64,000 nucleotides of DNA from Rebecca billardiae RCC1528. Its lineage: Eukaryota > Protista > Haptophyta. The notes under the pieces were generated by a model. The model ran no database searches, was not told where the DNA came from, and saw only the letters and a program-made list of their open reading frames with translations. Both the position numbers and the translations under genes were made by a program. Location of the stretch: positions 372,001 to 436,000 of the forward strand of contig OZ251236.1 of NCBI GenBank assembly GCA_965240325.2, written 5' to 3'. Positions 1 through 64,000 of this stretch are shown here, piece after piece; the first letter of the stretch is position 1, and the number at the start of each line of letters is the position of its first letter.

Positions 1-69
1 AGACTGCAGTGATCCTGCACCGGGCGGCCAAGCCAAGCGGCACTGTCGTGGCGGGCGGCCAAGCCCGCC

Positions 70-3000
70 ATGTTCACCGCGCGGCGGCCGCCTTCGACGC
101 CCGGAGGCGCAGCCGCCCGCTGGCTCATGCCGGCGCGGGCGCATCTGGGCGCCATGCTCATCGTCGCGCTGCTGCTCGGCTGCGCCGGCGCCAACTTGCC
201 CGGCCGCCGGCGTTTCGCGCTGTCTGCCGACGAGCTGCGCGGCTCGTGCGACGCTCGCGGCGGCGCGCGCGCGCGCTCGTACGCGCCGCGCGGCGCGACG
301 AGCTGCGCGGCGGCGGCCGTGATGGCGGCCTCCGCGCTGATCGGCGCCGCGGCTCTCGCCGCGCGCGGCCGCGAGCGTGCCCATGAGCGCCGCGCCGCGC
401 GCGCGGGCGCTGAGGCCGCCGTGCGATGCGCGCAGCTGCGGTGGCGCGCGCGCCGCGCGCGCCGGCTGCAGGTGCAGGCGTTGTGGCACGGCGTACGCAC
501 GCGGCTCGGCGCGGACGGGGCGCTCCTGTCGCCGGGCCCGTCGTCGCGGCCGAGCGTCGCCGCCGTCCTCGACGCGGCGCGCGCGCGCGCCACGGCCGCG
601 GACGAGTCAGCAGCGCGCGCGGCCGAGCGGTCGCGCGCCGACGCGGCGCGCGCCGACGCGGCCACGTCCGCCCTCGCGCGCAGCGAGGAGGAGCTGGCGC
701 GCGCGGGCTCGGCGCGCGTCGCGGCGGAGGCGGCGCTCGGCTCGGCGCGTGACGAGCTCCGCCGCGCCTCCGCCGCGCACGCCGCGCTCGGCGCCGCGCT
801 CGCCGATGCGGACGCGGACGTGACGCGCGCGGCCGTGGCCGCGGCGGAGCGACGCGCGGCCGCGGCTGCGCGCGGACGCGCGCTCGTGGCGGCGCGCGCG
901 CGCGTGGGCCGCGAGCTGCGCGCGCTGCGCTCGGGGCTGGGCGCTCTGCGCGCGGACGCGCGCGCCGCGCTGCACGCCGCGCACACCGACACCGCCACCG
1001 GGCACGATAGCTTACTTGCCGGCGCCGCGGCCGTGTGCGCGCGGAACGAGGCGGCTGCGGACGCGGCGCGCGCCGCGCTCGCGCGCGAGGCCGCGGCGGC
1101 GTCGGACGAGGGCGCGTGCGCGCGCGCGCGCGTGCTCGTGCTGCAGGCCGCGCTGCGCGACGACGACACCGCGCGCACCCTCGCGCGCTGGGCGCAGCCG
1201 CCCGCGCGCACCGCCGCCGGCCCCGCGCGCCGCGCATCGCTCGATCCTGCGTGGGTTGTTGGTGCGGCCGAGCGCGCGCGGCGGGAACGGCTGAGCGCCA
1301 AGGCGGTGGCGGGCGTGGCGGGCGGCGCGGGCGCGGGCGCGGGCAAGCCGGGCGCGCGCCCGCGCGCCTCGCTGCCCAACGACTCCGCCAGCGAGTCCGA
1401 CTCAGTCCGGTCCTTCTCCTCGGTCTCGTCGGCGCCGCGCGCCGCCGGCCGGCGCCGGCTGAGCGCTCGCCTTGAAATGCTGTCGCAGCCGAAGGGTGCG
1501 ATTCCGCCGAAGGAGCACGGCGGCGGGAGCGGCGCGGCGGGCGCGGGGGCGAAGGGGACGGGTGGGAAGGCCGCCGCCGCCGCAGCAGCCGCGCGCGCCG
1601 CCGGCCTCGCGCGCCGCAGCTCGGCGAGCGCAGCGCCCGCGCCGGGCGCGCGCGGCGACGGCGGCGGCGGCGGCGGCGGCGGCAGTGGCGGCGCGCGCCG
1701 CGCGAGCGGCGGCGATGGCGGCGGTGGCATCGGCGCGGGCGCGGCGGCGGCGGCGGCCGTGTTCTGCGGCGGTGGCACCGGCGGGCCGCCGCGGAGCGCC
1801 GCCGCCTCGCCGAGCACGCCCGGCACCGCGCCGGACTTCTGCTCTGCCGCGGGCGGCAGCAGCCGCGCGGGCGACGGCGGCAGCCGCGCGGGCGACGGCG
1901 GCAGCCGCGCGGGCGACGGCGGCAGCCGCGCGGGCGACGGCAGCAGCCGCGCGTCGCTCGGCTCAGTCGGCTCCGGTGGCGCGGCGGAGGAGGCGGAGCT
2001 GCAGCAGGCGCAGGCGGCGCACGGGGTGCTTGGCACGCCGCCACACCGGCCGCGCCAGCGCGTGGCGGAGCCCGACGACCTCTCGCCCGCGCGGTCGCCC
2101 GCCCGGCCCGGCGCGCGCTCCGAGGTGGCTGTCGTGACGCCGGCCGTGACGCCGGCTGTTACACCGGCCGTTACGCCGGCCGTGACGCTGGCCGTGACGG
2201 CGGCAGCCAACGGCGTGAGGCATAGCGTGCCGAATGGCGGCATGGCCGCACCCGCCGCCGCGGAGCCCGGGGCACACGCGGGCGCCGACGCCGATGCTGA
2301 CGGTTGGGACCCTCGCGAGGCCGTGCGCACACTTGCGGCGGCGGCGAGCTCGCCGTCCGCGCGCGCGCCGCCGCGCGCCGCCGCGCGGGCCTTGGTGGGG
2401 GCAGAGGCGGGCGCGAGATGGCAGCCTCCGCGCGCGGAGGCGGGCGTGGGGGCGCCGCCTGCGCGCGCGGATGCCGAGCTGGCGGACTTTTTGCAGGCGG
2501 AGGCGGAGGCGGCGGCTGGCGGCGCCGGCGGCGGGGACGGCGCGGCCGGGTGCAACGCGCCGCAGTGGGCGCGCGCGCTCGCTCACGGCTGGGCGCAGCC
2601 GGCGGCGCCGCCGGCGCCGCTCGGCGCGCCCCGAGCGGATCCGTACACGCTTCTGGGCAGCGGCGCGTGCATGCCGTCCTCGTCGTACGAGCCGTTCACC
2701 GGCTTCGAGCGCCCGCCCTGTCTCTCGCCGCCGCCGCCGCGCTCGCCGCCCACATTCGCGCACCTACTGCCCACCGCCGTCGCGCCGCCGCGCTCACCGC
2801 GTTCGGCGGCGGCGGCGGCGGCACTGGCGCTGTTGCTCGACTCGGGCGCGGCCTCGCCGCACGTGTTCGCGGACGCGGGCGAGCACCTGCCGCTCGACGA
2901 CGGCGAGGAGGAGGACGAGCACGCCGCGCGGGCGGACGACGCTTCGCTCCGCAGCCCTTACCAGCCCTATCGCGCCTCGCCGCCGTCCGCGCCGTCCGCG

Positions 3001-6000
3001 CGCGCCGCGCGCGCCGCCGCGCCGCTCGCGCGCGCCGCGCGCGGAGGCGACGGCGGCGGTTGCGGCGGCGGCGGCGGCGGCGAAGCGGCGGCCGGCAGCG
3101 CCGGTCCGTCGCAGCCCTCGGCGCCTGCGGCCAACGGGGAGCCCGGCGCACCGCCGGGCACCGCCCGCACGCCGCGCGCTGCCGCGCCCGCCGCTGCCGC
3201 CCACGCGCGGGGCGCCACGGGCGCTCACGGTCTGGCCATCGCGGCCGCCCCGGCGCGCGCGGCCGAGCCCGCGCGCGCCGCCGGGTCACAGCGCGCCGCC
3301 GACGCCGCGCCCGCTGCCGAGCCCGAGCAGGAGGAGCGGTTCGACGACGCCGTCGATGACGTCGCGTCTGCGCTGGCCGCGTTGGCTCTCTCGGCACAGC
3401 CGCCGGGCGGCGGCGGCGGCGGCGGCGGCGGCTCGCCGCGCGCCGTTGCCGCCGCTGCCGGCGGCGGCGGCGCTGGGCCACCGCCCGCCGCCGCCTCGCC
3501 GCGCGCGGCGCTGTGTGGTCTGTTGGCGCGGCCGAGCGGCGGCGCCGACGCCCATGCCGCCCGTGTCGGCACTGCCGCGCCCGCTGCGCATGCGCAGCGC
3601 GCGCCGCCCCTTCCGGCCGCGGAGCCCATGGCTGCTCAGCTGCCGACAGGAGTTTCGGCCGCGCCGCCCGCCGCCGCGCCCGCCGCCGCGCCCGCCGCCG
3701 CGCCCGCCGCCGAGCGGACGGTCGGCGTGCGCGCCGTGCCGGCTGGGTCCGCGCCCGCGGCGGCGGTGCCACTGGCGGCGGCGAGCGCAGCGCCAGCGGC
3801 CCACCGGCCCATCGCGCCGCCGCCCGCCGCCGCGCGAGCGGCGCCTGCGAGCGCCGCGCCCGCGCCCGCGCCGGGCGCCTTAGACCGCCCCGCCGAGTGC
3901 GCTGCGAGCGGCGGCGGCGGCGGCGGCAGCTGCGGCGGCGGCGGTGGCGGCGGCGGCGGTGGTGGCTGCGGCGGCGGCGACGGGGTGGCCATTCTCACGC
4001 CCTCCGCGCCCCTGCGCACGCCCTCGCCGGGGGAGGCTGGGCGGGAGGACGGGGCCCGCCCCCACCCAGCCTGCCCCGAGCCCTCCGCGCGAATTGGCAC
4101 GCCCTCGCCGCGCGCGGGCGCTCCCGGGCGGCACTCGGCGGTTGACGCCGCTATTGGCGGCGGCGTCGACGCTGACGAGTGCGCCCGCAGTGCAGAGGGG
4201 GCGTGCGCGGGCGCGGGGGCGCAGCCGCCGGCTGCTGCGGCGGCCGCGCGCGAGGCGGCGACGCCCGGCACACCGCCCACACCGTGCATGGCCCAATGCG
4301 TGGCCAACGCGGCCTCGGCGGGCGTCAGCGCGGCCGCGGCCGCGGCCGCGCGCGCGCACGGCGGCAACGCTCTGGTTGCGCCGGGCGGCGGCGGCCCGGA
4401 CGGGCACGTCTCCGCCGCGCACGAGGCTGCCGACGATCTGCCGCCCGACGACGGCGCCTCCTCCGCGCTGTCGTCGTCGTACGAGCCGTTCGGAGCGCTC
4501 TCCCCGCGTGGCCTCTCGTCCCCGCCGCCGCCGTTGCCGCCGCTGCCGCCGTCGGCGGCGTCGGACTATGGCGGCGGCGCGGCGCTCGCGGCGCGCGGCG
4601 CTGCTCAGCCGTCGCCCAGCGCGGCCGCCTCGCCGGGCGGGTGCGGCGGCGTGCGCGGCGAGTGCCGCTCTGCGCAGGCGGCGGCTCCGCCGCGCCTCGC
4701 CGCCGCCCCCGCCGCGCTCGGCGCCGGCTGCGCGCCGGCCGGCCCGGCCGCGCGGCCGCCGCCGCGCGGCCGCGCCGCCAGCCTCTCGCCGCCGCCGCCG
4801 CCCGCGCGGCCGCTGCCGCGCGGGTGGCACGCCATCTCGTTCGCCGACGGCACGCTCGCGTACGCGCGCGCGCACCCCGCCGCCGACGCCGCCGACGCCG
4901 ACTGCGCGCGCCCGCTCCTCGTGCGCGCGCGCCACCCGCTCGAGCGCGTATGCGTCGGCGAGGGCGAGGGCGGTCGCGGCTTGCTGTTCGAATGCGTGCA
5001 CTGCGAGGGTGGCGCGCTGGTCGGTGCGGGCGGCGAGGCGATCGAGGAGGGCGACGTGTACTGGCTGGACTCGCTCGAGCGCCTGCCGCGCGCCGCGCCG
5101 CCGCCGCCGCCCTCCGCGCTCGCAGCCGCCGCCGAGTGCGCGGCCGTCGCGAGCGCGCGCGCGGACGTTGTCGCGGCCGCGCGCGTCGCGCGCGCGTGCG
5201 ACGGCCTGGCGCTTGGGCACCACGTGGCGCGCGTGCTCGAGGCGGGCTCGGCGCTGCGCGCGTGGGCGACGGCGGCCGCCGCGCTCGGCGCGCGCGAGGC
5301 AGACGCGGCGCGCGCGCACCGCGCCGCCGCGCTGCGCCGCGGCGTGCGCGCGCTGCGGCCGAGCGCGCGCGCGCGCCGGCCGCTGCGCGCGCGCGCGCTC
5401 GCGGCCGCGGCCGCGGCCGCGCAGCGCCGGCGCGTGCTCGCGCTGTGCCGCGCGCTCGGCGCGTGGGCGGAGTGCGCGGCGGTGGCGGGCGCGGCGGCGG
5501 CGGCGCGCGCGCGCGCCGCGCCGCCCGCGCGCCGCGTGCTCGGCAGCGTCGGCGGCGGCGGCGCGGCCGGCGCCGCCGCTGGCGGCGGGCTCGGCGCCCG
5601 CGAGCGCGCGCGCGCCGCGCTCGCGGCCGCAAAGGGCGAGGGCGGCAGCGCCGCGCCCGCGCTGCCGTCGCTGTACGCCGCGCGGCGCGCGTCGGTCCTC
5701 GCGCTCGCCGAGAGCGCGCAGCGCGTGCGCAGCCTCGAGAAGAAGGCGGCGGGCGCGGCGAGCGCGGCGGACGCGCGCGTCGCGACGGCCGAGCGTCAGC
5801 TAGCGATGGCGGAGGCGCGCGCGGAGGAGCGCTCGAAGGCGCTGCTCTGCGCCTCCGCCGCGCAGCGCGCGCTGCGCCTCGCGCTGCGCGGCACGCGCGA
5901 CGCCGCGCGCGCGCACGAGCGCGCCGCCGCCGTGCGCGCGGGGGCGGTCCTGCTCGTGAGCACGCTGCCGCCGCCGGCGGGCGGCGCGGCGCGGCGCGCG

Positions 6001-7319
6001 CGCTTTAGCGCGGGCGGCGGCGGCGGCGCGGGCGGCGGCGGCGGCGGCGGGCGGTGGGCGCTGCCGCTGCGCTGGGGCGGCGCCGCCGGCGGCGCGGACG
6101 CGCCCGCGGCGCCCTCGCCGCCGCGCCCGCGCTGGCTCGTCCTCTCCGCAGACGGCCGCTCGCTCCTCGTCTTCAGCGGCGCGGGCGCGCGCGCGCCTGA
6201 GCTGAGCCTGCCACTGGCCGGTGTCGGCATCACGCCACTACTGCGGCTCGGCTCGGCGGCGGCGCGCGCGGCGGCGTGCGCGCCGGGGCTGCCGCCGCCG
6301 TGGCTCGGCTTCGAGCTCCTCTTCAGCGGCGCCGGCGCCGAGCGCGAGCCGAGCCCCGCCAGCCGCGGCGGCGCCGTCGGCGGCTTTGGCGGAGCGTCGC
6401 CGACCGGGTGCCGCGCGGCGGCGGCGAGCACGGCGGGCGGCGGGCTCGGCGTGGGCGGCGCGGGCGGCGGCGGGCCGCTGAGCCGCCTGCGCAGCCCGCC
6501 CGGCGGCACCGCCGCCGACGGCGGCGGCGGCGGCGCGCCCTGCCGCCTGCACTGCTACGCGGAGGACGGCGCGGACGCGATCGCGTGGACGCTGGGCCTG
6601 GCCGAGGCGGCGCGCAGAGCGGGCGCGCCCGACGCGCCCGGCGGCGGCGGCCTGACAGAGGGAACCTTACTGCGCGCGCGCGCCGCCGCGCGCCTCGCCG
6701 CCGGCGCGGCCGAGCTCGGCATGACGCGCCCGATGCTCCTCACGTACGTCCGCTCCCGCGCGTTCGAGACGGCTTCGGCCGAGTCGGGCGCCGCGCGGAT
6801 CGCCGCGGTGGAGAGCGCTCTGGTACGGCGGTACAAGCTCGTCGAGGCACTCACCCTCGCGTGCGACGCGCTCAACTTTAAGCTCGGCACCGGCGCGCCG
6901 GCCGCCGCGCGCACCTTTTGGCTATCTGGCGTGCCGCTGCTGCGCGCGATGGTGGCGTCGGTCGGCGCGCCGCCCGAGCTGCGCGCGCTGGCGCGGTGTA
7001 TCTTCTGCTATGAGCGGCTGCCAAGCGGCAGCGGCGGCGCGCCGCTCGACTGGCGCTGGCTGCAGGTGTTTTTTGCGCCCGCGGCGGCGGCGGCGGACGC
7101 GGCGGCCGCTGCGACGGACGCCGCGGCGGCGGCGGCCGGCGGCGCCGAGCGCGGCGGCGCCGAGGGCGAGGGCGGCGCCGAGGGCGGCGGCGCGGCGCAC
7201 GCGGCGGCGGCGCGCATCGCCGCCGACGCCGCGGCGCCTTTCGTCCTCTTGCAGACCTCAGTGCCCTTGCTCGAGTGCCCGCACGCCGAGCCTGTACGCG
7301 AGGACGGGCGCACGGCGGC

Positions 7320-7358
<39 letters not shown>

Positions 7359-10300
7359 GTGGGGCGGCGGCGGCGGCGGCGCGCTCGGCGCGCCGCCGCT
7401 CGGCGACGGCGACGCCGCGCTGCTCGCGGCAGAGCACACGGACGGCGGCGGCGGCGGCGGCGGCGGGGCTTCGTCTGTGTGGCTGGTGCGCGCAGAGGAG
7501 CACCCAGCCGTCGAGCGCCACCTGCGCGAGATCTCGCGCGCCGAGATGTCGGCCTCGCGCGAGCGCGGCGGCGGCGCGGGCGCGCCGCCGTCGCAGCCCG
7601 TGGCGGGGTCCGGCTCGCTCGGCATGGCGGACTCGGAGGTGGCGCGCGTGCGCGACGCGGCGAACTGGGCGCTCGCGCGGCACGAGCTGCCGCCGCTCAG
7701 CGATGAGTGCCGCGAGGCGCTCGCGCGCTGGCGCTCGGATCTGCCCACCTCCGCGCCGCTGCGCCACGCGATTGACGCGAGTGCGGAGCTGCGCGCGCGC
7801 GCGCAGCGCGCCACCTCCGCCGGCGCGCCGCCGGCCGACGCGTGCGCCGCGGCGGGCGGCTCGGGCGGCGGTGGCGCGGAGGGCTCCGCCGAGGCGGACG
7901 ACACCGCCGCGCCCATCGCCTTCCACGTGCTGCCCTCGTCGGCGCAGCTCTGGGTCGCGGCGGACGCGCGCGGCGCGGGCGCGCTCACCGCGTGGGCTGA
8001 GGTTGTCGGCGCGGCCGACGGCCCGGCCGGCGGCGGCTTGGGCGGCGGGAGCGGCTCGGGCGGCGGCGGGAGCAGCAGCTTCGGCGGCGGCGGCGGCGGC
8101 GCTCTTGCAGTCCTCCGCTGCGCGCTCGTCGGCGCCGACCGCTCCGTTGCGCGCGCGCACGCCGCCATCCCGCGAACGCGCGCGCACGCGCGCGCGCTGC
8201 TTGACGCCGCGCCGCCTTCCGCGGTGCGCACGGCGCTGCTGCCGCCGGGCGCGAGCGTGCGGCTGCCCGTGCGCGGCGCGGGCGTGCTTGTGTACGAGCT
8301 GACGCCTCGGCGCGCTCTCTCGCTCAGCGCGCCCACGCCCGCCGCCGCCGCCTCCGCCGCCAACGCCGCCTCCGCCGCCAACGCGGCCTCGCCCGAGCTT
8401 GAAGCGCGCGTGGCATACGGCGCTGTCCACGTGACGCCGGCCGATGACCCGCTCACGCAGTATGGGCGGTTCGCGACGGACGACGCGCCGTCGAGGGCCG
8501 CGGAGGGCGAGGGGGCGGCGCGCGGCGCGCGGCGCGGCGCCGCGCTGCGCCGCGCCTCCGCCCTGGGCGCGCCCGTCCTCGCCGCGCGCTCCTCCGAGCT
8601 TCCATGCTCGTCCGCGGCGATTCGCGCGGCGTCGCAAGCGCTGCGGCTGCGGCTCGCGGGCATGCGCCCGCTCGGGGACGATGAGCACGCGACGAAGCTG
8701 CGCGCGGCGGAGGCGGAGCTGGACGAGGCGCGCGCCAACGCGGTGCGGTACCGCTCGCTCGCGCAAGAGCTCGCCGGCGGCGGCGGCGGCGCGGCGGGCG
8801 GCGGCGCGGCCGCCGACGGCGCGGCGGGCGGTGGCGGGAGCCCAGCGCCACGCGGCGGCGGCGCGAGCGACGACGACAACGGCGGAGCCGCCGCGGGCGG
8901 CGGCGACGCCGTCTTCGTGCGCCCGTTCGCGCCGGGCTCGCAGTTCAGCCGCGCGCCCGCCGCGGCGGGCGAGCGCGCCACGGGGCCCGGCTCGCGCCTC
9001 ATGCAGCGGCCGCCGCCGCTCGCGCCGCCGTCGCGCCCGCGCGGCGGCGGCGGCAGCGGCGGCGGCGCGCCGAGCGTGCCGCCGATCGCGCGCGCGCCGC
9101 TGCCGCCGCCCGCGCCGCTGCCGCCGCCGGCGCAGCGCACGGCGAGCTCGCCGCCCGGCCGGTCTCGCGCCGTCTCGGTCTGGCAAGCGCCGCCGCCAAG
9201 CGCGCGCGCCGACGCCGACGCCGACGCCGACGCGGACGGCTCCGCCGCCGCCGCGCCGCCGCGCGCGCGCGCCGACGGCGCGCCGCCCCCGCGCAGCGTC
9301 CGCCAGCGCGTCTGGGAGCCGACTGGCGCGCACGGCGCGGCCGCGGCGCCCGCCGGCGCGGAGGGCACGCACCCTGCCACCGAGCGCCGCGCCTCGCGCG
9401 CGCTCGGCACGCGCGCGCGGCTCGGCGGCGCGAGCGAACGATTCGCGAGCGCGCGCGCTCGCTTTGCGCGCGACAGGCCCGCCGCCGCCGCCGCGGCTGG
9501 GCTGGGCGGCGCGCCCACGGCGGCAAGGGCCCCGCCCGTCGCGCACGCCGCGCCCGCTGCCGCCGCCCCCGCCGCCACCGCCACGGCTGGGCTTGGCGCG
9601 CCCACCGCCGCGCCCGCCGCGCGCGCCGCGCCCGCCGCGCCCGCCGCGCCCGCGCGGCGCGCGCCGTTGCCGGCAGGCCGAGGCCCTTCCGACGCGCCCG
9701 CGCCGGCAGCCGCGCAGCAGGCGCCGGCGGCACGACGCGGCACCACGGCGGGCGCACCGGCGGCGGCGGTGGCGGCGCTGACGCCGGCCACGCCGGCGGC
9801 GCCCCCCAGCGAAGCGCTGCCAAGCCGCGAGCCGCCAGGCGCGGCGGCGCCGGCGCCGGCGGCTACCCCGCCGGCGGTGGGCTCGGCGCCGGCCGCCGCG
9901 CCAGCCGCAGCCGCGCCGGCAGGGGACCCGCCCGCCCGCCGCGCGGCCTCGCGCGCTGCCCCTGCCGCCGCGGCGGCGGAGGCCGCGCGGCCGAGCGCGC
10001 CGCGCGCGCCCGCCGCCGCGCCTGGCGCGCGGAGTGGGACGAGGGCTGCGGCGCGCGCGCCGGCGGCGGCGGCGGCTCCGGCCGCGTGCGCGCGCGCGCC
10101 GCCCGGCGCCGCCCCGCCATTCGCGGGCGCAGCCATATCGCGCGACGCCGTGCCGGCCGAGCCCGAGCGCGCCGCTGCGCCCGCGCCCCTCGCCGACGGC
10201 GCGACGCACGCGCGCGCGCCCGCGTGCGCGCCCGGCGGCGCGCGGCGCACCCACGCCGCCAGTGCGCGCGCGCCTCGGCGGCCGCCGCTGCCGCCGCCAG

Positions 10301-10698
10301 GCGGCGAGGCGGGCGGTGAGCGGGCGCGCGGCGCGGCGCCGGCGGCGAGCGCGGCGCGGCCGGCTGCGGCGGCGGCAGCGCCGAGCGCGCCGCCCGCCGC
10401 CGCGCGCCCAGCCGCGCCCGCGCTCGCGCGCGCCGACAGCGGCGGCGCTGTGCAGCTCGTCGCGGCGGCGCTGGGCGAGGGCGCAGCAGCGCGCGAGGGC
10501 GAGGCCGCGGCGGACGGCTGGATCGAGGAGCAGCGGCTGCTGCTGCAGCAGGAGCGCTCGCTGCTCACGCAGAGGCGGCGGCAGCGGCAGGCGCGCGCGA
10601 GCGAGGGGCGCAGCCCGGCGCCGCGCCGCGCGCCGCCGCGCGACGGCGGGCACGGCGGCGCCGCCCCGCCGGACGGTGCGAGCGACTACGCGCCGTAG
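70..10698 (+). CDS. Giant Ala/Gly/Pro-rich protein (3542 aa ORF): N-terminal hydrophobic segments, coiled-coil regions, WW-like motif (~4813-4870) and PH-like domain (~6121-6615)
   Basis: 10.6-kb stop-free frame with natural-looking blocks: LPRGWHAISFADGTLAY (WW-like) and RWLVLSADGRSLLVF...WLGFELLF...RLHCYAEDGADAIAWTLGL (PH-like, with the terminal-helix Trp). In-frame GC-rich introns and the true start cannot be resolved. Confidence 0.6.
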
Positions 10699-10845
10699 CG
10701 CTCGCTCGACTTGTCAGAGCCTGCCGCCCGCATCGCGGCATCGTCAGTTCCGCGTCCGCGAATCCGTCCTCGTGAGGCGGACTATATGACATCGGCCGAG
10801 CAGCTATATGTGCGAATCAAGGCGGCCTATATGGCCGGCCGCCAT

Positions 10846-10962
<117 letters not shown>

Positions 10963-11957
10963 CTAAGAGGACGGTGGGAGCGCAATGCGCCGTAGTATCA
11001 ACACCTGCCTGCCATTCGTAGGGGGGCCAAACCGCCCATTTAAAAATGAAAAGCAAAGTCGCGTCGCATTTTCGCTCCGCCCTCGGCCTTTTAGGGTGGC
11101 GCGGAGCCTTTTTCTCGGACCTCGCTCGAAAATCGAGCTCCGACAATAAGGTCTGGCGCTCTGCAGTGGCGGATGCCAGCTGAAACTGGGGCTTTTGGCC
11201 CAGTTTGCGATGGCACAGTGGGGGGCTTCGCGGGTCAGTAAACTGGGGAAAAGCCTCAGTTTCAGATGGCATGCGCCCACTGCGGCCGTGCCATCGCAAA
11301 CTGGGCCGAATCGCCCAGTTTGCGTGTGCACGGGGACGCACTGCGGCCGGCTGCAACTTGGCTCAGCATGGGGCAGCTGTCCACAGCCCAGGCGGGGCGT
11401 CACCGCCTGCGGGCCGCCGGTGGGCAGGGCCGACGGCGTCGCAGAGCTCATGCGTGGGAGCGGCGCGTTGAGAAGGCAACCAAGGTCGAGAAGGAGGGGG
11501 CAAGGCCGGCAAGCAGCAGGGGCCACCGGTACGTTCGTACATGCCTCCACACCGGTGCACATCACCCTTGCTCGCGGCCGTGACCTGTGCTGGCACTCAC
11601 CTCATCATCGCCCACCATGCAGTGGCGGCCGAGCTAAGGCGAATACTCACAGGCACCGAACACGCATCGGCGGTGCCCACTGGTGCTGGCATGCTGTCCT
11701 CTACTTGCTGTCGGACAGCAAGCGGAGACGGCACCGCCGCAGCTGCGAGCGGGTGAGGTGCTGCTCTGCTCAGCGAGGCTGAGAGGCTGAGCACGGATCA
11801 CGGATGGTGAGCCCTGGTCTCTCAACGCATCCAGGAGAGCAGTTGGTGCATAACTGTGCTCAGGCGTGCAGGACCAACCATCCGGTGCTGCTTCAAGCAC
11901 CCGCGCCAACAGCGGCGGTACTCAACTCCACGCTGCTCATGCGGCCACACAGCTGCA

Positions 11958-13200
11958 GGGATGGTGCCACGGCGGGCGGCGGCGGTCGACGCAGCTGTCA
12001 GCTCGGCGGTGCGCGCCCGAGGGGCCTAGGCGACGAACGCGCCGAGCGCGGTGTGGCTGCTCGCTTCGCCCAGCGCGCGCGAGCCGCTGCCATCGGGCGC
12101 TGCTGCGCCCGCGCCCAGCCGGGGCAGCAGCAGCTGCGCTCGACTCCGCGCCGAGTGCGGCGGCAGCAGCGGGGATGGTGCCACGGCGGGCGGCGGCGGT
12201 CGCTGGAGCTGGCAGCTCGGTGGTGTGCGCCCGAGGAGCCTGGGCGCTGGGCGCACCGAGCGCGGTGACGCTGCTCGCCTCGCCCAACGCGCTGGAGCCG
12301 CTGCCACCGGGCGCCGCTGCGCCCGCGCCCAGCTTGGGCAGCAGCAGCTGCGCTCGACTCCGCGCCGAGTGCGGCGGCAGCAGCAGGGATGGTGACACGG
12401 CGGGCGGCGGCGGTCGCTGGAGCTGGCAGCTCGGTGGTGCGCGCCCGTGGAGCCTGGGCGCTGGGCGCACCGAGCGCGGTGACGCTGCTCGCCTCGCCCA
12501 ACGCGCTGGAGCCGCTGCCATCGGGCGCTGCGCTGCCCGCGCCCAGCTTGGGCAGCAGCAGCTGCGCTCGACTCCGCGCCGAGTGCGGCGGCAGCAGCGG
12601 GGATGGTGCCACGGCGGGCGGCGGCGGTCGCTGGAGCTGGCAGCTCGGTGGTGTGCGCCCGAGGAGCCTGGGCGCTGGGCGCACCGAGCGCGGTGACGCT
12701 GCTCGCCTCGCCCAACGCGCTGGAGCCGCTGCCACCGGGCGCCGCTGCGCCCGCGCCCAGCTTGGGCAGCAGCAGCTGCGCTCGACTCCGCGCCGAGTGC
12801 GGCGGCAGCAGCAGGGATGGTGACACGGCGGGCGGCGGCGGTCGCTGGAGCTGGCAGCTCGGTGGTGCGCGCCCGTGGAGCCTGGGCGCTGGGCGCACCG
12901 AGCGCGGTGACGCTGCTCGCCTCGCCCAACGCGCTGGAGCCGCTGCCATCGGGCGCTGCGCTGCCCGCGCCCAGCTTGGGCAGCTGCAGCTGCGCTCGAC
13001 TCCGCGCCGAGTGCGGCGGCAGCAGCAGGGATGGTGACACGGCGGGCGGCGGCGGTCGCTGCAGCTGGCAGCTCGGTGGTGCGCGCCCGAGGAGCCTGGG
13101 CGCTGGGCGCACCGAGCGCGGTGACGCTGCTCGCCTCGCCCAGCGCGCTGGTGAGTCGCTGCCACCCGGCGCTGCGCTGTCTGCGCCCAGCCGGAGCAGC
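11958..13200 (+). repeat. 214-bp tandem array, ~5.8 copies (left arm)
   Basis: GGGATGGTG recurs at 12172, 12386, 12600, 12814 and 13028. Confidence 0.95.
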
Positions 13201-14079
13201 TGCAGCAGCTCAGATCAGCACCGTCGCGACTGCTCGGTCGATGCGTATGATGAACTACATGAGTGACCCGCTGACTCGCTGTCAGCAGTCGCAGCCTCGC
13301 AGCGCGGCCGGCCGCCGCGTTAACCCGCCGGTACTAACGACCGCGCGCGGTCGGTTATTGCGGGGGCGGGGCAGCCGGTCAGAGCCGCGAGCCGAGCGGC
13401 TACTGAGTACTGTGTCATATCACCGTCCGGTCTCCGACTCCGGAGTCGCGTCCCGCCGTCCGATCGGGGATATTCGGGCGATCCGGTTACGCGGACCCGA
13501 TCTCCGAGGAGTTGGTCATAATGTACTATATATATGCAGCAGACCGACAACTGGTATAGAGGGCTCATGGCACTGCATGCGCAGCCGCAGCAGCTATATA
13601 TATATATATATAATGCGCGCCGCTCGGTCATCGGAGCAGAGTGATGAATTCGTCTGGCGTCATCTGCGCTGCTACTATACTTATTATAAATTCTTAGCTG
13701 CGCTCAAATTCGCGCCGTCATATTCGGAGCAGACTACGGTATTCGATGCTACTGATGATGATGCTGATGATGCCGATGTATCGCGCGACGACGATATAGC
13801 AGTCGTCCATATCCGCCAATACCGGCCGGGCTGTGCTCGGCACTCCGCGACTCGCGAGTCCGGATCACCTACGGGCACGGCACTACTCCGCCCCGAGTAC
13901 GACCACTGACTACGCCATCCGAGGCATCGGCACGGCTGGGCTGCTGCCTGCGGCCCGGCACAAGCGACTCGCTCATCTACTTCATACGCAGCGACCGAGC
14001 AGCAGTCGCAGTAATCTGCTGAGCAGCAGCAGTTAATCACCAGCCTGCTGCTGCTGCTGCCTGCCACGACACGGCACGC

Positions 14080-17055
14080 GGCGTGGAGTCGAGCGCAGAG
14101 TCTGCAGCTGCCCGGGCGGTGCAGCAGCATCAGATGGCAGCGGCTCGAGCGCGGTGGGCGAGGCGAGCAGCGTCACCGCGCTCAGTGCGTCCACCGCCCA
14201 GGCCCCTGAAGCACGAACCGCCGGGGTGTCAGCTCCAGCGACCGCCGCCGGCCGCCGTGGCACCATCCCCGCTGCTGCCGCCGCACGCGGTGGGAAGTCG
14301 AGCGCAGCTGCTGCTGCCCAAGCGGGGCGCAGGCGCAGCAGCATCGGATGGCAGCGGCTCCAGCGCGCTGCGGGAAGCGAGCGGCGTCACCGCGCTCGGT
14401 GCGCCAAATGCCTAGCCCCCTCGGGCGCGCACCGCCGGGCTTTGAGCTCCAGCGACCGCCGCCGCCAGACGTGGCACCATCCCTGCTGCTGCTGCCGCAC
14501 GCGGCGCGGAGTTGAGCGCAGCTGCTGCTGCCCCGGCTGGGCGCGGGCGCAGCAGCGCCCGATGGCAGCGGCTCGAGCGCGCTGGGCGAGGCGAGCAGCG
14601 TCACCGCGCTCGGTGCGCCCAGCGCCCAGGCTCCTCGGGCGCGCACCACCGAGCTGCCAGCTCCAGCACCTGCCACAGCCCGCCGTGGCACCATCCCCGC
14701 TGCTGCCGCCGCACTCGGCGCGGAGTCGAGCGCAGCTGCTGCTGCCCAAGCTGGGCGCGGGCGCAGCAGCGCCCGATGGCAGCGGCTCGAGCGCGCTGGG
14801 CGAGGCGAGCAGCGTCACCGCGCTCGGTGCGCCCAGCGCCCAGGCTCCTCGGGCGCGCACCACCGAGCTGCCAGCTCCAGCGACTGCCACAGCCCGCCGT
14901 GGCACCATCCCTGCTGCTGCCGCCGCACTCGGCGCGGAGTCGAGCGCAGCTGCTGCTGCCCAAGCTGGGCGCGGGCGCAGCAGCGCCCGATGGCAGCGGC
15001 TCCAGCGCGTTGGGCGAGGCGAGCAGCGTCACCGCGCTCGGTGCGCCCAGCGCCCAGGCTCCTCGGGCGCGCACCACCGAGCTGCCAGCTCCAGCGATCG
15101 CCGCCGCCCGCCGTGTCACCATCCCTGCTGCTGCCGCCGCACTCGGCGCGGAGTCGAGCGCAGCTGCTGCTGCCCAAGCTGGGCGCGGGCAGCGCAGCGC
15201 CCGATGGCAGCGGCTCCAGCGCGTTGGGCGAGGCGAGCAGCGTCACCGCGCTCGGTGCGCCCAGCGCCCAGGCCCATCGGGCAGGCACCAACGAGCTTTC
15301 AGCTGCAGCGACCGCCGCCGCCCGCCGTGGCACCATCCCTGCTGCTGCCGCCGCACGCGGCGCGGAGTCGAGCGCAGCTGCTGCTGCCCCGGCTGGGCGC
15401 GGGCGCAGCAGCGCCCGGTGGCAGCGGCTCGAGCGCGCTGGGCGAGGCGAGCAGCGTCACCGCGCTCGGTGCGCCCAGCGCCCAGGCCCATCGGGCAGGC
15501 ACCAACGAGCTTTCAGCTGCAGCGACCGCCGCCGCCCGCCGTGGCACCATCCCTGCTGCTGCCGCCGCACGCGGCGCGGAGTCGAGCGCAGCTGCTGCTG
15601 CCCCGGCTGGGCGCGGGCGCAGCAGCGCCCGGTGGCAGCGGCTCGAGCGCGCTGGGCGAGGCGAGCAGCGTCACCGCGCTCGGTGCGCCCAGCGCCCAGG
15701 CTCCTCGGGCGCGCACCACCGAGCTGCCAGCTCCAGCGACCGCCGCCGCCCGCCGTGGCACCATCCCTGCTGCTACCGCCGCACTCGGCGCGGAGTCGAG
15801 CGCAGCTGCTGCTGCCCAAGCTGGGCGCGGGCAGCGCAGCGCCCGATGGCAGCGGCTCCAGCGCGTTGGGCGAGGCGAGCAGCGTCACCGCGCTCGGTGC
15901 GCCCAGCGCCCAGGCTCCTCGGGCGCGCACCACCGAGCTGCCAGCTCCAGCGACTGCCACCGCCCGCCGTGGCACCATCCCTGCTGCTGCCGCCGCACGC
16001 GGCGCGGAGTCGAGCGCAGCTGCTGCTGCCCCGGCTGGGCGCGGGCGCAGCAGCGCCTGGTGACAGCGGCTCGAGCGCGCTGGGCGAGGCGAGCAGCGTC
16101 ACCGCGCTCGGTGCGCCCAGCGCCCAGGCCCATCGGGCAGGCACCAACGAGCTTTCAGCTGCAGCGACCGCCGCCGCCCGCCGTGGCACCATCCCTGCTG
16201 CTGCCGCCGCACGCGGCGCGGAGTCGAGCGCAGCTGCTGCTGCCCCGGCTGGGCGCGGGCGCAGCGGCGCCCGGTGGCAGCGGCTCCAGCGCGCTGGGCG
16301 AGGCGAGCAGCGTCACCGCGCTCGTTGCGCCCAGCGCCCAGGCTCCTCGGGCGCACACCACCGAGCTGCCAGCTCCAGCGACCGCCGCAGCCCGCCGTGG
16401 CACCATCCCTGCTGCTGCCGCCGCACTCGGCGCGGAGTCGAGCGCAGCTGCTGCTGCCCAAGCTGGGCGCGGGCAGCGCAGCGCCCGATGGCAGCGGCTC
16501 GAGCGCGTTGGGCGAGGCGAGCAGCGTCACCGCGCTCGGTGCGCCCAGCGCCCAGGCCCATCGGGCAGGCACCACCGAGCTGCCAGCTCCAGCGACCGCC
16601 GCCGCCCGCCGTGGCACCATCCCCGCTGCTGCCGCCGCACTCGGCGCGGAGTCGAGCGCAGCTGCTGCTGCCCCGGCTGGGCGCGGGCGCAGCGGCGCCC
16701 GGTGGCAGCGGCTCCAGCGCGCTGGGCGAGGCGAGCAGCGTCACGGCGCTCGGTGCGCCCAGCGCCCAGGCTCCTCGGGCGCGCACCACCGAGCTGCCAG
16801 CTGCAGCGACTGCCGCAGCCCGCCGTGGCACCATCCCTGCTGCTGCCGCCGCACGCGGCGAGGAGTTGAGTACAGCTGCTGCTGCCCGCGCTGGGCGCGG
16901 GCGCAGCGGCACCCGATGGCAGCGGCTCGCGCGCGCTGGGCGAAGCGAGCAGCCACACCGCGCTCGGCGCGTTCGTCGCCTAGGCCCCTCGGGCGCGCAC
17001 CGCCGAGCTGACAGCTGCGTCGACCGCCGCCGCCCGCCGTGGCACCATCCCTGCA
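14080..17055 (-). repeat. 214-bp tandem array, ~14 copies, inverted (right arm)
   Basis: CACCATCCC recurs every 214 bp; reverse complement of the left-arm unit; the innermost copies are the most diverged. Confidence 0.95.
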
Positions 17056-20000
17056 GCTGTGTGGCCGCATGAGCAGCGTGGAGTTGAGTACCGCCGCTGT
17101 TGGCGCGGGTGCTTGAAGCAGCACCGGATGGTTGGTCCTGCACGCCTGAGCACAGTTATGCACCAACTGCTCTCCTGGATGCGTTGAGAGACCAGGGCTC
17201 ACCATCCGTGATCCGTGCTCAGCCTCTCAGCCTCGCTGAGCAGAGCAGCACCTCACCCGCTCGCAGCTGCGGCGGTGCCGTCTCCGCTTGCTGTCCGACA
17301 GCAAGTAGAGGACAGCATGCCAGCACCAGTGGGCACCGCCGATGCGTGTTCGGTGCCTGTGAGTATTCGCCTTAGCTCGGCCGCCACTGCATGGTGGGCG
17401 ATGATGAGGTGAGTGCCAGCACAGGTCACGGCCGCGAGCAAGGGTGATGTGCACCGGTGTGGAGGCATGTACGAACGTACCGGTGGCCCCTGCTGCTTGC
17501 CGGCCTTGCCCCCTCCTTCTCGACCTTGGTTGCCTTCTCAACGCGCTGCTCCCACGCATGAGCTCTGCGACGCCGTCGGCCCTGCCCACCGGCGGCCCGC
17601 AGGCGGTGACGCCCCGCCTGGGCTGTGGACAGCTGCCCTGTTGCCCCATGCTGAGCCAAGTTGCAGCCGGCCGCAGTGCGTCCCCGTGCACACGCAAACT
17701 GGGCGATTCGGCTCAGTTTGCGATGGCACGGCCGCAGTGGGCGCGTGCCATCTGAAACTGAGGCTTTTCCCCAGTTTACTGACCCGCGAAGCCCCCCACT
17801 GTGCCATCGCAAACTGGGCCAAAAGCCCCAGTTTCAGCTGGCATCCGCCACTGCAGAGCGCCAAACCTGGCTGGCTCCGACGCCTTCGGGCGCTCAGAGC
17901 TCGGTTCCGCTCCAGCACGAGCGGCCGGAGGCAGTGGACCGCCGCGCGCTCGCGACCTCTGAGACGCCGAGATGGTCTCGGGTGCGCGCGCGCGTGACGC
18001 TGGTGGGCGCTACTGACCCGTGCCTTTGCGCCACCAGCGGCTCACCACCCGCTTCTTGGCCACCTCGCGCCGTGCGCGGCGCGCGTCGGCCGGCTTGAAT
18101 TGGTGCGCTGCGTACGCCCGCTACGCTACCGCACGGTGTGGCGCATGATCAACTCGGACCAATGAGATCGATGCTCGGACCAATCGTCCATGTATGTCTG
18201 TGAATGCCCAGCTCGCCTAACCTGCCCTACTGCGCCGGAATCGCCGTCAGCAGACCGGCGCGAGCTCGCGCACAGCACCTCCGCGGAGCTCGCAACTGTC
18301 ATGTTCCGCTTGTAGGGCCCGTGTTTGCACCTGCCGTGGCACTTGCGATGGTCAGTACGTTGGGTATGGGTCACGTGTGCCCTCTGATGGCGTCTGGGCG
18401 CCTCCCATTCGCCTCTCAGGACGTCGCGGACGTGCTCGCAGGCAGCGGTTGGCTCATTCGACAGGTCCGACGTGCACTCGACCGTGCCTGCAAGCGCGCC
18501 CCTGTGACGCTCATGCCTGCAGAAGCAGATGCAGATGGGCCCTCATGCACCCTGGTGCGCCCAAGACCGGCGGGAGCGTCAGAGACCGTCTCAATCTTGA
18601 CACCTTGCACACGCCGGCGCTTGCCGTTGGGCTCCGCGCAGCCAGCCAGGAGCGCCGAATAGCGCCGGATCAGCCTCTGTAGGCCGAATATCCGCCCCTA
18701 AGCCCAGAAATAGCGCGGAACAGGGTAGTGCGTACCTATGTGGACCAATCCCATCCAGCCTGGTTTGGTGCAGAGACGCCAGCCACCGCCTGGAGCAGAC
18801 GTTTGCTGCCGAATCGCATGCTCGGCACTGTGCCGCACTGCGACGACGACAGATTTGACCTGCGCCTCGTAGGTCTCGGCCAGGGAGCGGTGACGGTTGG
18901 CTCGAGTGACTTTAAACCTTGACTATGACCGAGAGCACTCCCGGGCTGAGGACGTGGGGCCGGTGCTTTGGGTCTAATATGTCTGCAATACGCCGTACGC
19001 GTGGCCGTATACACAGTCTGAAAACGTATCTCGCAGCTCGAGATCAGATGAGGCTGTATTCATCAGCATGGCGCCTATATACACAGTGGGTATGTAACGA
19101 TCGGTGGCTTCTAGGAAACTACATATTTGACAGCCTGCCAGTACACAGCCTATATCGCATGTTGGGACCTGCTGCTGCTGGGGACTCAGAACGATCTCGC
19201 TGAGATGCTCTAACAAAGTGAGGTCGACATGGTCTATATGTCACATATAGGACGACCGTTACATGCCGTTTCCAATAAGTTCAGGCTCATTCTAATAAGT
19301 AAATATGCTAGCCGTTACGCCCTATATTCAGGGTATGTGCACCTGATTTTTTTACATGGCCGGCCCAGACCCCTCCAGAGGGCAAATGATCCAGCCCGAA
19401 ATCAGCTCTAAACACTCGCTAGGACCCGCGCTCGTGGCCGTCAGTAACGCTACAGTGCCACTTTGGCCCCCCTACCATTCGGCCCGAGCCAGGCGGCCGA
19501 GCTCAAGTCCGGCTGCAATCTTGGCCACCCTCTTCTCGTGCCACGAAGGACTTTCGAGCCTGCTCTGTGCGCTCGCACAACGACCCCGAACAACCTACTC
19601 GCTGTGATGCTCCTGGGCCTTAGGCAAATAGGCAAGGTTGGCGGCGGCACAGGACGGCCAATTGGTGAACTGGGTTTTTTCATCAGGCGCCGAGCGAACC
19701 GACGCAGTCCAGTGCCTCTCGCTCACTCGCAGCGAACGCCCTTCGGAAGTGCCCACTGGCATGATGGCTGCAGCTGTTTCCGGCCCGCATCTTGGCGATG
19801 CCCTCTGCACGATGGTGCTTCGTGCCTTGCTCTCGTGCGGCTTGGCGGCTCTCGAGCTGCGCCTTCCAAGCTGCGCCCGAGCGCTGGCTGCCGCTCGCAC
19901 TTTGTTTCCGAGGAACAAAATCCCATATGATACAGCAATGTATAAAGTCTGGTATCCCGCCGCGTGGCTCCGCCCTGCCCGGCGTGTGCCTCGCCTCCAG

Positions 20001-20329
20001 TCGCTGCCGATCTGGATGGCGCAGGCGCTTCGAGGACGGCTAGACATATATATATTATGGCCCGCGGTGCAGGGCGGAGCGCGCAGCGTGGAGCCCGCAC
20101 CAGCGGGCCCGAACCACGTTTCAAAAAGATCTTTGATCAAGAAAAAAGGGACGGGGGGCGGCGGAAAAAAAGGGACGGGGGGCGATTTTTAGGGCTGGCG
20201 GAGACCGAGTTTCGAGTTTTTGAGATCGCATTGAGAGGTCTATCAGGCCAAAAAAAACCGCGCCCAGCTGATTCCCTTAAGTAAAGTGAGATCTGGACGT
20301 CAGCTGGACGTGACATTAGTGTAACGGTT

Positions 20330-21008
20330 TGTTGAGCTGACGCAGCCTGGGGCGCGCATCTCAGCAGATGGCGTCGCCGCTGGGACGTCAGGGCCGGCGC
20401 CGCACCAGGCGGGCCGGCGGCATCAGCTACGGAGCAGTGGCTGGCTCTGGCGGCGCGCGCGCGCGGCGCGCGCGGCGGCAGGAGCGCGAGCGCAGCAGCG
20501 CTGGCGCGGATCGACGTGGACGCGGAGCGCGGACGCGGCAGCGCGGACGCGGAGCGACACGGACGCGGCGCGTGCGCGGGCGGTACGGCCCGGCGCAGCG
20601 CGGCACGGTGACGTCGCACGGGCGGTACGGCCCGGCGCAGCGCGGGCGTCATGCTGGTACACTGGATTTGTCCAAGGAAAGCAGGTGAGCAGCACCGGAC
20701 ATGGACGAGAAGCAGTGGTACAAAGTTGAGCGGCAACAGGACGGACGGTGCGATCGCCGATTGGCTGATCGCGGCAAAATCTGGGTAAGTCGGCACGGCG
20801 ATGATACTACCGCCCCGAGCCCAGGAGCGATCGGAGCTCGATCGCTGTTTTGGCCCGGCGCAAGAGCGCCGGAAATAAGGGCCAGGTTCAGAGGCTTGAG
20901 AGCTGATGAGATCGCGAGGCATGTGATCCTCGCGGTGGCGTCCGTCCTGTCGTGCGCGGTGAGCTTTTAGCAGGGCTCGAGACGCTCGGAGCTCGCGTTT
21001 ACCCAATA
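20330..21008 (+). repeat. 5' LTR of element 1 (679 bp)
   Basis: First 294 bp and last 52 bp match the 3' LTR. Confidence 0.9.
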
Positions 21009-23626
21009 TGCATGCAGCGATCGGGAGGGATCGTACGCGCGGCGCTTTCTCATCGATCGCGCCGATGGGCACGAGCGGCCGGATGCACGGCTCGGTCGAC
21101 GTGGGGATGCTCAACGACAAGGGCAATCAGCAGCGCTGGCTCGCGCAATCGGCGAGCAGGCTGGCGGCGCTTCCGGCGGGGCAAGGTGCTACGATGTCCG
21201 CACTGAACGGCATCATCGTGACGCACGGCCCGAACGCGGAGCACCGCATCAACACGCTCGAGGAGTACAACTCGACGTGGGAGACATTCAACCCATCCGC
21301 GGCGAAGATGATCAAGGTCAGTGCCGAGCGGATGGACCTGGCGCGTGAGAACTACGCGCTGCAGCAGCGGCTGCTCGATCATCGCCACGAGCACGAGCGC
21401 CGCGAGCACGCCGAGCGCCGGGCCGCGGCGGAACGCGCGGCGGCGGCGGCGGGGGCGAGGCAGGCGCCAAGCTACGCGCAGGCTGCCTCGGCGGGCGCGG
21501 GGAGTGGTTTAGCCACTCCGGGCGGCCCGACGGCGACCGGACCCGGTTCAGGTCCGGCGGCGGGCGGCGGATCCGGAATTTCTCCGGGTCCGGCGGCCGG
21601 CACACCCGGTCCGGGTGTGGGCACAGGCGGCGCGGCAGGTGCGCCGGCTGGGACTGACGGCGCGACGCCTGTGGGCGGCGCCGGCGTCGGCGCGGTGCCT
21701 ACGGGCGGCGCCGGCGGGATCGGTGGCGCGGCGCCCGCGGGCGGCGCTGCCGTGACGCTCGATCCGCGCGCGCGCGAGCTCTACCGCCGCGAGCGCGAGA
21801 CCGAGGAACAGATGTATGAGCGGCAGGCGAGCGAGCACGCCATGCTGGACATCAAGCTCCGACAGAGCGTGTTGGAGGCAGCGCCGGACGGCGACGAGGC
21901 GGACCCCGCCAAGTACGCCGGGGCGCAGTACGAGAAAGGGACGGCTTTCTTACGCACCGAGCTGCGGTCGTGGGTGACGGAGGCTGCGTGGCAGCACATC
22001 AACCGCCTCATGGAGACGCAGCCGGAGGTGCAGGAGGAGCGCGCGCGCCTGGGCGCACTTACGCCGGGGCGCGAGTTCCTGTACCTGTGGAAGGCGATCC
22101 TGCGCATGCGCAAGCCCGACGACATGCGGAAGTACATGTCGGTGCGGGCACGCTGGCATCGGACGGTCCTGCCGGACTGCGGCAAGGACGGCGTCGGCGC
22201 ACTCGAGCTCTTCCAGGTGCTACAGCACAACCACGTGCTGCTGCAGGAGCTGAGTGACGCAGCGCCAGCGGCGGAGATGCTTGCGCGGCTCATCGAGTTC
22301 ATTCCGCCGGTGGGCGCGGGCATCGAGATGCGGACGCGGTACGAGTCGAAGGACTACAGGACCGTGACGAACTTCGACGTGCAGGAGCTCGTGCACGAGC
22401 TCAACGGCAAGTTCGAGGACTGGGACTTCTCCAAGGGCAAGCGGGTTGACCGCGGCGGCCCTGGGCGCCCAGGGGCGGGTGGCCGCACGCCAGGAGGCGG
22501 CGGCGCTACCCGCGCGCACCCAATCGACGGGCTCCGCCTGGCGCAGGCGGCGGCGGCGTCGGCGGGTGGCGGCGGCGGCGACACGACGTCGCCGGCTGGC
22601 CGTGGTGGCGGCGGCGGAGGTCGTGGCGGTGGCGGCGGCGGCACTGGCCGCGGCGCCGGCCGCGGAGGCCAGGACGACTCCGACGACGCGCACGGGCCGC
22701 GCTGCTACAAGTGCGGCGCCGTGGGGCATATCAAGCGTTACTGCCCGCAGGTGACGCAGGCTGATCGCGACTCGAACGCTGGCGATGACGCGGCGTCGAC
22801 GCGGTCGGATCGCAGCCGTGGCTCACATCGGAGCGGCGGTGGCGGTGGCGGCGGCGGTGGCGGGGGCAGCACCCGCGCCGTGGTCGGTAATGGCAACGGC
22901 GGCGGCACGGTCCGCACGCAGGTCGCGTTCGCTCCCGAGCAGGGGGACGAGCCAGACGGCGCCGTTGGTGGCGACGGTGACGCTGACGCCGGAGACGGCG
23001 GCGGCGCCGGCGCCGGACTCGGCTTGGCGCCTATTGGCGCGGCTATCGGCGGCAGAGCGCAGCGCGACGAGGACATCGAGATCGTCGCGGCGCGGGCGGC
23101 CGAGGCACGCGTGGCGCCGCCGGAGGACAACACGCGGGCGTTGGTGTTTGACACTGGCGCACGGAAGAACATCGCCATGGCCGAGGATTTGACGAATCTT
23201 ACCCCGGTGGACGGCGCATGTCAGATCGAGTGGGGGAACGGTGCGCGGGAGCGGGTCACTCACCGCGGGACCCTGGTGGTCAAGCTTGCGGCGGACGATG
23301 ACAGCGACAAGGTCCTCACGCTCGAGATCGAGGCGTGGGCGTCGCGGCGCGTCACGGCGCCGCTGCTGTCGGTCGAGCACTGCGCGGACGCAGGCATCGA
23401 GTTCCACTACTCGCAGCGCGGCAACACTGCGGACTTTACGGCGCTGGGAGGCGGCGTCGTGCAGCTGCCGCGCGATTCCACGCTGCGCGCCGAGATCGTA
23501 CGGCGCCAGGTGGGGCCGGACGTCGGCGATGCGCCGGCGGAGGCGCGCGCACGGCGCAGGGCGCCAGTGCGGCGCGTGGGCGCGGGGCGGGGGCGCGTTG
23601 GCGCTGCGCCGCCCCCAAACGCCTAA
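21008..23626 (+). CDS. gag: Gag-protease ORF1 of element 1 (start may be the ATG at 21193)
   Basis: Zinc knuckle CYKCGAVGHIKRYC; aspartic protease motif LVFDTGA...PLLSV. Confidence 0.9.
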   Translation: MHAAIGRDRTRGAFSSIAPMGTSGRMHGSVDVGMLNDKGNQQRWLAQSASRLAALPAGQGATMSALNGIIVTHGPNAEHRINTLEEYNSTWETFNPSAAKMIKVSAERMDLARENYALQQRLLDHRHEHERREHAERRAAAERAAAAAGARQAPSYAQAASAGAGSGLATPGGPTATGPGSGPAAGGGSGISPGPAAGTPGPGVGTGGAAGAPAGTDGATPVGGAGVGAVPTGGAGGIGGAAPAGGAAVTLDPRARELYRRERETEEQMYERQASEHAMLDIKLRQSVLEAAPDGDEADPAKYAGAQYEKGTAFLRTELRSWVTEAAWQHINRLMETQPEVQEERARLGALTPGREFLYLWKAILRMRKPDDMRKYMSVRARWHRTVLPDCGKDGVGALELFQVLQHNHVLLQELSDAAPAAEMLARLIEFIPPVGAGIEMRTRYESKDYRTVTNFDVQELVHELNGKFEDWDFSKGKRVDRGGPGRPGAGGRTPGGGGATRAHPIDGLRLAQAAAASAGGGGGDTTSPAGRGGGGGGRGGGGGGTGRGAGRGGQDDSDDAHGPRCYKCGAVGHIKRYCPQVTQADRDSNAGDDAASTRSDRSRGSHRSGGGGGGGGGGGSTRAVVGNGNGGGTVRTQVAFAPEQGDEPDGAVGGDGDADAGDGGGAGAGLGLAPIGAAIGGRAQRDEDIEIVAARAAEARVAPPEDNTRALVFDTGARKNIAMAEDLTNLTPVDGACQIEWGNGARERVTHRGTLVVKLAADDDSDKVLTLEIEAWASRRVTAPLLSVEHCADAGIEFHYSQRGNTADFTALGGGVVQLPRDSTLRAEIVRRQVGPDVGDAPAEARARRRAPVRRVGAGRGRVGAAPPPNA

Positions 23627-26600
23627 GCCCGGAACCCGCGCAGGTGCGAGCCACAAACACAACCACTACGGTATCTGATACCACTACTACTACGGAGGCG
23701 GCGCGAGGCGCTGATCCGGCGTGGTTACGCACTTGGTCGGTTCGAACGGGCACCAATGACCAACGTCTACTCGAGCGCACGCGACGCGTGGCCGAGGGGA
23801 TGGAGGGGGCGAACGCGCGGCGTGAGCCGCTTGACGAGCAGTCGGCGGCGGGCATGACGCGGCGGTCGTTCGCGGACGCGATGCCGACGGCGCACTACCC
23901 TGGGCAGGTGACGCACGTCGACATCTTCTCTATGGCGCGGATCGACTTACCAGTTGGGGCCGATGGCGCACGTGGAGGGTATCCTCATGGGATCATATTC
24001 ATCGATGGGCATTCACGTCGATGGCAAGTGTACGCGCTACGCAGCTTGGATGACGCCGAGGTTGGTCGGGCATTCCGCTGGTACGCGCAGTTGCTTGGAA
24101 CAGGGGCCATGCACATGTCGCATTGGGTCCTGGCGTCGGGGTGTACTATGGCGCGACGCCATATTCACACCGACGGTGGCTCGACGTTGCTGAGTACGTA
24201 CGTCGAGGGTGAGCTGGCGAAGCTTGGGTTCTCGTCGACGGTCACGTCGGCGCCCGACTCGCCGAGCTCGAATGGCGTGGCGGAACGCGCTATCCGCACG
24301 CTGAAGTCGAGACTGCGCGCCACGGTCGTTGCGCGTGGAGTCTCGAGGGTCGATTGGCACTACGCGGCGTGGCACGCATGCGCGTCGCGCAATCGACTGG
24401 CGTCACGTGGTATCATTCGTGACGATGGAGACATTGAGTGGCTCACGCCGGATGAGCTGTTCTTTGGCAAACGTCCGACGTGGAAGCATCACGTGGCGTT
24501 TGGCGCGCGCTGCCGCGTGCTGATGCTGGGCGCACGGCGCAATGCATTGGGGCAGCTGAAGCAGCGCGCACTACCCGGACGTGTCTATCTCTGGGGTGGG
24601 CACGGCGTGCAGTGGCGCGGTACATGGCGCTACGTGCTTGGGTACGTATGTCGTTTAGACGACGGACGTCTCGTTCACTCACGTGATGTACGCATCGACG
24701 AGACCGACCTGGTCGAGGGGGGGCACTCGTCGCTGGGCGCACCTGACGGTGGCGCGTACGTGGGTGATGGTGACGGCGCCGCGGTAAGCGGCGGACATCG
24801 TCCAGTCGGCGGTGACGCCGACGGTGAGGACGAGGACGGCGACGGTGGCGAGACGCCAGCCGACGCCGGGAATGACGACGCGACAGAGTTCGACGTCGGG
24901 TACGACGACGACGCAGATGCGTCAACGTCGGGGCGCGGGCGCAGCAGCGTGGACGCGGGACAACGCGGGTGCAGCAGCGCGGGCGCACAGCCGTCGACGC
25001 CGACGCCGCAGGGCGGGCGTGGCGGGGCAGGCGCGTCGATGACGCAGCCGGGTCGGCAGGATCAGATACCGCCGACGGAATCACGGCGCGGGACCGCAGC
25101 AGATGCTGGCGGGCCGCCGCGCGGCGCAGACGGTGACGACGGCGTGATCGAGGACGCGCCGCCGCCCGGTCTGGATATGGGACACGATCCGCTTCGCAGG
25201 GATCGGACGTCGCGCCGACGGCCGCAGCTGCTTACTGCCGTCGTCAGCGCCGCGTCGGTGTTCCAGAAGATCAACGTGAAGGTGCCGACGAACTATCGCG
25301 AGGCGATGCGGTCGGCGGAGGCGCCCCAGTGGCAGGGCGCCATGCTCGAGCACTTGGAAGGTCACAAGTTGCTCGGCACCTCGGAGGAGGTGCTGGTTCC
25401 GGAGGGCACGCGGGTGTTGCCGAGCCAGTGGGTCTTTGACGTGAAGTCGAACCCGGAGGGCGAGGTGACGCGCTTCAAGGCGCGGTCGGTGCTACTGGGG
25501 AACCTACAGCGGCCGGGGATCGACTTTCAGGAGGTCTTTGCTCCGACGATCCGGCCGGAACAAGTGCGACTACTCGTGGCGATCGCCGCTCAGCAGGCTG
25601 GCGCGAGAGTTGACTTGGGTGCAGCGTCGGTTGCGGCGCTGGGCATACTGTCGAAGGGCGACGTCAAGGACGCGTACCTCAACTCGGAGTTGAAGCCGGA
25701 TGAGCGGCCTCTCTTCTCATTCCCGCCGGGCTACGTGCCGAGCACGCAGGCGCCGCCGGGGTACAAAGTCGTGGGCCGGAGCCTCAAGGCGTATCCGGGC
25801 CTACGCCAGTCTGGGCGCGCGTGGCATCGCACGCACCGCACCCAGCTGCTCGCGCGCGGCTTCTCGGAGTGTCCGAGTGCGCCGTGCATCTACGTCAAGG
25901 AGTCGGCGCCGGGCGAGTTCATCATCGCGGGCGGCTTTGTCGACGACTTGCTGTTTCTCAACCTGACGCGCGACGCGCGCGCGGTGGAGAAGCTGGCGGC
26001 TGACCTGAAGGAGCACTACGAGATCAAGCTGAGTGAGCGGCTCGATAAGTTCCTGGGCGCCGTGTTTGAAGTTCATGACGACGGCATCCTGATGCATCTG
26101 GGGCCGTACGTCGAGAGCGTGCTTCAGCGGTTCGGTTTGAACGCGAGCACGCCGGCGCGCACGCCGGAGCCGGCGGCGCGGGCGCAGCTGAGCGACGACG
26201 ACGAGGCGTTGCTGCAGCGCGCGGAGATTGAGAACTACCAGGCGATGGTGGGATGTCTCATGTTTGCGATGGTCACGGCGCGGCCGGACATCGCGCACGC
26301 GGTGAACATGCTGACGCGACGCATGTCATGTCCGCGGGCGGTGGATCTGGTAAGTGCGAAGCGTGTGCTGCGCTACTTACGTGGATGCCCGCGATTGGGA
26401 ATCTTGTTCAAGTTTGCAACAGATTCCGAGCACCCCGACCTACTTGCTTTCGCTGACTCCGATTGGGCAAGCAATCCGGTGGAGACCAAGGGCAGGTCGA
26501 CGGGTGGATACATTGTGTTCTACAATGGGGCGCCGGTGTCGTGGCACAGCGGGCTGCAAGGTACAGTCTCGCTGAGCTCGACGGAGGCGGAGTACGTCGC

Positions 26601-26928
26601 GCTGAGCGATTGCTGCCGCGAGGTGAGCTACTTGCGGAGCATACTCGAGTCCATGCGGCAGCCGCCGCGGGCCGCGACGGAGGTGCGAGAGGACAACAAA
26701 GGGGCTATCGACCTCGTAGAGAATCCTGTGCACCACAAGCGCTCGAAGCACATCGAGATCAAGCATCACTATGTGCGTGACGCGCAGGAGGGTGGCAAGG
26801 TGAAGGTGGTCAAGGTACACACCTCACTCAACCACTCTGACATCATGACGAAGGCGACGGACGGTGCGACGTTCAAGCGGCACGTCGACGCCATCATGGT
26901 GGAGCGACACCCGACGCGCGCGCGGTAA
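23614..26928 (+). CDS. pol: Pol ORF2 (integrase-RT-RNase H) of element 1, in the -1 frame relative to ORF1
   Basis: IN: HVDIF / HTDGGS / NGVAERAIRTL. RT: KARSV..GIDFQEVFAP, FVDDLL. RH: FADSDWA, STEAEY, KHIEIKHHYVRD. The frame is open from 23335. Confidence 0.93.
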   Translation, partial: PKRLSPEPAQVRATNTTTTVSDTTTTTEAARGADPAWLRTWSVRTGTNDQRLLERTRRVAEGMEGANARREPLDEQSAAGMTRRSFADAMPTAHYPGQVTHVDIFSMARIDLPVGADGARGGYPHGIIFIDGHSRRWQVYALRSLDDAEVGRAFRWYAQLLGTGAMHMSHWVLASGCTMARRHIHTDGGSTLLSTYVEGELAKLGFSSTVTSAPDSPSSNGVAERAIRTLKSRLRATVVARGVSRVDWHYAAWHACASRNRLASRGIIRDDGDIEWLTPDELFFGKRPTWKHHVAFGARCRVLMLGARRNALGQLKQRALPGRVYLWGGHGVQWRGTWRYVLGYVCRLDDGRLVHSRDVRIDETDLVEGGHSSLGAPDGGAYVGDGDGAAVSGGHRPVGGDADGEDEDGDGGETPADAGNDDATEFDVGYDDDADASTSGRGRSSVDAGQRGCSSAGAQPSTPTPQGGRGGAGASMTQPGRQDQIPPTESRRGTAADAGGPPRGADGDDGVIEDAPPPGLDMGHDPLRRDRTSRRRPQLLTAVVSAASVFQKINVKVPTNYREAMRSAEAPQWQGAMLEHLEGHKLLGTSEEVLVPEGTRVLPSQWVFDVKSNPEGEVTRFKARSVLLGNLQRPGIDFQEVFAPTIRPEQVRLLVAIAAQQAGARVDLGAASVAALGILSKGDVKDAYLNSELKPDERPLFSFPPGYVPSTQAPPGYKVVGRSLKAYPGLRQSGRAWHRTHRTQLLARGFSECPSAPCIYVKESAPGEFIIAGGFVDDLLFLNLTRDARAVEKLAADLKEHYEIKLSERLDKFLGAVFEVHDDGILMHLGPYVESVLQRFGLNASTPARTPEPAARAQLSDDDEALLQRAEIENYQAMVGCLMFAMVTARPDIAHAVNMLTRRMSCPRAVDLVSAKRVLRYLRGCPRLGILFKFATDSEHPDLLAFADSDWASNPVETKGRSTGGYIVFYNGAPVSWHSGLQGTVSLSSTEAEYVALSDCCREVSYLRSILESMRQPPRAATEVREDNKGAIDLVENPVHHKRSKHIEIKHHYVRDAQEGGKVKVVKVHTSLNHSDIMTKATDGATFKRHVDAIMVERHPTRAR

Positions 26929-26964
26929 ACGGCGCAGCTCGCGGCTATGGCTGTCGAGGGGGGG

Positions 26965-27658
26965 TGTTGAGCTGACGCAGCCTGGGGCGCGCATCTCAGC
27001 AGATGGCGTCGCCGCTGGGACGTCAGGGCCGGCGCCGCACCAGGCGGGCCGGCGGCATCAGCTACGGAGCAGTGGCTGGCTCTGGCGGCGCGCGCGCGCG
27101 GCGCGCGCGGCGGCAGGAGCGCGAGCGCAGCAGCGCTGGCGCGGATCGACGTGGACGCGGAGCGCGGACGCGGCAGCGCGGACGCGGAGCGACACGGACG
27201 CGGCGCGTGCGCGGGCGGTACGGCCCGGCGCAGCGCGGCACGGTGACGTCGCACGGGCATGGCCCGGCCGCCATCGTGGAAGCGTGTTGGAGTTCTCGAG
27301 AACGCAAACACGACCGTTTCATCCAGAAATTCATCACGGACGAGGACGTCCGGATTCAACGGGTACACGGATCCAGAAACCGTGTGCGACCAGCAGTTAC
27401 GGCGGTGCGTCGGGAACACCTGTGATTGGTTGACGCACGGGGCGTGCGGCTCGGAATCATTGAGATTCCCCGAGCCGGGCCAGCAAACGCCGGGTCACCC
27501 CGCCGGAGCCGAAAAGAGCTCGGCGGGAGGTTAGCTTCGCTCGTCAGAGGAGCGAGGGTCGAGATTGCCTTCGTGGGCGTCACCGACGACGCGCCCGAGG
27601 ACGTGCCGGTGAGCTCTTAGCAGGGCTCGAGACGCTCGGAGCTCGCGTTTACCCAATA
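26965..27658 (+). repeat. 3' LTR of element 1 (694 bp)
   Basis: Follows the PPT and ends ACCCAATA before the TSD. Confidence 0.9.
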
Positions 27659-28280
27659 CGGTTCGTTACGAGCGAATCGTACTCGTCTTCCCGGATCGCG
27701 TGACGTCCGGACTGGGCCACATCCGGATCGTCGGAGGTGACGTGCCCCGGCACGATGGGCGATGGCGGATATGCGGGACGGCGGCCTGCACGTGCCTCCG
27801 GACCCGCCTCCCGCTTGCTGCTCACGCAGTCAGCTGCGACCGTGGCGCATGATCGCAGAAGCAGTGCCGGCAGTACGGCCTGCATCAGCTAGTGCCGCGC
27901 CGTCGTGGCGCGCGCGGTACGGTTGCGCGTTTGCAGCGCGGCTCGCCGCTCGGCGTAACGGCACGCGCGTGCGGCTCAGGTGTGTCAAATGCGGTCTCGT
28001 CGGCGCGCTTTCGCCTGCCACCTCGTGCACCCGTGCCGCCAGTTTCATCGTCTTCATGAGGACTGCTGCTGCTGTCGCCATCCGCTCTCCATCACCCCGA
28101 GTCGCCGGTCGCGCGGCGCGCGCGGTAGGCACTAGGCAGGGCGTACGGTCACTCACCCGTGCAACGGGTCAAGTGGCCAGAGTACGTCTGGTCGTTGGCT
28201 GGCACGGGCCGCAGCGCTAAAGCACCCTGCTGTCACACCCGACTCCTTCAGTACTCCGAGCTCCGCGGCACGACTCACTC

Positions 28281-28426
28281 GGCACGATCGCGGACGGGTC
28301 GGATCCGAGCTGATCAGCCAGAGTTGGACACAGTTTGGCAGCTACTAGTAGTAATTCCGATGCCGATGGCACGATCGCGGACGGGTCGGATCCGAGCTGA
28401 TCAGCCAGTTGGACATTTGGCAGCTA
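28281..28426 (+). repeat. Two ~60-bp direct repeats, period 87 bp
   Basis: GGCACGATCGCGGACGGGTCGGATCCGAGCTGATCAGCCAG at 28281 and 28368. Confidence 0.9.
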
Positions 28427-28596
28427 GTTGTCAGACGGACGTCCGATTTGACGACCGGCCTGCCGGGTGCGGTCTCAGGTCCGCTGCTGTGATTGTGTGA
28501 AGTGACCATGGAAGCGAGTCACACCGCAGAGTAATCTTTTTCCGTAAGCAGGTTACTCACCACATTTGGTTGGGGCCCAAAAACGTCCTTCCACAG

Positions 28597-28790
28597 CCTA
28601 ACCACCCAACCATTCCAAGAGTGGCCAGCCGGACTACGATCACCGGACCTAACCAAGGTCGCCGGACAGAGAGCCAGTGCCCAACCATCACAGCCGGACT
28701 GCGCTACCGGACCTAACCAAGTTCACCGGACAGCCGGCTGGTGCCTAACCAGCTAACCTTCCCAGCCGGACAGCGATTACCGGACCCGTC
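28597..28790. repeat. Degenerate ~64-73-bp repeats carrying CCTAACC and CAGCCGGAC motifs
   Basis: ACCGGACCTAACCAAG at 28642 and 28706; partial third copy at ~28763-28787. Confidence 0.75.
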
Positions 28791-29526
28791 ACCCGTGCTA
28801 GCTAAGAATCTTAAAAAAGCATTTCAAAAACATTAAAACAATGCGCTGATGATGTGATCTGAATAAAGATGGCTGCCGCTTTGCCGCCTGACGACGAACG
28901 TGGGGTGCCCATCCAACCTAACCACCCAACCAAGTTTCGTCGCGGAGCGGACTCGCGGCCTTTCATCAAGCGAATCGGCGTTAGCGACGCCCGCGCCGCC
29001 CGAGCCAGCGCAGCGCCGGGACGGGCGCGGTAGTGGCTGCGCCAGGAGCGGCAAAGACGCGATGCTCTCGACCCCCGCGCCCCCATTTTGTTCCCCGCTG
29101 CCGGACACGCACTGCTGCTGCCAGCGGCTTACTGAGAACGCCGTCCGCGGCCTCCGCGGGGCTGCGCGCGCCTCGATCACAGCACGAGAGGTGTGCATCC
29201 CAGACCTCCCCGCTGTGCATGATGCATGCCGCGCGTCAGCTGGCTCGAGCTGCCCCACCCGCCCCCGCGCCCCATTTTGCGTCTGTCAACAACAATCCGC
29301 ACACGACTTCTTCCAGCGTGCCAGACCGCGCCGCGAACAGCGCCGGCGCCGCGCGGCGAGCCGCCGTGGTGCCGCTCCAGCAGTTGCAGCGGCAGCGGCG
29401 CGAAAACGACGGTAGCGTCCCCGCCGCCATAATCTGGACTCGCAGTGTGGCTGCTCGCACGAGCTCCCGCACCGCACGGACCAGCTGCGCTCGTGCGACG
29501 TGCGCTAACTAACGCGCACACGAGAA

Positions 29527-30422
29527 AATGGTTGGGTGGTTAGGTTAGGTTGGCACACCCCACTTCTCAAAGCTCGGTGGGGGCCGGCAGCCATGCTGAT
29601 GCTCGCGCATGCTGACCACGATGGTTGGGTGGTTAGGTTGGATGGGCAACCATCTCACGACCAGCCGGCTGGCTGAGAGCCGGCAGCCATGCTGGCGCTC
29701 ATGCTGGCGACGAAACTTGGTTGGGTGGTTAGGTTGGATGGGCACCCTTCTCGCGTCCCGTGAGTCCAGGCCGGCCGGCCGCGGCGGCCGCGCGGACGCA
29801 CGGGACGCATGGACGGCCGGCAGCCTTGCTCATGCTCGCACTTGCTGGCGACGAAACTTGGTTGGCTGGTTAGGTTGGATGGGCACCCCTCTCGTCACTG
29901 GCCGAGCCCGAGAGCCGGCAGCCATGCTGATCCTCATGCTGGCTGCCGAAACATGGTTGGCTGGTTAGGTTGGATAGGCACCCCCCTCGTCGCTGGCCGA
30001 GCCCGAGAGACGGCAGCCATGCTGATCCTCATGCTGGCTGCCGAAACATGGTTGGCTGGTTAGGTTGGATAGGCACCCCCCTCGTCGCTGGCCGAGACCG
30101 AGAGCCGGAAGCCCATGCTGATCCTCATGCTGGCTGCCGAAACATGGTTGGCTGGTTAGGTTGGATAGGCACCCCCCTCGTCGCTGGCCGAGCCCGAGAG
30201 ACGGCAGCCATGCTGATCCTCACTTTGCTGGCTGCCGAAACATGGTTGGCTGGTTAGGTTGGATAGGCACCCCCCTCGTCGCTGGCCGAGCCCGAGACGG
30301 ACGGCAGCCATGCTGATCCTCATGCTGGCTGCCGAAACATGGTTGGCTGGTTAGGTTGGATAGGCACCCCCCTCCGCCCTCGTCGCTGGCCGAGACCGAG
30401 AGCCGGCAGCCATGCTGATCCT
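29527..30422 (+). repeat. ~95-98-bp tandem array (~9 units) with a GGTTGG(G/C)TGGTTAGGTTGG core; one inverted core at 28901-28943
   Basis: GGTTAGGTT recurs at ~29538, 29631, 29728, 29868, 29963, 30058, 30154, 30252 and 30349. Confidence 0.92.
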
Positions 30423-30560
30423 CACAGCATGTACTAGTATCATCATGGTTGGGGCATGGTTAGGTGCAACTACCCTATAGCTAGGCTGTATTCGCCACCC
30501 CCTCAATTTTCCCATAGAAAGGCTTCTATAGCAAACACACCTGGGTATAGTATAACTCGC

Positions 30561-33500
30561 TGTTGTATTAATTCCGAATTTCCTCCGTGCACGATTTCTT
30601 TTCTTCTCCAGGCGCTTGGATCCAACCGCCAGGAGAGGTCGAGTCCCAGGTACTACTCGCTGTCGTACCTGCCCTCCCTGAACCGGCACGAGCGCGCTCG
30701 GCCCCTAATCCTATTGCTTTCGCCGCTGTCCGCAGGCGAACGCAAGCCGCCGGGTACGTATGTCCGTTTTCCCCCGGCGCTATTGGTCTAACGACCTATC
30801 ATCAGTTTACTGGTGCCGTTTGCCTCTTGCACCTGTGTGGGACGACTCCCGCACCGCCCGCTCGTCCGCACGGACGACGCTGCTGACGACGTCCGCAGGG
30901 ACACTGTGATAAGCCCCTGCGTGACCGGGGAACTGGTAAGGCGGAATAAACATCATGAGCTCAAACGTGTGAAACCACGGACCGCCGGGCATGGCCCATC
31001 CAGCCGGTCGCAGCGCCGCGGGTGTCGCGACGAACGCGCGGGCAATGATGCTCGCGTGCAGCGCGCTCTGCATCGAGCAGCCGAGTGAAAGCGCGCTGAT
31101 GAACCAGATGCCCACGCACGGCGTGGTGTACGAGTTCGGTGACTACCAGAAGGACATCCGCTACGCAACCTCGAATGTCCTCCGCCTGCAGGGCGGCTGC
31201 GCGCGCGGTACGAACCGCGCAAGCATTGACGTGCCCGCGTGTGGCACTTGCGGTGACGACACCGCGGCGGGGGCCTGGACGGTCCCCGTGATCGACAACG
31301 TCGAGCACGAGCTCGATGATGATGGGAGTGGCAACGATGCCTACCCTTCACGGCATCCGCTGAGACCGATGCTGCGAGCGCCCCGACCATCCTCACGAGA
31401 GGACAGCTGGACGGGGCGCGAGGTGCTGCTCGATGACGGGCAGCAGCAGGTGATACACTCAAAGGACGTGTACATCATTGATGAGCGGTCGCTGGTCGAG
31501 GGGAGGCACACTCCATTCGCGGCCAGCGATGACAATGCCGAGCCCGAGACTGAGCTGGGGGACGCCGCTGACGGCGAGCTCACCGGCGAGGGCGACGAGC
31601 ATTTTGAGATTGAGGACGGCGCGGCCGATGACGGCGGCGCTGCTGCTCATGACGACGGGGGCGCGGCGAGCGAAGCTGCGCAACCGAGCGCCGACGGCGA
31701 TGACGCCGGAGGCGATGACGACGCACGAGCTGGTGAGTCCGCGGCGCCCGAGCTGCCGCGCGACTACGACCCGATGCGACGAGACCGAGCGAGGCGGAGC
31801 AGACCCGCCGCGCAGACGGTGCAGGCTGTGACCGAGGCAGCGTTCCAGGCCGCTGGCGAGGAACCTACCGAGGAGAACAGCTTCGAGGCATTCGCTGCGA
31901 CGACAATCGCGCGGATGAATGGTGTGCCGATCACCATCCCCACGACGTGGGACGAGGCGATGAAATCGCCCGAGGCCAAGCTCTGGATGCAGGCCTGCCA
32001 TGACCACCTCGACGCGCACGGCGTGAGACACACGTTCTTCGAGGTGATTGTTCCGGACACCACGCGCACGATTCCTGTCAAGTGGGTGTTCGACGTGAAG
32101 ACGCTTCCCGATGGCGAAGTGATCAAGTTCAAGGCGCGGCTGGTAACCCAGGGGTTCCGCCAGCGTGAGGGCATCGACTTCAATGAGGTGTTCGCCCCGA
32201 CGATACGACCAGAACAGCTGCGGCTGATGCTCGCGGTCGCGCTCAAGGCCAAAGGCGTCTCGATGACGGACGCGGCGAGCGCCAAGATCGTGGAGATGCG
32301 ACCCGCCGACGTGCGGCACGCATACCTGAACAGCGACCTGCCGGAGGGCGAGGAGGTGATGACACCGCTCCCGCCTGGCTACACCCCGAAGAGCTCGACG
32401 CCGCTCGGCTCGAAGGTGGTCGCGAAGTTTGTGAAGGCGCTCCCAGGCATGCGCCAGGCCGGGCGTGTGTGGTACCTACACTTGCGTAAGTGTTTGCTCG
32501 AACATGGGTTCGAGCCGTGCCCGAGCGCGCCGTGCATCTACTCGAAGGCAGTCGATGGCGGCTACGTGTTCGTCGGTCACTTTGTCGACGATCTGCTGAT
32601 GATGAACATCTCGAAGGACAAGAACGCATTGGACGCGCTGATGACGGCGTTGCTGACGCACTACGAGATGCAGGGCGCGGACTGCCTGAGCAAGTTCCTT
32701 GGCGCCGAATTTGAGACCACGGTGGACGGACTTTTTACCCACCTGAACCAGTACATCGGTGATGTGTGCGAGCGCTTCCACCTGAGTGGAGAGCGCCACC
32801 CACCGACCCCCGAGTGCAGCGAGACGCGCGAGATCCCCCGCCCGCTGCAAGCCCTCCTGCTGCGCGCTGACCGCCAGCACTACCAGGAGATGACCGGTGC
32901 CCTCATGTACTGCATGACGACGTGTCGCCCCGACATCGCACACGCCGTGAACATGCTGGCACGCCGGATGTCCAATCCCCGGCTCTACGACTTGACCGCC
33001 GCGAAGCGCACGCTCCGATACTTGCTCGGCACGCGTCGGCGCGGCATCCTCTTCCGGCACGCGACGCACGCACAACACCCTGATTTGGTGGCGTACGCGG
33101 ACTCGGACTGGGCGAACGATCGTGAAGATCGACGTTCTACGACGGGATACCTTGTTATGTACAACGGGGTCCCGATCTCGTGGCACAGCGGACTGCAGAG
33201 CGTGGTCGCGTTGTCTACGTGCGAGGCGGAGTACATCGCGCTGAGCGAGTGCTGCCGCGAGGTGATCTACCTGCGCGACCTGGTCACGTTTTTGAACGAG
33301 CCGGTCGTGGAGCCCACGACGGTGATCTACGAGGATAACCAGGGCACGATCGATTTGACGAACAACCCGGTGCACCACAAGCGCACCAAGCACATTGACG
33401 TGAAGTACCATTTCACGCGGCGCGCGCAAGCCGACGGCGCCGTGCTGATCCAGAAGGTGCCGACCGACGACAACCGGTCCGACATCATGACCAAGGCTAC

Positions 33501-33984
33501 CGCGACGAGTACTTTTCTCAAGCACGTCGTGGCGATACTGCATGCTGTTCCACCACCTCCGCCGCCTTCGGCATGATGTCGAGGGGGGGTGTTGTATTAA
33601 TTCCGAATTTCCTCCGTGCACGATTTCTTTTCTTCTCCAGGCGCTTGGATCCAACCGCCAGGAGAGGTCGAGTCCCAGGTACTACTCGCTGTCGTACCTG
33701 CCCTCCCTGAACCGGCACGAGCGCGCTCGGCCCCTAATCCTATTGCTTTCGCCGCTGTCCGCAGGCGAACGCAAGCCGCCGGGTACGTATGTCCGTTTTC
33801 CCCCGGCGCTATTGGTCTAACGACCTATCATCAGTTTACTGGTGCCGTTTGCCTCTTGCACCTGTGTGGGACGACTCCCGCACCGCCCGCTCGTCCGCAC
33901 GGACGACGCTGCTGACGACGTCCGCAGGGACACTGTGATAAGCCCCTGCGTGACCGGGGAACTGGTAAGGCGGAATAAACATCA
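30561..33984 (+). mobile_element. Internally deleted copia-type LTR element (element 2), 3424 bp
   Basis: 395-bp LTRs 30561-30955 and 33590-33984 (TGTTG...CATCA), identical by eye; TSD CTCGC at 30556-30560 and 33985-33989; PPT GAGGGGGGG at 33581-33589. Confidence 0.97.
30991..33576 (+). CDS. pol: Truncated polyprotein of element 2: short N-terminus, integrase C-terminal remnant, RT and RNase H
   Basis: KARLVTQGFRQREGIDFNEVFAP, FVDDLL, YADSDWA, KHIDVKYHF. LDDGQQQVIHSKDVYIIDE matches element 1 LDDGRLVHSRDVRIDE. No zinc knuckle, protease or DDE core. Confidence 0.9.
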   Translation: MAHPAGRSAAGVATNARAMMLACSALCIEQPSESALMNQMPTHGVVYEFGDYQKDIRYATSNVLRLQGGCARGTNRASIDVPACGTCGDDTAAGAWTVPVIDNVEHELDDDGSGNDAYPSRHPLRPMLRAPRPSSREDSWTGREVLLDDGQQQVIHSKDVYIIDERSLVEGRHTPFAASDDNAEPETELGDAADGELTGEGDEHFEIEDGAADDGGAAAHDDGGAASEAAQPSADGDDAGGDDDARAGESAAPELPRDYDPMRRDRARRSRPAAQTVQAVTEAAFQAAGEEPTEENSFEAFAATTIARMNGVPITIPTTWDEAMKSPEAKLWMQACHDHLDAHGVRHTFFEVIVPDTTRTIPVKWVFDVKTLPDGEVIKFKARLVTQGFRQREGIDFNEVFAPTIRPEQLRLMLAVALKAKGVSMTDAASAKIVEMRPADVRHAYLNSDLPEGEEVMTPLPPGYTPKSSTPLGSKVVAKFVKALPGMRQAGRVWYLHLRKCLLEHGFEPCPSAPCIYSKAVDGGYVFVGHFVDDLLMMNISKDKNALDALMTALLTHYEMQGADCLSKFLGAEFETTVDGLFTHLNQYIGDVCERFHLSGERHPPTPECSETREIPRPLQALLLRADRQHYQEMTGALMYCMTTCRPDIAHAVNMLARRMSNPRLYDLTAAKRTLRYLLGTRRRGILFRHATHAQHPDLVAYADSDWANDREDRRSTTGYLVMYNGVPISWHSGLQSVVALSTCEAEYIALSECCREVIYLRDLVTFLNEPVVEPTTVIYEDNQGTIDLTNNPVHHKRTKHIDVKYHFTRRAQADGAVLIQKVPTDDNRSDIMTKATATSTFLKHVVAILHAVPPPPPPSA

Positions 33985-34216
33985 CTCGCTTCCACACCCT
34001 GTGAAGTGTGAATGAGTCTCGCGGTCGCGCAGGCAGGGCGACGGTCGGACTAATATAGCTTCAGTCATCTCAGAACCGACTCTTCAACTGGCGAACTGCC
34101 ACTACGGCGGAGAGCCGCGATTGCACGGCCACCGCGGGCCCCCAACTGCGTTGATTCTATGCAGAAAAGGACCGCGGAACGCGGTCATCTCATCTATCCG
34201 GATCTACTACACCTGG

Positions 34217-34359
<143 letters not shown>

Positions 34360-34369
34360 GCCTGTCGTC

Positions 34370-34506
34370 TGTGTGTGTGTGTCGGTAGTGTGTGCAGTGT
34401 GCATGTGTGTGACTGTGTGTGTCGGTGTGTGAGTGTTATGTGTGTGTGTGAGTGTGTGTGTGTCGTGTGTGTGTGTGTGTGTGTGTGTGAGTGTGTGTGT
34501 GTGTGT
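34370..34506. repeat. Imperfect (TG)n microsatellite
   Basis: Direct reading. Confidence 0.95.
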
Positions 34507-34600
34507 CCTCCTGCACTCGGAACGGAGCGAAGCTGTCTCCAAGCGTAGCATATATCACGCCTATATCGATATACTGCTGCTACAGTGTACCTAGCAGTAG

Positions 34601-36184
34601 CTAGATGCTGATCTCAGCAACGCGCGCATTGACAGCACACGACACCGCTGGCGCTGCCATCCCATAGACTGGCACTGTGTACTTGCTGGGCCAGACACAG
34701 GGTAGATGCGTGCGGTGCGGAGGACGATTACGATGATTGAAGGCTGTGTTAATTGCCAGCTGGCCCTTGCTGCCGTCCTGCTGCTTCTGCTGGCACTCGT
34801 GAGCTGAGCGTGTTGCAAAATGGTACAATTGGAGCGCAGAGTAGTTGGCAAGAGCATCCTCACTGGGCAGCCAGGTCACGCCTGTAGGCACACATGATGA
34901 AGCAACTGCTGCTATTCCGGTACCAAGTAGACCAGGGCAGGGTGGCTGGTCAAACCCAGGCATTGCCCACTGGCAGCCGTCCACTGCATGTAGGCTGGAA
35001 AGGGGGGCTGGGTACGACGAAGGGCAGATGGTGGAGCCAGAATGCTGCTGTGCAGCTGCAGCAGCACTTGGGACTGATGCAGGCCCCTCGTTAGAAGTCG
35101 TAGTAGTATTCGGAGAAGGAGAGGGGTGGCTGATTTTGGAAACTGCTGCTGAGTCGTTCACCATCGTCTTCGCGGTCATCGCACAAGCCAGCGCAACTTC
35201 GTGAACCCTCATGTACACCCCATGCCCAACTCGCAGCAATGGCTTTCCACGGCACCAAGGGGCTGGCACCCGCCTCTTGGCAGGAGGTCCTCGCAGCTGG
35301 GCACCATGCGGGCTCCCATTCAGCAGCGCTGCATCGTACACTTGCGGTTCGAAGAAGTGCTGTCCGAGCTCGCTGGTGGGCTGTGACTTCACCTTGGGAG
35401 TACTGCCGTCCTGGCGGAGCACGTTCACCATGGTCAAGCGCGGCAGGATGATGCCCAGCACGTGCTGTGGTATTGCCTTCAGCGCAGTACGCACATCTGG
35501 TGCGGCCCACGGCGCTCCGGGCGGAGGCCGAGACACGAGCGGGGCGCCGATGTGCAGGTACTCGTCGCCGTCAAAGCTCGCCAGCCATTCCACATCCTTA
35601 ATGCGCTCAGTCTCCCGCATGCAATGCTGCAATAGCCGAGTCTGGAAGACATCCACGCCGAGGCTGGACCAACGGATGACGCGCACGTGGGGCCATGCAC
35701 CCAGCTCGCGAATCCAGCGGCTCTCGCCTCTCCGGCGCTGCTGCATTCGCGCTTGGTATCGCTCATCACTCCGTGTGGCGTTACTTTCGAGGCGCGAAGG
35801 ATCACGATCGTCGACGTACACCCACACCGAGGTCACGCCCACCAGCTCGTGATAGGCGAGGTGGTGGTGAAGCGTGTGCTCCTCGTACTCGAAGAGCGCA
35901 GGGACGCACACGCGCAGTGACGGCATCGCTGTGGACCCGACGTCGTCCCTGTGAGTGTGACTGTGAGACGACGACGGGGCAGATGCGCCTGGTGCACGAG
36001 CAGGTGCCTTGTGGTGGCCAGCAGAGACCGCAGACAGCACGCCGGCCAGTGCCTCCTGCCACCGGCTCTTCCCCTTGCTGATGGCGCCCATCACATTCGC
36101 CACGCGTGCCGGCTGCCCAGCCGACGCGCCAAGTGATGCGACGACGGCGGCGGCGGTGATGATGATGAAGTGCAGCATCGCCAT
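34601..36184 (-). CDS. Secreted or membrane-anchored glycosyltransferase, GT92/GT2-like (527 aa, intronless)
   Basis: N-terminal hydrophobic segment; YHELVGVTSVWVYVD; EWLASFDGDEYL (DxD); C-terminal LYHFATRS..EC..K, typical of this GT-A group. Confidence 0.7.
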   Translation of the reverse strand: MAMLHFIIITAAAVVASLGASAGQPARVANVMGAISKGKSRWQEALAGVLSAVSAGHHKAPARAPGASAPSSSHSHTHRDDVGSTAMPSLRVCVPALFEYEEHTLHHHLAYHELVGVTSVWVYVDDRDPSRLESNATRSDERYQARMQQRRRGESRWIRELGAWPHVRVIRWSSLGVDVFQTRLLQHCMRETERIKDVEWLASFDGDEYLHIGAPLVSRPPPGAPWAAPDVRTALKAIPQHVLGIILPRLTMVNVLRQDGSTPKVKSQPTSELGQHFFEPQVYDAALLNGSPHGAQLRGPPAKRRVPAPWCRGKPLLRVGHGVYMRVHEVALACAMTAKTMVNDSAAVSKISHPSPSPNTTTTSNEGPASVPSAAAAAQQHSGSTICPSSYPAPLSSLHAVDGCQWAMPGFDQPPCPGLLGTGIAAVASSCVPTGVTWLPSEDALANYSALQLYHFATRSAHECQQKQQDGSKGQLAINTAFNHRNRPPHRTHLPCVWPSKYTVPVYGMAAPAVSCAVNARVAEISI

Positions 36185-37650
36185 GAAGTGCTCGCCAATC
36201 TAACTCTTCGGGGGAGTGGTGCCTCCTCGTCCGGCCTCCACTGCTCACCACTGCAGACACCGCTTACCTGGCATATTTTATTGGGGCGGGTACCTCCATA
36301 ACATAAAGTATATATATATGGGGATCCACAGCTGTATTATCATCATACATAATAAACTTTAGTTCTCCATCCGATGGGCGAGTAGATACTTATACTAGCT
36401 TGCCCAAGTACGGGTACTTTACCAGGCCGAAGGGCTTTCGACCAAGTACTTGTACTACCGTATATTTACCTTAGCTCCACGATAGTAATGTAAGTAGTAG
36501 TACTGGTATCCCCTTACCGCAGGTTGCTTCTATACGACGCAAAGATGGGTTCGCCCCCGCGGGTGCGTGCTCGGCGGGCAGGTGGACGCCGCGAGAGGGC
36601 GCGCGATGGCTGAGAGGCATCTTCGTGAGCATGTTAGTGGGCCACCCGAGCCTCATCGCCGCCGCCCTCCCCCTTCTCCGGTGCCACGGCGTCCAAACGG
36701 AGTGCCAAACGAGTGTTCGAGCACGCCCAGAAGCAAAGTTTTGAGGGGTGCTCAGTTCGCCTCTGAGGTGCTCGTATCGCTGCGGTATGGTGCCGCACGC
36801 GGTACCGCATCAGGCGGGGTGAAGGACGTCACCCGCCGATCGGCTCTCGGGCTGCCAGTCAGTGCCTGTGGTGCTCGGACGCTGCTCTCCGAGCTCGAGA
36901 TCCATCATGCGGCTTCCTGTGTGACGTCGGCAATGAGGAGGGTGTACTTGCGCAGCGGGGCGCGCGCGTCGCGCATGTGATCGACACCGAAACAGACGTT
37001 GAAACATGACCGCCCATCCCGCCGAGCTCCTGGCTGACTTGCACTCGGCAATCACGCCGCGCGCGCGGCCTGCGGCTGCTGCGTGCGGCAAGCCGCCAAG
37101 CGTGTCACGCGCGACTGGCAGGTGAGTGAGTTCAGCGCGACGAGTCAGGTGAACGCGCGCAGACCAGCACGTGCAGTACGTACACCGCCTACAGCCATCT
37201 CGACCGATCGCCTACCTGCCTGAAGCAGCTGCAAGGCGTGCAGCCGGGTGTCGCGGGCACACGGCCAGCCTGGCGGGCACGACACGCCCGTACGGCAGCT
37301 CGGCGCGCTGCCGCGCGATGCCATCGTGGAGGCATTGTAGCTGGAGGGACCAGTCTGGCGGCTGTCTGAGGGTAGCTAGACCATGCCTGCACAGTGTCAT
37401 GCGGCGTTCAGCGCCCAAAGGCGCCCTGACTGGCCGCAGGGCGCCCTCAGCGGACGCCGTCAACTTTGCTTCCATACGAAGCAAAGTGAACTGCGGTAAG
37501 GGGATACTGCGCAGGCTGCAGCAGACCTGCAGGTCTGCCTGGCGGTGGGGAGGCACTACTGGCGCATCAGGTCTAGCCAGTACGCACTCGTAGCTGGCGG
37601 TGGGGATCCGTACGTGGTGCAGGTCCACCCCGAAGCAGCAGGCCAGCCGT

Positions 37651-38140
37651 GAGACGGGCAGTGAGCGGGCACGCTCCGGCGCCGGCTACGAGCGCGCGGC
37701 ACGCTGTGGCGGCGGCAGCGGCGAGCCGGCTGCCCGCCGCCGCGCCACACAGCGCGCCACCCGCAGTCGCACTATACCCAGCCGCCGGCCCCGGCGCTGG
37801 CGCGCACGGAATTCGGCGGCGCTGTGCGGCTCGTCGCCGCGGCGCTGGGCGAGGGCGCAGCAGCGCACGAGGGACGAGGCCGCGTCGGACAGCTGGATCG
37901 ATCGAGGAGCAGCGGCTGCTTACCTGCTACTGCAGCAGGAGCGCTCGCCGCTCGCGCGCAGAGGGGGCGGCCAACGGGTGGTCCGGGGCGGCAGCGGCAG
38001 GCGCGAGCGAGCGAGGGTCGCATCCCGGCGCCGCGCCGCGCGGCGCCGCCCGACGGCGCCGCCACTTTGCCGGACGGTGCCGCCGGCGGTGCGAGCCGGA
38101 CGCCGCGTACAGTAGCTCACTGCCTGACGCGATTCCGCGA
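37651..38140 (+). pseudogene. Decayed, frameshifted duplicate of the 3' end (~10306-10770) of the giant ORF
   Basis: GGCGGCGCTGTGCGGCTCGTCGCCGCGGCGCTGGGCGAGGGCGCAGCAGCGC...GATCGAGGAGCAGCGGCTGCT...GCAGCAGGAGCGCTCG aligns with 10441-10560, with indels. Confidence 0.85.
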
Positions 38141-38490
38141 CTCTGAGTGTGACATGCGGCAGCGGAGCCACTGTCACAGACGGGTGGGCTGCCCCCTGCC
38201 CCCCTTCCCCGCTGCTCAAATCGCGGGCGCCCTCTCGACCTCGGGGCTCGGGCAGCAGAGCAGCTCAACCGCCACGCCGCTGCCAGTAGCGCCCGCTGTC
38301 GTTCGTTGCTCAAATCCCAACATATATATATATAGCTATAACTACCTGATCGTTCCATGATCATCGTGCTGGTCGTCTACTCCACAACGGGGCGCCGCGC
38401 GCGCGCCGCGACCATCCAGCTCCAGAGTGACCAGAGTCCAGTCGTACCCGACGCCTTGTACGAGCCGGGCGGCATGGCGGAGTGGCTAGA

Positions 38491-38500
38491 CATATATATA

Positions 38501-38531
<31 letters not shown>

Positions 38532-38557
38532 CAACACATATATATAATTGATATATG
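38491..38557. repeat. Imperfect (TA)n tract
   Basis: Direct reading. Confidence 0.9.
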
Positions 38558-38929
38558 ATATTGCCGAAGATTGCGGTGCGTCTCCCACTTCCGAACTTGT
38601 CGGACGCGCGCCCGGCGTGCCGCTGCTCGCGCGCGGCAGGCTCCGCCGCCAGCCCGCCGTGGGGCCGCTAGTAAGCTGCGGAAGAGTATCACCCTCAGTG
38701 CGCGCGGCGGACTCATGCCCATGGGTCGCGGTAGTGTTAAGCCCTTCCCGCTTCTGGGGTTCAGCACTCCGCATCGCCCCCCGCCCTCGGCCGCGCCCGT
38801 CGGCGGAAATATATGACCAACATGCGGCACCAGACTCCTGGAAGCCCCGTATACCGGCCCATATTGCCGTTTACGTGGACAGTGTTGTCGCGCAGAATCG
38901 CGCTGGCAATATATTGCAACAAACATCAC

Positions 38930-40066
38930 CAAGGGCGGTAAGGGCTGTCAACTCCCAGTGGCGCCGAGTGGCGGAGGTTCCGTGCCCCTCAACTCGTGCG
39001 GCCTCGCGGCGCAGCGGCTAAGTCTCCTGGGGCACCGCCCTGGAGGGCGCGTGGGGTGCGCACGCCGCGTGCTCCTGCGGCCGCGGCGGTGGCCGCGGAC
39101 ACGGCGCGCGTGGTTGGTCGCATGCTAGACAGTATGTAGTACCCTCCCACGCCGCGCGCCGTCAGCCCGCCGCCGCCCTCGCCATGCCTCAGGCCAGCCG
39201 CGCACGCACGCCGCACCAATGGCCATCCGTGGCCACGCGCCAGCCGCCGGCGCGCGCGCGGTGCGCAGTGCGGTCGGCGCGGGTCGGGCGCGCGCCCGGG
39301 GCGAAGCCGAAGCTCGCGTATGGTGGGCGCGCGTCATGCCGCCTCGCGCCGCCGCGCTGACGTCCGCATGGGTCGGCGCGCACGCGTTTTAATGCTGTCG
39401 AGTGTGCATTGCCATGTTTGAAAATGCTCACGTTGAGACGATCATGTGAAGGCAGCGACGCGTGGCAGACACGCGCAGATCACTGATATGTGCTCGACTA
39501 GCCTCATGTTGTGGCAAGCGAGTCCCCGAGTGCTCGCGTTCGTCGCACTGATGCGCTCACAACCACTTAGCCAAGCTCATTTCTGATGGCCGAGGAATGC
39601 TCGACAAGCACCCTTCAGCAGCCGCGAGCAACGTGTTCAAGCTCGTGTGCGGCGGCGCGAGGCGGCATGACGCGCGCCCACCATACGCGAGCTTCGCCCC
39701 GGGCGCGCGCCGGACCCGCGCCCACCGCACCGCGCACCGCGCGCGCGCCGGCGGCTGGCGCGTGGCCACGGCTGGCCATTGGTGCGGCGTGCGTGCGCGG
39801 CTGGCCTGAGGCATGGCGAGGGCGGCGGCGGGCACGGCGCGCGGCGTGGGAGGGTACTACATACTGTCTAGCATGCGACCAACCACGCGCGCCGTGCCCG
39901 CGGCCACCGCCGCGGCCGCAGGAGCACGCGGCGTGCGCACCCCACGCGCCCTCCAGGGCGGCGCCCCAGGAGACTTAGCCGCTGCGCCGCGAGGCCGCAC
40001 GAGTTGAGGGGCCCCCAACCTCCGCCACTCGGCGCCACTGGGAGTTGACAGCCCTTACCGCCCTTG
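38930..40066. mobile_element. Non-autonomous long-TIR DNA transposon (MITE/foldback): ~420-bp TIRs around a ~290-bp core
   Basis: 38930-39355 is the reverse complement of 39649-40066; termini CAAGGGCGG...CCGCCCTTG; flanks ACATCAC / CCATCAC (7-bp TSD with one mismatch). Confidence 0.88.
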
Positions 40067-40237
40067 CCATCACATATCTTGCCAGGGCCAACGCGCGGGT
40101 GACGCCATCGTGGAGCGGCGGTGGCATTTCGCGGGGCGGTGCATTCTCGCCTGACGAATTTGGCGGCCGAGCGCTTCAGCTCAGCTGCGCGCCTCGCGGC
40201 CGGTCGGCAGCGGGCTGCGAGCGCCGAGCCGCCGAGC

Positions 40238-50637
<10,400 letters not shown>

Positions 50638-51404
50638 GAGACGTCCAGCGGGAGAACGCGCGGGACGGTCCGGTTGGTCCGGACGCCATTATGTTCTCGG
50701 AGAATGTTGCTCAGAATACTGAGATCCCGCGCTTAAAAGATGTACAGTGTGGTGGTCACTACAGACCTACTGGCCGACAGGAGCTTCGTGCCCCTATTAA
50801 AAGCTTGTTCCTGGGTAAAATTGGTTACTGCTTGAAAGTGGTAAGTTACCGTCACCTTTGCATCCAATATAATCGCGCCCTTATCGCAACGCCAAGAAGT
50901 TCGTTATGAGATTCATGGAATGTATCTATCTCCCTCGCCGATCTGGCCTTTTTAACGTCGCCGTGCCCGGTGTGCATTTGTCATTTGGCCCCGATTCGGC
51001 CCAAACAGCGCGCTGGGTAATTTGATGTATTTGATGAGGTGATGATGCCAATTAGGTTGGCGGGAGCGGCTTTACCCACCTCAGTCGCGAGAATGATCGC
51101 CGCGAAAGTCACAACTGGCGGCTGACTCGTTGAGGGGGTAAATACCCGCTACGGGTAACTGCGGAGTGCCAATCTGTGTGCGAGCATTCATCTCCCCGCA
51201 TGGAGATGTGGCAGGGAGGTGGTATCTTCCGGGTAATCACGGTTCAGCAGACGAAAAGCGCGCACGGCTTGATGAGCTAGCTTACCCGCCTCAAGTTGGA
51301 CTTGGTAGCCCCGCCAACCAACACGAACGAACGCACCGCCGAGCCCGGTGCTTGGCCACCCACACAGGCACACGCAGCTCACACCCAGCGAGAGGACGGC
51401 CGCG

Positions 51405-52355
51405 ATGCGGCGCACATGGACGATGGAGGAGGACGCGCGGCTGCGCGAGATCGTCGGCATCTGCGGCCCGCGCAACTGGGCGATGGTCGCCTCGATGATG
51501 GGCACGCGCAAGGACTGGCAGTGCCGCGAGCGCTGGCAGAACAAGCTCTCGCAGCACGTGAGCAGCAGCCCGTGGACGCCGCAGGAGGACGCCGTGCTGC
51601 TTGACGCCGTGCAGCGCGTCGGACAGGTGCGTCGCGCGCCATCTGCCCGCGCGCTCACCACCCCTGCGCCCCTCGCACACCCTGGCCGCGCGCGCGCGCG
51701 CGCTCGGCGCTCACGGCTGCCGCATCCCTCGCGCGCGCGCTGCCGCCGGCCGCGTGAGCAGTCGTGGGCGCTGATGAAGCCGCTCCTGCCCGGCCGCTCT
51801 GGGCACTCGATCAAGAATCGGTATCACTCGCTCAGCCGCCGCCGGCGGAACCGCCGAGCCATCGGCGGCGGCGACTCTTCTGACACGGAGCAGCCAAAGG
51901 CGGACGCGACGCCGCTGCAAACGCCGCTGCCCGTGCAGGCAGCAGTCCCGGCGACGGGCGCGCTGGGCGCCACGGGCGGCGTGCTCATGCAGCCAAACTA
52001 CGTGCAGGCCGTGCCGGTCGGCGCCAACCGCTCCGCCGCCGCCGCGCCCGTCGTCGTCAACGGCGGGGCCGGCGGCATTCCGGCGCTGCCGATGCCGGTC
52101 GGCAGCGCAGCGCAGGCGACGCCACAGATCATCCCCGCGCGCCAGGTGGTGCCGATGAGCACCGCGCCGGTCGCAGCGGCGCCCGTCTCGGGGACGCACA
52201 ACGCGAAAGCGCCGCTCGTCATGGCCACGCCGATGCCGGCCATGGCCGTGCCCACCCAGGCAGTCCAGACGGCGCCACAAACCGCGCAGGCCATGCCCTG
52301 GATTCAGCCAGCACACGCGGCCACCGCCGCGCCCTACTACGCCGTGTCGGCGTAG
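51405..52355 (+). CDS. R2R3 Myb transcription factor (intron 51627-51761)
   Basis: WTMEED...W...QCRERW...WTPQED...SW...LPGRSGHSIKNRY; removing the 135-bp in-frame intron restores repeat R3. Confidence 0.9.
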   Translation: MRRTWTMEEDARLREIVGICGPRNWAMVASMMGTRKDWQCRERWQNKLSQHVSSSPWTPQEDAVLLDAVQRVGQVRRAPSARALTTPAPLAHPGRARARARRSRLPHPSRARCRRPREQSWALMKPLLPGRSGHSIKNRYHSLSRRRRNRRAIGGGDSSDTEQPKADATPLQTPLPVQAAVPATGALGATGGVLMQPNYVQAVPVGANRSAAAAPVVVNGGAGGIPALPMPVGSAAQATPQIIPARQVVPMSTAPVAAAPVSGTHNAKAPLVMATPMPAMAVPTQAVQTAPQTAQAMPWIQPAHAATAAPYYAVSA

Positions 52356-52817
52356 GCGCCGCCCACGCGTGCCGCAGCGTCACGGCTGCGACCGCTCCCA
52401 GCAGCCGCAGCGGGCCCCGTGCACTCACCGTGATCTCGGCCGGCCAGCTGCCCTGCGCTCCCCCTCTGTCTCTGACCAGTCCTGATTCCGTACTCCGAGT
52501 CTGCCTGACACTTGTCGCACTAAAGAGTTCACTCACGCGCCGGGCGGCACTGGCGCGCGTGTCACTGTCCGTTCTGAGATCGGAGGATTCATCGGCTGAT
52601 TCTCGTCCTCGATTCGAATTGTTTCAAATGCAGCGCTCGAGCGGGTATTTTCTTTGGAACGGCCGAAACGCGGGCGGCGAAACGATTTTTCATTTTTTGG
52701 CCATCGACGATTTGAAATCACAGAGAGCCGTCGATCCGGGTGGGCGCCTTGGCCAACGGCCCGGACGCTCGCCGCTGCTTACAACGCAAACGTGCAGCCT
52801 GCCGCGCGCAATCTGAA

Positions 52818-54188
52818 TCAGCGGCCGCTGCCGTACGGGGCGTGATGGTTGGCGTTGGCGCCGACGGACATGTCGCCACCGCCGCCCCTCGGCGGCATGG
52901 CGCCAGGCTGCTGACCCATCTGCAGGTGCGCAGCATGCTGCACGGGAGGCGAGCCACTGCCTCCGGGGCCGAGCGGCACGCCGCTCACAGAGGGCACCGA
53001 GGAGACGCAGGAGTGACACGGGTTGGCGCCCGGCAGCCACATCTGCGGTGAGCCGTTGGCGTTGCCGCCCCCACTGGGATCGCGCTGCAAGGGCGTCGGC
53101 GCGGCAGTCTGGAGCGGGGCCCGCGCTTCGGGCGGCGGCATGTCGGCGTACCCATCCTGCTGCAGAGACTGCGCATACGCCTGCTGGCAGCAGGCGGCGG
53201 CGGCGCGCGCCGTCGCGCCGTGGCCGGTGCACGCGCCGTTGGCGGCTCCGCCCGCGCAGCCCGGCGCTGGTCCGCTGCTCGGTGGCGGCTGCGCGTGCGG
53301 CGGCGGCATGCGCGTGCCGCCGCACGCGTGCGCGGGGTGGCCGAAGCCAGGCGCCGCGCCGTGTGCTGCCTGCAGCCACGCGCCGTCAAAGTAGCCGTTG
53401 GCCGGCACGCCGGGCGGCGGCTGGCGATGTGCGCTCGCGCTCGCCGCGGCGGTGGCGGGCGGTTGGGGCGGCGCATGCGCGTGCGCGGCCGACATGGCGC
53501 ACGCGTGCTGCGCCGGCGCGGAGACTGGCGGCCTGTCCAGGCCGTTCGATGGCCCCAGCACGCCTGGCGGCGCGTGCAACCCGGTCGGCGTGGCGGCGGG
53601 CGCGGCGCCGCGCGGCGGCGCCCGCTGTGCGCTCTGCTCGCAGCCCAGGCGCTGCCGCTTGGCCGCGGCGTTCTTGCTCGCGTCCTTGACGTCCTTGACG
53701 TGCTGCGTGTCGTAGATGGACAGGCCGAGCGCGTGGCCGAACGAGCGGAGCGCGCGCTTCAGCCCGTCGCTCACCGCCTCCTTCTTTGCGTTCTCGATCG
53801 CCTTGCCGCGGTCCGGCTGCTTGTCGGACGAGCCGAAGCCGACGTCCTCGTGCGTGGCGCCGCTGCGCAGCGTGACGCGGATGATCGCCGAGAAGCCGAC
53901 CGAGATCTTATTCCCCGGGTGCGTCTCGAGGTACTCCTGCGTCAGGTCCTCGACGCTGCTGCTCCAGCCGTCGAAGCCGAAGATCCGGTTCGCCGCCTCG
54001 ATGCAACGCCACGACTCCATGTACGAGAAGCTCTTGCCGCCCTGGCCCGGGCGCGTCGAGATCATCTCGGCGGGAAGCTTCGTCTCGAGCTCGCCCGCCA
54101 TGCGCGCGCGCTCGTCCGCGCCGAACTCGCCCCATCCGCTGTTCGTCCGACGGGCCGCCGCCGCGTGCGCGCCAGGCACGGTCGACAT
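52818..54188 (-). CDS. RAD52: DNA repair/recombination protein Rad52 (Rad52/Rad22 family)
   Basis: ISTRPGQGGKSFSYMESWRCIEAANRIFGFDGWSSSV...HEDVGFG...KAIENAKKEAVSDGLKRALRSFGHALG. Start set at MSTVP (54188); the frame is open to 54290. Confidence 0.93.
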   Translation of the reverse strand: MSTVPGAHAAAARRTNSGWGEFGADERARMAGELETKLPAEMISTRPGQGGKSFSYMESWRCIEAANRIFGFDGWSSSVEDLTQEYLETHPGNKISVGFSAIIRVTLRSGATHEDVGFGSSDKQPDRGKAIENAKKEAVSDGLKRALRSFGHALGLSIYDTQHVKDVKDASKNAAAKRQRLGCEQSAQRAPPRGAAPAATPTGLHAPPGVLGPSNGLDRPPVSAPAQHACAMSAAHAHAPPQPPATAAASASAHRQPPPGVPANGYFDGAWLQAAHGAAPGFGHPAHACGGTRMPPPHAQPPPSSGPAPGCAGGAANGACTGHGATARAAAACCQQAYAQSLQQDGYADMPPPEARAPLQTAAPTPLQRDPSGGGNANGSPQMWLPGANPCHSCVSSVPSVSGVPLGPGGSGSPPVQHAAHLQMGQQPGAMPPRGGGGDMSVGANANHHAPYGSGR

Positions 54189-54406
54189 GATGGCAAATCG
54201 ATGCCGGGGCGCGCAGCAGCGTCGCTTCGTTTGCGCTCCAGCCTTCTCAAACGGCAGCCCCTTGTTGCTGCCGTTGGTTGCTGCCACCAAGCTGCCACTG
54301 GCGACTGCGGCGGTCGGCAGCTCGGCGGCTGCCCTGCCAGGCGCCAGCCGACCGTGCTGGGTTAGTAAAAGCCGAAAATGGAAAAGAATCGGTCGACAGG
54401 ACCAGC
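54189..54406. promoter_or_regulatory. Probable compact bidirectional promoter between RAD52 and the MSP-domain gene
   Basis: Divergent ATGs with only 218 bp between them; lower-GC spacer. Confidence 0.5.
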
Positions 54407-56416
54407 ATGTCGGTCGCCGAATCGTCTGCCCCGAGCTTCGTGGCGAGCGACGACAGTGAGCGGTGCTTGGTGGTTGCCCCTCGCACCATTCGTCTCATCG
54501 GTGCGGACGACCGCACGCACGACGCACTGCGCCGCGCGCCCGGCGCCCGGCGGCCCCACGCGCCGTGCGGACGGCGCCTGCGCCACGCCGCCACCGGTGC
54601 GCAGCGCGAGCAGGGCTGGACAGCGCGCAGGCGATCAGCGTGAGCAACGTGACGGACGAGCACATCGCGATGAAGATCAAGTGCTCGACGGCCGGGCGGT
54701 ACTTTGCCTCGCCCAACGCGCGCGTGCTGTCGCCAGGCGAGGCCGTCAACGTGGAGATCACGCTGCGCGCGCATGCGACGCACGACGAGCATGGGCAGCC
54801 TCCGATGGGCGCGGCCGCGGACGGCGACGCCTTCTCCGTGCTCGCCCTGCCGCTGGGCGCGGAGGCGCCTGCGCCAAGCGCGCTCGCCGAGTTGGTGCGC
54901 TGCGCGCCCCACGGAGTCGACGCGCCGGCCGCGCGCGCCGCGGCAGCGCCCGCGCGCCGCCCGCTCCGCCAAGGCGCTCCGCTGCGGCCCCGGCGCGACG
55001 CTCTCGCGCTCACGCGCGCGCGCTCCCGCTGCGCGTGTCTCGGCGCGCCGCGCCGCGCGGCGGGGGCAGTGGCGCACGTCGGACGACGTGCGATTGGAGT
55101 GCGTCGTCGAGTGCGCCGTCGAGTACTCCCGTGGCAGGCCAGGCCAACCTCGAGCGGGGAGCTCGCGCGCGACGGGCGTCGCTGGCCAGAGCCCGCCGGC
55201 CGGCCGCGGGACGACCGCGGCCAGGCGGGAGGCGACGGCGGCTGTGGCGGAGGCGGGGGCAGGCGTGAGCGCGGCGGACGCGGCGTGGTCGGCTGCGGAG
55301 CAGCAGGCTGCGCTGCTCGCGAGGGCGGCGATCGAGGCCCTCGTCCCACGCCCGCCGCGCACGTCGAGCGAGCCGCGCCGAACCATCGCCGTGCCTCGCG
55401 CGGCCGCACGTGTTCAGAGCGCGCCGACCACGTGTGGCGGGCCGCATCCGCCGAGCAGCAGCGCAGCCAGCGCGGCGGCGGGCGGCGCGCTTGCCGAGCC
55501 CGCGGCGGCGCCGCGCGCCGCGACGCGGGGGCCCTTCCGGATGCCGCCCGTCGCGGCGCCCCCGTCGCCGCTGGGGTCGCAGCAGCGGCTGCGCGCCGAC
55601 GCGGCGGCGGGGCGTCCTCGGTCGACCCACGCGCGCGCCGCGCCCTGGTCCGCGAGCGCTCGGCAAGACGCTGCCTCTCCGCCCGCGCACTCGGCGCCGA
55701 CGACGGCGGCGCACACGCCGTCGACGGGCGAGCGCTTTGCGCCGCCGCCGCCGCGCTCGCCGCCGCCGCCGCCGCTCGCCGCGCGCATGGGCGACATGGA
55801 GCGCGACGCGCGCGCCGCGGAGCGCGCGGCTGAGCTCGCGCGCCAAGTCGACTCGCTGCGCGCCGAGCTCGAGCGCGCGCAGCGCGGGGCCGAGCGCGCC
55901 GCGCGCGCGGAGCGCGAGATGCGCGCGGAGCGGGACGACGCGCTGAGCCAGCTGCGCGCGGCCGGGGCGGAGCGGCGACAGCCGCCGCCAGGGCGCCGCG
56001 CGGCCGGCGCGCCGAGCGGCGGCAGCCTGTCTGGCGCGACTCGATGCGGCGCGCTGCTGCTGCCGCCGCTGCTTCTGCTGCTCGCGCTGAGCGCGCTCTC
56101 CCGCGGGGCCTTGGGCGTCGGGCCCGACCTGGGACGCTGGGCTGATCCGCAGCCGCTGCTGACTCGGCTCGTGGGCGCGGGCGGCCCGGCCGGGAGCGCC
56201 GCCGCCGCCGGGTGCGAGGCGGCTGGCTCGGCAGGGGCCTGCGACGAGGCCGGCGCTTCCGCCCGGGCCGCGGCCGGGGCGCCGTCACTCGCGGAGCACC
56301 TACTCCGGCGCGGGACGCGTCAGGCCGGTCGCAGCGGTGGCATCAACGCTCGGCCCGCACCGCGCGTGGCCCCGAGCGTGCGGCAAGCAGCAGCGCCGCA
56401 CGCGCCGGCGACGTGA
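54407..56416 (+). CDS. VAP-like protein: MSP domain, coiled coil, C-terminal TM (introns ~54501-54613 and ~54895-55069)
   Basis: ISVSNVTDEHIAMKIKCSTAGRYFASPNARVLSPGEAVNVEITL (MSP); coiled coil ERAAELARQVDSLRAELE; TM LLLPPLLLLLALSAL. The 3' end is uncertain. Confidence 0.75.
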
Positions 56417-56707
56417 CGACCGGCACCGGACCGACTCGCCTGCCCGCCAGACGGCTCGTCGGGACGCCGTGGCCGGCGTGGGCCCGATGCCATATCCCCA
56501 TGCCCGCCGGCATGTATAGTACTGATTACTGTCGTACGTACATGTCGCGTGACGGAACGGCGGAACGCGCGCGCATTACAGCAGACTGCAGACTACTACA
56601 TACGAGATCGTCGTCGCGTTCAGCCGGCGCACACTTCCTGTCCATTGACAGCATATTCAGCCGATCAGCGGTCGTTCGGATGCATGCAGCATGAGCACGG
56701 GCGGCGG

Positions 56708-57446
56708 TCAAGACGGCGGCGACGCCGGGACGGCCCCGGCGCATTGCAGGCGCGCGTGCGCCGCCCACGCGTACACGTGCGGCTCGGCTCCATCCGGCTC
56801 CCCGCGCCGCGCCGCCCCCGCGCGCGCGTCGTCGCACGGCGCGGGCGCCCAAACGAGCTCGTTCACGTCGCCGCGCGCCGGCGGTGCGTACCCCGTGGCG
56901 GCGCGGAAGGAGGCGTCGTCGTACGCGGCGGGCCACGCGCCGGCGTACAGCTTGCGGTTGCCACCGCGCGGCTGCACGAGCACGCGCCGCCGCGAGCTCT
57001 CCGCGTTGATCACCCGGCAGAGCGAGCGGCGCGCGCGCTCGCTCTCGAAGCGCAGGTGAAACAGGAGCACGCGGCCGGTGAGGAGCTGCGTGGCGCGCGG
57101 CCAGGTGCTCCACTTGTCGCGCTCGACGATCGGCGCGAAGGCCGAGGCGAAGTTGGCGTGCAGCCGCGCCACGCGGAGCGAGCCCGCGCGCACGTGCCTG
57201 CGCGCCACGCCGAGCAGCGCGTCCTGGTCGTTGTGCCCCAAATTCACATAGTGGAGGTACCACTCGGTGAAGAGGGAGGCCATGGCTGGCGCGCGCGGGT
57301 AGTAGAGCATCGCCCAGTTGTGCGGCCGGCCGTCGTAGAGGACGGTGTTGTACGCCATGTCGAACCAGCGCGCGGCCGAGCCGAGCCGCGGCTGCCGCGC
57401 GAGCACCGCCTCGATCTCGCCGCCGCCGGCGAATGCGCCCGCGCCG

Positions 57447-57491
<45 letters not shown>

Positions 57492-58057
57492 AGCTCGTCG
57501 GCGGCCGTGCACGGCAGTGCCTGGGAGTCGAGCGCGAGGGTGAGCTCGTACGGCGAGAGCGCCAGGTAGTGCAGGCGCGAGAGCCACTCCCTCCGCGGCG
57601 GCTCCCACCCCGGGTAGTGCACGTGGTCGTGCCGCATCGGCAGGACGTGGTCGAACGGGCCGTGGCGCACGGCGCTGTGGTTGGGGTGCGTTGTAGCGAG
57701 CGCGATGGGCAGGCGCGGGTTGGTGCGCTTGAGCGCGCGCGCGGCGCGGAGCGCCTCCGCGGCGAAGAGATCGACGCGCGACGTCTCGTTCGAGTAGGCG
57801 AACAGCAGCGCGCCGTACGGCGCGACGGGCTGCCTCGCCTCGCCCTCGGCGAGCGAAACGAGCGGCGGCGGCGTACGCGCGGCCGCAGCCGCGAGGCGCG
57901 CCCGGTGCTCGCAGTCAGCCGCGTCGGCCATCCACACGCGCGGGTCCGCATCGGCGTCCGTCGCACGCAACGCGGCGCGCCACCACGCGCCGCCGCCCAG
58001 CAGCAGCGCCGCGACGGCGCCAACGGCCAGCCGTCTTTGTCGAAAGGGAGGCGCCAT
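56708..58057 (-). CDS. Type II membrane GT-A-fold glycosyltransferase-like protein (nucleotide-diphospho-sugar transferase type)
   Basis: N-terminal TM; SLKRTNP-like ALKRTNPRLPIAL; WLSRLHYLALSPYELTLALDSQ; NDQDAL. Confidence 0.65.
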
Positions 58058-59433
58058 CGGGCATCGTGATCGCAGAGGCAGATATTTTTTCAGTGGCATC
58101 ATCCATAATCCATTTTGATTTCTCTTAATCTCTTCGGCCGATCTCGGCTCATCTCGGCCGTGAGTGGCGGAAGATGGGCTAAGTTGAACCGCCGCCGCGC
58201 CGCGCGCCGTCGCCGGAGACACTCTGCTAACAGTCTGAGTAGACTTGGGGTTGAAGTGTCATGCGTTATGGGCGCATGGCTACTCAGGAGCTGATAGTGA
58301 ATAGTGCGCACCGCGTCAGTCAGGCTGCGCATTCACTGGCTCCGGCGCGTCGACGGTGCCGCCCGAGCGCGCCCGGCCCCGGGGCCCGGACCCGCCGCCG
58401 CGGGCGACCGCGGGCGACGCGGCTCGGAGCCCCCAGTCCGTCACGGTGCCGCCGCCAGACGGAAGGCGGACGCGGGCCGGACGAGGCTGTTGCTGTGTAG
58501 CCCAGCGCGATCGCTCATGCCACGATCGTGCTGCTCGTTGCTAGCTGCTGCTGCCGTCAAAGTCAGAGCTGCCGTACGTCGAGTTGGACGTTGACGAGTT
58601 GCCCGACGACAGTGCGCTGTGGCCCCTCCCGTAGAGCGCAGAGGCTCGCAGTGGGAGGGGCGAGTTGGAGTGGCTTGGCCGGCGTGGTCTGCGAGCAGGC
58701 CCGCGGCCGCGGCGAGATGCAACGGGAGCTGGCGGCGGCGACGCCCGAACGGCCTCGGTTGTGATGTTGGTGTCCATGTTGTGACTTGCGCGTTGCGCGC
58801 GGGTGGTTGTGTGGCTCTTCTGTGGTTAACGCGCGCGGGCTGTGGTGGACGTCTAGAAAGGGGGTCCATTTGATGACACACTTTGAATGAAAGAGCCAAC
58901 TTGATTGCATGCGGGTACAGAACATCAACTGATTGCAACTTGTTCTCGCGAAGCGGTGTTAACATACTTACACGGCCTTGTAATCTCCATGCCATGATTA
59001 TATTGGCTGAGGGTACGGTTAGCTCGCAGTTTGGTTTCCCGCCACGTTCGGCTCCCTTGACGAGCACTGATTATATTACTACGCGGCGTGAACCATAATC
59101 AAACCCCATCAGGCCATCAACTCTTACATGCCGCATGTTATGGTTCATCGTGATAACCAGAAGTGGAAAAGACGCCCGTATTCATCAAAGGTGCACTTGG
59201 GTAGTTGCGGTTGCCGTTGGATTCCACAACGCAACTTTGAGTGCGATACTGTCCAAATATTTGATATATGCTGGTGAGCAGTGGGTTTGATCCTGACCAA
59301 GTGCCGGTTCGGCTGTTCGGGGCACTTTACCGTTATACAAAAATCTGCACGTTACACCTGCCTTTGTCCGGCCTTGTAACCGTCATGGTTCCCTCGGCCG
59401 AGCCTCATGAACACCCACCCAGGCTGCATGTCA

Positions 59434-62400
59434 TCAGAGGAAGAAGGCGACGGTGGCGACCAGCGCGATGGTGATCGGCTCCTGCAGCACGTGCATCTGC
59501 GCGGCGGCGATGCTCCACGAGCCGATCAGCGCGAGCGTGCGCGTCTCGCCGAACGTGTGCCCGTACAGCAGCGCGATGAAGACGAGGCCGCAGAAGACGC
59601 TCAGCATGAACACCCACGCGAGCGCCTTGCACGCGCACTGCGCGCCGCCCGCGCGCCGCCGGCGCCGCTCGTCGCGCGCGCGGTCCTCGGCGAGCTTCCG
59701 CGCGAACCACGCGCGCAGCTCCTCCCGGCTGATCAGCCCGTCGCCGCTCGTGTCGATCCCCCTGAGCAGCCGCCTCCGCTCGCCGCGCCCCATCCTGTGC
59801 GCGCCCGCCACCTCGGCCATCATCTGCCCAAACTCGGGCAGCTCGAGGTGCGCGTCCGCGTTGGCGTCGAAGCGGTCGAAGACGCGGAGGAAGCGGCGGA
59901 GCGCGGCGGCGTCATCCGGGTGGCCGCCGGTCGAGGCGCGCAGCGAGCGGCTTGACTCGCGCCAGCTGCGCTGCAGCGTGCGCGCCGCGCGCTCCCGCCG
60001 CCGCCAGCCCAGCCGATCGAGCACGCGCGCCTTGCGCGCGGCCTCAAGCCGCTCGAGCTCGCGCGCGCGCTCGCGCCGCGCGGCCTCGTACGCGGCCGCG
60101 GCCGCGGCCTCCGCCTCGGCCTGCGCGGCCGCGCGCTCGGCCTCCGCCGCGGCCTCCGCCGCGGCGCGCGCGCGCCGCTCCTCGAGCGCGCGCGCGCGCG
60201 CCGCCGCCTCCGCCGCCTCCGCCGCCTCCGCGGCGGAGGCGTCGGCCTGCGACGATCCTCCGGCGCTCCGCGGCGCGCGCTCGTCGCGGCCGGCATCGGC
60301 ATCGCCGCGCCGGCCAGCCGCCTGCTCCTCGCCCGTGGTGGGCCGCGGCTCTGGCCGTGGCTCATCCACGCGGAGCGGGTGGTCGGTCGGCTGCTCCGGC
60401 CGCGGCGGCGGCGGCGCGGGCTGCACCTCGGGGCGCGGGGCCGCGCGTTGCGCATCAGGCCGCGCGCGCGGACGCTCGTCGCCGTCGCCGTCGGCGTCGG
60501 CGCCGAGCCCGCGCGCCGCACCCGCCGGCCCGCGCCTGCTGCGGGCATCGTCCAGCGCCGCCACCGCGACCTCGCCCACGTCGCCGGCGACGAGCGCGGG
60601 CGGCGTGCCGCGCTCGGCCGAGGGCGGGCGCGAGCGGATCAGCACTTGCTGCGACAGCGGCGGCGACGACGGCTCGGCGCCGGGCGCGAGCGCGCGCGCG
60701 CGCCGCTCGCGCGCGCGCCGCGCGAGCGCCTCCGGCGGGCGGCGCAGCTCGGCCGGCGCGGACGGCGGCGGCTCGCGCTCGGCGCGCTCGCGGCGCGGCG
60801 GCACCGGCGGCGAGCGGTGGCGGAACTCGGTCTGCGGCACGTTGGCCGGCGTGGTGATGCGCGTGCGCACGCGCACAGGCTGCACGCGACCCGTCGGCTC
60901 TCGCTCCCAGCGCGCGCGCGCGTCGGGCGGCGGCGGTGGCGGATGGTAGGGGCCCTGCGACGACGCGTTGGCCGCGCGCGCGCGCGCGAGTGCGCTCGGA
61001 CCCGCCGGTGGCTGCCGCTCCGGCGTCGCCGGCCCGCGCGCGGGCAGCGGCGGCCAGCCCTGCGGGTCGGCGGCGCGCGGGCGCTCGGGCGAGCCGTCGT
61101 CGTCGTACGCTGCGCGCCGCGCCGAGCGCGGCGCGGGCGCCCAACCATACTCTCCCGAGCCTAGGCCGGTCGGCGGCGACGGCGCCTCCGCGCGTCCAGC
61201 CCACGGCGGGAGCGCCGCGCCGCCTCCGCCGGGCGGCGGCCCGGCGCTGCCACGCGCGGGCTGTGCCCGATCAGTCGACGAGTCGGCCGCGTAGTTGGCG
61301 CCATATGCCCCCGCGCGCACGCCGCCGGCCGCACTGGGCGGCAGCACGCCACCGCCGCCGCCGCCGCCGGTGGCGGCGCCACCGCCGCTTTGAGTGTCCG
61401 CGCCGCGCCGCGCCGGCGTGGCGCGGCTCACCCTGCCGATGTATTCGGTCGAGGTCGCCGGCACGAGCGGCGGCGGCGCGCGGCGGCGCGGCGGGGAGCC
61501 GACGGCGCGCGCACCACCGCCGGCCCCGCCGCCCGGGGCGCCACAGCCGCCGCCGACGTTTCCGCGAACCGTCGGCACCGCGCGGCTTGTGTGCATGCGC
61601 ACGCTGCGCTGCGCGGCCGCGGGCGGCGGCCGCGCGGCGGGTGGCCGGCCCGCGCCCGCCTCGGCGGCGGCACCGCCGCGCTCGGCGGCGCTGCCGCCGC
61701 TGCTGGGCTGCGAGTACGGCGAGCCGACGCGGATCCGCGTACCGTCCAGCTCAATCGAAGTCGGCGTCACCGGCGCCGAGCCGCCGCCGCCGCCCGCGCG
61801 CCCGCCGTCGGGTGTCGGGCCTCGCGGCGGCGGCGGCGTCGCGCGCGGCGGCGGCGGCGCGGCGCGGCGGGGCGGCGAGCCGGCGGCGCTGCTGCGCTCG
61901 GGCGACGAGGGGCGCGGCGGCGAGGGCGGCGGGTCGGCGGGCGGCGCGCCCGCGCGCGACCGCACCGCCTCCTCGCCGCTCGGCCGCGGCGTGTGCGCGG
62001 GCGACGCGCGCGGCGAAGCATAAAACGGTTTTGTGCGGCGCACGGGGCGGCCGGTGGCGTCGGTCGAGTCGCGAGCGGTGCGGCCGGGGTCGGAGGAGGA
62101 GGCGGAGTCGCGCGCGTCCGTGGTGAAGCGCAGCCGCGGCACCACGTCCGGCTCGGCCGCGCCGCCGCCCACCGGCGGCGGCGCGCGCGGCGGCGGCGCG
62201 CGCGGCGGCGGCGGCGCGGGCGGCGGCGGCGGCGCGTCGGCACTCGCGCGCCCGTGCGGCGGCGTGGACGGCATTGCCACTGTCACGCCCTCGAGCTCGA
62301 CGGGCGCGGCGGCCGCCGCGCCGCGCGATGCCCCGCGCGGCGCCGGCGCCGCGTCCGCCTCGCGCCCCCGCGCCGCCGGCGCCGCGCCGCGCCAGTCCGC

Positions 62401-64000
62401 GGGCCACTGCGCGGGCGGGCAGCGCGACGCGCCGCCGCCGGCCCAGCCCTCGGAGCTGCGCCGGCTGGCGTCGCCGCCAGAGCTGCGCCGGCGCGCGTCC
62501 GAGGGCGCGGCGCCGCCGTACGCGCCGCCGCTCCGCCGCTCCGCGCCCCGCTCGTACGCGTCCCGCCCGCCGGACGAGTAACGGTCCCGCTCGTCGGCGT
62601 AACGGCCGTACACAATATTGCGCAGCCCCACCGCCAGCCGGTCCTCTGAGGAGAGTCGGCGCGGCTGTGAGACGGCCCAGACGAGGCGGAAGAAGAGGAG
62701 GGCGGGCCACGCGATGAGCGCGCTGAGGACCCCCGCGACGAGGATCGGCACGCCGCCCGGCGCCGACGCCTCCAGCGCCGCGAACCGCGCGCCCGTCGCC
62801 GCCGCCACCGCCATCGCGTCCGTCGGCTCGGGCACGTCCGCGAGATTGTAATCTCGGACGGCGTCGTGGAAGAAGAGGCACTGCAGCACGAGCTGCAGCG
62901 CGAGGAGGTTGAAGACGAGCTGGACGAACTCGGTGCGGCGCAGCGCGGGCGCGCGCGCGAACACGCACGCCACCACCGAGTGCTGCTCCAGCAGCCAGCG
63001 GCCGACGTGCCGCCCGCAGCTCGGCTCGGCGCCGGCGCCGCGCGAGCGGTCGGCGGCGCCGCGCGGCGCAGCGCGCGGTACCTGCTGCGCCGGCGCGGGC
63101 GGCGGCGGCGAGGGCGGCGGCGAGGGCGGGGGCGACGGGTTCCGCGCGCGCGCGTGCCGCCGGTCGAGCTCCTCCACCAGCGTGCGCGACGGCCCCATCG
63201 CCGCCTCCTTCGCCGCCGCCGCCGCCGCCCGCCGCTCCTGCCGACGGTCCACCAAAAACGCCAGCAGCAGAAAGAGAAGATGGCACAGCACAAGCGCGAG
63301 GACGACGTAGAACATGGGCGAGCGGAGGAGGGCGGCGGGGTTGGCGACGGCGTCGTCCGAGTCGTCGTCGTCGTCGTCGCGAGCGCGCCCGCGAGACGCC
63401 GCCTCCACCTCCTCCGCAAACTCCTGCGCGCGCGCGGGCGGGCGGCGAGCGCGCGCATGCGCGCAGTGAGGGCGCGCGCGCGCGCGCATGCGCGCATGCG
63501 TTCGCGCGCGCGCGGCGCCCGGCTTGGCCCGGCGTGGGCGCGGCGTGGCGTGGCGCTCGGGCGCGCACCTCGGGCACCCCCGGGCTCTCCGCGAACCGCA
63601 GCCCGGCGAACGTCGTCAGGTGGTCGCACACGCACGCACGCTCGCCCGTCGCCGCATCCGTGCGCGCCTCGCACCCGTCCGTCGACCACGCGAGCTCGTC
63701 CTCGTCCCAGAAGACGCAGGTCCAGGCGGAGGCGGGCGTGGCGGGGTCGGCGGGCGGGAGGGCGATGCGCGCCGCGGTGCTCAGGTTGGACACGCCCAGC
63801 GCCGAGCCGCTCGCGCCGTCGGCGAGCTCGACCGCGACGAGCGCCGTCTCGACGACGCCATCGCCGAGTCCGGTCGACTCGTTGGCGAACGGGCCGCCGA
63901 GTCCGGGCGGCGCGTACAGGTTGCGCAGCGTGGCGTAGATCACGATGTCGACGCCCGCGCTGAGCCCGCCCGAGACGGCCGCCGCGGCGGCGTCGAGCGA
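59434..64000 (-). CDS. GPS/GAIN-domain polycystin-1-like multi-pass membrane protein with an EF-hand pair (5' end outside the window; intron 63424-63568)
   Basis: GPS motif CVFWDEDELAWSTDGC...CVCDHLTTFA followed by TMs; EF loops DANADAHLELPE and DTSGDGLISREE; C-terminal TMs ...WSIAAAQMHVLQEPI. Confidence 0.8.

Follow-up and report, generated by a model that had tools for sequence, protein, structure and literature searches.

In yeast, ectopic conversion of Ty elements and their LTRs, by genomic copies as well as by cDNA, is established: a short tract is copied without exchange of the flanks and the target-site duplication (TSD) is retained. In tobacco, the subfamilies Tnt1A, Tnt1B and Tnt1C differ in the U3 regulatory region, which is located between conserved LTR ends. 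Recombination is also documented during the reverse transcription of LTR retrotransposons (PMC5668417, PMC6894440, PMC1950507), i.e. recombinants arise by template switching, as described for ONSEN in Arabidopsis (PMC5668417), in a review (PMC6894440) and for complex elements of the Triticeae (PMC1950507). In rice, RIRE2 and Dasheng constitute an autonomous/non-autonomous pair with chimeras (Jiang et al. 2002, as cited in PMC5473765), and in HIV-1 proviruses LTRs that are asymmetric at birth have been ascribed to reverse-transcription events in particles with two genomes, involving plus-strand strong-stop DNA (PMC9278108).

Here we analyse a window of 64,000 nucleotides (the whole stretch of DNA, to which all coordinates refer) that contains an LTR retrotransposon of a coding family, B, one LTR of which very probably carries a one-off patch from a related protein-less family, S. 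As in the ONSEN and Triticeae recombinants, two related, co-active elements would supply the segments, and the junctions are located at short or long homologies. Those recombinants, however, are described with two identical final LTRs, whereas here only the 5' LTR is a mosaic; moreover, the partners are an autonomous and a diverged non-autonomous element with unalignable cores, and one junction is non-homologous and bears a 42-bp duplication. With the asymmetric LTRs of HIV-1 the locus shares unequal LTRs inside a normal integration, but what is mostly seen in HIV-1 is a deletion affecting the 3' LTR (PMC9278108), whereas we find a heterologous replacement of 357 nt in the 5' LTR of an algal copia element. 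As in conversion of Ty elements, a tract has been copied, the flanks are unexchanged and the TSD is kept; classical conversion, however, has homology on both sides, whereas the left side here consists of a 9-nt microhomology plus a duplication. Like those of Tnt1A, Tnt1B and Tnt1C, the LTRs of families B, C, D and S have conserved ends and distinct cores with likely promoter motifs, the latter judged here from sequence alone. Finally, as far as RIRE2 and Dasheng are portrayed in the citing source, the protein-less partner shares LTR ends and polypurine tract (PPT) with the autonomous one, outnumbers it and forms chimeras with it, as S does with B; the partnership of B and S is, however, deduced purely from their sequences and their primer-site palindromes differ (TGCGCGCA in S vs TGCATGCA in B).

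Results and discussion

An intact copia element of family B

The locus is evidently an intact, very young, autonomous Ty1/copia element of about 6.6 kb, belonging to family B, in a very GC-rich alga. Apart from the 5' LTR, it comprises:

21008 to 23626, + strand: gag-protease ORF, 872 aa, containing a zf-CCHC knuckle and the protease motif DTGA
21009 to 21016, + strand: 8-nt palindrome TGCATGCA where a primer-binding site would be expected (from the sequence)
23335 to 26928, + strand: pol ORF, 1197 aa, -1 frame, with a copia-type RT (RVT_2) preceded by a weak match to an integrase core
26956 to 26964, + strand: PPT GAGGGGGGG, adjoining the 3' LTR (from the sequence; identical tract in S elements)
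26965 to 27658, + strand: 3' LTR, 694 bp, of the ordinary B-family type (match to other B LTRs)

The gag ATG at 21008 is made up of the final LTR base and TG. Pfam finds zf-CCHC in ORF1, near the end of which the DTGA motif is placed, and RVT_2 (PF07727, E = 3.7e-33) at aa 686-944 of the ORF 23335-26928; N-terminal to the RT there is only a weak rve_3 match (aa 304-346), which with E = 0.014 is below the Pfam cut-off. The order gag - protease - integrase - RT is consistent with copia, the integrase match being weak. Over its full length the 3' LTR is 97-100% identical to about 20 other LTRs, most of which are paired at a distance of ~6650 bp, and in the leader (20958-22508) the identity to B copies amounts to 97.7-99.8%. 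The U5 end and the palindrome of the element are B-type as well.

A mosaic LTR pair within one target-site duplication

The 5' LTR differs from its 3' counterpart and is enclosed with it by a 5-bp duplication:

20325 to 20329, + strand: left TSD copy CGGTT (from the sequence; one CGGTT only at the empty-site paralogue in L045)
20330 to 21008, + strand: 5' LTR, 679 bp, a B-S-B chimera (alignment; TGTTG...CAATA)
27659 to 27663, + strand: right TSD copy CGGTT (from the sequence; comparison with the empty-site paralogue)

The original prediction, i.e. a mosaic LTR pair with equal ends, different cores and a CGGTT TSD, was reproduced by repeat finding and alignment. Both methods show positions 20330-20623 and 26965-27258 to be 100% identical over 294 nt, and in the pairwise alignment the last 52 bp (20957-21008 vs 27607-27658) contain one mismatch (20966 T / 27616 C). 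The cores are unalignable beyond scattered islands, with a global alignment score of z = 2.5 vs shuffles; the islands common to both cores (ATTGG, CCCCGAGCC, AAGAGC and TCAGAGG) follow one another collinearly and at similar distances. The LTRs begin with TGTTG and finish with CAATA, i.e. their termini are TG...TA rather than the usual TG...CA.

When fused with a single CGGTT, the flanks are 98.4% identical over 571 nt, end to end, to an uninterrupted host-repeat paralogue in L045. As this empty site carries one CGGTT, the duplication is genuine, and the earlier argument that an intact TSD speaks against recombination of separate insertions is upheld. A crossover between separate insertions was rejected, since the flanks match the empty paralogue and internally the element is of the B type to either side of the patch. 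The flanking host repeat is very abundant (1083 first-look candidates with 98-100% identity). One S element is inserted elsewhere in the same host repeat, L051 and L045 run uninterrupted across the CGGTT site, and in these copies there is no sign of insertion targeting of exactly this site.

Junctions of the 5' LTR

The 5' LTR can be divided into the following segments:

20330 to 20623, + strand: B-type left part (100% to the 3' LTR)
20624 to 20645, + strand: 22-nt re-copy of 20582-20603 (repeat finding; the back-jump shares CGGGC)
20637 to 20993, + strand: S-identical tract, 357 nt (100% to 25 of 29 S LTRs)
20957 to 20993, + strand: 37-nt block common to B and S, place of return to B (alignment)
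20994 to 21008, + strand: B-specific 5' LTR end CGCGTTTACCCAATA, the S counterpart being TGCGGTAATCCCAATA (alignment)

The left junction is located at the edge of a degenerate CGCGGA-type repeat with 83% GC (LTR positions 111-294). The 22-nt re-copy results in a 42-bp tandem duplication at this breakpoint (20574-20603 plus 20616-20645), which the original prediction had missed, and positions 20637-20645 (GCAGCGCGG) constitute a 9-nt microhomology to the (GGAGCAGCGC)n array of the S LTR. On the right, the tract ends within the 37-nt identical block; if the T at 20966 is S-derived, the return switch would fall in 20967-20993, and once this position is counted within the tract the LTRs have zero differences outside it.

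Around the left border, i.e. upstream of the core, B and S are ~76% identical with indels, which is at odds with ordinary homologous conversion; the homology at both borders that marks classical ectopic gene conversion is evidently lacking on this side. The combination of microhomology and local duplication rather is a signature of copy-choice. As read from the order of its segments, the patch is the product of three template switches: at the shared CGGGC a polymerase first stepped back along B by 42 nt, then moved from B to S at the microhomology, and finally from S to B inside the 37-nt common block. The locus marks the GC-rich repeat that immediately precedes the LTR core as a hot spot of template switching.

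Both strings spanning the left junction are single-copy in the 72-Mb assembly, even at up to 2 mismatches, and no other full-length copy of the chimeric 5' LTR is present there. A hidden subfamily with chimeric LTRs as parent was discarded on account of this uniqueness with 2 mismatches tolerated. Metagenome scans for the chimeric junction and for a control string from the S core gave no match, but they carry no weight, being made in a collection devoid of the repeats of this organism. An assembly or polishing artefact, i.e. a chimeric LTR that is absent from the organism, is improbable. The related LTR L051 has a run of 100 N, which may be a scaffold gap, in its (CG)n region, so that GC-rich DNA of this kind may be hard to assemble. 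A mis-join in a graph or by overlap, however, would need more than the 9 nt shared at the left junction, which moreover bears a novel 42-bp duplication; B resumes at the homologous position once exactly 357 nt have passed, the window is free of N and other B LTRs are unaffected.

The core of the 357-nt tract is a putative promoter region, as the tract contains an inverted CCAAT (ATTGG) and the A/T-rich AAATAA. In a motif scan of the LTR these two were found and TGTAA and AATAAA were absent; the positions of the motifs are insufficient for locating the start of transcription or the site of polyadenylation in the LTR.

The non-autonomous donor family S

The donor of the 5' core is evidently an LTR of S, a related, internally deleted, non-autonomous family of ~4 kb, at least 39 LTRs of which match the tract at 99%. 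The ORFs of S yielded no Pfam domain matches, and its coding remnants comprise no more than fragments of pol and of gag (aa 14-137). The S leader is ~70% identical to that of B, the PPT is identical and the LTR ends are common to both families; beyond these common end blocks the similarity of the S LTR to the B LTR is a mere ~76-83%. All these features characterise S as a protein-less (Dasheng-/LARD-like) derivative whose LTRs, leader and PPT are related to those of a coding partner.

Both families include LTR pairs at 100% identity and were thus active at the same time. From the shared ends and the past exchange we infer that S may be trans-mobilised by B proteins and that RNAs of both families may be co-packaged. 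One S segment, matching 24632-25144, is 95-97% identical to B, the remaining S sequence being 70-84% identical, which points to an earlier B x S exchange. The locus supports sequence exchange between autonomous and non-autonomous elements, a route by which regulatory cores could be moved between families.

Symmetry of other LTR pairs

Apart from the pair in the window, which is the sole mosaic among 24, the LTRs of all 23 pairs that we compared by sequence are collinear. Moreover, judged by coordinates and identity pattern, and with D-type LTRs known from match coordinates alone, the two LTRs match each other in at least 43 further elements of types B, C, D and S. Exchange with a distant subfamily, by conversion or template switching, had been proposed initially and is borne out by the S donor with its 100% identity over 357 nt. 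The further proposal of a family-wide cassette, position-specific or reassorting, is largely refuted by the unique junctions, the 23 collinear pairs and the at least 43 symmetric elements; with matching pairs in the other copies examined the event is a one-off conversion in the terms of that prediction.

The LTR ends, which are 95-98% conserved among subfamilies with different cores, enclose far less conserved cores of at least four types (B, C, D and S). B and C, for instance, are 98% identical over the first 318 nt and 97-98.6% in the internal sequence, and their cores are unalignable over ~210 nt. As the subfamilies have different cores between conserved ends, core replacement has evidently recurred over evolutionary time. 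This diversity might suggest a programmed or recurrent promoter cassette, the cores being routinely swapped in order to diversify promoters or to evade silencing, but we consider this hardly credible, as all other elements examined have the same core in both LTRs and the junction is unique and untidy. Furthermore, in the established retroviral replication scheme progeny U3 is copied from the 3' LTR and U3 of the 5' LTR is not transmitted, so that a swap in the 5' LTR, contrary to what had been envisaged, is a poor route to promoter diversification. The subfamily pattern instead fits occasional heritable recombination, comparable to the Tnt1 U3 variants and to Dasheng/RIRE2 (PMC5473765). The finding amounts to one isolated copying accident, of a kind already known, and reveals neither a dedicated promoter-swapping or diversification system nor a new mechanism.

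Timing of the patch

According to the standard scheme of reverse transcription the 5' LTR derives entirely from plus-strand strong-stop DNA. A late switch would therefore alter the 5' LTR alone and lead to unequal LTRs at integration and a normal TSD. We favour template switching late in reverse transcription, once the first LTR copy existed, in a particle containing B and S RNAs; the switches may have occurred during plus-strand strong-stop DNA synthesis or during minus-strand completion. That the 5' LTR is the affected one, as predicted, supports this timing, and LTRs without differences outside the tract leave little time for a later event.

Several aspects weaken the timing. Repair synthesis with template switching yields the same types of junction, and under a repair model, too, the 5' LTR would be the one hit half the time. 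Three switches in one synthesis of 700 nt are many; clustered switching, though, does occur in retroviruses. Switching during plus-strand strong-stop synthesis would require the particle to contain a second minus-strand DNA, and switching is less frequent on DNA templates than on RNA templates. In addition, these elements have a palindrome apparently in place of a normal tRNA primer site, so that their replication scheme may depart from the textbook. One assembly does not date the patch relative to integration, and we place it in reverse transcription with a confidence that just about approaches an even chance. The same near-even standing applies to the whole statement, i.e. a young B insertion with an S patch that was acquired by late reverse-transcription switching.

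Post-integration ectopic gene conversion or break repair is nearly as likely and, although falling short of an even chance, a serious possibility. A normal B pair would have integrated first, and a break in the 5' core would then have been mended by synthesis-dependent strand annealing with a genomic S LTR or free S cDNA as template, one end invading via the 37-nt block and the other being resolved by microhomology and a small duplication. The donor is abundant (at least 39 LTRs), its recent activity means that cDNA would be at hand, and the right junction is located in true homology; repair synthesis is known to show template switching and microhomology junctions. Yet the left side offers just 9 nt of microhomology, the undiverged LTRs outside the tract leave a short time window, and none of the at least 43 other elements is patched in either LTR. 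A two-step pathway, in which both LTRs became chimeric through a minus-strand switch and another B copy subsequently restored the B type of the 3' LTR by conversion, is very improbable: it starts from minus-strand copy-choice, the commonest kind of retroviral recombination (PMC6894440), but requires two rare events; for the back-conversion there would be just ~15-52 nt of right-side homology before the unique flank, and the chimeric LTR is found in no other copy.

With late reverse-transcription switching as the preferred reading, we tentatively suggest, at slightly less than even confidence, that the element was born with unequal LTRs, RT having moved, after the first LTR copy, to the template of a parasite in a co-packaged particle. 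If so, an autonomous element would have integrated with the LTR core of a parasite, and hence a likely promoter, in its 5' LTR, and the locus would capture, naturally and in the first generation, the repeated replacement of LTR cores in this clan as well as direct genomic evidence of B/S co-packaging and of LTR asymmetry at birth beyond retroviruses.

Whatever its timing, the locus is a nucleotide-exact case, with both parents in the genome, of a mosaic LTR that arose without exchange of flanking DNA. Dating by LTR divergence and pair-based annotation assume that LTRs are identical at birth; a pair like this one would be dated as ancient or be rejected, despite having no substitutions.

The Arg-rich ORF

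An Arg-rich ORF that starts in the constant part of the LTR and acquires two different C-termini had been proposed as well. The ORFs are present (20368-20688 and 27003-27425), but their interpretation as a gene was rejected: the Arg-rich ORF has no Pfam match, and the region is repeat DNA with 83% GC, in which each of the six frames contains long ORFs by chance. The matching region of the S LTR is an array of 10-nt repeats, the length of which differs by 10 or 40 nt within the LTR pair of one element and is thus incompatible with a coding role. Slippage in repeat number in this array takes place within S LTR pairs that are otherwise identical.

Two LTR families meet in a single insertion

The original prediction had described the element at 20330-27658 as having LTRs with matching ends and different middle parts, and repeat finding and alignment bear out this layout. 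The 5' LTR (20330-21008) and the 3' LTR (26965-27658) are identical over their first 294 nt (20330-20623 = 26965-27258, by both methods) and align with one mismatch at their right ends (20957-21008 and 27607-27658), whereas the 333-nt and 348-nt cores between these ends are unalignable in pairwise comparison apart from scattered islands, the global alignment score of core versus core lying only 2.5 SD over shuffles. As these islands (ATTGG, CCCCGAGCC, AAGAGC and TCAGAGG) occur in the same order and with similar spacing, we regard the cores as distant homologues.

The 3' LTR is of the type normal for the autonomous 6.6-kb family B. An assembly search gave ~20 LTRs with 97-100% identity along the full 694 nt, most of them paired at a spacing of ~6650 bp, plus solo LTRs and one LTR-LTR tandem. 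The full-length 5' LTR has no second copy in the assembly; its core matches, at 99%, at least 39 LTRs of a related family, S, whose LTR pairs are ~3.8-4.3 kb apart. S is non-autonomous, i.e. no Pfam domain was found in its internal ORFs and its coding remnants comprise only gag scraps (aa 14-137), the protease end and pieces of pol. The S leader is ~70% identical to that of B, the polypurine tract is the same and the palindrome next to the 5' LTR is related. The S segment equivalent to 24632-25144 is 95-97% identical to B, as compared to 70-84% for the remainder of S, which argues for an earlier sequence exchange between the two lineages, and the 100% identity within many S and many B LTR pairs points to recent activity of both families.

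CGGTT is present at each end of the element (20325-20329 and 27659-27663). An uninterrupted copy of the host repeat, located elsewhere in the assembly (L045), aligns end-to-end with the flanks joined via one CGGTT (98.4% over 571 nt), so that the element represents a single insertion flanked by a genuine 5-bp duplication, as had been proposed. The host repeat (20046-20329 plus 27664-27955) gave 1083 first-look candidates, the scored copies being 98-100% identical; several further insertions of B and S elements are located within or beside copies of this young, very abundant and very homogeneous repeat. The LTR termini are TG…TA (TGTTG…CAATA; 20330-20334 and 27654-27658) instead of the usual TG…CA in all copies seen of B, S and the B-related subfamily C.

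Between the LTRs, an ORF of 872 aa encodes a CCHC knuckle and a DTGA protease motif, and a second ORF of 1197 aa, in the -1 frame, contains a copia-type reverse transcriptase (RVT_2, E = 3.7e-33) and, upstream of it, a weak integrase-core match. The gag ATG straddles the LTR/internal border (21008) and the polypurine tract GAGGGGGGG abuts the 3' LTR. The element is apparently an intact Ty1/copia retrotransposon, in a window, G000:C19:372001-436000, with a GC range of 57-85%. In B elements the expected position of the tRNA primer site (21009-21016) is occupied by the palindrome TGCATGCA, and its S counterpart, TGCGCGCA (2208-2215 of L003, an S copy), has a different central tetranucleotide, a divergence that could restrict the formation of B/S heterodimers should the palindrome serve in RNA pairing.

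Anatomy of the chimeric 5' LTR

Features of the 5' LTR
up to 20623: B-type left part
20624-20645: re-copy of B 20582-20603, making a 42-bp tandem duplication
20637-20993 (357 nt): S-identical tract, 100% to 25 of the 29 S LTRs compared
20957-20993 (37 nt): block identical in B and S, site of return to B

At the back-jump the nascent end has CGGGC in common with the site upstream. The re-copy closes with 9 nt, GCAGCGCGG, that also terminate the (GGAGCAGCGC)n array of the S LTR, and S sequence follows thereafter. On the right, GTGCGCGG, directly upstream of the 37-nt block, is S-specific, and both CGCGTTTACCCAATA, from 20994 on, and the leader (97.7-99.8% to B copies) are B-specific. The lone LTR-LTR mismatch, T at 20966 versus C at 27616, falls on a position at which B itself is polymorphic; in every other element both LTRs agree there, and all S LTRs have T. 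This T probably arrived with the patch, which would place the right switch within 20967-20993 and leave zero LTR differences outside the patch. The sequence thus shows an exact S tract in a B LTR that is entered via a back-jump and a microhomology jump and left via a homologous return, which is polymerase copy-choice.

That the patch is a mis-assembly is very improbable: although a related LTR contains a run of 100 N, B and S have only 9 nt in common at the left junction, a novel duplication lies at this junction and the window is free of N. The run in question (L051 2074-2173, G000:C18) interrupts the (CG)n stretch in a 3' LTR, namely that of the B copy closest to the window's element, and represents a scaffold gap or else withheld sequence; in either case this GC-rich part of the LTR may be difficult to assemble.

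Origin of the patch

In the standard scheme one LTR copy is present on the minus strand and is copied by plus-strand strong-stop DNA, on which the 5' LTR is built (PMC6894440). A template switch to S late in reverse transcription, either onto S minus-strand DNA in plus-strand strong-stop synthesis or onto S plus-sense RNA or DNA while the minus strand is completed, would alter the 5' LTR only, and the element would then integrate normally. For the one-off S-to-B patch we tentatively favor such a late switch during reverse transcription, as the affected LTR is the 5' one, one of the two junctions is non-homologous and includes a duplication, post-insertion divergence is absent, S probably rides on B's machinery and has exchanged sequence with B before, and the left junction adjoins an 83% GC repeat, the equivalent S LTR region showing slippage. 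LTRs unequal at birth are documented in HIV-1 and have been explained along similar lines (PMC9278108). Break repair by synthesis-dependent annealing, with an S LTR or S cDNA as template, yields the same product as a late switch and is a serious, if somewhat less probable, alternative.

Ectopic conversion among Ty elements is one of the nearest known cases. The others are recombinant LTR retrotransposons arising from reverse transcription (PMC5668417, PMC6894440, PMC1950507), HIV-1 asymmetric LTRs (PMC9278108) and chimeras of autonomous and non-autonomous partners, e.g. RIRE2/Dasheng (cited in PMC5473765). The window's element is an unusually clean example of this known kind and no new system.

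Recurrence and consequences of the exchange

The asymmetric copy is unique. Even at a tolerance of up to 2 mismatches, neither left-junction string has a second occurrence in the 72-Mb assembly. Metagenome scans gave no match to the chimeric junction and likewise none to an S-core control string, so that this blank carries no weight. The sequences of 24 LTR pairs were compared, and in the 23 other than the window's the LTRs are collinear and 95.5-100% identical, with indels in the 10-nt repeat array of S as the sole differences. Judged by coordinates and identity pattern, symmetric pairs number 8 in B, 8 in C, at least 8 in D, a second B-related subfamily known from hit coordinates, and ~19 in S. 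B, C and D are 95-98% identical over the first ~318 nt of the LTR and have distinct cores, B and C being 97-98.6% identical internally. Such distinct cores between conserved LTR parts imply that cores were replaced several times in the history of the clan and then inherited. The proposed survey of core pairing in other copies therefore gave a divided answer: cores differ between subfamilies, but no second asymmetric pair was found among the copies compared.

The idea of a family-wide exchangeable promoter cassette is not supported. The core swap with a distant subfamily is real, given the exact S tract, but a swap in the 5' LTR alone does not by itself diversify the family promoter, since in the established replication scheme progeny take U3 from the 3' LTR; only the portion of the patch downstream of the transcription start could be heritable. 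Motif positions, an inverted CCAAT in the core and, in S, AAATAA ~110 nt further on, hint at a putative promoter inside the patch. The Arg-rich ORF with two C-termini was rejected as a gene. The ORFs match no Pfam family and lie in CG-repeat DNA in which chance ORFs are frequent (39 ORFs of at least 80 aa in 8 kb), and the S counterpart is the 10-nt repeat, without conservation and with a length that varies by 10 or 40 nt between the LTRs of single elements.

Further observations on B and S copies

The (GGAGCAGCGC)n array is highly variable in length among S LTRs and, in five elements that are otherwise near-identical, differs by 8 to 40 nt from one LTR to the other. The initial ~110 nt of the LTR are duplicated in S LTRs (e.g. 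L003 1382-2207 and L030 1096-2050), with the diverged duplicate at the very start. The internal region of S elements (L002 1-944) contains three progressively diverged tandem copies (96.7%, 87.5% and 75% identical) of the equivalent of window ~24930-25150, the integrase-RT linker; this array may be an amplified cis-acting signal or simply a repeat. One S LTR pair (L008/L009, G000:C31:922953-929755) is spaced 6073 bp apart versus the usual ~4 kb, and homology to the usual S/B leader ends ~22 nt past the 5' LTR, suggesting a nested insertion of ~2 kb. A B element on the minus strand (L033/L034/L036, G000:C21:1075971-1084005) has the order LTR - internal - LTR - LTR, the second LTR being joined head-to-tail without spacer (…CCCAATA directly followed by TGTTGAG…), as would be expected at the joint of a 2-LTR circle. 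Finally, the 3' LTR of another B copy (G000:C3) is interrupted by a ~910-bp element (L050 ~2090-3002) with the terminal inverted repeats GGCCTGTTTTATTTCTAC… and …GTAGAAATAAAACAGGCC.
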